40,050 nt of DNA from Candidatus Hydrogenedens sp. (GCA_049968235.1 JBMFRC010000026.1:1-40050), one strand, 5' to 3'. Counted from the stretch's first letter, positions 1 through 40,050 are shown. Numbers and translations: made by a program. The notes: generated from the letters alone by a model not told the origin.

Positions 1-72
1 GTTAATAAAAATAGGGACTTCAACTTCTGTATTTGCTATTTTTACTTTTATTAAATCGTTTTTGTTATTCAT
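1..72 (-). CDS. Partial CDS running off the window edge. Only the N-terminus is present, and it may be a ZapA-like N-terminus.
   Basis: The reverse complement of 1-72 reads ATG..MNNKNDLIKVKIANTEVEVPIFIN with no stop. The V-x-I-x-x-x-x-V-x-V pattern resembles the conserved ZapA N-terminal strand motif. The gene lies downstream of pheT, as zapA does in Firmicutes-like arrangements. The fragment is very short. Confidence 0.25.
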   Translation of the reverse strand, partial: MNNKNDLIKVKIANTEVEVPIFIN

Positions 73-382
73 TTAAGAACTCAATTTCTAAACTCTTAAC
101 GATTTCTTCTATTTTATCTAATCTTTCAATAATTTCTTTGGTAGATTCAAGCAATATTTTATTCTTTTCTTTACTTTTTTCTAACTGTTGCAGATTTGAT
201 TGCATTAAAGTAATTTCAGATTTGGCAGACCATAATTTTTTCAGGACATCATTATATTTTTCTTCTAAACTGTCATAAGTATCTATAAATGAATCAATTA
301 CGACTTCTAATTTGTTACAGAATTGGTCAAATTCATGAATCGTTTCTTCCAATCCCATATAATTACCTAATCTTGGCACCAA
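65..382 (-). CDS. Hypothetical coiled-coil protein of 105 aa. It may be a cell-division-associated ZapB-like factor. It is not a canonical ZapA.
   Basis: The ORF is rich in E/K/L heptad-like repeats (LEEKYNDVLKKL...LQQLEKSKEKNKILLESTKEIIERLDKIEEIVKSLE). It overlaps the pheT stop and the next ORF start, which suggests translational coupling. Confidence 0.45.
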   Translation of the reverse strand: MVPRLGNYMGLEETIHEFDQFCNKLEVVIDSFIDTYDSLEEKYNDVLKKLWSAKSEITLMQSNLQQLEKSKEKNKILLESTKEIIERLDKIEEIVKSLEIEFLNE

Positions 383-2756
383 ATTTCTTTTGGAGAGTAT
401 TTATTATCTCATTCATTACTGAGTCAATTTCAGCATCTGTAAGTGTTCTCTCATTAGAGCAGAAAGTAAAACCTAATGCAATACTTTTTTTATCATGAGG
501 GACTTGTTCTCCTGTATAAACATCAAACAATTCTATTTTTTGTAGTATCCCCTCCCCTATTGATTTTAATGAAGAGAAAATATCCATTACAGGAAGTGTT
601 CTATTTACAAGAATTGCTAAATCTCGCGAAGTAGAAGGGAATTCAGATATTGTTTTATAGCTCTTTTTCTTTGTTGAAATACATAGCATTTTGTTTAGAT
701 TCAGTTCACTGATATATGTATTTTCATTTATTTCTAATTCATGAGCAATTTTAGGATTGATTTTTCCTAAAATTCCTAATTCCTCATTCTGGTTTGTGAT
801 TTTCATAGATTGACCAGGATGGAAGATCGGAAAATCTAATTTTTCTACTCTGTAAGGTATAAAAAATTCATTTAAGATGTCTTCAACGATACCTTTCAAA
901 TCAAAGAAATCAAATTGCCTTCTGTCATTATAACACCATAATCGAGGATTTGCAGAACCCGACAATAAAATTCCTAACTTTTGAGGTTCATCAGGCAATA
1001 TGTTTTCATCTATTGGTATAAAAACAGGTCCCATTTCAAAAATAGCAATTTTATCTTCCAGATGATTTTTTTGCACAGTTGTCAGGAGGTCAGGGATAAT
1101 GGATGTTCTCATCGTTGACAAATTTTTTGATAAAGGATTTTGTAAAATTACCATATTTAGGTAATTTTCGGGGAAGTTTAATTGTTGCATAATTTCTGTA
1201 TTGGAGAATGTCCATGAGTAACATTCCGTCAGCCCTTTATGAACAAGTAGTGTTCTGATGTCATTTATTTTTTTAAATGCTGTGTCAAAAATTGCGACTG
1301 ATTGTCTAATTTTAGGAAGGGTATTTGGAATTTTATCATAGCCGTAAAACCGGGCTATTTCTTCAATTATATCTTCTTCCAGGGATACATCGTGTCTCCA
1401 TGATGGGATAATAAAATTGACTTCTTTTTCATTTTCCTGCTTAATGGAAAAGCCTAATTTAACCATTATTGATTTCTGGAAGTTTTTATCAATATCTATA
1501 CCTATTCTTTTTTTAGTTCTTTCATATCTTAGTTTTACACTTTTTTTCTGGATTTTATTAGGATATTCGTCCAATATGCCTTTTAATACTTCACCTCCTG
1601 CTAATTCCTGTATTAGGGAGGTTGCTCTTTCAATAGCCCATGTTACCATTTCAGGGTCGGCACCTCTCTGGAAATGTTGAGCTGCTTCTGTAATGAGGTT
1701 ATGGGAACGGGCGGTTCTACGAATAGATACCGGATCAAAATAAGCACTTTCTAAAAACACATTTACAGTATTATCATCTACTTCGCTATCTGCTCCACCC
1801 ATAATACCTGCTAAGGCTTGTGGTTTTATAGCATCCGCTATAACCATCTGACTTTCATTTAAGGTTCTGAGTTCTCCGTCTAAAGTTTTAATTTGTTCTC
1901 CTTGTTTAGCTAAACGGACAATAATTCTATTTTCATTTAATTTGTTAAAATCAAAAGCATGTAGAGGATGTCCTGTTTCGAGTAGAACAAAGTTTGTAAT
2001 ATCCACAATATTATTGATAGGTCTTTGCCCGGCGCTAAGTAATTTTCGAGCCAGCCAGTCTGGGGAGGGTGCTATTTTTACATTTTGTATAACTCTTCCC
2101 GCATATCTCGGGCAGTAATTGGGGCAATCAATCGTAACACTGGATACAGAAGAAGCAGGTTTCTCTATTTCAGAAAATTTTATTTTGGGAAGAGTTATAG
2201 GAATGCCGTAATAGGCTGATAATTCGCGTGCAAGACCAATGTAACTTGCCCAGTCTCCCCTATTTGGAGTAATTTCAATTTCAAAAATAACATCATCTAA
2301 ACCTAATACTTTTCTTATATCTTCTCCGATAGGTGTTTCAGGGTGTAAAATGAGCAATCCTTCGGAGTCTTCTTCTACTTTTAATTCGGCTCCGGAACAC
2401 ATCATTCCAAAGGATTCAATTCCTCTCATTTTTCTCCTTGTTATCTTAAACCCTCCGGGAAGTATAGCCCCATCTATAGCAGTTGGAACTTTATCCCCAA
2501 CTTTCATGTTTTTTGCACCACATATTATTTGTAAAGGTTCTCCTTTTCCAATATCGGTTTTACATACGACAAGTTTATCTGCCTGCGGATGCGGTTGTAT
2601 ATCAAGAATTTTTCCTACAAATACATTTTCAATTTCTTTGCCGGGTTCTTCTATAGATTCTATTTCGAGTCCCAACATTGTCATTCGTTCAGCCAATTCA
2701 TTAACGTTTATTGAAAAATTACAATATTCTTTTAACCAGTTTAATGAAATTTTCAT
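363..2756 (-). CDS. pheT: Phenylalanine--tRNA ligase beta subunit
   Basis: 797 aa. The N-terminus MKISLNWLKEY is classic for PheT. The length fits, and the gene sits immediately downstream of pheS. Confidence 0.95.
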   Translation of the reverse strand: MKISLNWLKEYCNFSINVNELAERMTMLGLEIESIEEPGKEIENVFVGKILDIQPHPQADKLVVCKTDIGKGEPLQIICGAKNMKVGDKVPTAIDGAILPGGFKITRRKMRGIESFGMMCSGAELKVEEDSEGLLILHPETPIGEDIRKVLGLDDVIFEIEITPNRGDWASYIGLARELSAYYGIPITLPKIKFSEIEKPASSVSSVTIDCPNYCPRYAGRVIQNVKIAPSPDWLARKLLSAGQRPINNIVDITNFVLLETGHPLHAFDFNKLNENRIIVRLAKQGEQIKTLDGELRTLNESQMVIADAIKPQALAGIMGGADSEVDDNTVNVFLESAYFDPVSIRRTARSHNLITEAAQHFQRGADPEMVTWAIERATSLIQELAGGEVLKGILDEYPNKIQKKSVKLRYERTKKRIGIDIDKNFQKSIMVKLGFSIKQENEKEVNFIIPSWRHDVSLEEDIIEEIARFYGYDKIPNTLPKIRQSVAIFDTAFKKINDIRTLLVHKGLTECYSWTFSNTEIMQQLNFPENYLNMVILQNPLSKNLSTMRTSIIPDLLTTVQKNHLEDKIAIFEMGPVFIPIDENILPDEPQKLGILLSGSANPRLWCYNDRRQFDFFDLKGIVEDILNEFFIPYRVEKLDFPIFHPGQSMKITNQNEELGILGKINPKIAHELEINENTYISELNLNKMLCISTKKKSYKTISEFPSTSRDLAILVNRTLPVMDIFSSLKSIGEGILQKIELFDVYTGEQVPHDKKSIALGFTFCSNERTLTDAEIDSVMNEIINTLQKKFGAKIR

Positions 2757-2757
2757 A

Positions 2758-3774
2758 TTAGAACTGCTCCAAAAACTTTAAGTTATTATCAAACAATAAG
2801 TTTATTGAAGGGATAGCAAACTTTAGCATAGCCATTCGGTCTATACCAAAGCCAAAAGCATATCCCTGATACTTTTCATTATCATAACCTGCATAATGGA
2901 AAACTTTGGGATGAACCATTCCACAGCCTAAAATTTCGAGCCAACCGCTATGTTTGCATACACGGCAACCTTTTCCTTTACAAACGGTACATGATATATC
3001 CATCTCTGCGGAAGGTTCTGTAAAGGGGAAATAATGGGGGCGAAAACGAACAGAGGTATCTTCTCCAAAAAATTTATGGACAAAATACATCAAAGTTCCT
3101 TTTAAATCTGCAAATGTAATGTCTTCGTCAACTAATAATCCTTCCATTTGATTAAACATAGGGCTATGACTTGCATCATTATCAACACGATATACTCTTC
3201 CTGGTACAATTACTGCCACAGGGGGGGGCGTTTTTTCCATAACTCTCATTTGAACAGGAGAAGTATGGGTTCTTAATACTACTCCAGGTTTGATATAGAA
3301 TGTATCATGGGTGTCACGAGCAGGATGGTCTTCGGGAGTATTTAAACTTTCAAAATTATAATACTCTGTTTCCACTTCGGGCCCGCTGGCGACTTGAAAT
3401 CCCATTTGTATGAATATACCTGTAATTTCATTCATAACTTGATTAATAACATGCATGTGTCCATTGCCTTGTGTTCTCCCAGGCAATGTTATATCTATCT
3501 GTTCCTGTTCTATTTTCTTTTGTAATTCTTTTTCTAAAACAATTTGGTATTGCTTTTGTATATTATTGGTTATTATTTCTTTTATTTCATTAGCAATACT
3601 TCCAATTTTAGGTCTTTCTTCAGGAAGTAAAGAACCTAATTTCTTTAATACTTCTGTAATTTTGCCCTTTTTCCCTAAAAATTCGACTCGTATTTGTTCT
3701 AAAATATCGGTAGATTCTGCTTCTTTAATTTTTTGTAAAGCGAATTCTTTTATTTGTTCTAAGTCTTTTATCAT
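2758..3774 (-). CDS. pheS: Phenylalanine--tRNA ligase alpha subunit
   Basis: 338 aa with class II aaRS motifs (FRPHYFPFTEPSAE, GFGIDRMAML). It is adjacent to pheT. Confidence 0.95.
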   Translation of the reverse strand: MIKDLEQIKEFALQKIKEAESTDILEQIRVEFLGKKGKITEVLKKLGSLLPEERPKIGSIANEIKEIITNNIQKQYQIVLEKELQKKIEQEQIDITLPGRTQGNGHMHVINQVMNEITGIFIQMGFQVASGPEVETEYYNFESLNTPEDHPARDTHDTFYIKPGVVLRTHTSPVQMRVMEKTPPPVAVIVPGRVYRVDNDASHSPMFNQMEGLLVDEDITFADLKGTLMYFVHKFFGEDTSVRFRPHYFPFTEPSAEMDISCTVCKGKGCRVCKHSGWLEILGCGMVHPKVFHYAGYDNEKYQGYAFGFGIDRMAMLKFAIPSINLLFDNNLKFLEQF

Positions 3775-3794
3775 GTATTTATTCCTATAACAAG

Positions 3795-4487
3795 TTATTT
3801 GTTATAACTTATACTTCCAAAAATTGCTCTACCTAAACGAATTTCTGTAGCACCTTCTTCAATGGCGATTTCATAATCATCTGACATACCCATTGAGAGT
3901 GTCTTCAATTTGTATTTTTCTGCAATATTTCTTAATGTGCTAAAAATCTGTCTTAATGTTTTTTCACTTGCATTTATGGGGGCAATAGTCATTAGACCTC
4001 GTATATATAATTTATCAAAAATTTGGATTTTTTCATAAATTTTTTCAAATTCTGTATGTGAAAAGCCGTGCTTTGTTTTTTCTCCAGAGATATTGAGTTG
4101 GACAAGAATGGGTATTTTTTCTGTATTTACCTCACCTGCTCTTTTTTGAATCGTTTCTGCAACCTCCACTCTATCCACAGAATCAATAAATTTACAATTT
4201 TGAAGAATGAGGGGAATTTTTCTTCTTTGTATTGTTCCTATCATGTGCCATTGTGTATCTTCAGGAGAATTTTTCATTTTTTCTATAGCAAATTCAATTC
4301 TGTTTTCACCAAAATGTCTTATTCCTAAATCATATGCCATTTGCACATCTTCAACAGTTGCTGTTTTAGTAACCGCAACTATTGTTATTTCTTGTTCCGC
4401 AATGCAACTTTTTTTTCGTGCATTCTCTATTTTTTTTCTTATAATTTCCAGATTTCTTTTGATATTTTCATTATTAGTTTTCGTCAT
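3795..4487 (-). CDS. yggS: YggS-family PLP homeostasis protein (alanine-racemase-fold PLP-binding protein)
   Basis: 230 aa. The motif VAVTKTATVEDVQMAYDLGIRHFGENR is typical of the YggS/PROSC family. Confidence 0.85.
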   Translation of the reverse strand: MTKTNNENIKRNLEIIRKKIENARKKSCIAEQEITIVAVTKTATVEDVQMAYDLGIRHFGENRIEFAIEKMKNSPEDTQWHMIGTIQRRKIPLILQNCKFIDSVDRVEVAETIQKRAGEVNTEKIPILVQLNISGEKTKHGFSHTEFEKIYEKIQIFDKLYIRGLMTIAPINASEKTLRQIFSTLRNIAEKYKLKTLSMGMSDDYEIAIEEGATEIRLGRAIFGSISYNK

Positions 4488-4499
4488 ATTTTATAGATA

Positions 4500-5936
4500 T
4501 TAATTCGAACTGGGAATTTCTTCGGGCATTCCCTGACAACGGTCCCCTTCTGTTTTTCTAATGACTGCTTTTTTCTCTGAAACCGTCAAGGGTAAGTTTG
4601 CTTCTTGTTTAATCTTTATGATTAAGTCTGATGCTTCATCAAAATTACTGGGACTTTCCCATCTTGCTTTATCTAGTACAGCGATAGATTCTAAGAAGCG
4701 TTTTTGATTATACAAATCCATTGCTTCCATTAATAATAGGCGATAATCCCCATAAGGGTCGTTTTCTTCTTTACTTAGTTTTTCCCAGATTTCCTTTGCC
4801 TGTCTTTTCAAATTGTCTGCTTCTTTTATTTTTTCTTCTTTTATTTGTTCATCACTGATTTTTTCTGCTTCGTTTATTAATTCCTGTGCTTTTTCTTCAT
4901 ATATTTTCCCTTGATTTCTTAATATAAAGCGAGGTGCTACGGGATTGTCCGGGAATTTATTTTTATAGTCTTCCCATCCTTGTAAGGCTTCTTCATATTG
5001 TCCATTCAATTCTTGACAAATATATAATTGTCTTCTCACCCATCGCTCATGAGGGACACGAACTGCTTCAGTTAAATATCGGACTGCATTAGGGTAATCG
5101 TTCATTTTATTTTTATAAATAGCAAAACCGAGGTCAAAATACAATTTGTAGTCTCTGGGATTGTGTCGAATACCCTTTTTCAGAAAATCAATGGCTAAGT
5201 AGTAGAAAGTTTCTTTTTCTCCTACACATGCTTTATATTTGGGGTTCCATTTTTTTAGGTGTTGAGGTGTATCAATAAGTTTGGCAGTAGCGTTATAAGC
5301 AAGGTGCCATGCCCCTATAAGATACGCTTCAACAAAATTAGGGTCTAATGTTACACAGGTTCTCATCAGGGGAACCATACGATATAACAATCCTTGATGC
5401 CAATATCGGTCTACCTCAAGCCATATCAAACTTGCTGCGATTTTTCTGAAACCAAAGAATAAATTGAAGATATTAACTCCACTTTCCTGTGCTTCTGCAT
5501 AGCTTATATTTCTATTAAATTCAATTTTCCCTTCTCTGAGATATTTTAAGAATTCTTTTCTCAATTCTTTCATTTCTTTGTTTGTTGTTATTTTCCATAT
5601 TATTGGATCATTAGAGATTTCACCTATTACATTTGTAAAATTTTCACGATAGGATAGTGTATTATCTATGGAATCCTTAACGATTTCTTCGTTCTGAAGT
5701 ATTGGAACGGCTTTCTCGGATACTTTATCAAAAAGTTGTAAATCCACAAATTTGTTTGTTTTTTGTTCGCCTTCTGAACTTTGAAATAATCTTTCTTGTG
5801 TTCCTACTGCAAGTATCCATCTATAGAAAGCCTCACACTCTCTATAAAACTCAACACGCCTTCCTTGATAAGCACCTAAAATTACAAATGTTATAAAGAG
5901 CAACGATAATATTATATTTACTTTTTTATCTGTCAT
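4500..5936 (-). CDS. Hypothetical signal-anchored protein with TPR-like helical repeats. It is probably an accessory component of the upstream ABC-2 transporter.
   Basis: The ORF track extends to 6017, but that would overlap the permease by 68 nt. The internal Met (MTDKKVNIILSLLFITFVILGA) looks like a signal anchor and gives only a 14-nt overlap. The protein is rich in W/Y helical repeats (AYLIGAWHLAYNAT..., YYLAIDFLKKGIRHNPRDYKLYFDLGFAIY). I do not recognise the family. Confidence 0.55.
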   Translation of the reverse strand: MTDKKVNIILSLLFITFVILGAYQGRRVEFYRECEAFYRWILAVGTQERLFQSSEGEQKTNKFVDLQLFDKVSEKAVPILQNEEIVKDSIDNTLSYRENFTNVIGEISNDPIIWKITTNKEMKELRKEFLKYLREGKIEFNRNISYAEAQESGVNIFNLFFGFRKIAASLIWLEVDRYWHQGLLYRMVPLMRTCVTLDPNFVEAYLIGAWHLAYNATAKLIDTPQHLKKWNPKYKACVGEKETFYYLAIDFLKKGIRHNPRDYKLYFDLGFAIYKNKMNDYPNAVRYLTEAVRVPHERWVRRQLYICQELNGQYEEALQGWEDYKNKFPDNPVAPRFILRNQGKIYEEKAQELINEAEKISDEQIKEEKIKEADNLKRQAKEIWEKLSKEENDPYGDYRLLLMEAMDLYNQKRFLESIAVLDKARWESPSNFDEASDLIIKIKQEANLPLTVSEKKAVIRKTEGDRCQGMPEEIPSSN

Positions 5937-5949
5937 AATTTTATGTTCT

Positions 5950-6792
5950 CTATACTTCTCTTTTTCTGAAAACCCAATAGGCAAGGATATACCCACAAAC
6001 AGCATAAATAAGTCCATACAAAACTAATTGAGGAATTAAGACATCTGTAGGTGGGTCATTGGGTTGTGAATTTATAATTTGCGTTTTTATACTAAATCTC
6101 TGCAAATTGGGTAGGATATTCCATAAAATATAAGCGATATAACCGATAAGAGAATCGAGCCATTCGCCTGTTTGTCCAGAACGGTTGTAAACATCTTTTA
6201 GATATTCGGTAAGACTACCTGTAATGTAAATGAAAAGGCCTGCAATCGTGGGTAAAACGGAGGAACTAGATGCACATGCTATCGCAAAGGTCAGTGCGGA
6301 AACAATCAAAAATTCGAAGTAGGTTAAGAAAATGGACCATAAAAGTAAAGTGGGTAGAATTTGTTGTTTTATATATAAGGCAATAAAAAAAAGTCCACCC
6401 ATCAGACAAAGGTTCATTATAATAATCAATTGCACACCTAAAAATTTACCGAAAAGGTATTGGAAGCGGCGAACAGGTTTTGATAAAACAGTATATATAA
6501 CACGATTCTCTACTTCAGTTGGGACCACCGATGCTGAAATAAAAATAGTTATTAAAATACCAAATATTGAAATTGTGGTAACGCAAATATCTTTTATCAA
6601 TTTTAAATCCATATCGGTTGTAACATCACCTACAGTTGCCTGATTGATAAATGATGTCATAAATATAGAACCGAAAATAACAAGAAGGCTCAGAATAAGA
6701 AAGCCAACCAGTGTTTTCCTTCTTAAACCTTCTCTCCATGTATATATAGCAATAAACCAGGGACCTTTAATAGAATCGAGGAAACTTTTCAT
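5950..6792 (-). CDS. ABC-2 type transporter permease
   Basis: 280 aa polytopic membrane protein with about six hydrophobic segments. It is directly downstream of, and abutting, an ABC ATPase. This architecture is typical of ABC-2 exporters. Confidence 0.7.
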   Translation of the reverse strand: MKSFLDSIKGPWFIAIYTWREGLRRKTLVGFLILSLLVIFGSIFMTSFINQATVGDVTTDMDLKLIKDICVTTISIFGILITIFISASVVPTEVENRVIYTVLSKPVRRFQYLFGKFLGVQLIIIMNLCLMGGLFFIALYIKQQILPTLLLWSIFLTYFEFLIVSALTFAIACASSSSVLPTIAGLFIYITGSLTEYLKDVYNRSGQTGEWLDSLIGYIAYILWNILPNLQRFSIKTQIINSQPNDPPTDVLIPQLVLYGLIYAVCGYILAYWVFRKREV

Positions 6793-6793
6793 T

Positions 6794-7750
6794 TTATAAA
6801 CTCCGTTCTTTTTTGGCTAAATCGATAACATTTACAAATAATTCTTCCAATGTTTCCCGTCGAGGCGTTATTTTTATTAATTGCAAACCGATAGATTTTC
6901 CTAATTCAATGGCATTATATAATTCTTCATCGTTTTTAACTTTTATGTATATTTTGTCATTAACCTGGTCAACTACCTCTCCTCCTTTATCTTTTATCTC
7001 TTGAATTGTCCCATTTTTAGCATTGGCAAATTCTATAATTCTATCCTTTGAAGTAAGCAATTCATCTAAAGTTCCCGACACACGAAGAATGCCTTCATAT
7101 AGAATTCCCACGCGATTGGAAATCATTTCTACTTCTAAAAGTTCATGACTTGAAATAAATAAGGTTTTACCTTCATCTCGTAATTGGGATAAAATATCTC
7201 TTATTTCTTTTCTGGCAATAGGGTCAAGTCCTGTAGTAGGTTCGTCTAATATTAAAATTTGAGGGTCACTGATAAGTGCCTGAGCAAGGCCTATTCTTTG
7301 TCTCATACCTTTGGAATAGCCTTTAAGCATTCTTCGACGTGCATGTGTCATACTAACAAGTTCTAATACTTCGTCTATTCGTTTACTTAACTCTTTTCCT
7401 GTTAGTCCGTAAAGTTGCCCATAAAATCGTAGTATTTCTTCCCCTTTTAAGAAATCTGGATAGTAGGAACCTTCGGGTAGATAACCGATGTTCTTTTTAA
7501 CATAAGCGGAATAAATATCCGTTGTGCCCATGATTCGAATTGAACCTGAAGTTGGGAAGATTAAACCTAACAATAGTTTAATTGTTGTAGTTTTTCCAGA
7601 ACCATTGGGACCAAGATAACCGAATATTTCTGATGGGAAAACTTCTAAATTGAGGTTTTTTAATGCAGATACCTGTTCACCTCTGAATCCCGTATCATAT
7701 ATCTTTGTTAAATTTTCTGTTTTAATTACCGGGTCATGATTATTGCTCAT
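6794..7750 (-). CDS. ABC transporter ATP-binding protein (ABC-2 family, with a C-terminal DUF4162-like extension)
   Basis: Walker A GPNGSGKTT, signature YSKGMRQRIGLAQAL and Walker B ILILDEPTTGLD are all present. There is a C-terminal extension of about 90 aa. Confidence 0.9.
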   Translation of the reverse strand: MSNNHDPVIKTENLTKIYDTGFRGEQVSALKNLNLEVFPSEIFGYLGPNGSGKTTTIKLLLGLIFPTSGSIRIMGTTDIYSAYVKKNIGYLPEGSYYPDFLKGEEILRFYGQLYGLTGKELSKRIDEVLELVSMTHARRRMLKGYSKGMRQRIGLAQALISDPQILILDEPTTGLDPIARKEIRDILSQLRDEGKTLFISSHELLEVEMISNRVGILYEGILRVSGTLDELLTSKDRIIEFANAKNGTIQEIKDKGGEVVDQVNDKIYIKVKNDEELYNAIELGKSIGLQLIKITPRRETLEELFVNVIDLAKKERSL

Positions 7751-7908
7751 ATGAAATAAGAACCCTTTATTTTTTGTACAGATTTCAAATAAATGCGAAT
7801 GTTTATGGCATGTATTTATGATACTCTAAATAATATTGTCTTTTCAAAAAGTATGAATTTATTATATTTCTGATGAAATTTTAAGTTAAATAAGATAATC
7901 TCAATGTT

Positions 7909-8868
7909 CTACTTATTTATAACTTTGATAATTTCGGTTGTGTCTGGCAGGTCATAATCCCAATATTTAATAACTTTACCCTCTTTAAGATATACCAATC
8001 TTGGAGGTTCTTTTCCTATAAGACTGAGGAAAAGTCTTACTCTATTACCAATAGAATACATAGGAAATAATGGCTGGACTTTGTTTATAAATTCTTCTTT
8101 TTCTTCGGGTGATTCTTCAAGACATAGTGCAATAATTTTAGGTATGCCCTTTATTAACATGTAATCATTTATTTTTGGGGATTCTTCTATACAGTGGTCA
8201 CAACCATAACTTAGAAGGGCTATTAAATATTCACCTTGTCCTAAATCATATACATTTCCATCAATTTCTACCTTCATTTCTGAGTAAGGGCTTCTATTAT
8301 TATCTTCCATATTTTTTTCAACAATCTGTTCTGATTGTAATTGTTGATAACAGAGAAATAGAGTTAAAATAACTGTGATTATTAGAGGAATGTAGAACTT
8401 TATATATGTTTTCTTTTCTTTTTGTTTTTCCTCTATTGGGTTTACTCCGGAAAAACATGCTATAGAAATAAGAATAAGTATTAAGTTTTTAATTATGGAC
8501 TCTCGTGGACCCATTTCAATTTTACCAAAGCATCCACAATCTTGAAGATTATTAAATATCCATGCGTATAAAATTAAGGAAGTAAAAGTAAGAAGAAGTA
8601 ATGTGTTTACTGTCATTGTGAGTCTTTTTAACGGGAAAGAGAGAAGAAATAATAGACCTAATGAAATTTCAATCGAAATTGTTATTGTTGCAATCCAGGG
8701 AAGAATTTCTTTTTGTGATATAACACCGTAGGCATAAATCTGGACACAAAAACGATTGATTTCAAGTATTTTTAATATTGCACTTGTCAGGAAAATCAAA
8801 CCAAGAGCAATTTCGAATCCACGAAGAATCTTTAATTTATATGTATAAGACCTTAAAAAAAATAACAT
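7909..8868 (-). CDS. Membrane protein with an N-terminal MauE/DoxX-like domain fused to a C-terminal thioredoxin-like domain (putative thiol-disulfide oxidoreductase)
   Basis: Multiple TM helices. The CGCFG motif is characteristic of the MauE/methylamine-utilisation family. The C-terminal soluble domain carries a CxxC motif (YGCDHC) in a TlpA/thioredoxin-like context. Confidence 0.6.
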   Translation of the reverse strand: MLFFLRSYTYKLKILRGFEIALGLIFLTSAILKILEINRFCVQIYAYGVISQKEILPWIATITISIEISLGLLFLLSFPLKRLTMTVNTLLLLTFTSLILYAWIFNNLQDCGCFGKIEMGPRESIIKNLILILISIACFSGVNPIEEKQKEKKTYIKFYIPLIITVILTLFLCYQQLQSEQIVEKNMEDNNRSPYSEMKVEIDGNVYDLGQGEYLIALLSYGCDHCIEESPKINDYMLIKGIPKIIALCLEESPEEKEEFINKVQPLFPMYSIGNRVRLFLSLIGKEPPRLVYLKEGKVIKYWDYDLPDTTEIIKVINK

Positions 8869-8910
8869 TATATTCTCATTCTGTTTATAATGTATAACAA
8901 TGACGAAACA

Positions 8911-9789
8911 TTATAAATTCTTTGGGAGTGGTTCTTTATTGATTTTCTCTGTTTCCCCTTCTTTTTCTGGGGCAGTGGACAAATACTGGTATAAGGTATC
9001 TCCGAGTCCAAACCCGACATAAGCAAGCATGATAGGAAACAGGACAATTGCTACTGAGGTAGTCATTGCATAGTGGATTATGGCTATAACGAATGCGGTA
9101 ATTGCGAGTGTAAGAAAGGCAGGTTTTGGAGCAAAAATAAAATATTTTAATCGGTCTTTGGGGTATTTTACCGCACTAACCATAAGTAAAGCCAAGATAA
9201 CAGCCATAGGTCCCAATGCATAATAAGCGAAAGGGCCTAATTTATGAAGTTCTAAACGAGGTTCAAAATAGTTTAAAAATAGGACAAAAGCGGATAGAGT
9301 ACCACCCGCAGCCGGAGATGGAAGACCTCTAAAAGAATCGCGTTTTTCTGTTTCAAATGTATTAAACCTTGCTAATCTTAGTGCGGCACAAATTACATAT
9401 ATAATTGCCATATATGAGCCTGTTTTCCCTATGATTGATTCAGTTCTTGGAGAGATAGGAAGATGTAAACCCTCTGGAAGATATGCCATGAAGACAAGAA
9501 TACCGGGGGCAACTCCAAAGGTTACAAGGTCACTCAAACTATCGTATTGTTTCCCGAATTCAGAAACACTGTTTGTCATTTTTGCTATTGTTCCGTCCAG
9601 GGAATCAAAAATAATTGCCAGTAATATAAAATATGCTGCTTTGTCAAATTCAGAACCTATACTTGCAAAAATACTTGCTATTCCTAAATAAAGGCTGATA
9701 GTAGTAAATAAACTTGCTAAAACATTAATAGGATTGCGTCTTTTTATTTTCACTTCTATTTTTTTCTTTCTTCTTTTCTCTGTTTTCAT
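8911..9789 (-). CDS. pssA: CDP-diacylglycerol--serine O-phosphatidyltransferase (phosphatidylserine synthase, CDP-alcohol phosphatidyltransferase family)
   Basis: The CDP-OH phosphotransferase motif DSLDGTIAKMTNSVSEFGKQYDSLSD is present. The protein is polytopic. It is immediately upstream of psd. Confidence 0.8.
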   Translation of the reverse strand: MKTEKRRKKKIEVKIKRRNPINVLASLFTTISLYLGIASIFASIGSEFDKAAYFILLAIIFDSLDGTIAKMTNSVSEFGKQYDSLSDLVTFGVAPGILVFMAYLPEGLHLPISPRTESIIGKTGSYMAIIYVICAALRLARFNTFETEKRDSFRGLPSPAAGGTLSAFVLFLNYFEPRLELHKLGPFAYYALGPMAVILALLMVSAVKYPKDRLKYFIFAPKPAFLTLAITAFVIAIIHYAMTTSVAIVLFPIMLAYVGFGLGDTLYQYLSTAPEKEGETEKINKEPLPKNL

Positions 9790-9790
9790 T

Positions 9791-10447
9791 TTATTGAAAC
9801 CTTCCTATGATAGTTAATCCTGCATAAACTTTCTCTTTATCTTTTACATAAATTTCACAATTCAAAGGTAGATATAATTCTACACGAGAACCAAATTTTA
9901 TCATACCAAATTTCTCCCCCTTTTTAAGAAAAGTCCCTTCTTTTATCGGACATACAATCCTTCGTGCAATTTTGCCTGCGATTTGTCTAACCGTAATATC
10001 CCCTCTTTTTGTTTCTATGAAAAGAGTATTGGATTCATTATATTCACTGGATTGGCTTTTCATTGCGTTCATAAATTTGCCTTTTTTATAAACAATCTTT
10101 TTTATAACTCCATCATAAGGAGAACGGTTTACATGGGCATTAAATACGGACATAAAAATAGATACTCTTAAACATTTTCCGTCATAGTATTCTTTTTTTT
10201 CTATTTCTTTAATTTCTACAATGGTTCCATCTGCAGGTGAAGTAATTTCATCTTCTTTTGTAGTTATTTTTCTTGGGAAATCCCTGAAGAAAAATAGAAT
10301 AAAAATTGATAATATGAAAATGACTATCCCTATAGGTAGTAACGATTTGTAATATATAAGTCCTATGTAGGTCAATAACAACCCTATAAGCATACAGGGT
10401 AAATAATATTTCATTCCTATAATCCAGGCATTAACGGATTGATTCAA
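9791..10447 (-). CDS. psd: Phosphatidylserine decarboxylase proenzyme (short form)
   Basis: 218 aa. The C-terminal GS self-cleavage region MIKFGSRVELYLP is present. It is paired with pssA. Its 4-nt start overlap with the radC stop suggests coupling. Confidence 0.75.
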   Translation of the reverse strand: MNQSVNAWIIGMKYYLPCMLIGLLLTYIGLIYYKSLLPIGIVIFILSIFILFFFRDFPRKITTKEDEITSPADGTIVEIKEIEKKEYYDGKCLRVSIFMSVFNAHVNRSPYDGVIKKIVYKKGKFMNAMKSQSSEYNESNTLFIETKRGDITVRQIAGKIARRIVCPIKEGTFLKKGEKFGMIKFGSRVELYLPLNCEIYVKDKEKVYAGLTIIGRFQ

Positions 10448-11139
10448 AATAGTCCCCTTTCTTTTAAACTTACATATTTTCCATCGCCGAATATAATATG
10501 GTCTAAAAGTTGAACACCAATAATAGCACCGGCATCTTTTAACTGTTTTGTAATATCAATATCGGTTTGACTGGGTTCCGGGTCCCCTGAGGGATGGTTA
10601 TGTGTGATAATTATATTAGGAGCACCAATTCTAACTGCAAGTCGGAATACATCCATTGGGCTGGCAACAGTACTATCCAGACCTCCTTGTGATATGGTTT
10701 CGATTTTTATTACATCGTTTCTTATATTTAATAAAATACAAATAAAGCGTTCCGTTTCGTATTCTTTGTATCGATTCATCATTAAATCAGCCACATCTGC
10801 TGGTTTCAGTATCCTTTTTATGAATGTTTTTTTATGTTCGATAAGTCGTTTTCCTAATTCAAGTGCTGCTTTTAATTCGATTGCTTTAACTTTTCCAACT
10901 CCTTTTATTTGTTGTATTTCTTCGATGCTCGCCTGTGATAGTCTCCTTATGTCTCCAAAGGTATTTAATAAATGTTCTGCTAATTCAACAGCATTTTTTT
11001 CCTGTGTTCCTGTTCTGAAAAGCACTGCTATTAGTTCAGCATCACGAAGTGCTTCTGGACCGTTTTTTTCCAGTCTTTCTCGTGGTCTATCATCTATTGA
11101 CATTTCTCGAATAGTTTTTTTATATTGATATTCTTCCAT
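10444..11139 (-). CDS. radC: RadC-family JAB/MPN domain protein (UPF0758)
   Basis: 231 aa. The JAMM-like motif HNHPSGDPEPSQTDIDITK and an N-terminal helix-hairpin-helix region are present. Confidence 0.85.
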   Translation of the reverse strand: MEEYQYKKTIREMSIDDRPRERLEKNGPEALRDAELIAVLFRTGTQEKNAVELAEHLLNTFGDIRRLSQASIEEIQQIKGVGKVKAIELKAALELGKRLIEHKKTFIKRILKPADVADLMMNRYKEYETERFICILLNIRNDVIKIETISQGGLDSTVASPMDVFRLAVRIGAPNIIITHNHPSGDPEPSQTDIDITKQLKDAGAIIGVQLLDHIIFGDGKYVSLKERGLF

Positions 11140-11152
11140 AATTGTTTTTTGA

Positions 11153-12007
11153 CTACTTTGTTTTGTTCCAATTTCCTTTTACAACTCGTGGTAATTTTTG
11201 TAAATCGAATAGTGTTTTTATATTATCATATCCGTTTTCCTGAAATATTCTTTCCACAGTTTCTTTCTGGTCATCTCCTATTTCTAACAAAAGCCAGCCG
11301 TCCATGGTTAAATATCTTCGGGCTTCGGAAATAATTTTTTGAATTATATAAGTTCCATCACCCGGGCAAAAAAGTGCTCGTGAATCTTCATAATCTTTGA
11401 CTGTGGAGGGTAGAATATCTCTATTTTTTTCGGGAATATAAGGAGGATTAGCTAAGATAATATCAAATTTATTTTTATCATCTAAAGAAGTGAAAAGATT
11501 GCAAATAATAAAATTTATGGATGATTTATTTTCTTCTGTATTATGCTTTGCCAGTATAACAGCCTTTTCATTTATATCTGTTGCGATACATTTTACTTTT
11601 TTACAAGCATTATTATATACGGCTATAGATATACAACCTGTTCCTGTACATAACTCCAAAATATTAAATTTTTCTTTATTCTTTTTCTTTATTATCTTTA
11701 ATGTTTCTTCTACAAGGAGTTCGGTTTCGGGTCGAGGTATAAATACAGGTGGCACTGTTTTAATTTTTATTCCAAAAAATTCAGTATAGCCAAGTATATA
11801 TGCTATAGGCTCATGCTTTTTTCTTCTTTCTAACCATTGATTGAGTTGTTCTGGAATAGTAATTTCTTCTTTTATTTTACTCAGTAATTCTGCTCTTTTC
11901 GTATTTAATGCATGGGCAAGTAGCAATTCTGCTTCAAATCGCGGATTATCTGATACAGGTTTGAGTTGATTTGAAATTTGATTAAGCAATACCCAAAGGG
12001 AAGGCAT
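11153..12007 (-). CDS. prmC: Release factor glutamine N5-methyltransferase (HemK/PrmC)
   Basis: The NPPY motif (ILANPPYIP) is present. The SAM-binding segment LELCTGTGCISIA is present. It is immediately downstream of prfA. Confidence 0.85.
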   Translation of the reverse strand: MPSLWVLLNQISNQLKPVSDNPRFEAELLLAHALNTKRAELLSKIKEEITIPEQLNQWLERRKKHEPIAYILGYTEFFGIKIKTVPPVFIPRPETELLVEETLKIIKKKNKEKFNILELCTGTGCISIAVYNNACKKVKCIATDINEKAVILAKHNTEENKSSINFIICNLFTSLDDKNKFDIILANPPYIPEKNRDILPSTVKDYEDSRALFCPGDGTYIIQKIISEARRYLTMDGWLLLEIGDDQKETVERIFQENGYDNIKTLFDLQKLPRVVKGNWNKTK

Positions 12008-12013
12008 GAGTTC

Positions 12014-13117
12014 TTACTTTGTTTGAGAAGTTTCTATTTCTGCGAGTTGAGATAATCTTTCTGCCTGGTCTGCCGTTACAAGAGCATCAATAATAGGTTG
12101 TAATTCTCCATCTAAAACTTTATCGAGAGAATATAGTGTAAGTCCTATTCTATGTTCAGTTATTCGATTTTGAGGGAAATTATAAGTCCTAATTCTTTCA
12201 CTTCTATCACCGGAACCGACTTGTATTTTCCTGTGTTCTGAACGTGTCTTTTGTTCTTCGTGTGTTTTAATATCTAAAAGTCGTGAACGGAGAACCTTTA
12301 ATGCTCTTGCTTTATTTTTATGCTGAGACCGTTCATCCTGACATGTAACAACAATCCCTGTAGGAATATGTGTAATACGAACAGCAGAATCAGTGGTATT
12401 AACTCCTTGTCCTCCATGTCCTGAAGAACGATATACATCTATCTGTAGATCTTTGGGGTCGATATCTATATCAATTTCATCTGCTTCTGGCAAAACGGCA
12501 ACTGTTACAGCGGAAGTATGAACTCTACCCTGTGCTTCTGTTTCGGGAACCCGCTGTACACGATGGACTCCTCCTTCGTATTTTAATTGACTATAAACCG
12601 ATTGACCGGAAATTTGAAAACAAACTTCTTTATACCCTCCTAACTCAGTGGGATGTGCGTCTAAAAGTTCTACTTTCCAGCCTTTCTTTTCCGCAAATCG
12701 TATATACATTCTATATAAATCTGCGACGAATAATCCTGCTTCTTCCCCTCCTGTTCCTGCTCTTATTTCTATAATTGTATTTTTTTCATCATTGGGGTCT
12801 TTCGGAAGAAGTAAAATACGAAGTTTTTGCTCTAATTCGACTAATTCGGATTGCAAAATATATTTTTCTTCCTGTGCCAGATTAATTAATTCAGGGTCCG
12901 TTTCTTCTTTTATTATTTCTTCTGTTAAATTTAAGTGTTTTTCTTTGAGTTCAAATAATTTATAAGTTTGAACAATGTCTTCCATTTCCCGCTGTGTTTT
13001 AACAAGTTTCCGATATGCCTCGGGGTCACAAGCAACTTCAGGGGAAGCCATTTTTTCATTTAGACGGTTATACTCATTAACAATAGCGCTTATTTTTTCG
13101 CGCAGTAGGGTATCCAT
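12014..13117 (-). CDS. prfA: Peptide chain release factor 1
   Basis: 367 aa with the GGQ motif ([24 protein letters not shown]). The gene order is the classic prfA-prmC. Confidence 0.95.
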
Positions 13118-13135
13118 ATTAATAAATTTTTTCAG

Positions 13136-13360
13136 TTAGTTAGATTGATTTTTGGGGCTTGTTTTTCTGGCATATTTTTTCTGGAATCTTTCTACCCTAC
13201 CTTCACTATCAACGAACTTTTGCCTTCCCGTAAAAAAAGGGTGGCAATTGGAACAGATTTCGACATTAATATTAGGTTTTGTAGCGCGTGTTTTAAATGT
13301 GTTGCCACAAGCACATTTTACAACAGATTCAACATAATTCGGATGGATACCTTCTTTCAT
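13136..13360 (-). CDS. rpmE: 50S ribosomal protein L31
   Basis: 74 aa, MKEGIHPNY...CxCG...[10 protein letters not shown], which is the zinc-ribbon form of L31. Confidence 0.9.
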
Positions 13361-13461
13361 TTTTTTCTCCTATAAGTTTTTATAAATATAGTTTTCCCCA
13401 TGAAAAATCGAAGATATATTATATCAATAATAATATATTATTATCAAAAGACCAATTTTTC

Positions 13462-14982
13462 TTAATGATTTTCTAAAGCATCTCGTATTGCAATAAATTT
13501 ATTAACAGCGTTCAGATATGCTTTTACTGCAGCCTCTACAATATCAGTACTCGAACCATTCCCTGTGATATTTTTACCATTAAATTTTACAACAACAGTT
13601 GCTTCACCTACTGCATCTTTTCCCGGAGTGGTTGCACGAATATCGAATTGTTCTAATTGACCTAACACACCTGTAATTCGTTCGATGGCTTTACATGCGG
13701 CATCAACAGGTCCATCCCCAATAGCAGTATCCATTAATTGTTCGTTACCTTTTCTCAACTTTACTAAAGCGGTATAGGGGTCATGACCAGCGGTTCGAAC
13801 TTGTTCTAAATGATAAGTTTCTACTTGTTCCTGATGCAATGATACAATCAATAGGATAATATCTTCATCATAAATTTCTTTTTTTCGTTCCGCTAACGCC
13901 ATAAATTTTTCATACAATTTATCCAATTCCTCTTTATTAAGACTATATCCCAAATCTTCACAGCGTTTTGCTAAACCTGCTCTACCGGAGTGTTTTCCTA
14001 AAACAAGAGTAGAACGAACATTTCCAATCATTTCCGGTGTTATAATTTCATAGGTTTTCGTATTTGCAATTATGCCATGTTGATGTATTCCTGATTCATG
14101 AGCAAAGGCATTTCTTCCAACAATTGGTTTGTTGTAAGGGACCTTTAATCCTGTTAATTTACTTAATAGATTACTTGAAGGCATAATTTCATTGGTTATA
14201 ATATTACAACTATATGGATAAATATCATGTCGAGTATGTAATATCATTACTAATTCTTCCATAGAAGTATTGCCGGCTCTTTCCCCTATTCCGTTTACGG
14301 TACATTCAATTTGTCTCGCACCACCTTCCAGTGCGGATAGTGCATTTGATACAGCCAATCCTAAGTCATTATGGTTATGACAGGAGAAAATGACATTTTC
14401 TGGAGGTTGGACTTTATCTATAACATAGGCGAACATATCTTTGATTTCACTGGGGGTTATATACCCTACAGTATCCGGCAAGTTGATTACATCTGCACCG
14501 GCATCAATGGCTACCTTTGTTAATTCAACCAAAAAGTCCCATTCAGAACGGGTTGCATCTTCAGCGGAAAACTCTACTCGGGGAATTAAACTTTTTGCAA
14601 GTTTGACCGCTTCTTTTGTTCTCTGTAATACCTGTTTAGGTGTCATTTTTAATTTATATTCCATATGGATTGGCGAACTGGCAATGAAAGTATGTAATGT
14701 GGATTTCTCTGCAGGTTTTAGTGCTTCTGCTGCGCATTTAATATCTTCATCCAATGCTCTGGCAAGACCTGCTACTCTACAATTTTTAATTGTTTTCGCG
14801 ATTTTTTGAACTGCTTCAAATTCTTGTTTGGAGGCAATTGGGAAACCCGCTTCTATCGTATCAACTCCTAATTTTTCTAATTGTAAAGCCATCTGCAATT
14901 TTTCCTGAACATTCATACTTGCGCCGGGTGATTGTTCTCCATCTCTTAATGTTGTGTCAAAAATCTCAAATTTAATACTCAT
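13462..14982 (-). CDS. leuA: 2-isopropylmalate synthase or (R)-citramalate synthase (LeuA/CimA family)
   Basis: 506 aa. The N-terminal DRE-TIM metallolyase motif FDTTLRDGEQSPGASM is present. The length includes a C-terminal LeuA-dimer regulatory domain. LeuA cannot be distinguished from CimA by eye. Confidence 0.8.
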   Translation of the reverse strand: MSIKFEIFDTTLRDGEQSPGASMNVQEKLQMALQLEKLGVDTIEAGFPIASKQEFEAVQKIAKTIKNCRVAGLARALDEDIKCAAEALKPAEKSTLHTFIASSPIHMEYKLKMTPKQVLQRTKEAVKLAKSLIPRVEFSAEDATRSEWDFLVELTKVAIDAGADVINLPDTVGYITPSEIKDMFAYVIDKVQPPENVIFSCHNHNDLGLAVSNALSALEGGARQIECTVNGIGERAGNTSMEELVMILHTRHDIYPYSCNIITNEIMPSSNLLSKLTGLKVPYNKPIVGRNAFAHESGIHQHGIIANTKTYEIITPEMIGNVRSTLVLGKHSGRAGLAKRCEDLGYSLNKEELDKLYEKFMALAERKKEIYDEDIILLIVSLHQEQVETYHLEQVRTAGHDPYTALVKLRKGNEQLMDTAIGDGPVDAACKAIERITGVLGQLEQFDIRATTPGKDAVGEATVVVKFNGKNITGNGSSTDIVEAAVKAYLNAVNKFIAIRDALENH

Positions 14983-15044
14983 ATATTTAAACTCCTAAAA
15001 ATTATCGTATTTCTTTTAGCTAACATGATATTTAATTGGGTTAT

Positions 15045-15055
15045 ATTATATCATA
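15045..15055 (-). promoter_or_regulatory. Candidate extended -10 promoter element (TGaTATAAT) upstream of leuA
   Basis: The reverse complement of 15045-15055 is TATGATATAAT. This is a perfect TGnTATAAT extended -10, about 65 nt upstream of the leuA ATG, in the 131-nt queG-leuA spacer. Confidence 0.3.
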
Positions 15056-15113
15056 AACAAGTTCAGTATTTATTAGCATATACTTATCAACAAAAACGGA
15101 ATTCCCTAAATAT

Positions 15114-16058
15114 CTATTCCCTATTTTTTGAATAAATTTCAATATTCCTCTTAATTCTATTAAATCCAGATTTTATTAATGGAGTTTCTCCAAAATAAGT
15201 ATTAAATTCTAAAGTTTTCATATTTGAAATTTTATCTACATCAATTTCATCTAATATGCAAAGTTTCTCATTTTTAGAAAAGGTTGTGTTCTGATTCCAT
15301 GGACATATTTTCTGGCATATATCGCAGCCAAAAATTGTATTTTGTATGTTTTTCTGAATGTTTAACGGTATTTCATTTTTGTTTTCGATAGTATGGTAAG
15401 ATATACATTTTCTACAATCAATATAACCTTCTTTATTTATGGCACCTGTTGGACATGTTTGTATACATTTATTACATTCTCCACAATGATTATTCATTTC
15501 TTGTTCAGGTATTAAATAAATATTAACGGCTAAAATTCCTAAAAGTAACCATGAACCCAATTGTGGGTGAATAATAAGTGAATTTTTTCCCTGCCAGCCA
15601 ATTCCTGCACGAATAGCCCATGTTTTTTCGTGAACATGCCCTGCATCAACAGATATTTTGAACTTAAATCCGTCTATAATTTCAGATAGAAAAGTGCTAA
15701 TACAAATTATTTTTTTGTTTATTACTTTATGATAATCGTATCCATGTGCATACATGGCTATTTGTTTGTTATGACAATGATGAAAATAATTATAGGCAAA
15801 TACAATTATTGATTTTGCTTCCGGGAACCATTTGAGTATTTCTTCTCTTTCAGAAACACTCCTCTCAAACCATTGCATATCTGCATGACACCCCATTTGT
15901 ATCCATTCTCTTAGATAATAAACTGTATTTTGTGGTTTTACTTTTGCTACTCCCCATGTTGCAAATCCGAGTTCTTTTGCAATGGTATTTATTTTAAATT
16001 TGATTTCTTTTTGGATTTCTATGTTCTTTTCTATATCTTCTAATATATATTTTTTCAC
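15114..16058 (-). CDS. queG: tRNA epoxyqueuosine(34) reductase
   Basis: 314 aa with two 4Fe-4S ferredoxin motifs, CGECNKCIQTCPTGAI and CDICQKICPWN. This arrangement is characteristic of QueG. Confidence 0.85.
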   Translation of the reverse strand: MKKYILEDIEKNIEIQKEIKFKINTIAKELGFATWGVAKVKPQNTVYYLREWIQMGCHADMQWFERSVSEREEILKWFPEAKSIIVFAYNYFHHCHNKQIAMYAHGYDYHKVINKKIICISTFLSEIIDGFKFKISVDAGHVHEKTWAIRAGIGWQGKNSLIIHPQLGSWLLLGILAVNIYLIPEQEMNNHCGECNKCIQTCPTGAINKEGYIDCRKCISYHTIENKNEIPLNIQKNIQNTIFGCDICQKICPWNQNTTFSKNEKLCILDEIDVDKISNMKTLEFNTYFGETPLIKSGFNRIKRNIEIYSKNRE

Positions 16059-16110
16059 TGTAACATTCTCTTTTATTCTTGTGTTTATTTTAATAAGAAA
16101 GGCTACTTGT

Positions 16111-16491
16111 ATGAAACCTATTGTTGTTTACGATGATACATGTGAAATGTGCAGAAATATTGTAAACTATATAAAGAAAAAATCAAATTCAGTAAATAAT
16201 GAATTGGAGTTTCTTCCGATATCGGAAATTGAAAATAATTTTGATATAGTAGAAGCAGACAAACAACAATTTAAAAAGTCTGTTCATCTTATTAATAATG
16301 AGCAAACACTTTCGAAATTCGAGGCTATACAAGAAATCTGCCAGAGGGTTAATATATTTCCTTCTCTTTATCGAATAAAATCTCCCCTTTTAATTTTTAT
16401 ATTAAATTCTCTTTATAAATTTATTGCCCGGTATAGGAATAATTGTCTTTTCCGATATCTATCCCGATTATTTTTTTTATGCCACTATTAA
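16111..16491 (+). CDS. DUF393/DCC-family thiol-disulfide oxidoreductase
   Basis: Taking MKPIVVYDDTCEMCRNIVNYI as the start, the DxxCxxC motif lies near the N-terminus. The upstream part of the track ORF is a spurious extension overlapping queG. Confidence 0.65.
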   Translation: MKPIVVYDDTCEMCRNIVNYIKKKSNSVNNELEFLPISEIENNFDIVEADKQQFKKSVHLINNEQTLSKFEAIQEICQRVNIFPSLYRIKSPLLIFILNSLYKFIARYRNNCLFRYLSRLFFLCHY

Positions 16492-16597
16492 ATATATTTT
16501 TGAACTATTTCCGTATGAATTATTAATTCTATTCCATTTTTCATTTATAATATATGAACTTTTCATATTATATTTTTTATTTTTAAGGGGATTAATT

Positions 16598-17086
16598 ATG
16601 AGTTTAAAAAAATTACCTGTATACCCATATTGTTTTGTTTGTGGAAAGCAAAATCCGTCTGGTCTTCAAAGCCAATTTTTTATTCAAGACCAATACACAT
16701 TACTTCCTGTTCGTTTTACAGATAAACATACAGGGTATCCTGGATTTGCCCACGGTGGAGTGGTTTCTTCTGCAATGGATGAAACTATGGCATGGGCTTC
16801 TGCGAGGTACTTTAAAAGAATGTGTGTTACTGCGGAATTTACAGTTCGATTTTTAAAACGAGTGCCATTAAATACAGACCTTTTAGTAAAGACATGGATA
16901 ACAAAAGGGCATCGTCTTATGGCAAGTACGGAAGGGATTCTCATAGATAAAGAAACCGAAGAAGTATTGGTTCGTTCTTGGGGCAAATTTATGCCCATAT
17001 CTGAAGAAGAAACACAGATTGTGGACCGTTATCTAATATATGATGAAAATACAGAGAAAATTTTTAACAATTCACATAACATATAA
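16598..17086 (+). CDS. PaaI-family hotdog-fold acyl-CoA thioesterase
   Basis: MSLKKLPVYPYCFVCGKQNP... with the GFAHGGVVSSAMDETMAWA active-site region. The zinc-ribbon-like CxxC start is common in this family. The upstream part of the track ORF is spurious. Confidence 0.7.
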   Translation: MSLKKLPVYPYCFVCGKQNPSGLQSQFFIQDQYTLLPVRFTDKHTGYPGFAHGGVVSSAMDETMAWASARYFKRMCVTAEFTVRFLKRVPLNTDLLVKTWITKGHRLMASTEGILIDKETEEVLVRSWGKFMPISEEETQIVDRYLIYDENTEKIFNNSHNI

Positions 17087-17100
17087 CTAAGAGAATACTT

Positions 17101-18162
17101 ATGAGACCACAATTAAAACCCATTCTGTGGGAGAATAGAAAGTTATATATTATAGACCAGACATTATTGCCATGTGTCTTAAATCATATACCTATTACAA
17201 CATTAGAAGAAACTGAAGAGGCTATAAAATTATTAAAGATTCGTGGAGCTCCTGCATTGGGTATTTTTGCTGGATTTGCTTTACTATCAATAGTTATCCA
17301 TAAAAAGCCCCAAGATGTTACGGAAGCAATGGAAATCATTAACTATTCAGCAGATGTGATAAAAAAAACAAGACCTACCGCCGTAAATTTGTTTTGGGCA
17401 ACGGACAGGATATTAAGAGTAGTTCGTAATTCCTCTAATGATAGTTTAAATAGTTTATTAAAAAATATGGAACAGGAAGCATTAAATATATATCAAGAGG
17501 AAACAAAGGCATGCCAACAAATAGGCATCTTGGGGAGTTCTCTGATACAAAATTTCACAACAGTACTAACTCATTGTAATGCTGGTGCATTAGCAACAGG
17601 GGAATATGGAACAGCACTCTCCCCTATTTATGTTTCTGCGGATGAGGGGAAAACTGTTCGTGTATATGCGGATGAAACAAGACCACTCCTTCAAGGGGCA
17701 CGATTAACAGCATGGGAATTGCAATATTCAGGGATACCCGTAACCCTGATTTGTGATAACATGGCGGGGCAAGTAATGAAAGAAAAAAAAGTGGATATGG
17801 TTATTGTAGGTGCTGACCGAATAGCCCAAAATGGAGATACTGCAAATAAAATTGGAACTTACTCGCTTTCAGTTCTAGCAAAATACCATAAAATACCCTT
17901 TTATGTTTCCGCTCCTTCTTCAACTTTTGACCTGAGCATCTCGGATGGTTCTCAGATACCTATTGAAGAACGGAAATCAGATGAAATTTATTTTTTCAAT
18001 AATAAAAGAATTGCACCCGAAGGTATCTCAATATATAATCCCGCTTTCGATGTAACACCTGCGGAAAATATTACCGCTTTTATCACAGAAAAAGGAATAA
18101 TCTATCCACCTTTTAATGAAACCATTGCAGAAACTATTGGTAATAGGGATGAAAAAAAATAA
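17101..18162 (+). CDS. mtnA: S-methyl-5-thioribose-1-phosphate isomerase (eIF-2B alpha/beta/delta-like family)
   Basis: 353 aa, MRPQL..LWENRKLYIIDQTLLP, with TLTHCNAGALAT and GADRIAQNGDTANKIGTY motifs. Confidence 0.8.
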   Translation: MRPQLKPILWENRKLYIIDQTLLPCVLNHIPITTLEETEEAIKLLKIRGAPALGIFAGFALLSIVIHKKPQDVTEAMEIINYSADVIKKTRPTAVNLFWATDRILRVVRNSSNDSLNSLLKNMEQEALNIYQEETKACQQIGILGSSLIQNFTTVLTHCNAGALATGEYGTALSPIYVSADEGKTVRVYADETRPLLQGARLTAWELQYSGIPVTLICDNMAGQVMKEKKVDMVIVGADRIAQNGDTANKIGTYSLSVLAKYHKIPFYVSAPSSTFDLSISDGSQIPIEERKSDEIYFFNNKRIAPEGISIYNPAFDVTPAENITAFITEKGIIYPPFNETIAETIGNRDEKK

Positions 18163-18982
18163 AGTTTATATAACAGACAATATTTGTATTCCTTCAAACA
18201 AGCTATTGTTAATTGCAGGACCTTGCGTAATTGAAAGTAGAGAACATACTTTATTCTTAGCAAAAGAATTAAAAGAAATATGTAAAGAGGTAGATGTCCA
18301 TTTTATTTTTAAGGCTTCTTTTGATAAAGCCAATAGAAGTCATATAGATGCATATCGAGGACCCGGAATAGAACGAGGTTTAAATATTTTACAAGAAGTT
18401 AAAGAAAAAATATTTGTTCCTGTCTTATCTGATATACATGAAACCTGGCAAGCCAAACTTTGTGCAGATGTACTTGATGTAATACAAATACCTGCGTTTC
18501 TTTCACGTCAAACCGATTTGCTTTTATCCGCTGGATATACCCAGAAAACAATCAATATAAAGAAGGGACAGTTTGTTGCACCATGGAATATGAAAGAGGT
18601 AATAGAGAAGGTGTTATATACAGGGAATAAAAATATCCTTTTAACAGAACGAGGAAGTTCTTTCGGTTATAATCAACTGGTTATGGACCCTTGTTCAATT
18701 CCCATTATGTCTGAATTTGGTTTTCCTATTATTATTGATGCTACACACAGCGTTCAGAAACCGGGTGCAGGTAAAAAGGGTTCGGGGGGAAATCGAGATT
18801 TGGCTCCTTATATTGCCAACGCAGGTCTTGCTGTAGGAGCAGATGGTATTTTCGTTGAAGTACATGAAAATCCTGAAAAGGCACTATCTGATAGTTCTAA
18901 TTCTCTTCGTTTATCGGAACTACCTTCTTATCTTAAGCGTTGGAAAAAACTTTTTAATTGTGTAAATGGAGATATTAAATGA
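18149..18982 (+). CDS. kdsA: 3-deoxy-8-phosphooctulonate (KDO-8-P) synthase
   Basis: MKKNKVYITD..LLLIAGPCVIES..., a DAHP/KDO8P synthase TIM barrel of about 277 aa. The internal Met at 18149 is preferred and gives a 14-nt overlap with the mtnA stop. The track start at 18116 is possible. Confidence 0.9.
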   Translation: MKKNKVYITDNICIPSNKLLLIAGPCVIESREHTLFLAKELKEICKEVDVHFIFKASFDKANRSHIDAYRGPGIERGLNILQEVKEKIFVPVLSDIHETWQAKLCADVLDVIQIPAFLSRQTDLLLSAGYTQKTINIKKGQFVAPWNMKEVIEKVLYTGNKNILLTERGSSFGYNQLVMDPCSIPIMSEFGFPIIIDATHSVQKPGAGKKGSGGNRDLAPYIANAGLAVGADGIFVEVHENPEKALSDSSNSLRLSELPSYLKRWKKLFNCVNGDIK

Positions 18983-19932
18983 GAAATATAGGGAAACGGG
19001 TTTTAAATTTAGAGGCACAAGCCATACAAAAAGCAAGTGAACGATTAGGAGTAGAATTTGACCAATGTGTACACTTACTGCGTAATGCAAAGGGAAGAAT
19101 TATCATAACAGGATTGGGAAAATCGGGACTCGTTGGTAAAAAAATCTCTGCTACCTTTGCTTCATGTGGGTATCCTTCTATTTTTATTCATGCAACAGAT
19201 GCAGTTCATGGTGACCTTGGGAACATAACAGAAAACGATGTTGTTATGGCGATTTCTTATAGTGGGGAAACTATAGAAGTTATTAATTTAATTCAATTTA
19301 TTAAGAGAATTGGGGCTAAATTGGTAGGGATATGTGGGAATTTAAATTCTCAATTAGCCAAATATAGTGATGTAGTATTGGATATATCTGTTGATAAAGA
19401 AGCGTGCCCCATAGGTCTTGTTCCGACCGCGTCCACAACATTAACATTAGCTATAGGTGATGCTCTTGCTGTTGCTTTAATGGAAATAGATGGGTTTAAT
19501 GAAGATACTTATAGAAAATATCATCCCGGAGGACAAATCGGTAAAAAATTACTGAAAGTAAAACATCTGATGCATACAGGAATTGAGATACCTTTTGTTT
19601 ATTTTACAATACCCATGGAGGAAACCATTAAGGAAATATCTAACAAAGGATTGGGAATGGTAGTTGTCATTGATGATAATCAAAAGGTAGTAGGTATAAT
19701 TACAGACGGAGATTTAAGAAGACTGCTACAAAAATATGGAGATTTTCTAAAAATGCAAACAAAAGACTGTATGCATTCATCACCTATTTGTATATCCCCA
19801 GATACTTTGGCAACTGAAGCATTAAAAATTATGGAAACCAATCGAATCACTTCTCTCATTGTTGTAAATGAAGAGGATAAACTATTAGGTGTAATTCATT
19901 TACATGATTTGTGGCGAACAGAAATGTTTTAA
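18979..19932 (+). CDS. kdsD: Arabinose-5-phosphate isomerase (KpsF/GutQ family; SIS domain plus tandem CBS domains)
   Basis: The SIS motif ITGLGKSGLVGKKISATFASCG is present. There is a C-terminal CBS pair. It is adjacent to kdsA. Confidence 0.85.
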   Translation: MRNIGKRVLNLEAQAIQKASERLGVEFDQCVHLLRNAKGRIIITGLGKSGLVGKKISATFASCGYPSIFIHATDAVHGDLGNITENDVVMAISYSGETIEVINLIQFIKRIGAKLVGICGNLNSQLAKYSDVVLDISVDKEACPIGLVPTASTTLTLAIGDALAVALMEIDGFNEDTYRKYHPGGQIGKKLLKVKHLMHTGIEIPFVYFTIPMEETIKEISNKGLGMVVVIDDNQKVVGIITDGDLRRLLQKYGDFLKMQTKDCMHSSPICISPDTLATEALKIMETNRITSLIVVNEEDKLLGVIHLHDLWRTEMF

Positions 19933-20000
19933 GTTTATTTTTTTGCCAATGCATTTTCTTTATAATAAGAAATCGAAATTTCTGTAATAAAGGTCATTTT

Positions 20001-20222
20001 TTGGATAAAAAGAAGAAAATATTTGCGGGAATCGGATTTGTGGCAAGTTTAACATCATTAACCACAATTATGATTCCTTTATTAAGTCTAATATTAGTTT
20101 TATTTGGTGTGCTATTTTCCCTATTAGGTAAGGAAGGAACCCATAAAGGTATGACCTATGCAAGTATAGGTATGTGTTTACTTGCACTTTTGACGGTATG
20201 TTATACTTATATATCATTCTAA
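20001..20222 (+). CDS. Hypothetical small two-TM membrane protein. The start is uncertain; a TTG at 20001 or a later ATG are both possible.
   Basis: After a KKKK n-region, two hydrophobic segments follow (IFAGIGFVASLTSLTTIMIPLLSLILVLFGVLFSLLG ... ASIGMCLLALLTVCYTYI). It lies in a 476-bp otherwise non-coding stretch. The upstream part of track ORF 19911.. overlaps kdsD and is probably spurious. Confidence 0.3.
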   Translation: MDKKKKIFAGIGFVASLTSLTTIMIPLLSLILVLFGVLFSLLGKEGTHKGMTYASIGMCLLALLTVCYTYISF

Positions 20223-20310
20223 TAAATAAAGCGTAAAAATCATTTTTAACTATTTTATTATTTATGGTTTTAAAATTTATTTTGCCTATGTGCTAAATTA
20301 TTATATTTTT

Positions 20311-20319
20311 TGTTATAAT
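20311..20319 (+). promoter_or_regulatory. Candidate extended -10 promoter (TGTTATAAT) for cmk-recJ
   Basis: A perfect TGnTATAAT is about 90 nt upstream of the cmk ATG, within a 186-bp AT-rich spacer. The cmk RBS AAGGT lies 5 nt before the ATG. Confidence 0.3.
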
Positions 20320-20408
20320 CTATATCATAAATAAATATTTTATATTTTATCTTAAATATTTTGACATAAGTAAACAATTATAAATACAGGAATTTACAAT
20401 AAGGTAAT

Positions 20409-21113
20409 ATGGAGTTAAAAAATAACAACGGATTATCAGAAATAGAAAATGTGGTTGCAATTGATGGTCCTGCAGGAGCGGGAAAAAGTACAGTTGCCCG
20501 TCTTGTTGCAAAAGCATTGGAGTTTCAATACTTAGATACAGGAGCCATGTATCGGGCTGTTACATGGTGGGCTATCCACTCAAATATTGATATTGATAAC
20601 CCACAAGCAGTAGCAGAACATACTAAAAAGATAGAATTAAAGTTAACTCCTACTGAAGAGGGCATGCGGGTAGAGGTAAATGGTAATGATATAACTCAGG
20701 CTATTAGAACTCCAGAAATCACAAGGGTAATATATAAATTCGATGAGAATCCTGCGGTAAGGGAACATCTTGTATATTTACAGAGGTTATTTGCCAGAGA
20801 TTATCCTACGGTAGCGGAAGGTAGAGATATGTGTACCGTGGTATTCCCCAAAGCAAAATGTAAGTTTTATCTGGATGCTCAGCACGAAATAAGAGCCAAA
20901 AGGCGACAAAAAGAATTGGAACAGAGAAATGTTTTTATACCTCTGGATAAATTGTTGGTAGAAATTATTGAACGCGATAAAAGAAATATGGAAAGAGAAT
21001 GTTCTCCTCTTCGCAAGGCTGATGATGCTGTTTTTATAGATACTTCTTTTCTGAGTATAGAAGAAGTATGCAAAAAAATTGTTGAAATATCTCAAGAACG
21101 GTTGAAAAAATGA
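20409..21113 (+). CDS. cmk: Cytidylate kinase
   Basis: P-loop IDGPAGAGKSTVARLVAKAL followed by YLDTGAMYRAV; 234 aa. Confidence 0.9.
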   Translation: MELKNNNGLSEIENVVAIDGPAGAGKSTVARLVAKALEFQYLDTGAMYRAVTWWAIHSNIDIDNPQAVAEHTKKIELKLTPTEEGMRVEVNGNDITQAIRTPEITRVIYKFDENPAVREHLVYLQRLFARDYPTVAEGRDMCTVVFPKAKCKFYLDAQHEIRAKRRQKELEQRNVFIPLDKLLVEIIERDKRNMERECSPLRKADDAVFIDTSFLSIEEVCKKIVEISQERLKK

Positions 21114-22807
21114 ATGATATTTTACAAAATACAGTTTGGAAGATTAATACTTGGAACCGTGAAAAGGTAGATTTTTTATCGAATTCTCTGGAAATTCCAC
21201 CAATTATTGCTCATCTTTTAATAAATCGTGGGATTGATACTCCGGATAAAGTTGAAGACTTTTTTAGACCTTCCATAAAACAAATTGTATCCCCTTTTTC
21301 TTTAAGAGGGATGGATAGTGCGGTTGAACGGATTATGGAGGCAAAAAATAAGGGGGAAAAAATATGGGTCTTTGGGGATTATGACGTGGATGGTATTGCT
21401 GGAACCGCATTACTTACACGAGGACTAAAACGATTTGGTATTCAGAATGTTTATCCTTTATTACCGGAACGATTGTCAGATGGTTATGGTTTAACTCCCG
21501 AAATTGTTGAAAAGGCTTATTCTGAATCAGTGCGTTTAATTATAACTGTAGATAATGGTATCTCTACAATTCCTGCCAGTTTAAGAGCTATGGAGTTAGG
21601 AATAGACTTGATTATAACAGACCACCACATTCCTTGCGAAGAACTACCTGTAGCCAAAAGTATTATAAATCCTCGATTGGAAGAATCGACTCATCCCAGT
21701 GCTAATTTGTGTGGTGCAGGGGTTGCCTTTAAATTAGCATTGGCTTTGAATGGTTCTCCGAATGATTTAGACCTGGTTGCATTAGCCACAATTGCAGATG
21801 TTATGCCATTAACAGGTGAAAACAGGACTCTTGTTTCTCTTGGATTAAAACATTTATCGAAATACAAGAGAATTGGTCTTAGGGCATTAGCGGAAATGTC
21901 TAATATAAGTCTGGACGATATGGATGTTGAAAAAATTTCTTATGGTTTAGCACCCCGAATAAATGCGGCAGGTAGATTGGATAATGCCTTCAAATCTTTG
22001 GAACTTTTATTATGCGAAAATGATGACAGGGTATTAGAGTTGTCACAAGAACTCATAAAAGCTAATGAAGAACGAAAAAATATCGAAAATGAAATTTTGA
22101 ATGATGCAATATCGGAGATTGAATCTTATATAGAAAAAGATGCTCCTGTAATTGTACTCACGCGAAGAAACTGGCATCAGGGGATTATAGGGCTTGTTGC
22201 AAGTAGGCTGGCACATCGTTATTCGGTTCCGGTGGCTTTAATAACTGTAGATGAAAAAGGTATAGCCAAAGGTTCTATTCGTAGTGTATATGGTATTGAT
22301 ATAATTCAAATACTAAATCAGTGCAAACATATTTTAGAACAATATGGTGGACATAGACTTGCAGCAGGTTTTACTTTATATGAAGAAAACATTCCTCACT
22401 TTAGAGAACTTATAAAAGATTTATTGACACAGAAAAAATCGAAAGAAAAAGAAACTGTAACATTAGATATCGATTGTGTTGTGAATTTTTCACAGATTGA
22501 TTCTTCTTTATTACAGTGGTTACAACGGTTTGAACCTACGGGATATGGAAATCCACCTCCTCTTTTTTGCACAACCAATGTGGAAATTATCCCACATACT
22601 GTCCAAATATTCAAAGACCTTAATGTCCGAATGGCGATGAAACAGGATAGTCGTCTTTTTTATGGAATGGGTTACTACCTGGCAGAGCGTTTCTTTAAAG
22701 AAACCAATACTAAGAAGGTAGATGTTGTATATACACCTAAAATTTCTACTTCAAAGATTTATGGTGGATGTAAATTACAAATAAAGGATTTTAAACCTTC
22801 AAATTAA
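21110..22807 (+). CDS. recJ: Single-stranded-DNA-specific exonuclease RecJ
   Basis: 565 aa with a DHH phosphoesterase domain (motifs VFGDYDVDGIAG, ITDHH) and DHHA1. Its start overlaps the cmk stop by 4 nt. Confidence 0.9.
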   Translation: MNDILQNTVWKINTWNREKVDFLSNSLEIPPIIAHLLINRGIDTPDKVEDFFRPSIKQIVSPFSLRGMDSAVERIMEAKNKGEKIWVFGDYDVDGIAGTALLTRGLKRFGIQNVYPLLPERLSDGYGLTPEIVEKAYSESVRLIITVDNGISTIPASLRAMELGIDLIITDHHIPCEELPVAKSIINPRLEESTHPSANLCGAGVAFKLALALNGSPNDLDLVALATIADVMPLTGENRTLVSLGLKHLSKYKRIGLRALAEMSNISLDDMDVEKISYGLAPRINAAGRLDNAFKSLELLLCENDDRVLELSQELIKANEERKNIENEILNDAISEIESYIEKDAPVIVLTRRNWHQGIIGLVASRLAHRYSVPVALITVDEKGIAKGSIRSVYGIDIIQILNQCKHILEQYGGHRLAAGFTLYEENIPHFRELIKDLLTQKKSKEKETVTLDIDCVVNFSQIDSSLLQWLQRFEPTGYGNPPPLFCTTNVEIIPHTVQIFKDLNVRMAMKQDSRLFYGMGYYLAERFFKETNTKKVDVVYTPKISTSKIYGGCKLQIKDFKPSN

Positions 22808-22871
22808 ATTATGTTTTTATTACTATACATATTTTTTTTATAATTATATACATAAAAATTAGGAAACTAAT

Positions 22872-23297
22872 TTGGTTGAATTTAACAAAAAAAAGTCTGT
22901 GAATTTAAGGAGAAGGATAGCTCCCCGGACTCCGACAAAAAGGCCCTGTTTAATGTGGACGAAAGATAATCCTGATATCAAAACAAAAGGAGTTATTCTG
23001 GATTTAAATATGTATGGAATAAGAGTTCGAACTTCTGTAATATATGAAATTGGGCAAGAGTTGTATGTGCAGATGATGAAAAATGAAGAATATACTCATA
23101 ATTTAGGAGTACCGATAACGGCTGTTATAGTTCGTTTTTCATCTGTTGATAATAATTACATAGATTATGGTATGAAACGAATTTTAATGGAAATAAAGAA
23201 AACAGATAGACAAAGCCAAATTTTCGTTAATCCTTCTATAAATACATCAAAAAAACAAATAACAACAAATGATATTCTAAAGAAAAAGAATCCATAG
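22872..23297 (+). CDS. Hypothetical protein, possibly PilZ-like (c-di-GMP-binding fold). Tentative.
   Basis: TTG start with an AGGAAA RBS. An N-terminal R-rich motif (LRRRIAPRTPTKR) is followed by ILDLNMYGIRV, resembling the PilZ RxxxR...(D/N)xSxxG signature. The match is imperfect. Confidence 0.4.
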   Translation: MVEFNKKKSVNLRRRIAPRTPTKRPCLMWTKDNPDIKTKGVILDLNMYGIRVRTSVIYEIGQELYVQMMKNEEYTHNLGVPITAVIVRFSSVDNNYIDYGMKRILMEIKKTDRQSQIFVNPSINTSKKQITTNDILKKKNP

Positions 23298-23310
23298 ATG
23301 GAGATTTGCT

Positions 23311-23688
23311 ATGAATAAGTATAAGGTATTAGTGGTTGATGATGAACCCGATGTAGTGGAATTGTTAGAACGGACATTAAAGCCAGAAGGATTTCAAGTA
23401 ATTTGTGCTTATGATGGAATTTCCGCATTGGATTTGGTCTCAACGGAGAAACCTGACCTTGTTCTTTTAGATTTAATGATGCCTATGATGAGTGGGTATG
23501 AGGTATGTGAACAGATAAAATCAAATCCGCAAACACAATCCATTCCGGTAATATGTGTAACCTCTGCTCATACTCCGGACGCTCGAGCACATAGTTTACA
23601 AATTGGTGCTTCAGATGTTATTACAAAACCTTTTTATCCCAGTGAACTTATCGCACGAATTAAAAGGCATCTCCAGCCTCGTGAATGA
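23311..23688 (+). CDS. Stand-alone response-regulator receiver domain protein (CheY-like)
   Basis: 125 aa. VLVVDDEP..., phospho-acceptor D in LVLLDLMMP, then T/S (CVTSA) and K (ITKPF). No output domain is present. Confidence 0.8.
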   Translation: MNKYKVLVVDDEPDVVELLERTLKPEGFQVICAYDGISALDLVSTEKPDLVLLDLMMPMMSGYEVCEQIKSNPQTQSIPVICVTSAHTPDARAHSLQIGASDVITKPFYPSELIARIKRHLQPRE

Positions 23689-23766
23689 AATTTTTTTGAT
23701 TGCAGGGTTTGTTTACCGTTATATTTAGGGTAATACTATAATGATTTTAGATTGAAGGGGATAAAA

Positions 23767-24339
23767 GTGACGATACCTAATTTATTAACATTTTTTAGAA
23801 TTTTTCTTATACCTATTTTCTTAGCAATTATAACATTTTATACGAAGGAAACAGAGTATTTACGGTATGTAGGTTTTGCTATTTGTATAATAGCAATAAT
23901 AACGGACTTATCGGATGGTTATATTGCAAGAAAGTTTAATCTATGTTCTGAATTAGGGGCACGATTGGACCCACTTGCAGATAAACTTGCTGTAAATCTA
24001 AGTCTTGCATTTATTGCGTCGAATACAGCATTTGATTATCCAATACCTTTATGGTTTCCTCCTCTTGTATTGTTCAGAGATACAGTTCTTGTGGTAGGAA
24101 CTTATCTTATCAGTAGAAAACTAACACAGGTAAAAGTAATGCCTCGTTTTTGGGGTAAAATTACATCTTTTGTTTTATCTTTATATATTGCTATTGTTCT
24201 CTTACAAATAAAAATTTTAGTTCTTATTTTTTTAGTTTTGTCAATGTTTTTAACTTTGTTGTCTCTTTTTGACTACCTATGGGTAGGAATTCGTTTTGCG
24301 TTAAACTATCAAATAACTGATGGAAAAAACACTATCTAA
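23767..24339 (+). CDS. pgsA: CDP-diacylglycerol--glycerol-3-phosphate 3-phosphatidyltransferase
   Basis: The GTG start at 23767 is preferred, with a GAAGGGG SD 7 nt upstream; the track uses a TTG at 23752. (M)TIPNLLTFFRIFLIP is a classic PgsA N-terminus. The CDP-OH-P motif DLSDGYIARKFNLCSELGARLDPLADK is present. Confidence 0.8.
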   Translation: MTIPNLLTFFRIFLIPIFLAIITFYTKETEYLRYVGFAICIIAIITDLSDGYIARKFNLCSELGARLDPLADKLAVNLSLAFIASNTAFDYPIPLWFPPLVLFRDTVLVVGTYLISRKLTQVKVMPRFWGKITSFVLSLYIAIVLLQIKILVLIFLVLSMFLTLLSLFDYLWVGIRFALNYQITDGKNTI

Positions 24340-25669
24340 ATTACCTGTAGTTGCCATTTGTGGCAGACCTAATGTCGGAAAATCTACCTTGTTTAATCGT
24401 TTAGCAGGTAGAATGCAGGCTATTGTTCTGGACAAATCCGGGATTACCCGGGATAGATACGAAACTCCTGTTAGTTATAAGGACAAACATTTTTTACTTG
24501 TTGATACGGGTGGGATTGTAGATGAATGGAGAGATTCTATTACAGGAAAAGTACAACATCAGGTTAGAAAGGCATTGGAATCAGCGGATATTGTTCTAAT
24601 GGTCACAAATGGCAGGGAAGAATTAACTGCTCTGGATTTTGATGTGCGTGATTTTGTTATAAAATTAAACAAACCAACATTACTTATAGCCAATAAAATT
24701 GATGATGATAAACACATCTTAGATATAACAGACCTGTATCAATTGGGTATAGGTGAGCCTATTGCGGTGTCTTCTTTGCATGGGATAGGAATTGAATCAC
24801 TTTTGGATAAACTTTATAGTCTTTTACCTGAAAAAAATATTGCTATTGAGGAAATTGCAAGTGTTGATAATAAAATAAAAATTGCAATAATTGGTAAACC
24901 CAATGTCGGAAAATCTTCACTGGTAAATGCACTTCTTGATGAAGAACGAGTCATTGTTGATGAAACACCGGGAACAACCCGAGATGCTATCGATATCCCA
25001 TTTCGTTGGAAGGGAAAGGATTATATATTAATAGATACAGCAGGTATGCGGAGAAAAGCCCATTTGCGAGAAGCAGTAGAATTTTATAGTGTTCATAGGA
25101 CACTAAAATCGGTACGTAGGTCTGATATCGTTCTCGTTCTCATTGAAGCAAATGAAGGAATAACTGACCAGGATAAGAAAATTATAGGTTATGCTGTGGA
25201 ACAAGGAGTAGGAATTGTATTGGGATTTAGTAAATGGGACTTAGTTCCTAATAAAAAAGAGTATGCTTTTATTTTACAGGAACAAATTCAAAGAGAATTC
25301 GCACATCTCGACTATATTCCAGTGGTCTATTTATCTGTGATACAAAATAAACAAAAATATTTTAATGAATTATTCAAAACGATTAATAAAGTTTGGGAAA
25401 ATACTTTATTCCGTGTACCAACTTCTGAATTTAATCAATTCATTACAGAACTGAAAATGAGTCATCCTGCACCGACAAAAGGAGGAAAAAGAGCAAAGAT
25501 ATATTACGGTGCACAGGTAAGTGTAAAACCGACTAAGTTTCTATTATCTGTAAATCAAAGTAGATTGTTTCACTTCAGTTATCTCCGCTATATAGAAAAT
25601 TCAATTAGAGAGAGATATAATCTTATAGGGGTTCCGATTAAAATACAACTTCAAGAAGGAGATAAATAA
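24320..25669 (+). CDS. der: Ribosome-associated GTPase Der (EngA), with double GTPase domains
   Basis: Two G domains (GRPNVGKST...DTGG ; GKPNVGKSS...DTAG) plus a C-terminal KH-like domain; 449 aa. Confidence 0.95.
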   Translation: MEKTLSKLPVVAICGRPNVGKSTLFNRLAGRMQAIVLDKSGITRDRYETPVSYKDKHFLLVDTGGIVDEWRDSITGKVQHQVRKALESADIVLMVTNGREELTALDFDVRDFVIKLNKPTLLIANKIDDDKHILDITDLYQLGIGEPIAVSSLHGIGIESLLDKLYSLLPEKNIAIEEIASVDNKIKIAIIGKPNVGKSSLVNALLDEERVIVDETPGTTRDAIDIPFRWKGKDYILIDTAGMRRKAHLREAVEFYSVHRTLKSVRRSDIVLVLIEANEGITDQDKKIIGYAVEQGVGIVLGFSKWDLVPNKKEYAFILQEQIQREFAHLDYIPVVYLSVIQNKQKYFNELFKTINKVWENTLFRVPTSEFNQFITELKMSHPAPTKGGKRAKIYYGAQVSVKPTKFLLSVNQSRLFHFSYLRYIENSIRERYNLIGVPIKIQLQEGDK

Positions 25670-26274
25670 TGGAATTAAGAACTATATTACTATTTTATCT
25701 ATTCCCCATGTTTTTTTCCTACTTGTTGGGTTCAATTCCGACTGGATTATGGATAGGAGTTTTATTTTACAAAAAGGATATAAGGAAATATGGTAGTGGG
25801 AATATAGGTGCTACTAATGCTTTGCGAGTATTGGGGAGAATTCCTGGTGCAATTGCACTATTTTGTGATGCGTTGAAGGGGTTTCTTCCCGTAATATTAG
25901 CAAAAATATTTTTGTCTGACTATTCATATCTTCCTCTCCTTATGGGTATATCTGCTATATTCGGGCATTTGTTTTCAATTTTCTTATTGTTTAAGGGAGG
26001 GAAAGGAGTAGCCACAGGCACAGGGGTATATCTTGCTATTGCCCCTATACCTACATTGATAGCAGGGATTGTATTTTTTATAACTGCTTTTTCTACCCGT
26101 ATGGTAAGTGTGGGTTCTATATCTTCTGCGATAACGCTTGCTATACTGACCTCGTTTTTATATAAAAATGACCTTATATTTGTATTCATTACTTGTTTAA
26201 TTGCTACCTTAGTTGTTTATAAACATCGTTCTAACATTCAAAGAATTATCCGAGGTGAAGAAAATAAGTTTTAA
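25669..26274 (+). CDS. plsY: Glycerol-3-phosphate acyltransferase PlsY (acyl-phosphate dependent)
   Basis: 201 aa polytopic protein with LGSIPTGLWIG...YGSGNIGATNALRVLG motifs. The start codon overlaps the der stop. Confidence 0.9.
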   Translation: MELRTILLFYLFPMFFSYLLGSIPTGLWIGVLFYKKDIRKYGSGNIGATNALRVLGRIPGAIALFCDALKGFLPVILAKIFLSDYSYLPLLMGISAIFGHLFSIFLLFKGGKGVATGTGVYLAIAPIPTLIAGIVFFITAFSTRMVSVGSISSAITLAILTSFLYKNDLIFVFITCLIATLVVYKHRSNIQRIIRGEENKF

Positions 26275-26314
26275 GATTACTAAAAGAAATTGTTCCCCTG
26301 TCATAATAAATATT

Positions 26315-28174
26315 ATGTTAGGGGTTTTTGTTTTTATTTTATCGTTTCTGGTTTATCTTCTCACATTAGCCCCTACCGTAACTGCAGAAGACAGTGGAGA
26401 GTTAATAACCGCTTCGTATTTTTTAGGTATCCCCCACCCTCCGGGATATCCAACATGGTGTTTATTATCCCACCCTTTTACTTATATTCCACTGGGGAAT
26501 ATTGCATGGAGAGTTAATCTTTCCTCTGCTTTTTTTGCATCCAATACAGTACTTTTTGTTTTTCTTTTTTTATTACGAATTACTAAGAATAGAATATCTG
26601 CTTTAAGTAGTTCACTTATTTTTGCTTTTTCTTTAGAATTCTGGGAACAGTCTGTAATTACGGAAGTATATAGCCTTAATTCTTTATTTATTATCTTATG
26701 CTTCTATTTTTTAATTTTATGGAAAGACACGAATAACTCTAAATATTTATTATGGCTATCATTTATTTATGGTATTAGTCTGGGTAATCATTATACAATG
26801 TTTGTTGTGGGTCCTTTTTTGGTAGCCTTCATCATTTTTACTAATCCCGATAACCTACGATATAAAAAAATATATTTCTTGTGTGTAGTTATTGTCCTTT
26901 TTTCCTGGTGTTTGGTTTGTTCTTATCTTTATATCCGTTCATTAGCCAACCCTCCCATAGATTGGGGTAATCCGGAGAATTTTAAAAATTTGTTTCATTT
27001 AATAACTCGTAAGCAATATTCGTTTATGTTAACACAATATCCGAGAAGTTTTTCCAGACTATTAAGACAGTGCTTTGTTTTCTTTGGTATGGGGATTTCT
27101 CAGTTTGGTTCTCCTCTTTTATTTTTTTTATCTCTGTTGTCTTTTTTCCTTATATTTTTTAGACACCGTGAATGGAGTCTACTTTTATTTTCGACAGGTT
27201 TCTTTACAGGCTTTTTCGCTATTCTTGTTCAAAATTTCAATTTTGATATTGAATGGTTAGAAGTCATGTCTGTTTTTGGGATTCCTGTCTATTTATGTTG
27301 TAGTTTAGCATTAGGGATTATGATAGCACGGGTTCTTGATGGGCTAGTTTTATATTCAAAAAATCAATATTATGTTTATCTTTCATATTTGTTTATATTA
27401 TTACTTCCTTTTGTTCCCCTTTATAAAAACTATGAAAGAAACGATTACTCCCAATTCTGGTTTGCTCATGAATTTGGAGAAAATATTCTTAATTCTTTAA
27501 GCCCTAATGCTATTTATATTCCTTATACAGACCATGCCAGTTTTCCATTATTTTATCTTCAAAAAGTTGAAGGGCTTCGAAAAGATATTACCTTAGCAAG
27601 AGTTTGTGGTTATTTAAGCCCTGAATTATTTGAAAAGATGGATAGAAGACAATGGTCAAAATATGCGCCTTTTCCCAAAGGTAGATATGAAAGTGAATTG
27701 ATTGGTTGGCTCATAGATAATACAGATAGACCTATCTATTCTGAAAATAAAGTCAAAGTTATGACAAAACAAAAGGGCTCATGGGTCCCTGCAGGCATCA
27801 TCTATCGCTATCAAAGGGAAAATGAAGTGATACCCGAAACAGCAACCTATTGGCAAAAATATAATTGGACTTATATAAAAGAATATAATATTAAAGAACA
27901 ATCTGCATCATTAATATGGCTTCAAATACAATGGGCAAAAGCGAGAGACTGTTTTATAAATAATGACAGTATCACTGCTATCGAATTGATATATAATGGG
28001 CTGAAATACTATGGGAAAGACGATGTCATATTGAATAATGCTGGAGTTTTATGTGCTGAATACAAAGATTATTCTCATGCTAAGGAATTCTTTGAAGAAG
28101 CATTAAAAATTAATTGTAATAACTCAATAGTAATTGAAAATTTAAGTAAAATCCAGAAAAAATTAAGAATTTAA
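26315..28174 (+). CDS. DUF2723-family (TMEM260-like, GT-C-fold glycosyltransferase-like) polytopic membrane protein with a C-terminal TPR
   Basis: Start taken at MLGVFVFILSFLVYLLTLAPTVTAEDSGELITASYFLGIPHPPGYPTW, the hallmark DUF2723 N-terminus. About 10 TM segments. The C-terminus has TPR-like repeats (YNGLKYYGKDDVILNNAGVLCAEYKDYSHAKEFFEEALKIN). The upstream part of the track ORF overlaps plsY and is spurious. Confidence 0.65.
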   Translation: MLGVFVFILSFLVYLLTLAPTVTAEDSGELITASYFLGIPHPPGYPTWCLLSHPFTYIPLGNIAWRVNLSSAFFASNTVLFVFLFLLRITKNRISALSSSLIFAFSLEFWEQSVITEVYSLNSLFIILCFYFLILWKDTNNSKYLLWLSFIYGISLGNHYTMFVVGPFLVAFIIFTNPDNLRYKKIYFLCVVIVLFSWCLVCSYLYIRSLANPPIDWGNPENFKNLFHLITRKQYSFMLTQYPRSFSRLLRQCFVFFGMGISQFGSPLLFFLSLLSFFLIFFRHREWSLLLFSTGFFTGFFAILVQNFNFDIEWLEVMSVFGIPVYLCCSLALGIMIARVLDGLVLYSKNQYYVYLSYLFILLLPFVPLYKNYERNDYSQFWFAHEFGENILNSLSPNAIYIPYTDHASFPLFYLQKVEGLRKDITLARVCGYLSPELFEKMDRRQWSKYAPFPKGRYESELIGWLIDNTDRPIYSENKVKVMTKQKGSWVPAGIIYRYQRENEVIPETATYWQKYNWTYIKEYNIKEQSASLIWLQIQWAKARDCFINNDSITAIELIYNGLKYYGKDDVILNNAGVLCAEYKDYSHAKEFFEEALKINCNNSIVIENLSKIQKKLRI

Positions 28175-28267
28175 CATGATAGCATTATGATTCGGGGGGC
28201 TGACTTCTTAAAGTTCTTGGAATAGTCTTGAAGTCATCTTCTTCGATTCCTCCCTCTATACTTTCTT

Positions 28268-28637
28268 TCAATAAAGCATTGGCTTTTTATATAATTTGCC
28301 ATTAATGGTAATAGATGCCCCCCGATATTTATTTCCTATGATGACTTTGTCTGCTTCCTTTGTTGGCAAATAGAATAATATTTTTCCTTTAAATTCATTA
28401 AGAAATTTTCCAATAATATCTTTTATTTCAATAACTTTTAATGCATTCAACTGTGCCAAAACTGGATTTGTTAAAGCGGATATTCCTTGAACTAATGTTT
28501 CGAATATACGAATATTTTCTCCTCTTATAGTTACGTTTATAGGTTGTTCTTCTTCCGATTGTTGATTTTTAAGCAAAAGATATAAAAGAGATAGAGAGAA
28601 AGCAGAATAAAACAAATATTTTAATTACATTATCCAT
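28268..28637 (-). pseudogene. Frameshifted paralogue of the small secreted protein at 28771-29226
   Basis: The reverse complement gives ATG (28637) MDNVIKIFVLFCFLSISFISFA followed by a stop at 28569-28571. In the +1 frame from the same point: KNQQSEEEQPINVTIRGENIRIFET...LAQLNALKVIEIKD...LFYLPTKEAD...GKLYKK. This is about 55 percent identical to the mature part of the neighbouring 151-aa protein. The break sits at a T5/A5 run (28566-28570). Confidence 0.5.
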
Positions 28638-28710
28638 ATCAAATTTCCTTTATTTATTACCTAATTTATTGTTATAAATCAATAACAGAGTTAAGTCAAC
28701 AGAAATACAT

Positions 28711-28742
28711 AAAAAATCCGCAGATGTTTACATCTGCGGATT
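28711..28742 (-). terminator. Rho-independent terminator for the minus-strand operon ending at 28771
   Basis: A perfect 12-bp stem AATCCGCAGATG / CATCTGCGGATT with loop TTTA (28715-28742) is followed on the minus strand by TTTTTTAT (plus-strand A-run 28709-28716). It lies 30-60 nt past the stop of the 28771-29226 gene. Confidence 0.6.
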
Positions 28743-28770
28743 AAGATATGTTTATTTTTTTTATATTTGC

Positions 28771-29226
28771 TTACAAAACTTGCAATTGGCTCTTAGAACC
28801 TACGGGAAGTTTATCAAAATCATCACCACTGTCACCACCACCTTCAACAGTTTCAACTAAAATTGCATTTGCTTGCTTAAACAATTTTCCAATTATAGTT
28901 ACTTGTTTCCCTTTCATTTGATTACCGGTTATTAAACTATCTGCTTCTTTTGTAGGAAGGTAAACTAAAACTTTCCCTTTTAAATCGTCAAGGGCTTTAC
29001 CATCAACATCTTTTGCCTCTGTAACTTTCAGAGCATTTAACTGTGCTAATGCTGAATTTGCAGAAGCAGTTCCACCTTTTGCATAAGTCTCAAAAAGACT
29101 TATGTTTTCTCCTGTAATCGTAACACCAACAGGCTGTTCTGATTCTTTATTTGTATCTTGTGCAAAAATAAGAAATGGTGTAATTAACATTACTATAGTT
29201 AAAGAAATTAAAACTTTTTTTAACAT
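28771..29226 (-). CDS. Hypothetical small secreted protein of unknown family. A paralogue is at 28268-28637.
   Basis: 151 aa with a signal peptide MLKKVLISLTIVMLITPFLIFA/QD, a conserved core (LAQLNALKV, LVYLPTKEAD, GKLFK) and an acidic/Gly tail GGGDSGDDFDKLPVGSKSQLQVL. It is the last gene of the marR - lplT-aas operon and is followed by a strong terminator. Confidence 0.6.
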   Translation of the reverse strand: MLKKVLISLTIVMLITPFLIFAQDTNKESEQPVGVTITGENISLFETYAKGGTASANSALAQLNALKVTEAKDVDGKALDDLKGKVLVYLPTKEADSLITGNQMKGKQVTIIGKLFKQANAILVETVEGGGDSGDDFDKLPVGSKSQLQVL

Positions 29227-29296
29227 AATTTTACTCCTTCAAGTTATGGTTATATTTTATTTCCATCTTATCATTACTACGATATTATTATACTAT

Positions 29297-32200
29297 TTAT
29301 TCAATTTTAGTTTCAAAAACGACAAAATTTTTGTTTATATAACCTTTTTTTTTGTCCAATTCTAAAGCCACTTTTTTAACTGCTCTAATATCTAATTTAC
29401 CTGTGCCAAGAACAGGTATAGATTCCACTTTGTAAAAAGCATTGGGTCGGGGTCTCCATAGGTTGGGAAGTTCTGACTTATCTATAAGTTCTATGAGTTT
29501 GTTTACTTGTTCTTCTTCTAATGTATGAAGGACTACAATTTTTTCACCTTTTTGTTCATCAGGAACACCTGTTACAGCTAAACTGAGTTCTGTTAAACCT
29601 AATAAATCATGTAGAATTTCTTCTATGCGTGTATGGGAAATCATTTCTCCTGCTATTTTGCTGAATCGTGCTAATCTATCTGTAATTGTTATATAACCAT
29701 CTTCATCAATTTTTGCTATATCTCCTGTTCGATACCACTCTCCTTTTAATGCTTGTTCTGTTTTTTCGGGCATGTTCAAATAACCTGCCATAATATTAGG
29801 ACCTGTAACCTCAAGCATGCCTTCCTCGCCTACGGACAAAACTTTCCCTGTATCTGGGTCGGTAATTCTAACGGATACTCCGGGTAATGGTTTTCCTATA
29901 CTTCCTACTTTATTAAACTGGTTGAAAAAACCGGGAGATTCAAAATCGGGTAGGTTTGTAGAAACCAACGGAGCACATTCGGTTGCGCCATATCCTTCTA
30001 AGGGCTCTATTCCGAATTTTTCGTAAAATCCTTTTCGTATTCTATCTGGTAATTTTTCTGCTCCGGCTATAACAATTTGTAGTGTTTTAAATTCTTCCGG
30101 AGTACATTTTCGGATAAATCCCTGAAGGAATGTGCTTGTTGCTAATAGCATATGTGCTTGATATTTTTGGGCAAGTCCACCGATTATTTTAGGTTCGAGA
30201 GGATTGGGATGAAATACACACCGGACACCATTTGTAAGGACTAACCAGATAGTTACTGTAAATCCAAATGAATGGAAAAAGGGCAGAAATCCCAATACAC
30301 ATGTATTTTTATCATGCCAGATAACTCGCTTTATACATTCTGATTGACTCATAATATTTCTTTTAGTAAGCATTACACCTTTTGGATTTCCTTCACTTCC
30401 ACTTGAAAAGATAATGGTTGCCAGGTCTTCTTCTGTATGGGGAGAATTACTGAAATATTTTTCAATAATAAAAGTAGGTAGGAATATAGCACTTATTATT
30501 CCCCAGATTTTATCCCATATATTTACGGTTTCACGGACATCTTCGAGATATACTGGTGTTTTTGGAACATTGATATTAACTCGCTCTAAAAATTTTTTTG
30601 ATGTAAGCACATGTTTAATTTCACATGCTTTTACACAAGAGGCAATTATTTCGGAACTTTGTGTATAGTTCAAGTTTACGGGTATTTTACCCATGATTTG
30701 TAGAGATATATTGACTATTGCACCTCCAATTGTCGGTGGAACAAGAATACCTACCATTTTTTCGTTACCCAATATCTTTTTAAACTTTCTACCTAATATC
30801 AAGGCTCCCATATATGCTTTGAAATAGCTAATATGCCCTGTTAGTGCATCTGCCATACAGAAATGGAAAGGATTTCTTTTTGCACAATGTATAAAAGCAC
30901 GGTGTAATGCAGAATTATAAGGGTAGGGTCTTCTTCTATATAATTCAGAACTTAATAATTGTATTTTTTCTCTTACTTCATATCCATTTTTGGGTTCATG
31001 TATGGGTTCCCCAATTTCGACATAAATCGGATAACGCAATTTTTCTGGTAATATCCATTTAATTTTCCCTTCTCTTATCCTATAAACAACCTCTGTTATG
31101 CGGTCCATATATACTGGAATAATAGGCACATTTAAGTTTTGTGTAAGTATTTTGTAGTCTTTATACCAGGGCATTTCAGGTCCTGAGAAATGGAATTTTT
31201 TCTCCCATGGGATACAGACCCAATGACCCAGAACAAGTTGTTGCCGAATTTTGATAATTATTTCCTCAATATCTTTTGTGGTAGCATTATTGGGGATTAA
31301 AATGAGATTTAAAAACTTCGATACCCACCGCATCCAACGGACTTTTAATACATCTTCTCCAACAACAAAAACAACCTTCCGGTCAAAAATATAAAAAAGA
31401 ACCATCACATCTATAAAAGATACATGGTTTGATACAAGTAAAGCAGCATTTTTTTCGGGTAACCTGTTTCGGTTAGATACAAATACACGATAAAGTGTAC
31501 TGTCTAAAATCCAGAGAATTGCACGGAGAATCATATCTTTTTCTATCCTTATCATTACAGTTAAAACTATAATTGAAAGTATTCCCGTAATAAAGAAAAT
31601 AAATCGAGGTGGACAATTCAAAATACTAAATAACAACATAAACAAACCTGCGGAAATGGTCATTCCACCAAAGGTAACTAAATTGCTTGTAGCAATCATT
31701 GCTCCACGCACCTGATTTGGACTTTGTCGTTGAAGCAGACACGCCATAGGAACATCAAATAATCCGGCACCAAATCCTAAAAAAAACATTAAAATAGTTA
31801 TATTTATTAAACTAAGTCTCGGTATTGATAATAAGAAAGAAAGTAAAATCATGATGATACTACCGATAACTACCAATCCCATTTCTATTTTCCCTCTTGA
31901 AAAATAACCCGCAGCAGTACTTCCTAAAGCAATACCTATGGCTATTAATGCTAACAGTGTTCCTATTGCCCCTGCATTATTTAACTCTACTTTTCCGTAT
32001 TCTACAATATTTTGCATAAGAAGGGCACCTGCAAACCAGAAATAAGTAATTCCCAACATAGCAAGTAGTAATTGCTTATCTTTAAAGAATATTTTGAAAT
32101 AACCTGTGAGGCCGGCAAAAGGATTGATTTCAATTTTTCGTGTAGGTTCAACAGGAGGAGCATAGGTTACCATTAAAGAAGTAAGTAATCCTATGGATGA

Positions 32201-32770
32201 TAGCCCTACCATTGAAAACATAGCTAAATATAAATTATTTTTAAACACTTCTATCATCCAACCACCTACAGCATTGCCAAAAATGATTGCAAGGAATGTC
32301 CATAGATTTAATAATCCGTTTCCCCATGATAAACGAGTTTCGGGTAAAATTTCGGGTAAAATTCCATACTTAGCAGGACTAAAAAAAGCACTTTGCATTG
32401 CCATAAGGAAAAGGGTAAAAAATAACAAATGATGGCTTTTCAGAAAAATGGCAACTGCCCCCATAACCATCACACCTAATTCCCATACTTTTGTCCATAC
32501 GGTTACTCTTTGCTTTGAATAACGGTCTGCTAATGAGCCTGCTAAAGCTGGAAAAAGTAACCATGGCAAATTGAACAATGCTGTACAGACGGGTGTAACA
32601 AAACGGTGCCATGCGGAGTCATGAGGAAGAAATAAAGGGACACTTAAAATAATTATTAATTTATATACATTATCGCTAAATGCCCCTTGAAACTGCGTGG
32701 CGAGTAGTGAATAAAAACCGAATAGATTAAAATTTTCGTCTTCTTTTATACTTTTTATGGGAATAGCCAT
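29297..32770 (-). CDS. aas: Tri-domain fusion of the lysophospholipid transporter LplT (MFS), a PlsC-type acyltransferase and an acyl-[ACP] synthetase (Aas)
   Basis: 1157 aa. The N-terminal ~400 aa form a 12-TM MFS. The middle has a PlsC/LPLAT acyltransferase with a HxxxxD-type motif (SNHVSFIDVMVLFY). The C-terminal ~550 aa form an AMP-binding adenylation domain (IIFSSGSEGNPKGVMLT; YRTGD; GKL). The size matches E. coli LplT (~400) plus Aas (~720). Confidence 0.8.
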   Translation of the reverse strand: MAIPIKSIKEDENFNLFGFYSLLATQFQGAFSDNVYKLIIILSVPLFLPHDSAWHRFVTPVCTALFNLPWLLFPALAGSLADRYSKQRVTVWTKVWELGVMVMGAVAIFLKSHHLLFFTLFLMAMQSAFFSPAKYGILPEILPETRLSWGNGLLNLWTFLAIIFGNAVGGWMIEVFKNNLYLAMFSMVGLSSIGLLTSLMVTYAPPVEPTRKIEINPFAGLTGYFKIFFKDKQLLLAMLGITYFWFAGALLMQNIVEYGKVELNNAGAIGTLLALIAIGIALGSTAAGYFSRGKIEMGLVVIGSIIMILLSFLLSIPRLSLINITILMFFLGFGAGLFDVPMACLLQRQSPNQVRGAMIATSNLVTFGGMTISAGLFMLLFSILNCPPRFIFFITGILSIIVLTVMIRIEKDMILRAILWILDSTLYRVFVSNRNRLPEKNAALLVSNHVSFIDVMVLFYIFDRKVVFVVGEDVLKVRWMRWVSKFLNLILIPNNATTKDIEEIIIKIRQQLVLGHWVCIPWEKKFHFSGPEMPWYKDYKILTQNLNVPIIPVYMDRITEVVYRIREGKIKWILPEKLRYPIYVEIGEPIHEPKNGYEVREKIQLLSSELYRRRPYPYNSALHRAFIHCAKRNPFHFCMADALTGHISYFKAYMGALILGRKFKKILGNEKMVGILVPPTIGGAIVNISLQIMGKIPVNLNYTQSSEIIASCVKACEIKHVLTSKKFLERVNINVPKTPVYLEDVRETVNIWDKIWGIISAIFLPTFIIEKYFSNSPHTEEDLATIIFSSGSEGNPKGVMLTKRNIMSQSECIKRVIWHDKNTCVLGFLPFFHSFGFTVTIWLVLTNGVRCVFHPNPLEPKIIGGLAQKYQAHMLLATSTFLQGFIRKCTPEEFKTLQIVIAGAEKLPDRIRKGFYEKFGIEPLEGYGATECAPLVSTNLPDFESPGFFNQFNKVGSIGKPLPGVSVRITDPDTGKVLSVGEEGMLEVTGPNIMAGYLNMPEKTEQALKGEWYRTGDIAKIDEDGYITITDRLARFSKIAGEMISHTRIEEILHDLLGLTELSLAVTGVPDEQKGEKIVVLHTLEEEQVNKLIELIDKSELPNLWRPRPNAFYKVESIPVLGTGKLDIRAVKKVALELDKKKGYINKNFVVFETKIE

Positions 32771-32815
32771 AGAATTTTCTGACTTTTGGTTATTTATTTT
32801 TTTTTCTTAAAAATT

Positions 32816-33307
32816 TTAAATGTTATCTTTAGAAGAGTAGGAAATGGTCATTAATCTCTCACGGATAATTTCCATAAACTTAATAATCTCATTACATTCT
32901 TTATCGGAAAAACAGGATAAAATACGATGAATATTTCGTCTATAAATGGGCTCCATTTTCCGGACAAGATTCAAACCTTCGGGCGTAAGTTCCACATGCC
33001 GTACTCTTCTATTCCCTTCTACAGAATTTCTTAATACCAATCCTTTGGCTTCTAATTTATCAAGAATGGAAGTAATACTGGCGCGTGTTACAACCAAACG
33101 TCTCCCTAAATCGGATTGTGTCCATTTTCTTTTTTTATATTTAAGAGCGAAGAGAACATTGAATTGTGCTTCGGTTAGACCATACTTGCGAAAAAATGCT
33201 TCTCCTTTTAGAGATAATACCGCGACTGTTCTCACGATATTTAATAAAGTTTCATGCCTTAAATCCTGTATAGGTTGTTCTAATTCTAATTCTTTATTTA
33301 TTGACAT
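32816..33307 (-). CDS. MarR-family transcriptional regulator
   Basis: Winged-helix core (LTEAQFNVLFAL...WTQSDLGRRLVVTRASITSILDKLEAKGLV). The start at 33307 has a GGAG SD 10 nt upstream. The longer 33355 start is less likely. Confidence 0.8.
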   Translation of the reverse strand: MSINKELELEQPIQDLRHETLLNIVRTVAVLSLKGEAFFRKYGLTEAQFNVLFALKYKKRKWTQSDLGRRLVVTRASITSILDKLEAKGLVLRNSVEGNRRVRHVELTPEGLNLVRKMEPIYRRNIHRILSCFSDKECNEIIKFMEIIRERLMTISYSSKDNI

Positions 33308-33373
33308 TGAAACACTACTCCATCGCAAGTTACTATAATATTTATCTTTTAACATTTTACTTAATAATTGTAA

Positions 33374-33387
33374 AACAATAAATTGTT
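33374..33387. promoter_or_regulatory. Candidate MarR operator: a perfect 6-2-6 palindrome, AACAAT-AA-ATTGTT
   Basis: It lies in the 112-bp divergent spacer between marR (-) and the TIGR01777 epimerase (+). MarR-family operators are typically short palindromes overlapping their own promoter. Confidence 0.3.
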
Positions 33388-33419
33388 AGATGTCAATCAA
33401 TTTATACAAGGTATCACCT

Positions 33420-34313
33420 ATGAAAATACTTTTATCTGGTGCTTCAGGGTTTGTTGGGAAACATTTATATAATCATTTATGTGAAGAAGGTTTTACATGT
33501 TATAAATTAGTTCGCACAACACCCTGTACCGAAAAAGAAATTTTTTGGGACCCGTATAAAGAAATCATCAATCAGGAAGCAATCAAAGATATAGACATTT
33601 TTATTCATTTAAGTGGTGCGAATATTGCTGATGCTTTCTGGACAAAAAAACGCAAACAGGTTTTAATGGAAAGTCGTGTGCAGACAACAAAATTTCTTGC
33701 AGAATCTATTGCTCGTTTGAATAATAATTCAAAGAGATTATTTATTTCGTCGGCTATAGGTTACTATGGGGTCTCAAACAATACTCTTATAACAGAATCG
33801 GGAGAAAAAGGACAAGGTTTTTTATCTACTCTGTGTGAAAATTGGGAACATTCTGCTCAAATCGCAATCTCATCTGGAGTTAAAACAGTTTTTATGCGTT
33901 TTGGTATTGTTATGGGGAAGGATGGTGGTTATTTAAATAGATTAATGAAAATATATCGTTTAGGATTGGGAGGTGTCGTTGGAGATAAAAATGCATCTTT
34001 AAGTTGGATAGCCATTGAGGATTTATGCAGTGCTATCATTTTTTTATTAAAACAAGAGAAATCTCAAGGACCTTATAACTTTGTTTCACCCAATCCTGTT
34101 ACGCAAAAAGAATTTTCTTCTCTTTTATCAAAAATTGTAAAGAGACCTGCATTTTTTCATATTCCTTCTTGTTTCATAAAAGCATTCTTAGGAGAAATGG
34201 GAAGGGAATTATTTTTAGCAGACCAAAAGGTTTATCCGGAGAAACTGCTTAATGAAGGTTTTATATTTACCTTTCCTTATTTTGCTGAATATTTAGAGTA
34301 TCTTTTTAGATAA
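33420..34313 (+). CDS. TIGR01777-family NAD-dependent epimerase/dehydratase (SDR39U1/YfcH-like, C-terminal DUF1731)
   Basis: MKILLSGASGFVGKHL Rossmann start at the internal Met; about 298 aa. C-terminal region NEGFIFTFPYFAEYLEYL. Convergent 8-nt overlap with the next gene. Confidence 0.8.
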   Translation: MKILLSGASGFVGKHLYNHLCEEGFTCYKLVRTTPCTEKEIFWDPYKEIINQEAIKDIDIFIHLSGANIADAFWTKKRKQVLMESRVQTTKFLAESIARLNNNSKRLFISSAIGYYGVSNNTLITESGEKGQGFLSTLCENWEHSAQIAISSGVKTVFMRFGIVMGKDGGYLNRLMKIYRLGLGGVVGDKNASLSWIAIEDLCSAIIFLLKQEKSQGPYNFVSPNPVTQKEFSSLLSKIVKRPAFFHIPSCFIKAFLGEMGRELFLADQKVYPEKLLNEGFIFTFPYFAEYLEYLFR

Positions 34314-35004
34314 TTCCTATCAGATATAATCCCCCTAACCCTAATAATGAGAACAATGTTAAAAAAATAAATAAGACAATAAACCAAAACCAGATAAGTA
34401 CACCGCCTACGGGGAATACTTCGTGGAATTTTCTGACCTCCACAATAGTTTTTTGTAAACCTAAAATATCTAAAAATCCAAATTTTTCTTTTTCACCAAC
34501 TGCTATCCAAAATTTTCCTTCTCGGGGTTCAGGGATATAACCGACAATGTAGTAATCTCCTGTTTTAGGTAAAATGTATTCAATAGTAGGGAATATCCAT
34601 GAATATGTTCCTGTAAATTTTTCGTGGAAAATTTCGGGTTTTTGTGATTGCGTAGTAAATACCTCTCCTCCATATTCTATTGGAACGGGAAAAGGAACTG
34701 TTATCGGGGGCATACTTTTAGAAATAATTGCACATGCAGGGAAGTATACCGGTTTTGAATCATCTAATTTGGGAGAACCTAACTGTATTTTAATCTTCTG
34801 GTTTTCCTTACCAAAAAATTTTAACCAGATTTCTAATTTGCCTTGTGTAGCATTGTGATATGCCACCTGTGAAATATCTATATCTTCTATAACATAAGGG
34901 TTATCAATACTTGATGGACCTCCATCTATAACAATTGGCTTATGTGCGAAACTATTTGCACATAAAAAAAGTATCACTGATAAACCAATGAATAGTATCT
35001 TCAT
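34306..35004 (-). CDS. Hypothetical secreted protein with a C-terminal transmembrane anchor
   Basis: Signal peptide MKILFIGLSVILFLCANSFA/HKP, an ectodomain of about 170 aa, and a C-terminal hydrophobic stretch VLIWFWFIVLFIFLTLFSLLGLGGLYLIGII. I do not recognise the family. Confidence 0.5.
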   Translation of the reverse strand: MKILFIGLSVILFLCANSFAHKPIVIDGGPSSIDNPYVIEDIDISQVAYHNATQGKLEIWLKFFGKENQKIKIQLGSPKLDDSKPVYFPACAIISKSMPPITVPFPVPIEYGGEVFTTQSQKPEIFHEKFTGTYSWIFPTIEYILPKTGDYYIVGYIPEPREGKFWIAVGEKEKFGFLDILGLQKTIVEVRKFHEVFPVGGVLIWFWFIVLFIFLTLFSLLGLGGLYLIGII

Positions 35005-35028
35005 AAATCCCTCCTTTGGTTTCTTTTA

Positions 35029-36948
35029 TCAGAACAGATTTCCCTTTACTTTCATTCCCTTCTCAACTTTTACATCTTGTTGGGATAGTTTTAGTGTCCC
35101 TGTTGAGTATTCATTTTCTACTTCCTGTATCTCTATCTTTCCAATTGGGACTTGACGGAAACCTATTTTTTTGCCATTAATTTCAATGGGTTCTCCCTGT
35201 TGAAGGATAGTTAAGACACAACCTTCTTTAATCCCATGATTTTTACCAAGATTTACCGTGACAGAATTATCCGATACCGATATAATTGTTCCACGGACAT
35301 TTTTATTTGTTTCTTTGAAACATTGTTCCATTTCATCAGTAACTTTTTGTATGGTTGCAATTAAATCATTTTCGTCAATGATACTTGAACACTGGCCTAC
35401 AATTTCGGTAGTTTCTGTATCTACAAGACGAACATACACCATAGGAGATTTCCCTAACGAAGCAAATTCTATAAACCCTAAAAATCGTGCAGAGAGAACT
35501 TTCCCTAATTGTCTTTGAGTTTCTGGAGAGGCTAAATCGGAACTTCCTAATTGTAATTCCTGTAAAAGTTTGTCTAACATTTCTCTTTCTACTACTTGCA
35601 CAGGTTTAAGTTTATTTTTAACTGTTTTTTCGAGTTCCCGCTGGAAGGCACTATCAATCCCTGCTCTATCAAGAAACAATCCTTGTGCAATCGTATTTCC
35701 CTTTAAAAAGGCTATAACAGGTGGTTTTGTATCCCATGTATCACTGGCTACTGCCCCACTTTCTTTTAATTCCTTAAATTGGGTCGTCAATTGCGTTATT
35801 TGTTCCTGTATGACTTTTTGTCGTTCTACATCATTATTTTTTTGTATCTGTTCTGTAATTTGTTGTAACAATAACTGAGTTACCTGGTCGTCACCTCTTT
35901 TTGAGGCTTCTGTTAATATTTCTTTTGCTTTATCCAGTTCTCCTTTTTTCTGATGGACAACCGCTTTGTTACTTAATGCAACAACATTCATTGGGTCAAG
36001 TGAGACTGCTTGCTCAAATTCTTGTAACGCTTTTGTATCATCACCTGCTTCTTGAGATATTCTGCCTTGGGCATTTAAGTTCTCCGCTTTCATCCAATCA
36101 TACTTTATTTTTCCTTCATTATTTTGTAGGATTGTTCGGGCTTCTTCTGTCTTACCTAATTTAGAAAGAGCCATTCCTTTAATAGTTTGTGCATAACCGT
36201 CATCCGGGACCTGGTCAGCATACTCGATGGCTTTCTGGTAATCTCCTTTTATATATGCGATTTTTGCTAAACCTGCAGTAGCATTTATTGCTCCAAATTC
36301 CTTTTCTGCTTCATCAATTTTTCCCTGTTCGGATAAAATATATCCTTTAAGTTCTTGCAGTTCTTGTGATGCACTCGTTTTTTCATCGGGAATAGAGGTA
36401 TTCAGCATTTTACTTGCTGTCTCCAAATCTTTTTTTCTGTAAAAGAATTCTGCCGTTTCTTTTAGTAAACTTAATTGATGTCCCCCACCTCTTAAAACTC
36501 TTTCAATAACCATAGAGGGTGGGGCAACAAATAAAATCATGGGAAGCACATCTGCTTTGCTTAACCATGAATTATCGGATAGTTCCTGCTCGGGTATAAT
36601 CTTAAATTTCAAATCTAATCTATTTGCGAACTGTTTCAGTCCTTCTGTATTTTCTTTACAGCCGATACCTATAATTTCAAGTTTTTCCCCACCAAACTGA
36701 AGGTCTAATACAGATAATTTGGTTGCCATTTCTTCGCCTATTTTAGGTGAGAAAAGAAAAATAATTAAAACAGGTTCTTTTTTTTCGCCATAATTATTCA
36801 GGTTTATCTCTTCTCCATTAATGTCTTTTGCTGTAAATAATGGAAATTTATCATTTTTTACAAATGTTTGAGCAGAAGCATTCACCACCCCGATAGATAT
36901 TATGAATATCATTTGCAACATAAAAAAATTTTTTGTTCTTAAAAGCAT
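35029..36948 (-). CDS. Secreted multidomain protein with a thioredoxin-like fold (no CxxC), TPR repeats, a CsgG/LpoB-like domain and a C-terminal beta domain
   Basis: The start at 36948 is preferred, with an AGGAG SD 7 nt upstream; the track ORF extends to 37005. Signal peptide MLLRTKNFFMLQMIFIISIGVVNASA/Q. A TlpA-like segment (KEPVLIIFLFSPKIGEE) lacks the Cys pair. TPR motifs run across the middle. The segment PVIAFLKGN...VVEREMLDKLLQELQLGSSDL...QLGKVLSARFLGFIEFASLGKSPMVYVRLVDTETTEIVG has the hallmark pattern of CsgG/LpoB-type envelope domains. Confidence 0.55.
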   Translation of the reverse strand: MLLRTKNFFMLQMIFIISIGVVNASAQTFVKNDKFPLFTAKDINGEEINLNNYGEKKEPVLIIFLFSPKIGEEMATKLSVLDLQFGGEKLEIIGIGCKENTEGLKQFANRLDLKFKIIPEQELSDNSWLSKADVLPMILFVAPPSMVIERVLRGGGHQLSLLKETAEFFYRKKDLETASKMLNTSIPDEKTSASQELQELKGYILSEQGKIDEAEKEFGAINATAGLAKIAYIKGDYQKAIEYADQVPDDGYAQTIKGMALSKLGKTEEARTILQNNEGKIKYDWMKAENLNAQGRISQEAGDDTKALQEFEQAVSLDPMNVVALSNKAVVHQKKGELDKAKEILTEASKRGDDQVTQLLLQQITEQIQKNNDVERQKVIQEQITQLTTQFKELKESGAVASDTWDTKPPVIAFLKGNTIAQGLFLDRAGIDSAFQRELEKTVKNKLKPVQVVEREMLDKLLQELQLGSSDLASPETQRQLGKVLSARFLGFIEFASLGKSPMVYVRLVDTETTEIVGQCSSIIDENDLIATIQKVTDEMEQCFKETNKNVRGTIISVSDNSVTVNLGKNHGIKEGCVLTILQQGEPIEINGKKIGFRQVPIGKIEIQEVENEYSTGTLKLSQQDVKVEKGMKVKGNLF

Positions 36949-37025
36949 ATCAATTCTCCTATTTACTTGTTTTTGTAAAACCAATCTCTTTATTAATTTT
37001 ACCATTTTTAAGGAATTTTTGCTCT

Positions 37026-38489
37026 CTATCTTTTAATAGGAGGTAAAAGGATATGTTTTGCAATGGTTTCACCGGGTTCTTTAGGCTTTATTGTTGAGGA
37101 TAATTCGCCTGTTAAGGTATCGCTTCCTCTTCGGATTGTCCATGAAATTGAGACCGGCTTGCCCTGAAATTGTGCTGTCTCCCCTGTGTTATATTTATCA
37201 TTTTTATAAATTATTTCGCCTTTTTGGTCTTTTATTTCTAACTCTACAGTACCTTCAAAAGGAGAAATTTTATTAGATATTCTTTTTAAATCCAAATAAT
37301 CTTGAAAATCCTCATAGGCTTCAACACTTTCAGTCTGCCAGATATTAAATATTGCTTTCCCGAAGTATGGTTCATTTGTTTTGGTATTAGTATTCGTTCC
37401 CGCATTATTATTTTTATTTCCTGAATAGGAATACAAAATTCCTAAAATTATTCCAATCACTATTAGTGCAATTCCTATTACAGCCACTAAATTTTGCTTT
37501 TTTCTAATATTGTTTTGCATTTTATTAAGTTCATCATCTGTTTTACTTATCCCTTTTTCTTCAGCCAATAGTGTAGGTGCGTCTGATGTTGTTTGAATGG
37601 AATTCTTTTTTTCTGTTTTACCTATAGCATTATTAAGGGCTTTTGAAAATTCCTCCATATTTTCATATCGTTCATCAGGATTTTTGCTCATTGCCTTCAT
37701 GATGACACTATCTAATTCTTTTGGAACTCGTATATTCAAATCAGAAGGAGGTAAGGGTTGAGTTCGTAATACTTTGTGCATAATCACATTCAAAGTATCC
37801 CCGACAAAGGGTTTTTCCCCTGTTATAAGTTCATAGAGAACCACCGCCAGAGAAAACTGGTCTGATTTGCCATCAATCTTTCCTCCGGTAAATTGTTCTG
37901 GGCTCATATAATGAGGAGTCCCGATTAGTGTTCCTTCTTGTGTAAGGGTAGAATCTGGAAGTCGAGCAACACCAAAATCTGTTAATTTTATATTTCCATC
38001 TTTTGTTATTAATATATTTGAAGGTTTAATATCTCTATGAACTATCTTGTGTTTATGTGTTTCATTTAAGGCGTTACAAGTAGCATTTGCTATTCTAACA
38101 ATTTCGTCCAGTGACCATGTTTTTTTCTGACCTATTAATGATTTTAAGTCCTCACCTTCTATATATTCCATCACAATATAAGCAAGTCCTCCTTCATCAC
38201 CCATGTCATATATAGTTACTACATTGGGATGTTGAATCTGTCCTGCCATAATGGCTTCGCGTGTAAAGCGAATAAATATTTCATCTGCAATACTGGCACT
38301 TACAGATAGGTCTTTTCTCGCTGTCTTTATCGCTACTTTTCTTTTAATAATAGGGTCATATCCTTCGTATACAACACCCATTGCACCTTTACCAATTTCA
38401 CGGATAATTTCATATTTACCAATTTTTTTTGGTATTTGTGAATCTTCGATTATTGTATCTTCTTTCTTTTCTTCATCTCTTCTATCCAT
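37026..38489 (-). CDS. Hanks-type Ser/Thr protein kinase with a single TM and an extracytoplasmic C-terminal domain
   Basis: GxGxxG (IGKGAMGVV), VAIK, HRDIKPSNIL, DFGVAR, and the activation loop GTPHYMSPE are present. A TM helix LVAVIGIALIVIGIILGILY follows, then a 130-aa Asn/Thr-rich unknown domain. The start overlaps the upstream protease gene by 40 nt. Confidence 0.9.
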   Translation of the reverse strand: MDRRDEEKKEDTIIEDSQIPKKIGKYEIIREIGKGAMGVVYEGYDPIIKRKVAIKTARKDLSVSASIADEIFIRFTREAIMAGQIQHPNVVTIYDMGDEGGLAYIVMEYIEGEDLKSLIGQKKTWSLDEIVRIANATCNALNETHKHKIVHRDIKPSNILITKDGNIKLTDFGVARLPDSTLTQEGTLIGTPHYMSPEQFTGGKIDGKSDQFSLAVVLYELITGEKPFVGDTLNVIMHKVLRTQPLPPSDLNIRVPKELDSVIMKAMSKNPDERYENMEEFSKALNNAIGKTEKKNSIQTTSDAPTLLAEEKGISKTDDELNKMQNNIRKKQNLVAVIGIALIVIGIILGILYSYSGNKNNNAGTNTNTKTNEPYFGKAIFNIWQTESVEAYEDFQDYLDLKRISNKISPFEGTVELEIKDQKGEIIYKNDKYNTGETAQFQGKPVSISWTIRRGSDTLTGELSSTIKPKEPGETIAKHILLPPIKR

Positions 38490-39754
38490 AAAGATACTTT
38501 CTCCCTATCTGAGTTTTCTTTGGTATATTTTGTATATTCCTGGAAATATTGGATAGCCTTTTCTTCATCTTCCTTTTCTAAATGAATTAGTCCTAAATTA
38601 TAATATGCCAGGGCATATTTTGAATCCAAAGCAATCGCTTTATTAAAACATTTCTCTGCCTGTTCAAATTGGTTCATTCTCCTATAAGTTTCACCTAAAT
38701 CATTATATACCTGCGGACATGTGGAACATAATTCAACTGCTTTCTCAAAAATAGTTTTTGCTTCCTCCAATCGGTTTTCTTTTAGCAATAAGCATCCAAA
38801 ATTTCTTGTAGTCTCTAATGAACTAGGATTGATATTTATCGCTTGTTTATATGCTTTTTCTGCATTAGTTAAATCTCCTAACAGTTCGGATACTACACCC
38901 AGATTAAACCATGCTTCAAAAAATTCTGGGAACAGTTGTGCTGATTTTTTGTAATATTCAAATTTCTTTTTTATATCATCTGTATTTATTCCTTTATTAT
39001 AGGCTTCTATTGCGGACAATATGATAGGGTCTATATTGGGTAAAGGAATAATTTCTGTTTCCATTAACTGTGTCCTTGTTGTATCGACCTTATTGTTATT
39101 TTTTTTATATAAAGGGGTATTTTCTAAAAATTTTTCTATTTCTTTTGATGAGATTGCCAGAGAAAATGCTGTTCCCTCCAATTTCCCGATAATCATTCCT
39201 ATGAAAACACCTTCTTTATTAAACACAGGAGCGCCACTTGCACCTGGGTCTGCATATAAAGTCAATTGATAAACTTTATTTCCTTTGTAGATACGATTGG
39301 AATTGGATACTGTCCCTGTAATAACTGAAAAAGCCAGATTATCTGGTGATGCCAGTGTGAATATACTTGCACCTGCATTCACTGTATCGGTATTAAAAAT
39401 ATCCACCCATGATTGAAAATACTGCTGTGACTTAAGCACAGAAATGTCTTTTTCTTCTGAAATATATTCCACTTTCAAAGGAAACGTTTTTCCGTTAATG
39501 TTTTTTCCTTCTATTTTTTTACTATCCTTTACTTGATGTGCTGTGGCAAGGACATAACCATCGGAAGAAATACAAAAACCACTACCCTGAATAGTATTAC
39601 CATCGCTATCGATACAGTTAATAAGAAGTACTGTATTTTGTTTTTGTTTGACTAAATCTTCCAGACTTACATCGGGAAACATAATGGGGGACAAAAAGAG
39701 AAATATCAAGAAAAGAAGAACGGAATTATTAAAGTATAAAAAAGAAAGCCTCAT
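38450..39754 (-). CDS. Secreted trypsin-like (S1 family) serine peptidase fused to C-terminal TPR repeats
   Basis: Signal peptide, then His (LATAHQV), Asp (KDISVLK) and Ser (DPGASGAPVF) triad contexts typical of chymotrypsin-fold proteases. The C-terminal ~200 aa contain multiple TPRs (AWFNLGVVSELLGDLTNAEKAYKQAININP..., ALAYYNLGLIHLEKEDEEKAIQYF). Confidence 0.75.
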   Translation of the reverse strand: MRLSFLYFNNSVLLFLIFLFLSPIMFPDVSLEDLVKQKQNTVLLINCIDSDGNTIQGSGFCISSDGYVLATAHQVKDSKKIEGKNINGKTFPLKVEYISEEKDISVLKSQQYFQSWVDIFNTDTVNAGASIFTLASPDNLAFSVITGTVSNSNRIYKGNKVYQLTLYADPGASGAPVFNKEGVFIGMIIGKLEGTAFSLAISSKEIEKFLENTPLYKKNNNKVDTTRTQLMETEIIPLPNIDPIILSAIEAYNKGINTDDIKKKFEYYKKSAQLFPEFFEAWFNLGVVSELLGDLTNAEKAYKQAININPSSLETTRNFGCLLLKENRLEEAKTIFEKAVELCSTCPQVYNDLGETYRRMNQFEQAEKCFNKAIALDSKYALAYYNLGLIHLEKEDEEKAIQYFQEYTKYTKENSDREKVSLWIEEMKKRKKIQ

Positions 39755-39842
39755 GTGATATTCTCTAAATATCTATAAGTTGTTTATTATCATTTTATCA
39801 TGAAAAACTATCTAATGTTTTCATTTAAATCTATCAAATATC

Positions 39843-40050
39843 ATGAAGTTAAATAAAAATTTTATAAGCACTTTAAGTATGGTATCTAATTTGGGGTTTT
39901 CTTTATGTATATTTGTTTTTTTTGGTTATTTTATCGGGAATAAATTAGACCAGTATTTTCAAACAAATGGGATATTGTTAGCAATTTTTATTATTTTATC
40001 AATTTTAACGGGCTTTATTGGCTTCTTTATTACAATATTTAAGAACATAA
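39843..40050 (+). CDS. AtpZ/AtpI-like small membrane protein; partial, running off the window
   Basis: MKLNKNFISTLSMVSNLGFSLCIFVFFGYFIGNKLDQYFQTNGILLAIFIILSILTGFIGFF matches the AtpZ pattern (LG...G.F.G..LD.......L.......G). This usually precedes an F-type ATPase operon. No stop lies within the window. Confidence 0.45.
   Translation, partial: MKLNKNFISTLSMVSNLGFSLCIFVFFGYFIGNKLDQYFQTNGILLAIFIILSILTGFIGFFITIFKNI

What the first reader, a model, noticed from the sequence alone, without database searches (positions are those of the whole stretch)
28268..33387. marR - lplT/plsC/aas fusion - small secreted protein operon, with a tandem frameshifted paralogue
A MarR regulator sits 45 nt upstream of a 1157-aa LplT-PlsC-Aas fusion, which handles lysophospholipid import and re-acylation. 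This is followed 70 nt later by a 151-aa secreted protein of unknown family and then a strong hairpin terminator. Immediately after the terminator lies a second copy of the small protein. In that copy the signal peptide (MDNVIKIFVLFCFLSISFISFA-stop) and the mature domain are in different frames. The tandem paralogy and one decayed copy suggest recent duplication of a gene functionally tied to envelope lipid repair. The small protein's conserved core and acidic Gly-rich tail are not recognisable to me.
Basis: seen in the sequence. Interest (0 to 1): 0.5.

Follow-up and report, generated by a model that had tools for sequence, protein, structure and literature searches.

The report
Lipid-repair genes, secreted OB-fold protein, dead paralogue
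A Candidatus Hydrogenedens genome carries a regulator plus a fused lysophospholipid-recycling enzyme, followed by a separately promoted gene for an undescribed secreted beta-barrel protein and a genuinely dead copy of that protein's ancient sister gene; this is tidy comparative genomics, not a surprise.

Summary
On the minus strand lie marR, a 1157-aa LplT-PlsC-Aas fusion, a 151-aa secreted protein (c1), a strong terminator and a broken second copy (c2). Three corrections apply.

1. c2 has two frame lesions, not one: an extra base with an in-frame TAA at 28566-28571, and a 1-nt deletion in the A5 run at 28284-28288.
2. The duplication is ancient, not recent. c1 and c2 are 52% identical. A sister species (L026) has both copies intact in the same layout. 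Another (L006) has a more decayed c2, and Ca. H. terephthalaticus has deleted it. A second assembly carries identical lesions, so c2 is a real pseudogene.
3. c1 has its own conserved sigma-70 promoter, so it is not simply an operon member.

The marR-aas-c1 order is kept in 13 lineages and absent in 9 deeper ones. The convergent TMEM260-like glycosyltransferase neighbour is kept more widely (16 of 22).

c1 belongs to a Pfam-less family of about 171 clusters: a signal peptide, a generic OB-like barrel and a conserved acidic C-terminal tail. It has no Cys or His. Its function is unproven. Interest is low to moderate.

The parts
33367..33396 (-). marR promoter, TTGACA-18-TACAAT. A perfect AACAAT-TT-ATTGTT palindrome (33374-33387) lies in the spacer and is a candidate MarR operator.
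   Evidence: The promoter matches 11 of 12 consensus positions. The palindrome was found. The block is almost invariant in L002, L006, L017 and L008, although four-fold sites in the same genomes are only 29-58% identical. The operator role is inferred, not tested.
32816..33307 (-). marR, coding for a winged-helix MarR-family regulator of 163 aa. The ORF is open back to 33355 (179 aa).
   Evidence: Pfam MarR_2 scores 1.1e-11 and MarR 1.8e-11. Relatives are called at 163 aa. The GGAG ribosome-binding site and the conserved ATGTCAATAAAT start are seen, as is the 7-nt insert in L006 that breaks the upstream extension.
29297..32770 (-). Single ORF fusing LplT (an MFS lysophospholipid flippase), a PlsC-type acyltransferase and an acyl-ACP synthetase (Aas).
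   Evidence: Pfam hits: MFS_1 at residues 39-373, Acyltransferase at 428-555, AMP-binding at 630-998. NCBIfam PRK08633 scores 1141 bits over the full length (cutoff 1221), and the LplT model NF008397 scores 1.3e-41. The HX4D motif (NHVSFID) and the adenylation motif (SSGSEGNPKG) are readable in the translation. Such fused ORFs are known but uncharacterised (PMC11416262).
29287..29316 (-). Own sigma-70 promoter of the small gene, TTGAAA-18-TATAAT. It overlaps the last codons of aas.
   Evidence: It matches 11 of 12 consensus positions. It is conserved base for base in L002, L006, L017 and L026, and with a 17-nt spacer in L008, L019 and L020.
28771..29226 (-). c1: a 151-aa exported protein. It has a Sec signal peptide (residues 1-22, cleavage after IFA), an OB-like five-strand barrel (about residues 31-128), a Gly/acidic linker and the conserved tail DDFDKLPVGSKSQLQVL.
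28715..28742 (-). Intrinsic terminator ending both the c1 transcript and any read-through from aas.
   Evidence: The scan finds a 12-bp stem followed by a T-run. Folding gives dG -23.1 kcal/mol, z = -6.6. The stem is conserved with variable loops in L002, L006 and L017, and shows a compensatory G-C to A-T change in L026.
28185..28637 (-). c2: pseudogene of the ancient 'type 2' tandem paralogue. It is split into a signal-peptide frame (28637..28569), a core frame (28615..28268) and a tail frame (28271..28185).
   Evidence: ORFs are. The reconstruction is 52% identical to c1 and 52% to the intact orthologue P0037. It breaks 7 of the 31 columns that are invariant in the family. The sequence is identical in a second assembly, L001. 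Codon-position identity to the L026 orthologue is .69/.74/.51, against .86/.95/.63 for c1.
28566..28571 (-). c2 lesion 1: GCT TAA AAA TCA, where the intact orthologue has GCT CAA AGT. This is either one extra T (28571), or a CAA>TAA nonsense change plus one extra A in the A5 run.
   Evidence: Direct reading and alignment to L026.
28284..28288 (-). c2 lesion 2: a 1-nt deletion in an A-run (TATAAA-AAGCC) that shifts the C-terminal tail into another frame.
   Evidence: Alignments to the L006 remnant and to the intact L026 gene, both of which keep the frame at this point.
26213..28174 (+). Context: convergent TMEM260-like GT-C glycosyltransferase with C-terminal TPR repeats. This is the most widely conserved neighbour of the small-protein family.
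   Evidence: Pfam TMEM260-like scores 3.2e-36, with PMT_2 and TPR also found. Adjacency is seen in 16 of 22 informative lineages.

Best explanation
The window comes from a Candidatus Hydrogenedens genome (Hydrogenedentota). Three things sit side by side.

(1) A bicistronic marR / lplT-plsC-aas unit. It is driven by a conserved promoter whose spacer holds a palindrome. By analogy with other MarR regulators, MarR probably binds there and represses its own promoter until a ligand releases it. The fusion protein then works as E. coli LplT and Aas do, but in one polypeptide. The MFS domain flips lysophospholipid from the periplasmic leaflet. The PlsC-type domain re-acylates it with acyl-ACP made by the AMP-binding domain. 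These functions are inferred from domain homology and from motifs visible in the sequence.

(2) A separate gene, c1, with its own strong conserved promoter, a good ribosome-binding site and a conserved terminator. No terminator separates it from aas, so it also receives read-through. c1 is exported by a Sec signal peptide. It folds as a generic OB-like beta-barrel followed by a flexible acidic linker and a conserved C-terminal motif: aromatic, then L-P-x-G-x-K-S-Q-x-Q-V-L-COOH. It has no Cys or His, so it is not a CusF-type metal chaperone. My committed reading, at about 0.3, is that c1 is a periplasmic envelope accessory protein. It would bind a ligand on the barrel and dock by its tail onto an envelope partner. 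The two candidate partners are LplT-Aas and the TPR domain of the neighbouring TMEM260-like glycosyltransferase. No functional link to either neighbour is about equally likely.

(3) c2, a dead copy of an ancient second paralogue. The two-gene tandem was ancestral in this genus. c2 is intact in one sister species, disabled here by two indels (possibly also a nonsense change), more decayed in another species and deleted in a third.

Confidence is about 0.9 for the architecture and the pseudogene call, and about 0.3 for any specific function of c1.
For: Identity of the genes: Pfam and NCBIfam hits; motifs readable in the translation; taxon names attached to the hits.

Regulatory layout:
- The two best promoter matches in the region lie exactly upstream of marR and of c1.
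- The only strong terminator lies after c1.
- All three elements are conserved across species whose four-fold sites are only 29-58% identical.
- The terminator stem shows a compensatory change.

Pseudogene:
- Two frame breaks are visible.
- The sequence is identical in an independent record, GCA_049971155.1. The two records differ at 3 bases, all outside c2.
- The rest of the window is densely packed with long uninterrupted ORFs.
- 7 of 31 invariant family positions are changed.
- An intact orthologue sits at the same place in L026. A decayed one is present in L006/L033-35. It is absent in L002.
- Constraint by codon position is relaxed.

c1 fold and family: model with mean pLDDT 80.7; only OB-fold matches; 171 clusters, all with signal peptides and the conserved tail.

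Linkage: marR-aas-c1 is kept in 13 lineages, including L009.
Against: - There is no experimental or structural evidence for what c1 binds.
- The conserved private promoter shows that c1 is not dependent on the marR-aas transcript.
- Adjacency to aas is missing in 9 deeper lineages. In the clade that keeps it, the whole neighbourhood is syntenic, so adjacency may be inherited rather than selected.
- The MarR operator is only a 6+6 palindrome in AT-rich DNA. Near matches (up to 2 mismatches) occur about as often as chance predicts in the window, and the palindrome is imperfect in L002 and L008.
- The fusion protein scores just under the NCBIfam cutoff (1141 against 1221).
- The independence of the two assemblies is inferred from 3 mismatches, not from knowledge of the read sets.
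Confidence: 0.7

Rival explanations
1. c1 is a partner or acceptor substrate of the adjacent TMEM260-like GT-C glycosyltransferase. The enzyme's periplasmic TPR domain would capture the conserved extended C-terminal tail and glycosylate its conserved Ser/Thr. Under this reading the link to aas is incidental.
For: - The TMEM260-like or PMT_2 gene is the convergent neighbour in 16 of 22 informative lineages. These include deep ones with 37-49% c1 identity and no aas nearby (L011, L013, L024, L044, L046).
- Every family member keeps the disordered tail with an aromatic residue, a Ser/Thr six residues from the end and a hydrophobic C-terminus.
- In human TMEM260 the luminal TPR domain is sufficient to recruit extended acceptor peptides (bioRxiv 10.64898/2026.03.17.711096).
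Against: - The genes converge, so they are not co-transcribed.
- The TMEM260-like gene is itself locked to plsY-der, a housekeeping block. The adjacency may therefore be plain synteny.
- It is absent in L009, L021-23, L043 and L045.
- No glycosylation evidence exists.
- The known human acceptors are IPT domains, not tails.
Confidence: 0.18
2. c1 has no functional relation to either neighbour. It is simply an abundant periplasmic OB-fold protein of unknown ligand, parked between two conserved gene blocks.
For: - It has its own conserved promoter and terminator, making it a self-contained monocistronic unit.
- It travels with either neighbour or with neither in different lineages.
- Tandem duplication, fusion and loss recur often in the family, which is typical of dispensable secreted proteins.
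Against: - The epimerase-marR-aas-c1 block is retained in L009 although synteny on both sides is broken.
- No terminator separates aas from c1.
- Adjacency to the TMEM260-like gene is conserved over deep divergence.
Confidence: 0.4
3. c2 is not a pseudogene. The frame breaks are either assembly or homopolymer errors, or programmed ribosomal frameshift sites, and a full-length type-2 protein is made.
For: - Both breaks touch A5 runs.
- c2 keeps an AAAGGA ribosome-binding site and a promoter-like TTGACT-17-TATAAC.
- Codon positions 1 and 2 are still somewhat more conserved than position 3.
Against: - The sequence is identical in a second record that differs elsewhere at 3 sites.
- No other split genes are seen in the 40-kb window.
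- The first break carries an in-frame TAA that a homopolymer correction would not remove.
- The two shifts run in opposite directions and lack canonical slippery or stimulatory context.
- The sister copy in L006 carries different lesions, and the L026 copy needs no shift.
- 7 of 31 invariant residues and the conserved C-terminus are lost.
Confidence: 0.05
4. c1 is a periplasmic metallochaperone of the CusF/SilF type, or an OB-fold protease inhibitor of the potempin/TIMP type.
For: - The best Foldseek hit for the better model is CusF, at E = 0.056.
- A Cys/His-rich branch of the same family is fused to HMBD, YHS or thioredoxin domains.
Against: - Mature c1 has no Cys, no His and one non-conserved Met, so the CusF ligand set is absent.
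- No protease gene is adjacent.
- Sequence profiles find no solved relative.
Confidence: 0.05

Closest known systems
E. coli LplT-Aas lysophospholipid remodelling system and the fused LplT-Aas ORFs (NCBIfam PRK08633)
   Same: The same three activities appear in the same order as the fused family: an MFS flippase, a PlsC-type acyltransferase with HX4D, and an AMP-binding acyl-ACP synthetase. The match to PRK08633 is full-length. The literature notes that such fusions exist (PMC11416262).
   Different: The score is slightly below the curated cutoff (1141 against 1221). A MarR gene precedes it, rather than the E. coli aas-lplT bicistron. No fused form has been characterised biochemically.
MarR-family autoregulated repressors (for example SlyA, OhrR, FabT)
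   Same: It has the winged-helix MarR domain. The gene lies immediately upstream of its presumed target, and a palindrome sits between the -35 and -10 hexamers of its own promoter.
   Different: It reaches no equivalog threshold (best 47.8 bits). The ligand and the operator are untested.
Small periplasmic OB-fold proteins: CusF/SilF, the NlpE C-terminal domain, BOF proteins (YgiW/YdeI) and potempins
   Same: It shares the signal peptide, the ~100-residue five-strand barrel and the periplasmic location. These proteins are the nearest structural matches.
   Different: There is no detectable sequence relationship. CusF's metal ligands are absent. c1 has an additional conserved acidic linker and C-terminal motif that none of these have.
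Unitary pseudogenes of tandem paralogues
   Same: c2 has frameshifts and possibly a nonsense lesion, shows relaxed constraint, has an intact orthologue in a sister species, and has been lost independently in other species.
   Different: Nothing unusual, apart from the retained ribosome-binding site and promoter-like sequence.

Membership tests
LplT-Aas fusion (NCBIfam PRK08633, acyl-[ACP]--phospholipid O-acyltransferase) | N-terminal MFS/LplT transporter domain | tested here: met
   Pfam MFS_1 scores 2.5e-22 at residues 39-373. The NF008397 LplT model scores 1.3e-41 over residues 18-411.
LplT-Aas fusion (NCBIfam PRK08633, acyl-[ACP]--phospholipid O-acyltransferase) | PlsC-type acyltransferase domain with an HX4D catalytic motif | tested here: met
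   PF01553 scores 5.5e-15 at residues 428-555. NHVSFID is readable in the translation.
LplT-Aas fusion (NCBIfam PRK08633, acyl-[ACP]--phospholipid O-acyltransferase) | C-terminal AMP-binding acyl-ACP synthetase domain with an adenylation motif | tested here: met
   PF00501 scores 6e-57 at residues 630-998. SSGSEGNPKG is readable in the translation.
LplT-Aas fusion (NCBIfam PRK08633, acyl-[ACP]--phospholipid O-acyltransferase) | Whole-protein score above the curated equivalog cutoff | tested here: not met
   1141.3 bits against a cutoff of 1221. The alignment covers positions 4-1144 of the 1147-position model. It is a near miss from a deep-branching phylum.
LplT-Aas fusion (NCBIfam PRK08633, acyl-[ACP]--phospholipid O-acyltransferase) | Lysophospholipid flipping and re-acylation activity | not testable with these tools
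   This needs a spheroplast lyso-PE acylation assay, as in PMC11416262.
MarR family | Winged helix-turn-helix MarR domain | tested here: met
   PF12802 scores 1.1e-11 and PF01047 scores 1.8e-11.
MarR family | Binding to a palindromic operator overlapping its own or its target's promoter | tested here: inconclusive
   AACAAT-TT-ATTGTT lies in the spacer of a highly conserved promoter. However, the palindrome is imperfect in L002 and L008, and near matches (up to 2 mismatches) occur about as often as chance predicts in the window.
Operon marR-aas-c1 (co-transcription) | Same strand, short gaps, no internal terminator | tested here: met
   The gaps are 45 and 70 nt. No terminator-like site lies in either gap.
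Operon marR-aas-c1 (co-transcription) | No independent promoter for the distal gene | tested here: not met
   A conserved TTGAAA-17/18-TATAAT lies directly upstream of c1 in the window and in seven checked relatives (L002, L006, L017, L026, L008, L019, L020).
Operon marR-aas-c1 (co-transcription) | Conserved linkage across the family's range | tested here: inconclusive
   13 lineages have the linkage and 9 lack it. Those that have it form one clade in which the flanks are also syntenic, except for L009.
Pseudogene (c2) | Disabling lesions relative to an intact orthologue | tested here: met
   Two indels, with or without a nonsense change, relative to L026/P0037.
Pseudogene (c2) | Lesions reproducible and not an assembly artefact | tested here: met
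   The c2 sequence is identical in GCA_049971155.1 contig L001, which differs from the window at 3 other sites. Raw reads were not available.
Pseudogene (c2) | Relaxed selective constraint | tested here: met
   7 of 31 invariant columns are changed. Codon-position identity is .69/.74/.51, against .86/.95/.63 for c1 over the same species pair.
CusF/SilF periplasmic metallochaperones | His/Met/Trp metal-binding site | tested here: not met
   Mature c1 has 0 His, 0 Cys and 1 Met, and that Met is not conserved across the family.
CusF/SilF periplasmic metallochaperones | Specific structural similarity beyond a generic OB fold | tested here: not met
OB-fold (general) | Five-stranded closed beta-barrel | tested here: met
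   The AlphaFold2 model has strands at residues 11-21, 41-51, 64-67, 86-94 and 99-106 of the mature protein. Nearly all of the top structural matches are OB folds. This rests on a prediction only.

The most novel reading that the evidence does not exclude
The small OB-fold protein is the dedicated periplasmic acceptor or ligand of the neighbouring bacterial TMEM260-like GT-C glycosyltransferase. The enzyme's TPR domain would capture the conserved C-terminal tail. This would give the first substrate for the large, uncharacterised bacterial TMEM260-like/DUF2723 family, and possibly tie protein O-glycosylation to envelope lipid maintenance beside plsY and lplT-aas.
Probability: 0.1. Interest if true: 0.6.

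Novelty: new member of a known kind. Interest (0 to 1): 0.27.

Why it matters
There are four modest gains.

- The finding shows that fused LplT-Aas enzymes in Hydrogenedentota are consistently paired with a MarR regulator. These organisms are inferred to live on lipids (PMC6121073). The pairing offers a handle on how lysophospholipid recycling is controlled outside the Proteobacteria.
- It defines an undescribed family of exported OB-like proteins, about 171 clusters with no Pfam model. The family has a hallmark C-terminal tail and a Cys/His-rich sister branch that looks metal- or redox-related.
- It gives a clean example of one ancestral tandem pair being kept, frameshifted, eroded or deleted in sister species.
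- It flags a mis-annotated 115-aa 'protein' in a public MAG.

None of this overturns current understanding.

Tried and rejected
- Pfam and NCBIfam scans of c1 and c2 found nothing.
- Per-member Pfam scans of 124 relatives gave only sub-threshold hits: DUF4431 in 25 of 124 and DUF5818 in 14 of 124.
- A profile search against PDB sequences returned only chance hits, E >= 0.04.
- The afdb50 structure library was unavailable.
- Rfam found no RNA family in 28000-33600.
- I considered programmed frameshifting for c2 and rejected it. The two shifts go in opposite directions, the first carries an in-frame TAA, sister species have different lesions, and L026 is intact.
- I considered assembly error and rejected it as unlikely.
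- I looked for the marR palindrome at the c1 promoter and elsewhere and found no convincing second site.
- I tested whether the unannotated convergent ORFs in L021-L023 and L009 are divergent TMEM260-like genes. They gave no hits.
- Core net charge is about zero, so there is no electrostatic clue to the ligand.
- A look-up of the window's own contig by the exact Aas sequence found nothing on record.

Full report
**What is in the sequence**

The minus strand of 28185-33396 carries five elements in order:
- a MarR ORF at 33355..32816;
- after a 45-nt gap, a 1157-aa ORF at 32770..29297;
- after a 70-nt gap, a 151-aa ORF (c1) at 29226..28771;
- a hairpin with a 12-bp stem and a T-run at 28742..28715;
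- a second, broken copy (c2) at 28637..28185.

Names attached to homologues and loci place the window in Candidatus Hydrogenedens, phylum Hydrogenedentota.

**The large gene**

Pfam finds MFS_1 (residues 39-373), Acyltransferase (428-555) and AMP-binding (630-998). NCBIfam PRK08633, the full-length fused acyl-[ACP]--phospholipid O-acyltransferase model, aligns end to end at 1141 bits. That is just under its 1221-bit cutoff. The LplT model matches the N-terminal 400 residues at 1.3e-41. The HX4D motif (NHVSFID) and the adenylation motif (SSGSEGNPKG) are visible in the translation. A 2024 JBC paper notes that fused LplT-Aas ORFs exist in some bacteria and remain uncharacterised (PMC11416262).

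**Regulatory anatomy**

The two best sigma-70 matches in 28100-33500 (11 of 12 positions each) lie upstream of marR and upstream of c1. The marR promoter is TTGACA-18-TACAAT at 33396..33367. The c1 promoter is TTGAAA-18-TATAAT at 29316..29287, overlapping the aas stop. The only strong terminator follows c1; it folds at -23.1 kcal/mol with z = -6.6.

All three elements are conserved in relatives whose four-fold degenerate sites are only 29-58% identical to the window.
- The c1 promoter is kept base for base in L002, L006, L017 and L026, and with a 17-nt spacer in L008, L019 and L020.
- The terminator stem is kept with variable loops. In L026 it shows a compensatory G-C to A-T change.
- The marR promoter spacer holds a perfect AACAAT-TT-ATTGTT palindrome at 33374-33387. 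This is a plausible operator, but it is not statistically remarkable on its own.

A 7-nt insertion in L006 breaks the 179-aa reading frame. The real marR start is therefore most likely 33307, giving 163 aa with a GGAG ribosome-binding site.

The layout is therefore: marR promoter, then marR and lplT/aas, then (with no terminator) the c1 promoter and c1, then the terminator. c1 can receive read-through from aas but is built as a self-sufficient unit.

**The broken copy**

Frame-corrected c2 is 52% identical to c1, E = 3e-50. It carries two frame lesions.

The first lies at 28571-28566. The sequence reads GCT TAA AAA TCA, where the intact orthologue reads GCT CAA AGT. This is either one extra T, or a CAA>TAA nonsense change plus an extra A in the A5 run.

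It throws the C-terminal tail (28271..28185) into a third frame.

The lesions are not assembly noise.
- A 7340-nt contig of GCA_049971155.1 (L001) matches the window without gaps. It differs at only three positions, all outside c2.
- The window is otherwise densely packed with long uninterrupted ORFs.
- c2 has also changed 7 of the 31 positions that are invariant in 25 intact family members, and it has lost the conserved C-terminus.

**Age and fate of the duplication**

The profile search recovered an intact 150-aa protein, P0037. It shares c2's derived features: GN[KR]Y[KR]G and the tail EED-F-K-x-IP-x-T-x-x-SQ-x-PE. Its contig (L026) has the window's exact layout, with both copies intact: marR, aas, c1 (87% identical to the window's), the c2-type gene, and the convergent TMEM260-like gene.

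Aas identities are:

| Pair | Aas amino-acid identity |
|---|---|
| window vs L002 | 93% |
| window vs L026 | 90.5% |
| window vs L006 | 85% |

The fate of the c2-type gene differs among these species:
- intact in L026;
- twice-broken in the window;
- heavily eroded in L006/L033-35, with several frameshifts and stops that differ from the window's;
- cleanly deleted in Ca. H. terephthalaticus (L002/L015/L032), where about 176 nt replace 588 nt.

Between the window and L026, identity by codon position is .86/.95/.63 for c1 but .69/.74/.51 for c2. Constraint on c2 has been much weaker.

The duplication is therefore old. It predates these species, and the NJ tree puts c2 outside the whole c1 clade on a long branch. 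What is recent is only the loss.

Tandem copies, two-domain fusions and decayed fragments recur across the family:
- L009, L011 and L022 each have two intact copies;
- L024 has one single-domain gene plus a two-domain fusion;
- P0028-31 are two-domain fusions;
- L017, L036 and L037 carry remnants upstream of the gene.

**What c1 is**

c1 has no Pfam or NCBIfam model. A word-based search found 27 clusters, all Hydrogenedentota-like. An exhaustive profile search found 171 clusters at 50% identity.

All members have a Sec-type signal peptide. For c1 this is MLKKVLISLTIVMLITPFLIFA|QD, with no lipobox.

Mature c1 has no Cys, no His and one Met, so a CusF-type site is excluded.

Even the deepest members checked (37-48% identity) keep the tail: an acidic run, an aromatic residue, then L/I, P/G, a Ser/Thr six residues from the end, and V/I/E followed by L/I at the C-terminus.

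A sister branch carries a G-x-N-Y-C-L-G-C...C...G-H-x-H motif. It is fused in places to HMBD, YHS or thioredoxin domains. One member sits among CCP_MauG, molybdopterin and cytochrome c genes. The window's branch has lost all of these residues.

**Is c1 tied to lipid repair?**

marR-aas-c1 adjacency is present in 13 lineages: the window, L002, L006, L008, L009, L017, L019, L020, L025, L026, L035, L036 and L038. It is absent in 9 lineages that have enough flank to judge: L011, L013, L021-24, L043, L045 and L046.

In the clade that has it, the whole epimerase ... recJ neighbourhood is syntenic, so the adjacency is weak evidence. The best point in its favour is L009, where both flanks differ but epimerase-marR-aas-c1-c1' persists.

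The convergent TMEM260-like/PMT_2 GT-C glycosyltransferase with TPR repeats is a neighbour in 16 of 22 lineages, including deep ones without aas. In human TMEM260, the luminal TPR domain recruits extended acceptor peptides (bioRxiv 10.64898/2026.03.17.711096). That makes the conserved c1 tail an attractive candidate ligand, though an untested one. However, that gene is itself locked to plsY-der, so synteny is again a sufficient explanation.

I rate the possibilities as follows:

| Reading | Probability |
|---|---|
| c1 works with LplT-Aas | ~0.25 |
| c1 works with the glycosyltransferase | ~0.2 |
| c1 is linked to neither neighbour | ~0.4 |

**Verdict**

The gene calls and the pseudogene call are right. 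'Recent duplication' is wrong. 'Operon' is only half right, because c1 has its own conserved promoter. The functional tie to lipid repair is unproven.

The finding is a well-resolved but ordinary piece of comparative genomics. It adds a new, unnamed family of exported OB-like proteins and a possible lead on bacterial TMEM260-like enzymes.

Noticed in passing
P0100, P0116, P0150, P0155, P0168 and about 60 other clusters; locus L028 5001-5426: A Cys/His-rich sister branch of the c1 family carries the motif G-x-N-[YF]-C-[LV]-G-C-x-L-K-K-x-x-G-A-x-A-Q-C-S-x-x-G-H-x-H ... L-H-Y-L. It has no Pfam model. In some proteins it is fused to HMBD, YHS or thioredoxin domains. One member sits between CCP_MauG, a Rieske_3/molybdopterin oxidoreductase and c-type cytochromes. 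It looks like an undescribed periplasmic metal or redox domain.
   Followed up: partly
window 26213-28174 (+): This TMEM260-like GT-C glycosyltransferase with C-terminal TPR repeats overlaps plsY (25669-26274). It is the convergent neighbour of the small-protein gene in 16 of 22 lineages, which is broader than the aas linkage. No substrate is known for bacterial members of this family.
   Followed up: partly
L017 5755-5883; L037 2457-2585; L036 6001-6105: In three related lineages, a decayed fragment of yet another family copy (matching c1 residues ~102-151) lies between aas and the intact small gene. Duplication followed by decay has therefore happened on the upstream side too.
   Followed up: partly
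window 28268-28615 (-); L001 6210-6557: The public MAG GCA_049971155.1 annotates the c2 core frame as a 115-aa protein (cluster P0059). This is a pseudogene fragment called as a gene.
   Followed up: yes
window 29297-29341 (-): The window's aas ORF is 14 codons longer (1157 against 1143 aa) than in L002, L006 and L026. It runs into the conserved promoter of the small gene, so the stop codon has apparently moved.
   Followed up: no
window 34306-35004 (-) and 35029-37005 (-): A 232-aa ORF has a signal peptide, a C-terminal hydrophobic stretch and no Pfam hit. It is followed by a 658-aa protein whose orthologues in related loci carry AhpC-TSA/TPR/FlgT_C annotations. Both are conserved beside the epimerase/DUF1731 gene in all close relatives.
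   Followed up: no
L002 923-1817 and 9152-10501: The single-cell assembly of Ca. H. terephthalaticus (AQYQ01000079) has the epimerase and der genes split in two. The metagenome versions of the same species (L003, L004) and the window have them intact. These are assembly frameshifts in the single-cell assembly, which is a useful contrast to the window's quality.
   Followed up: partly
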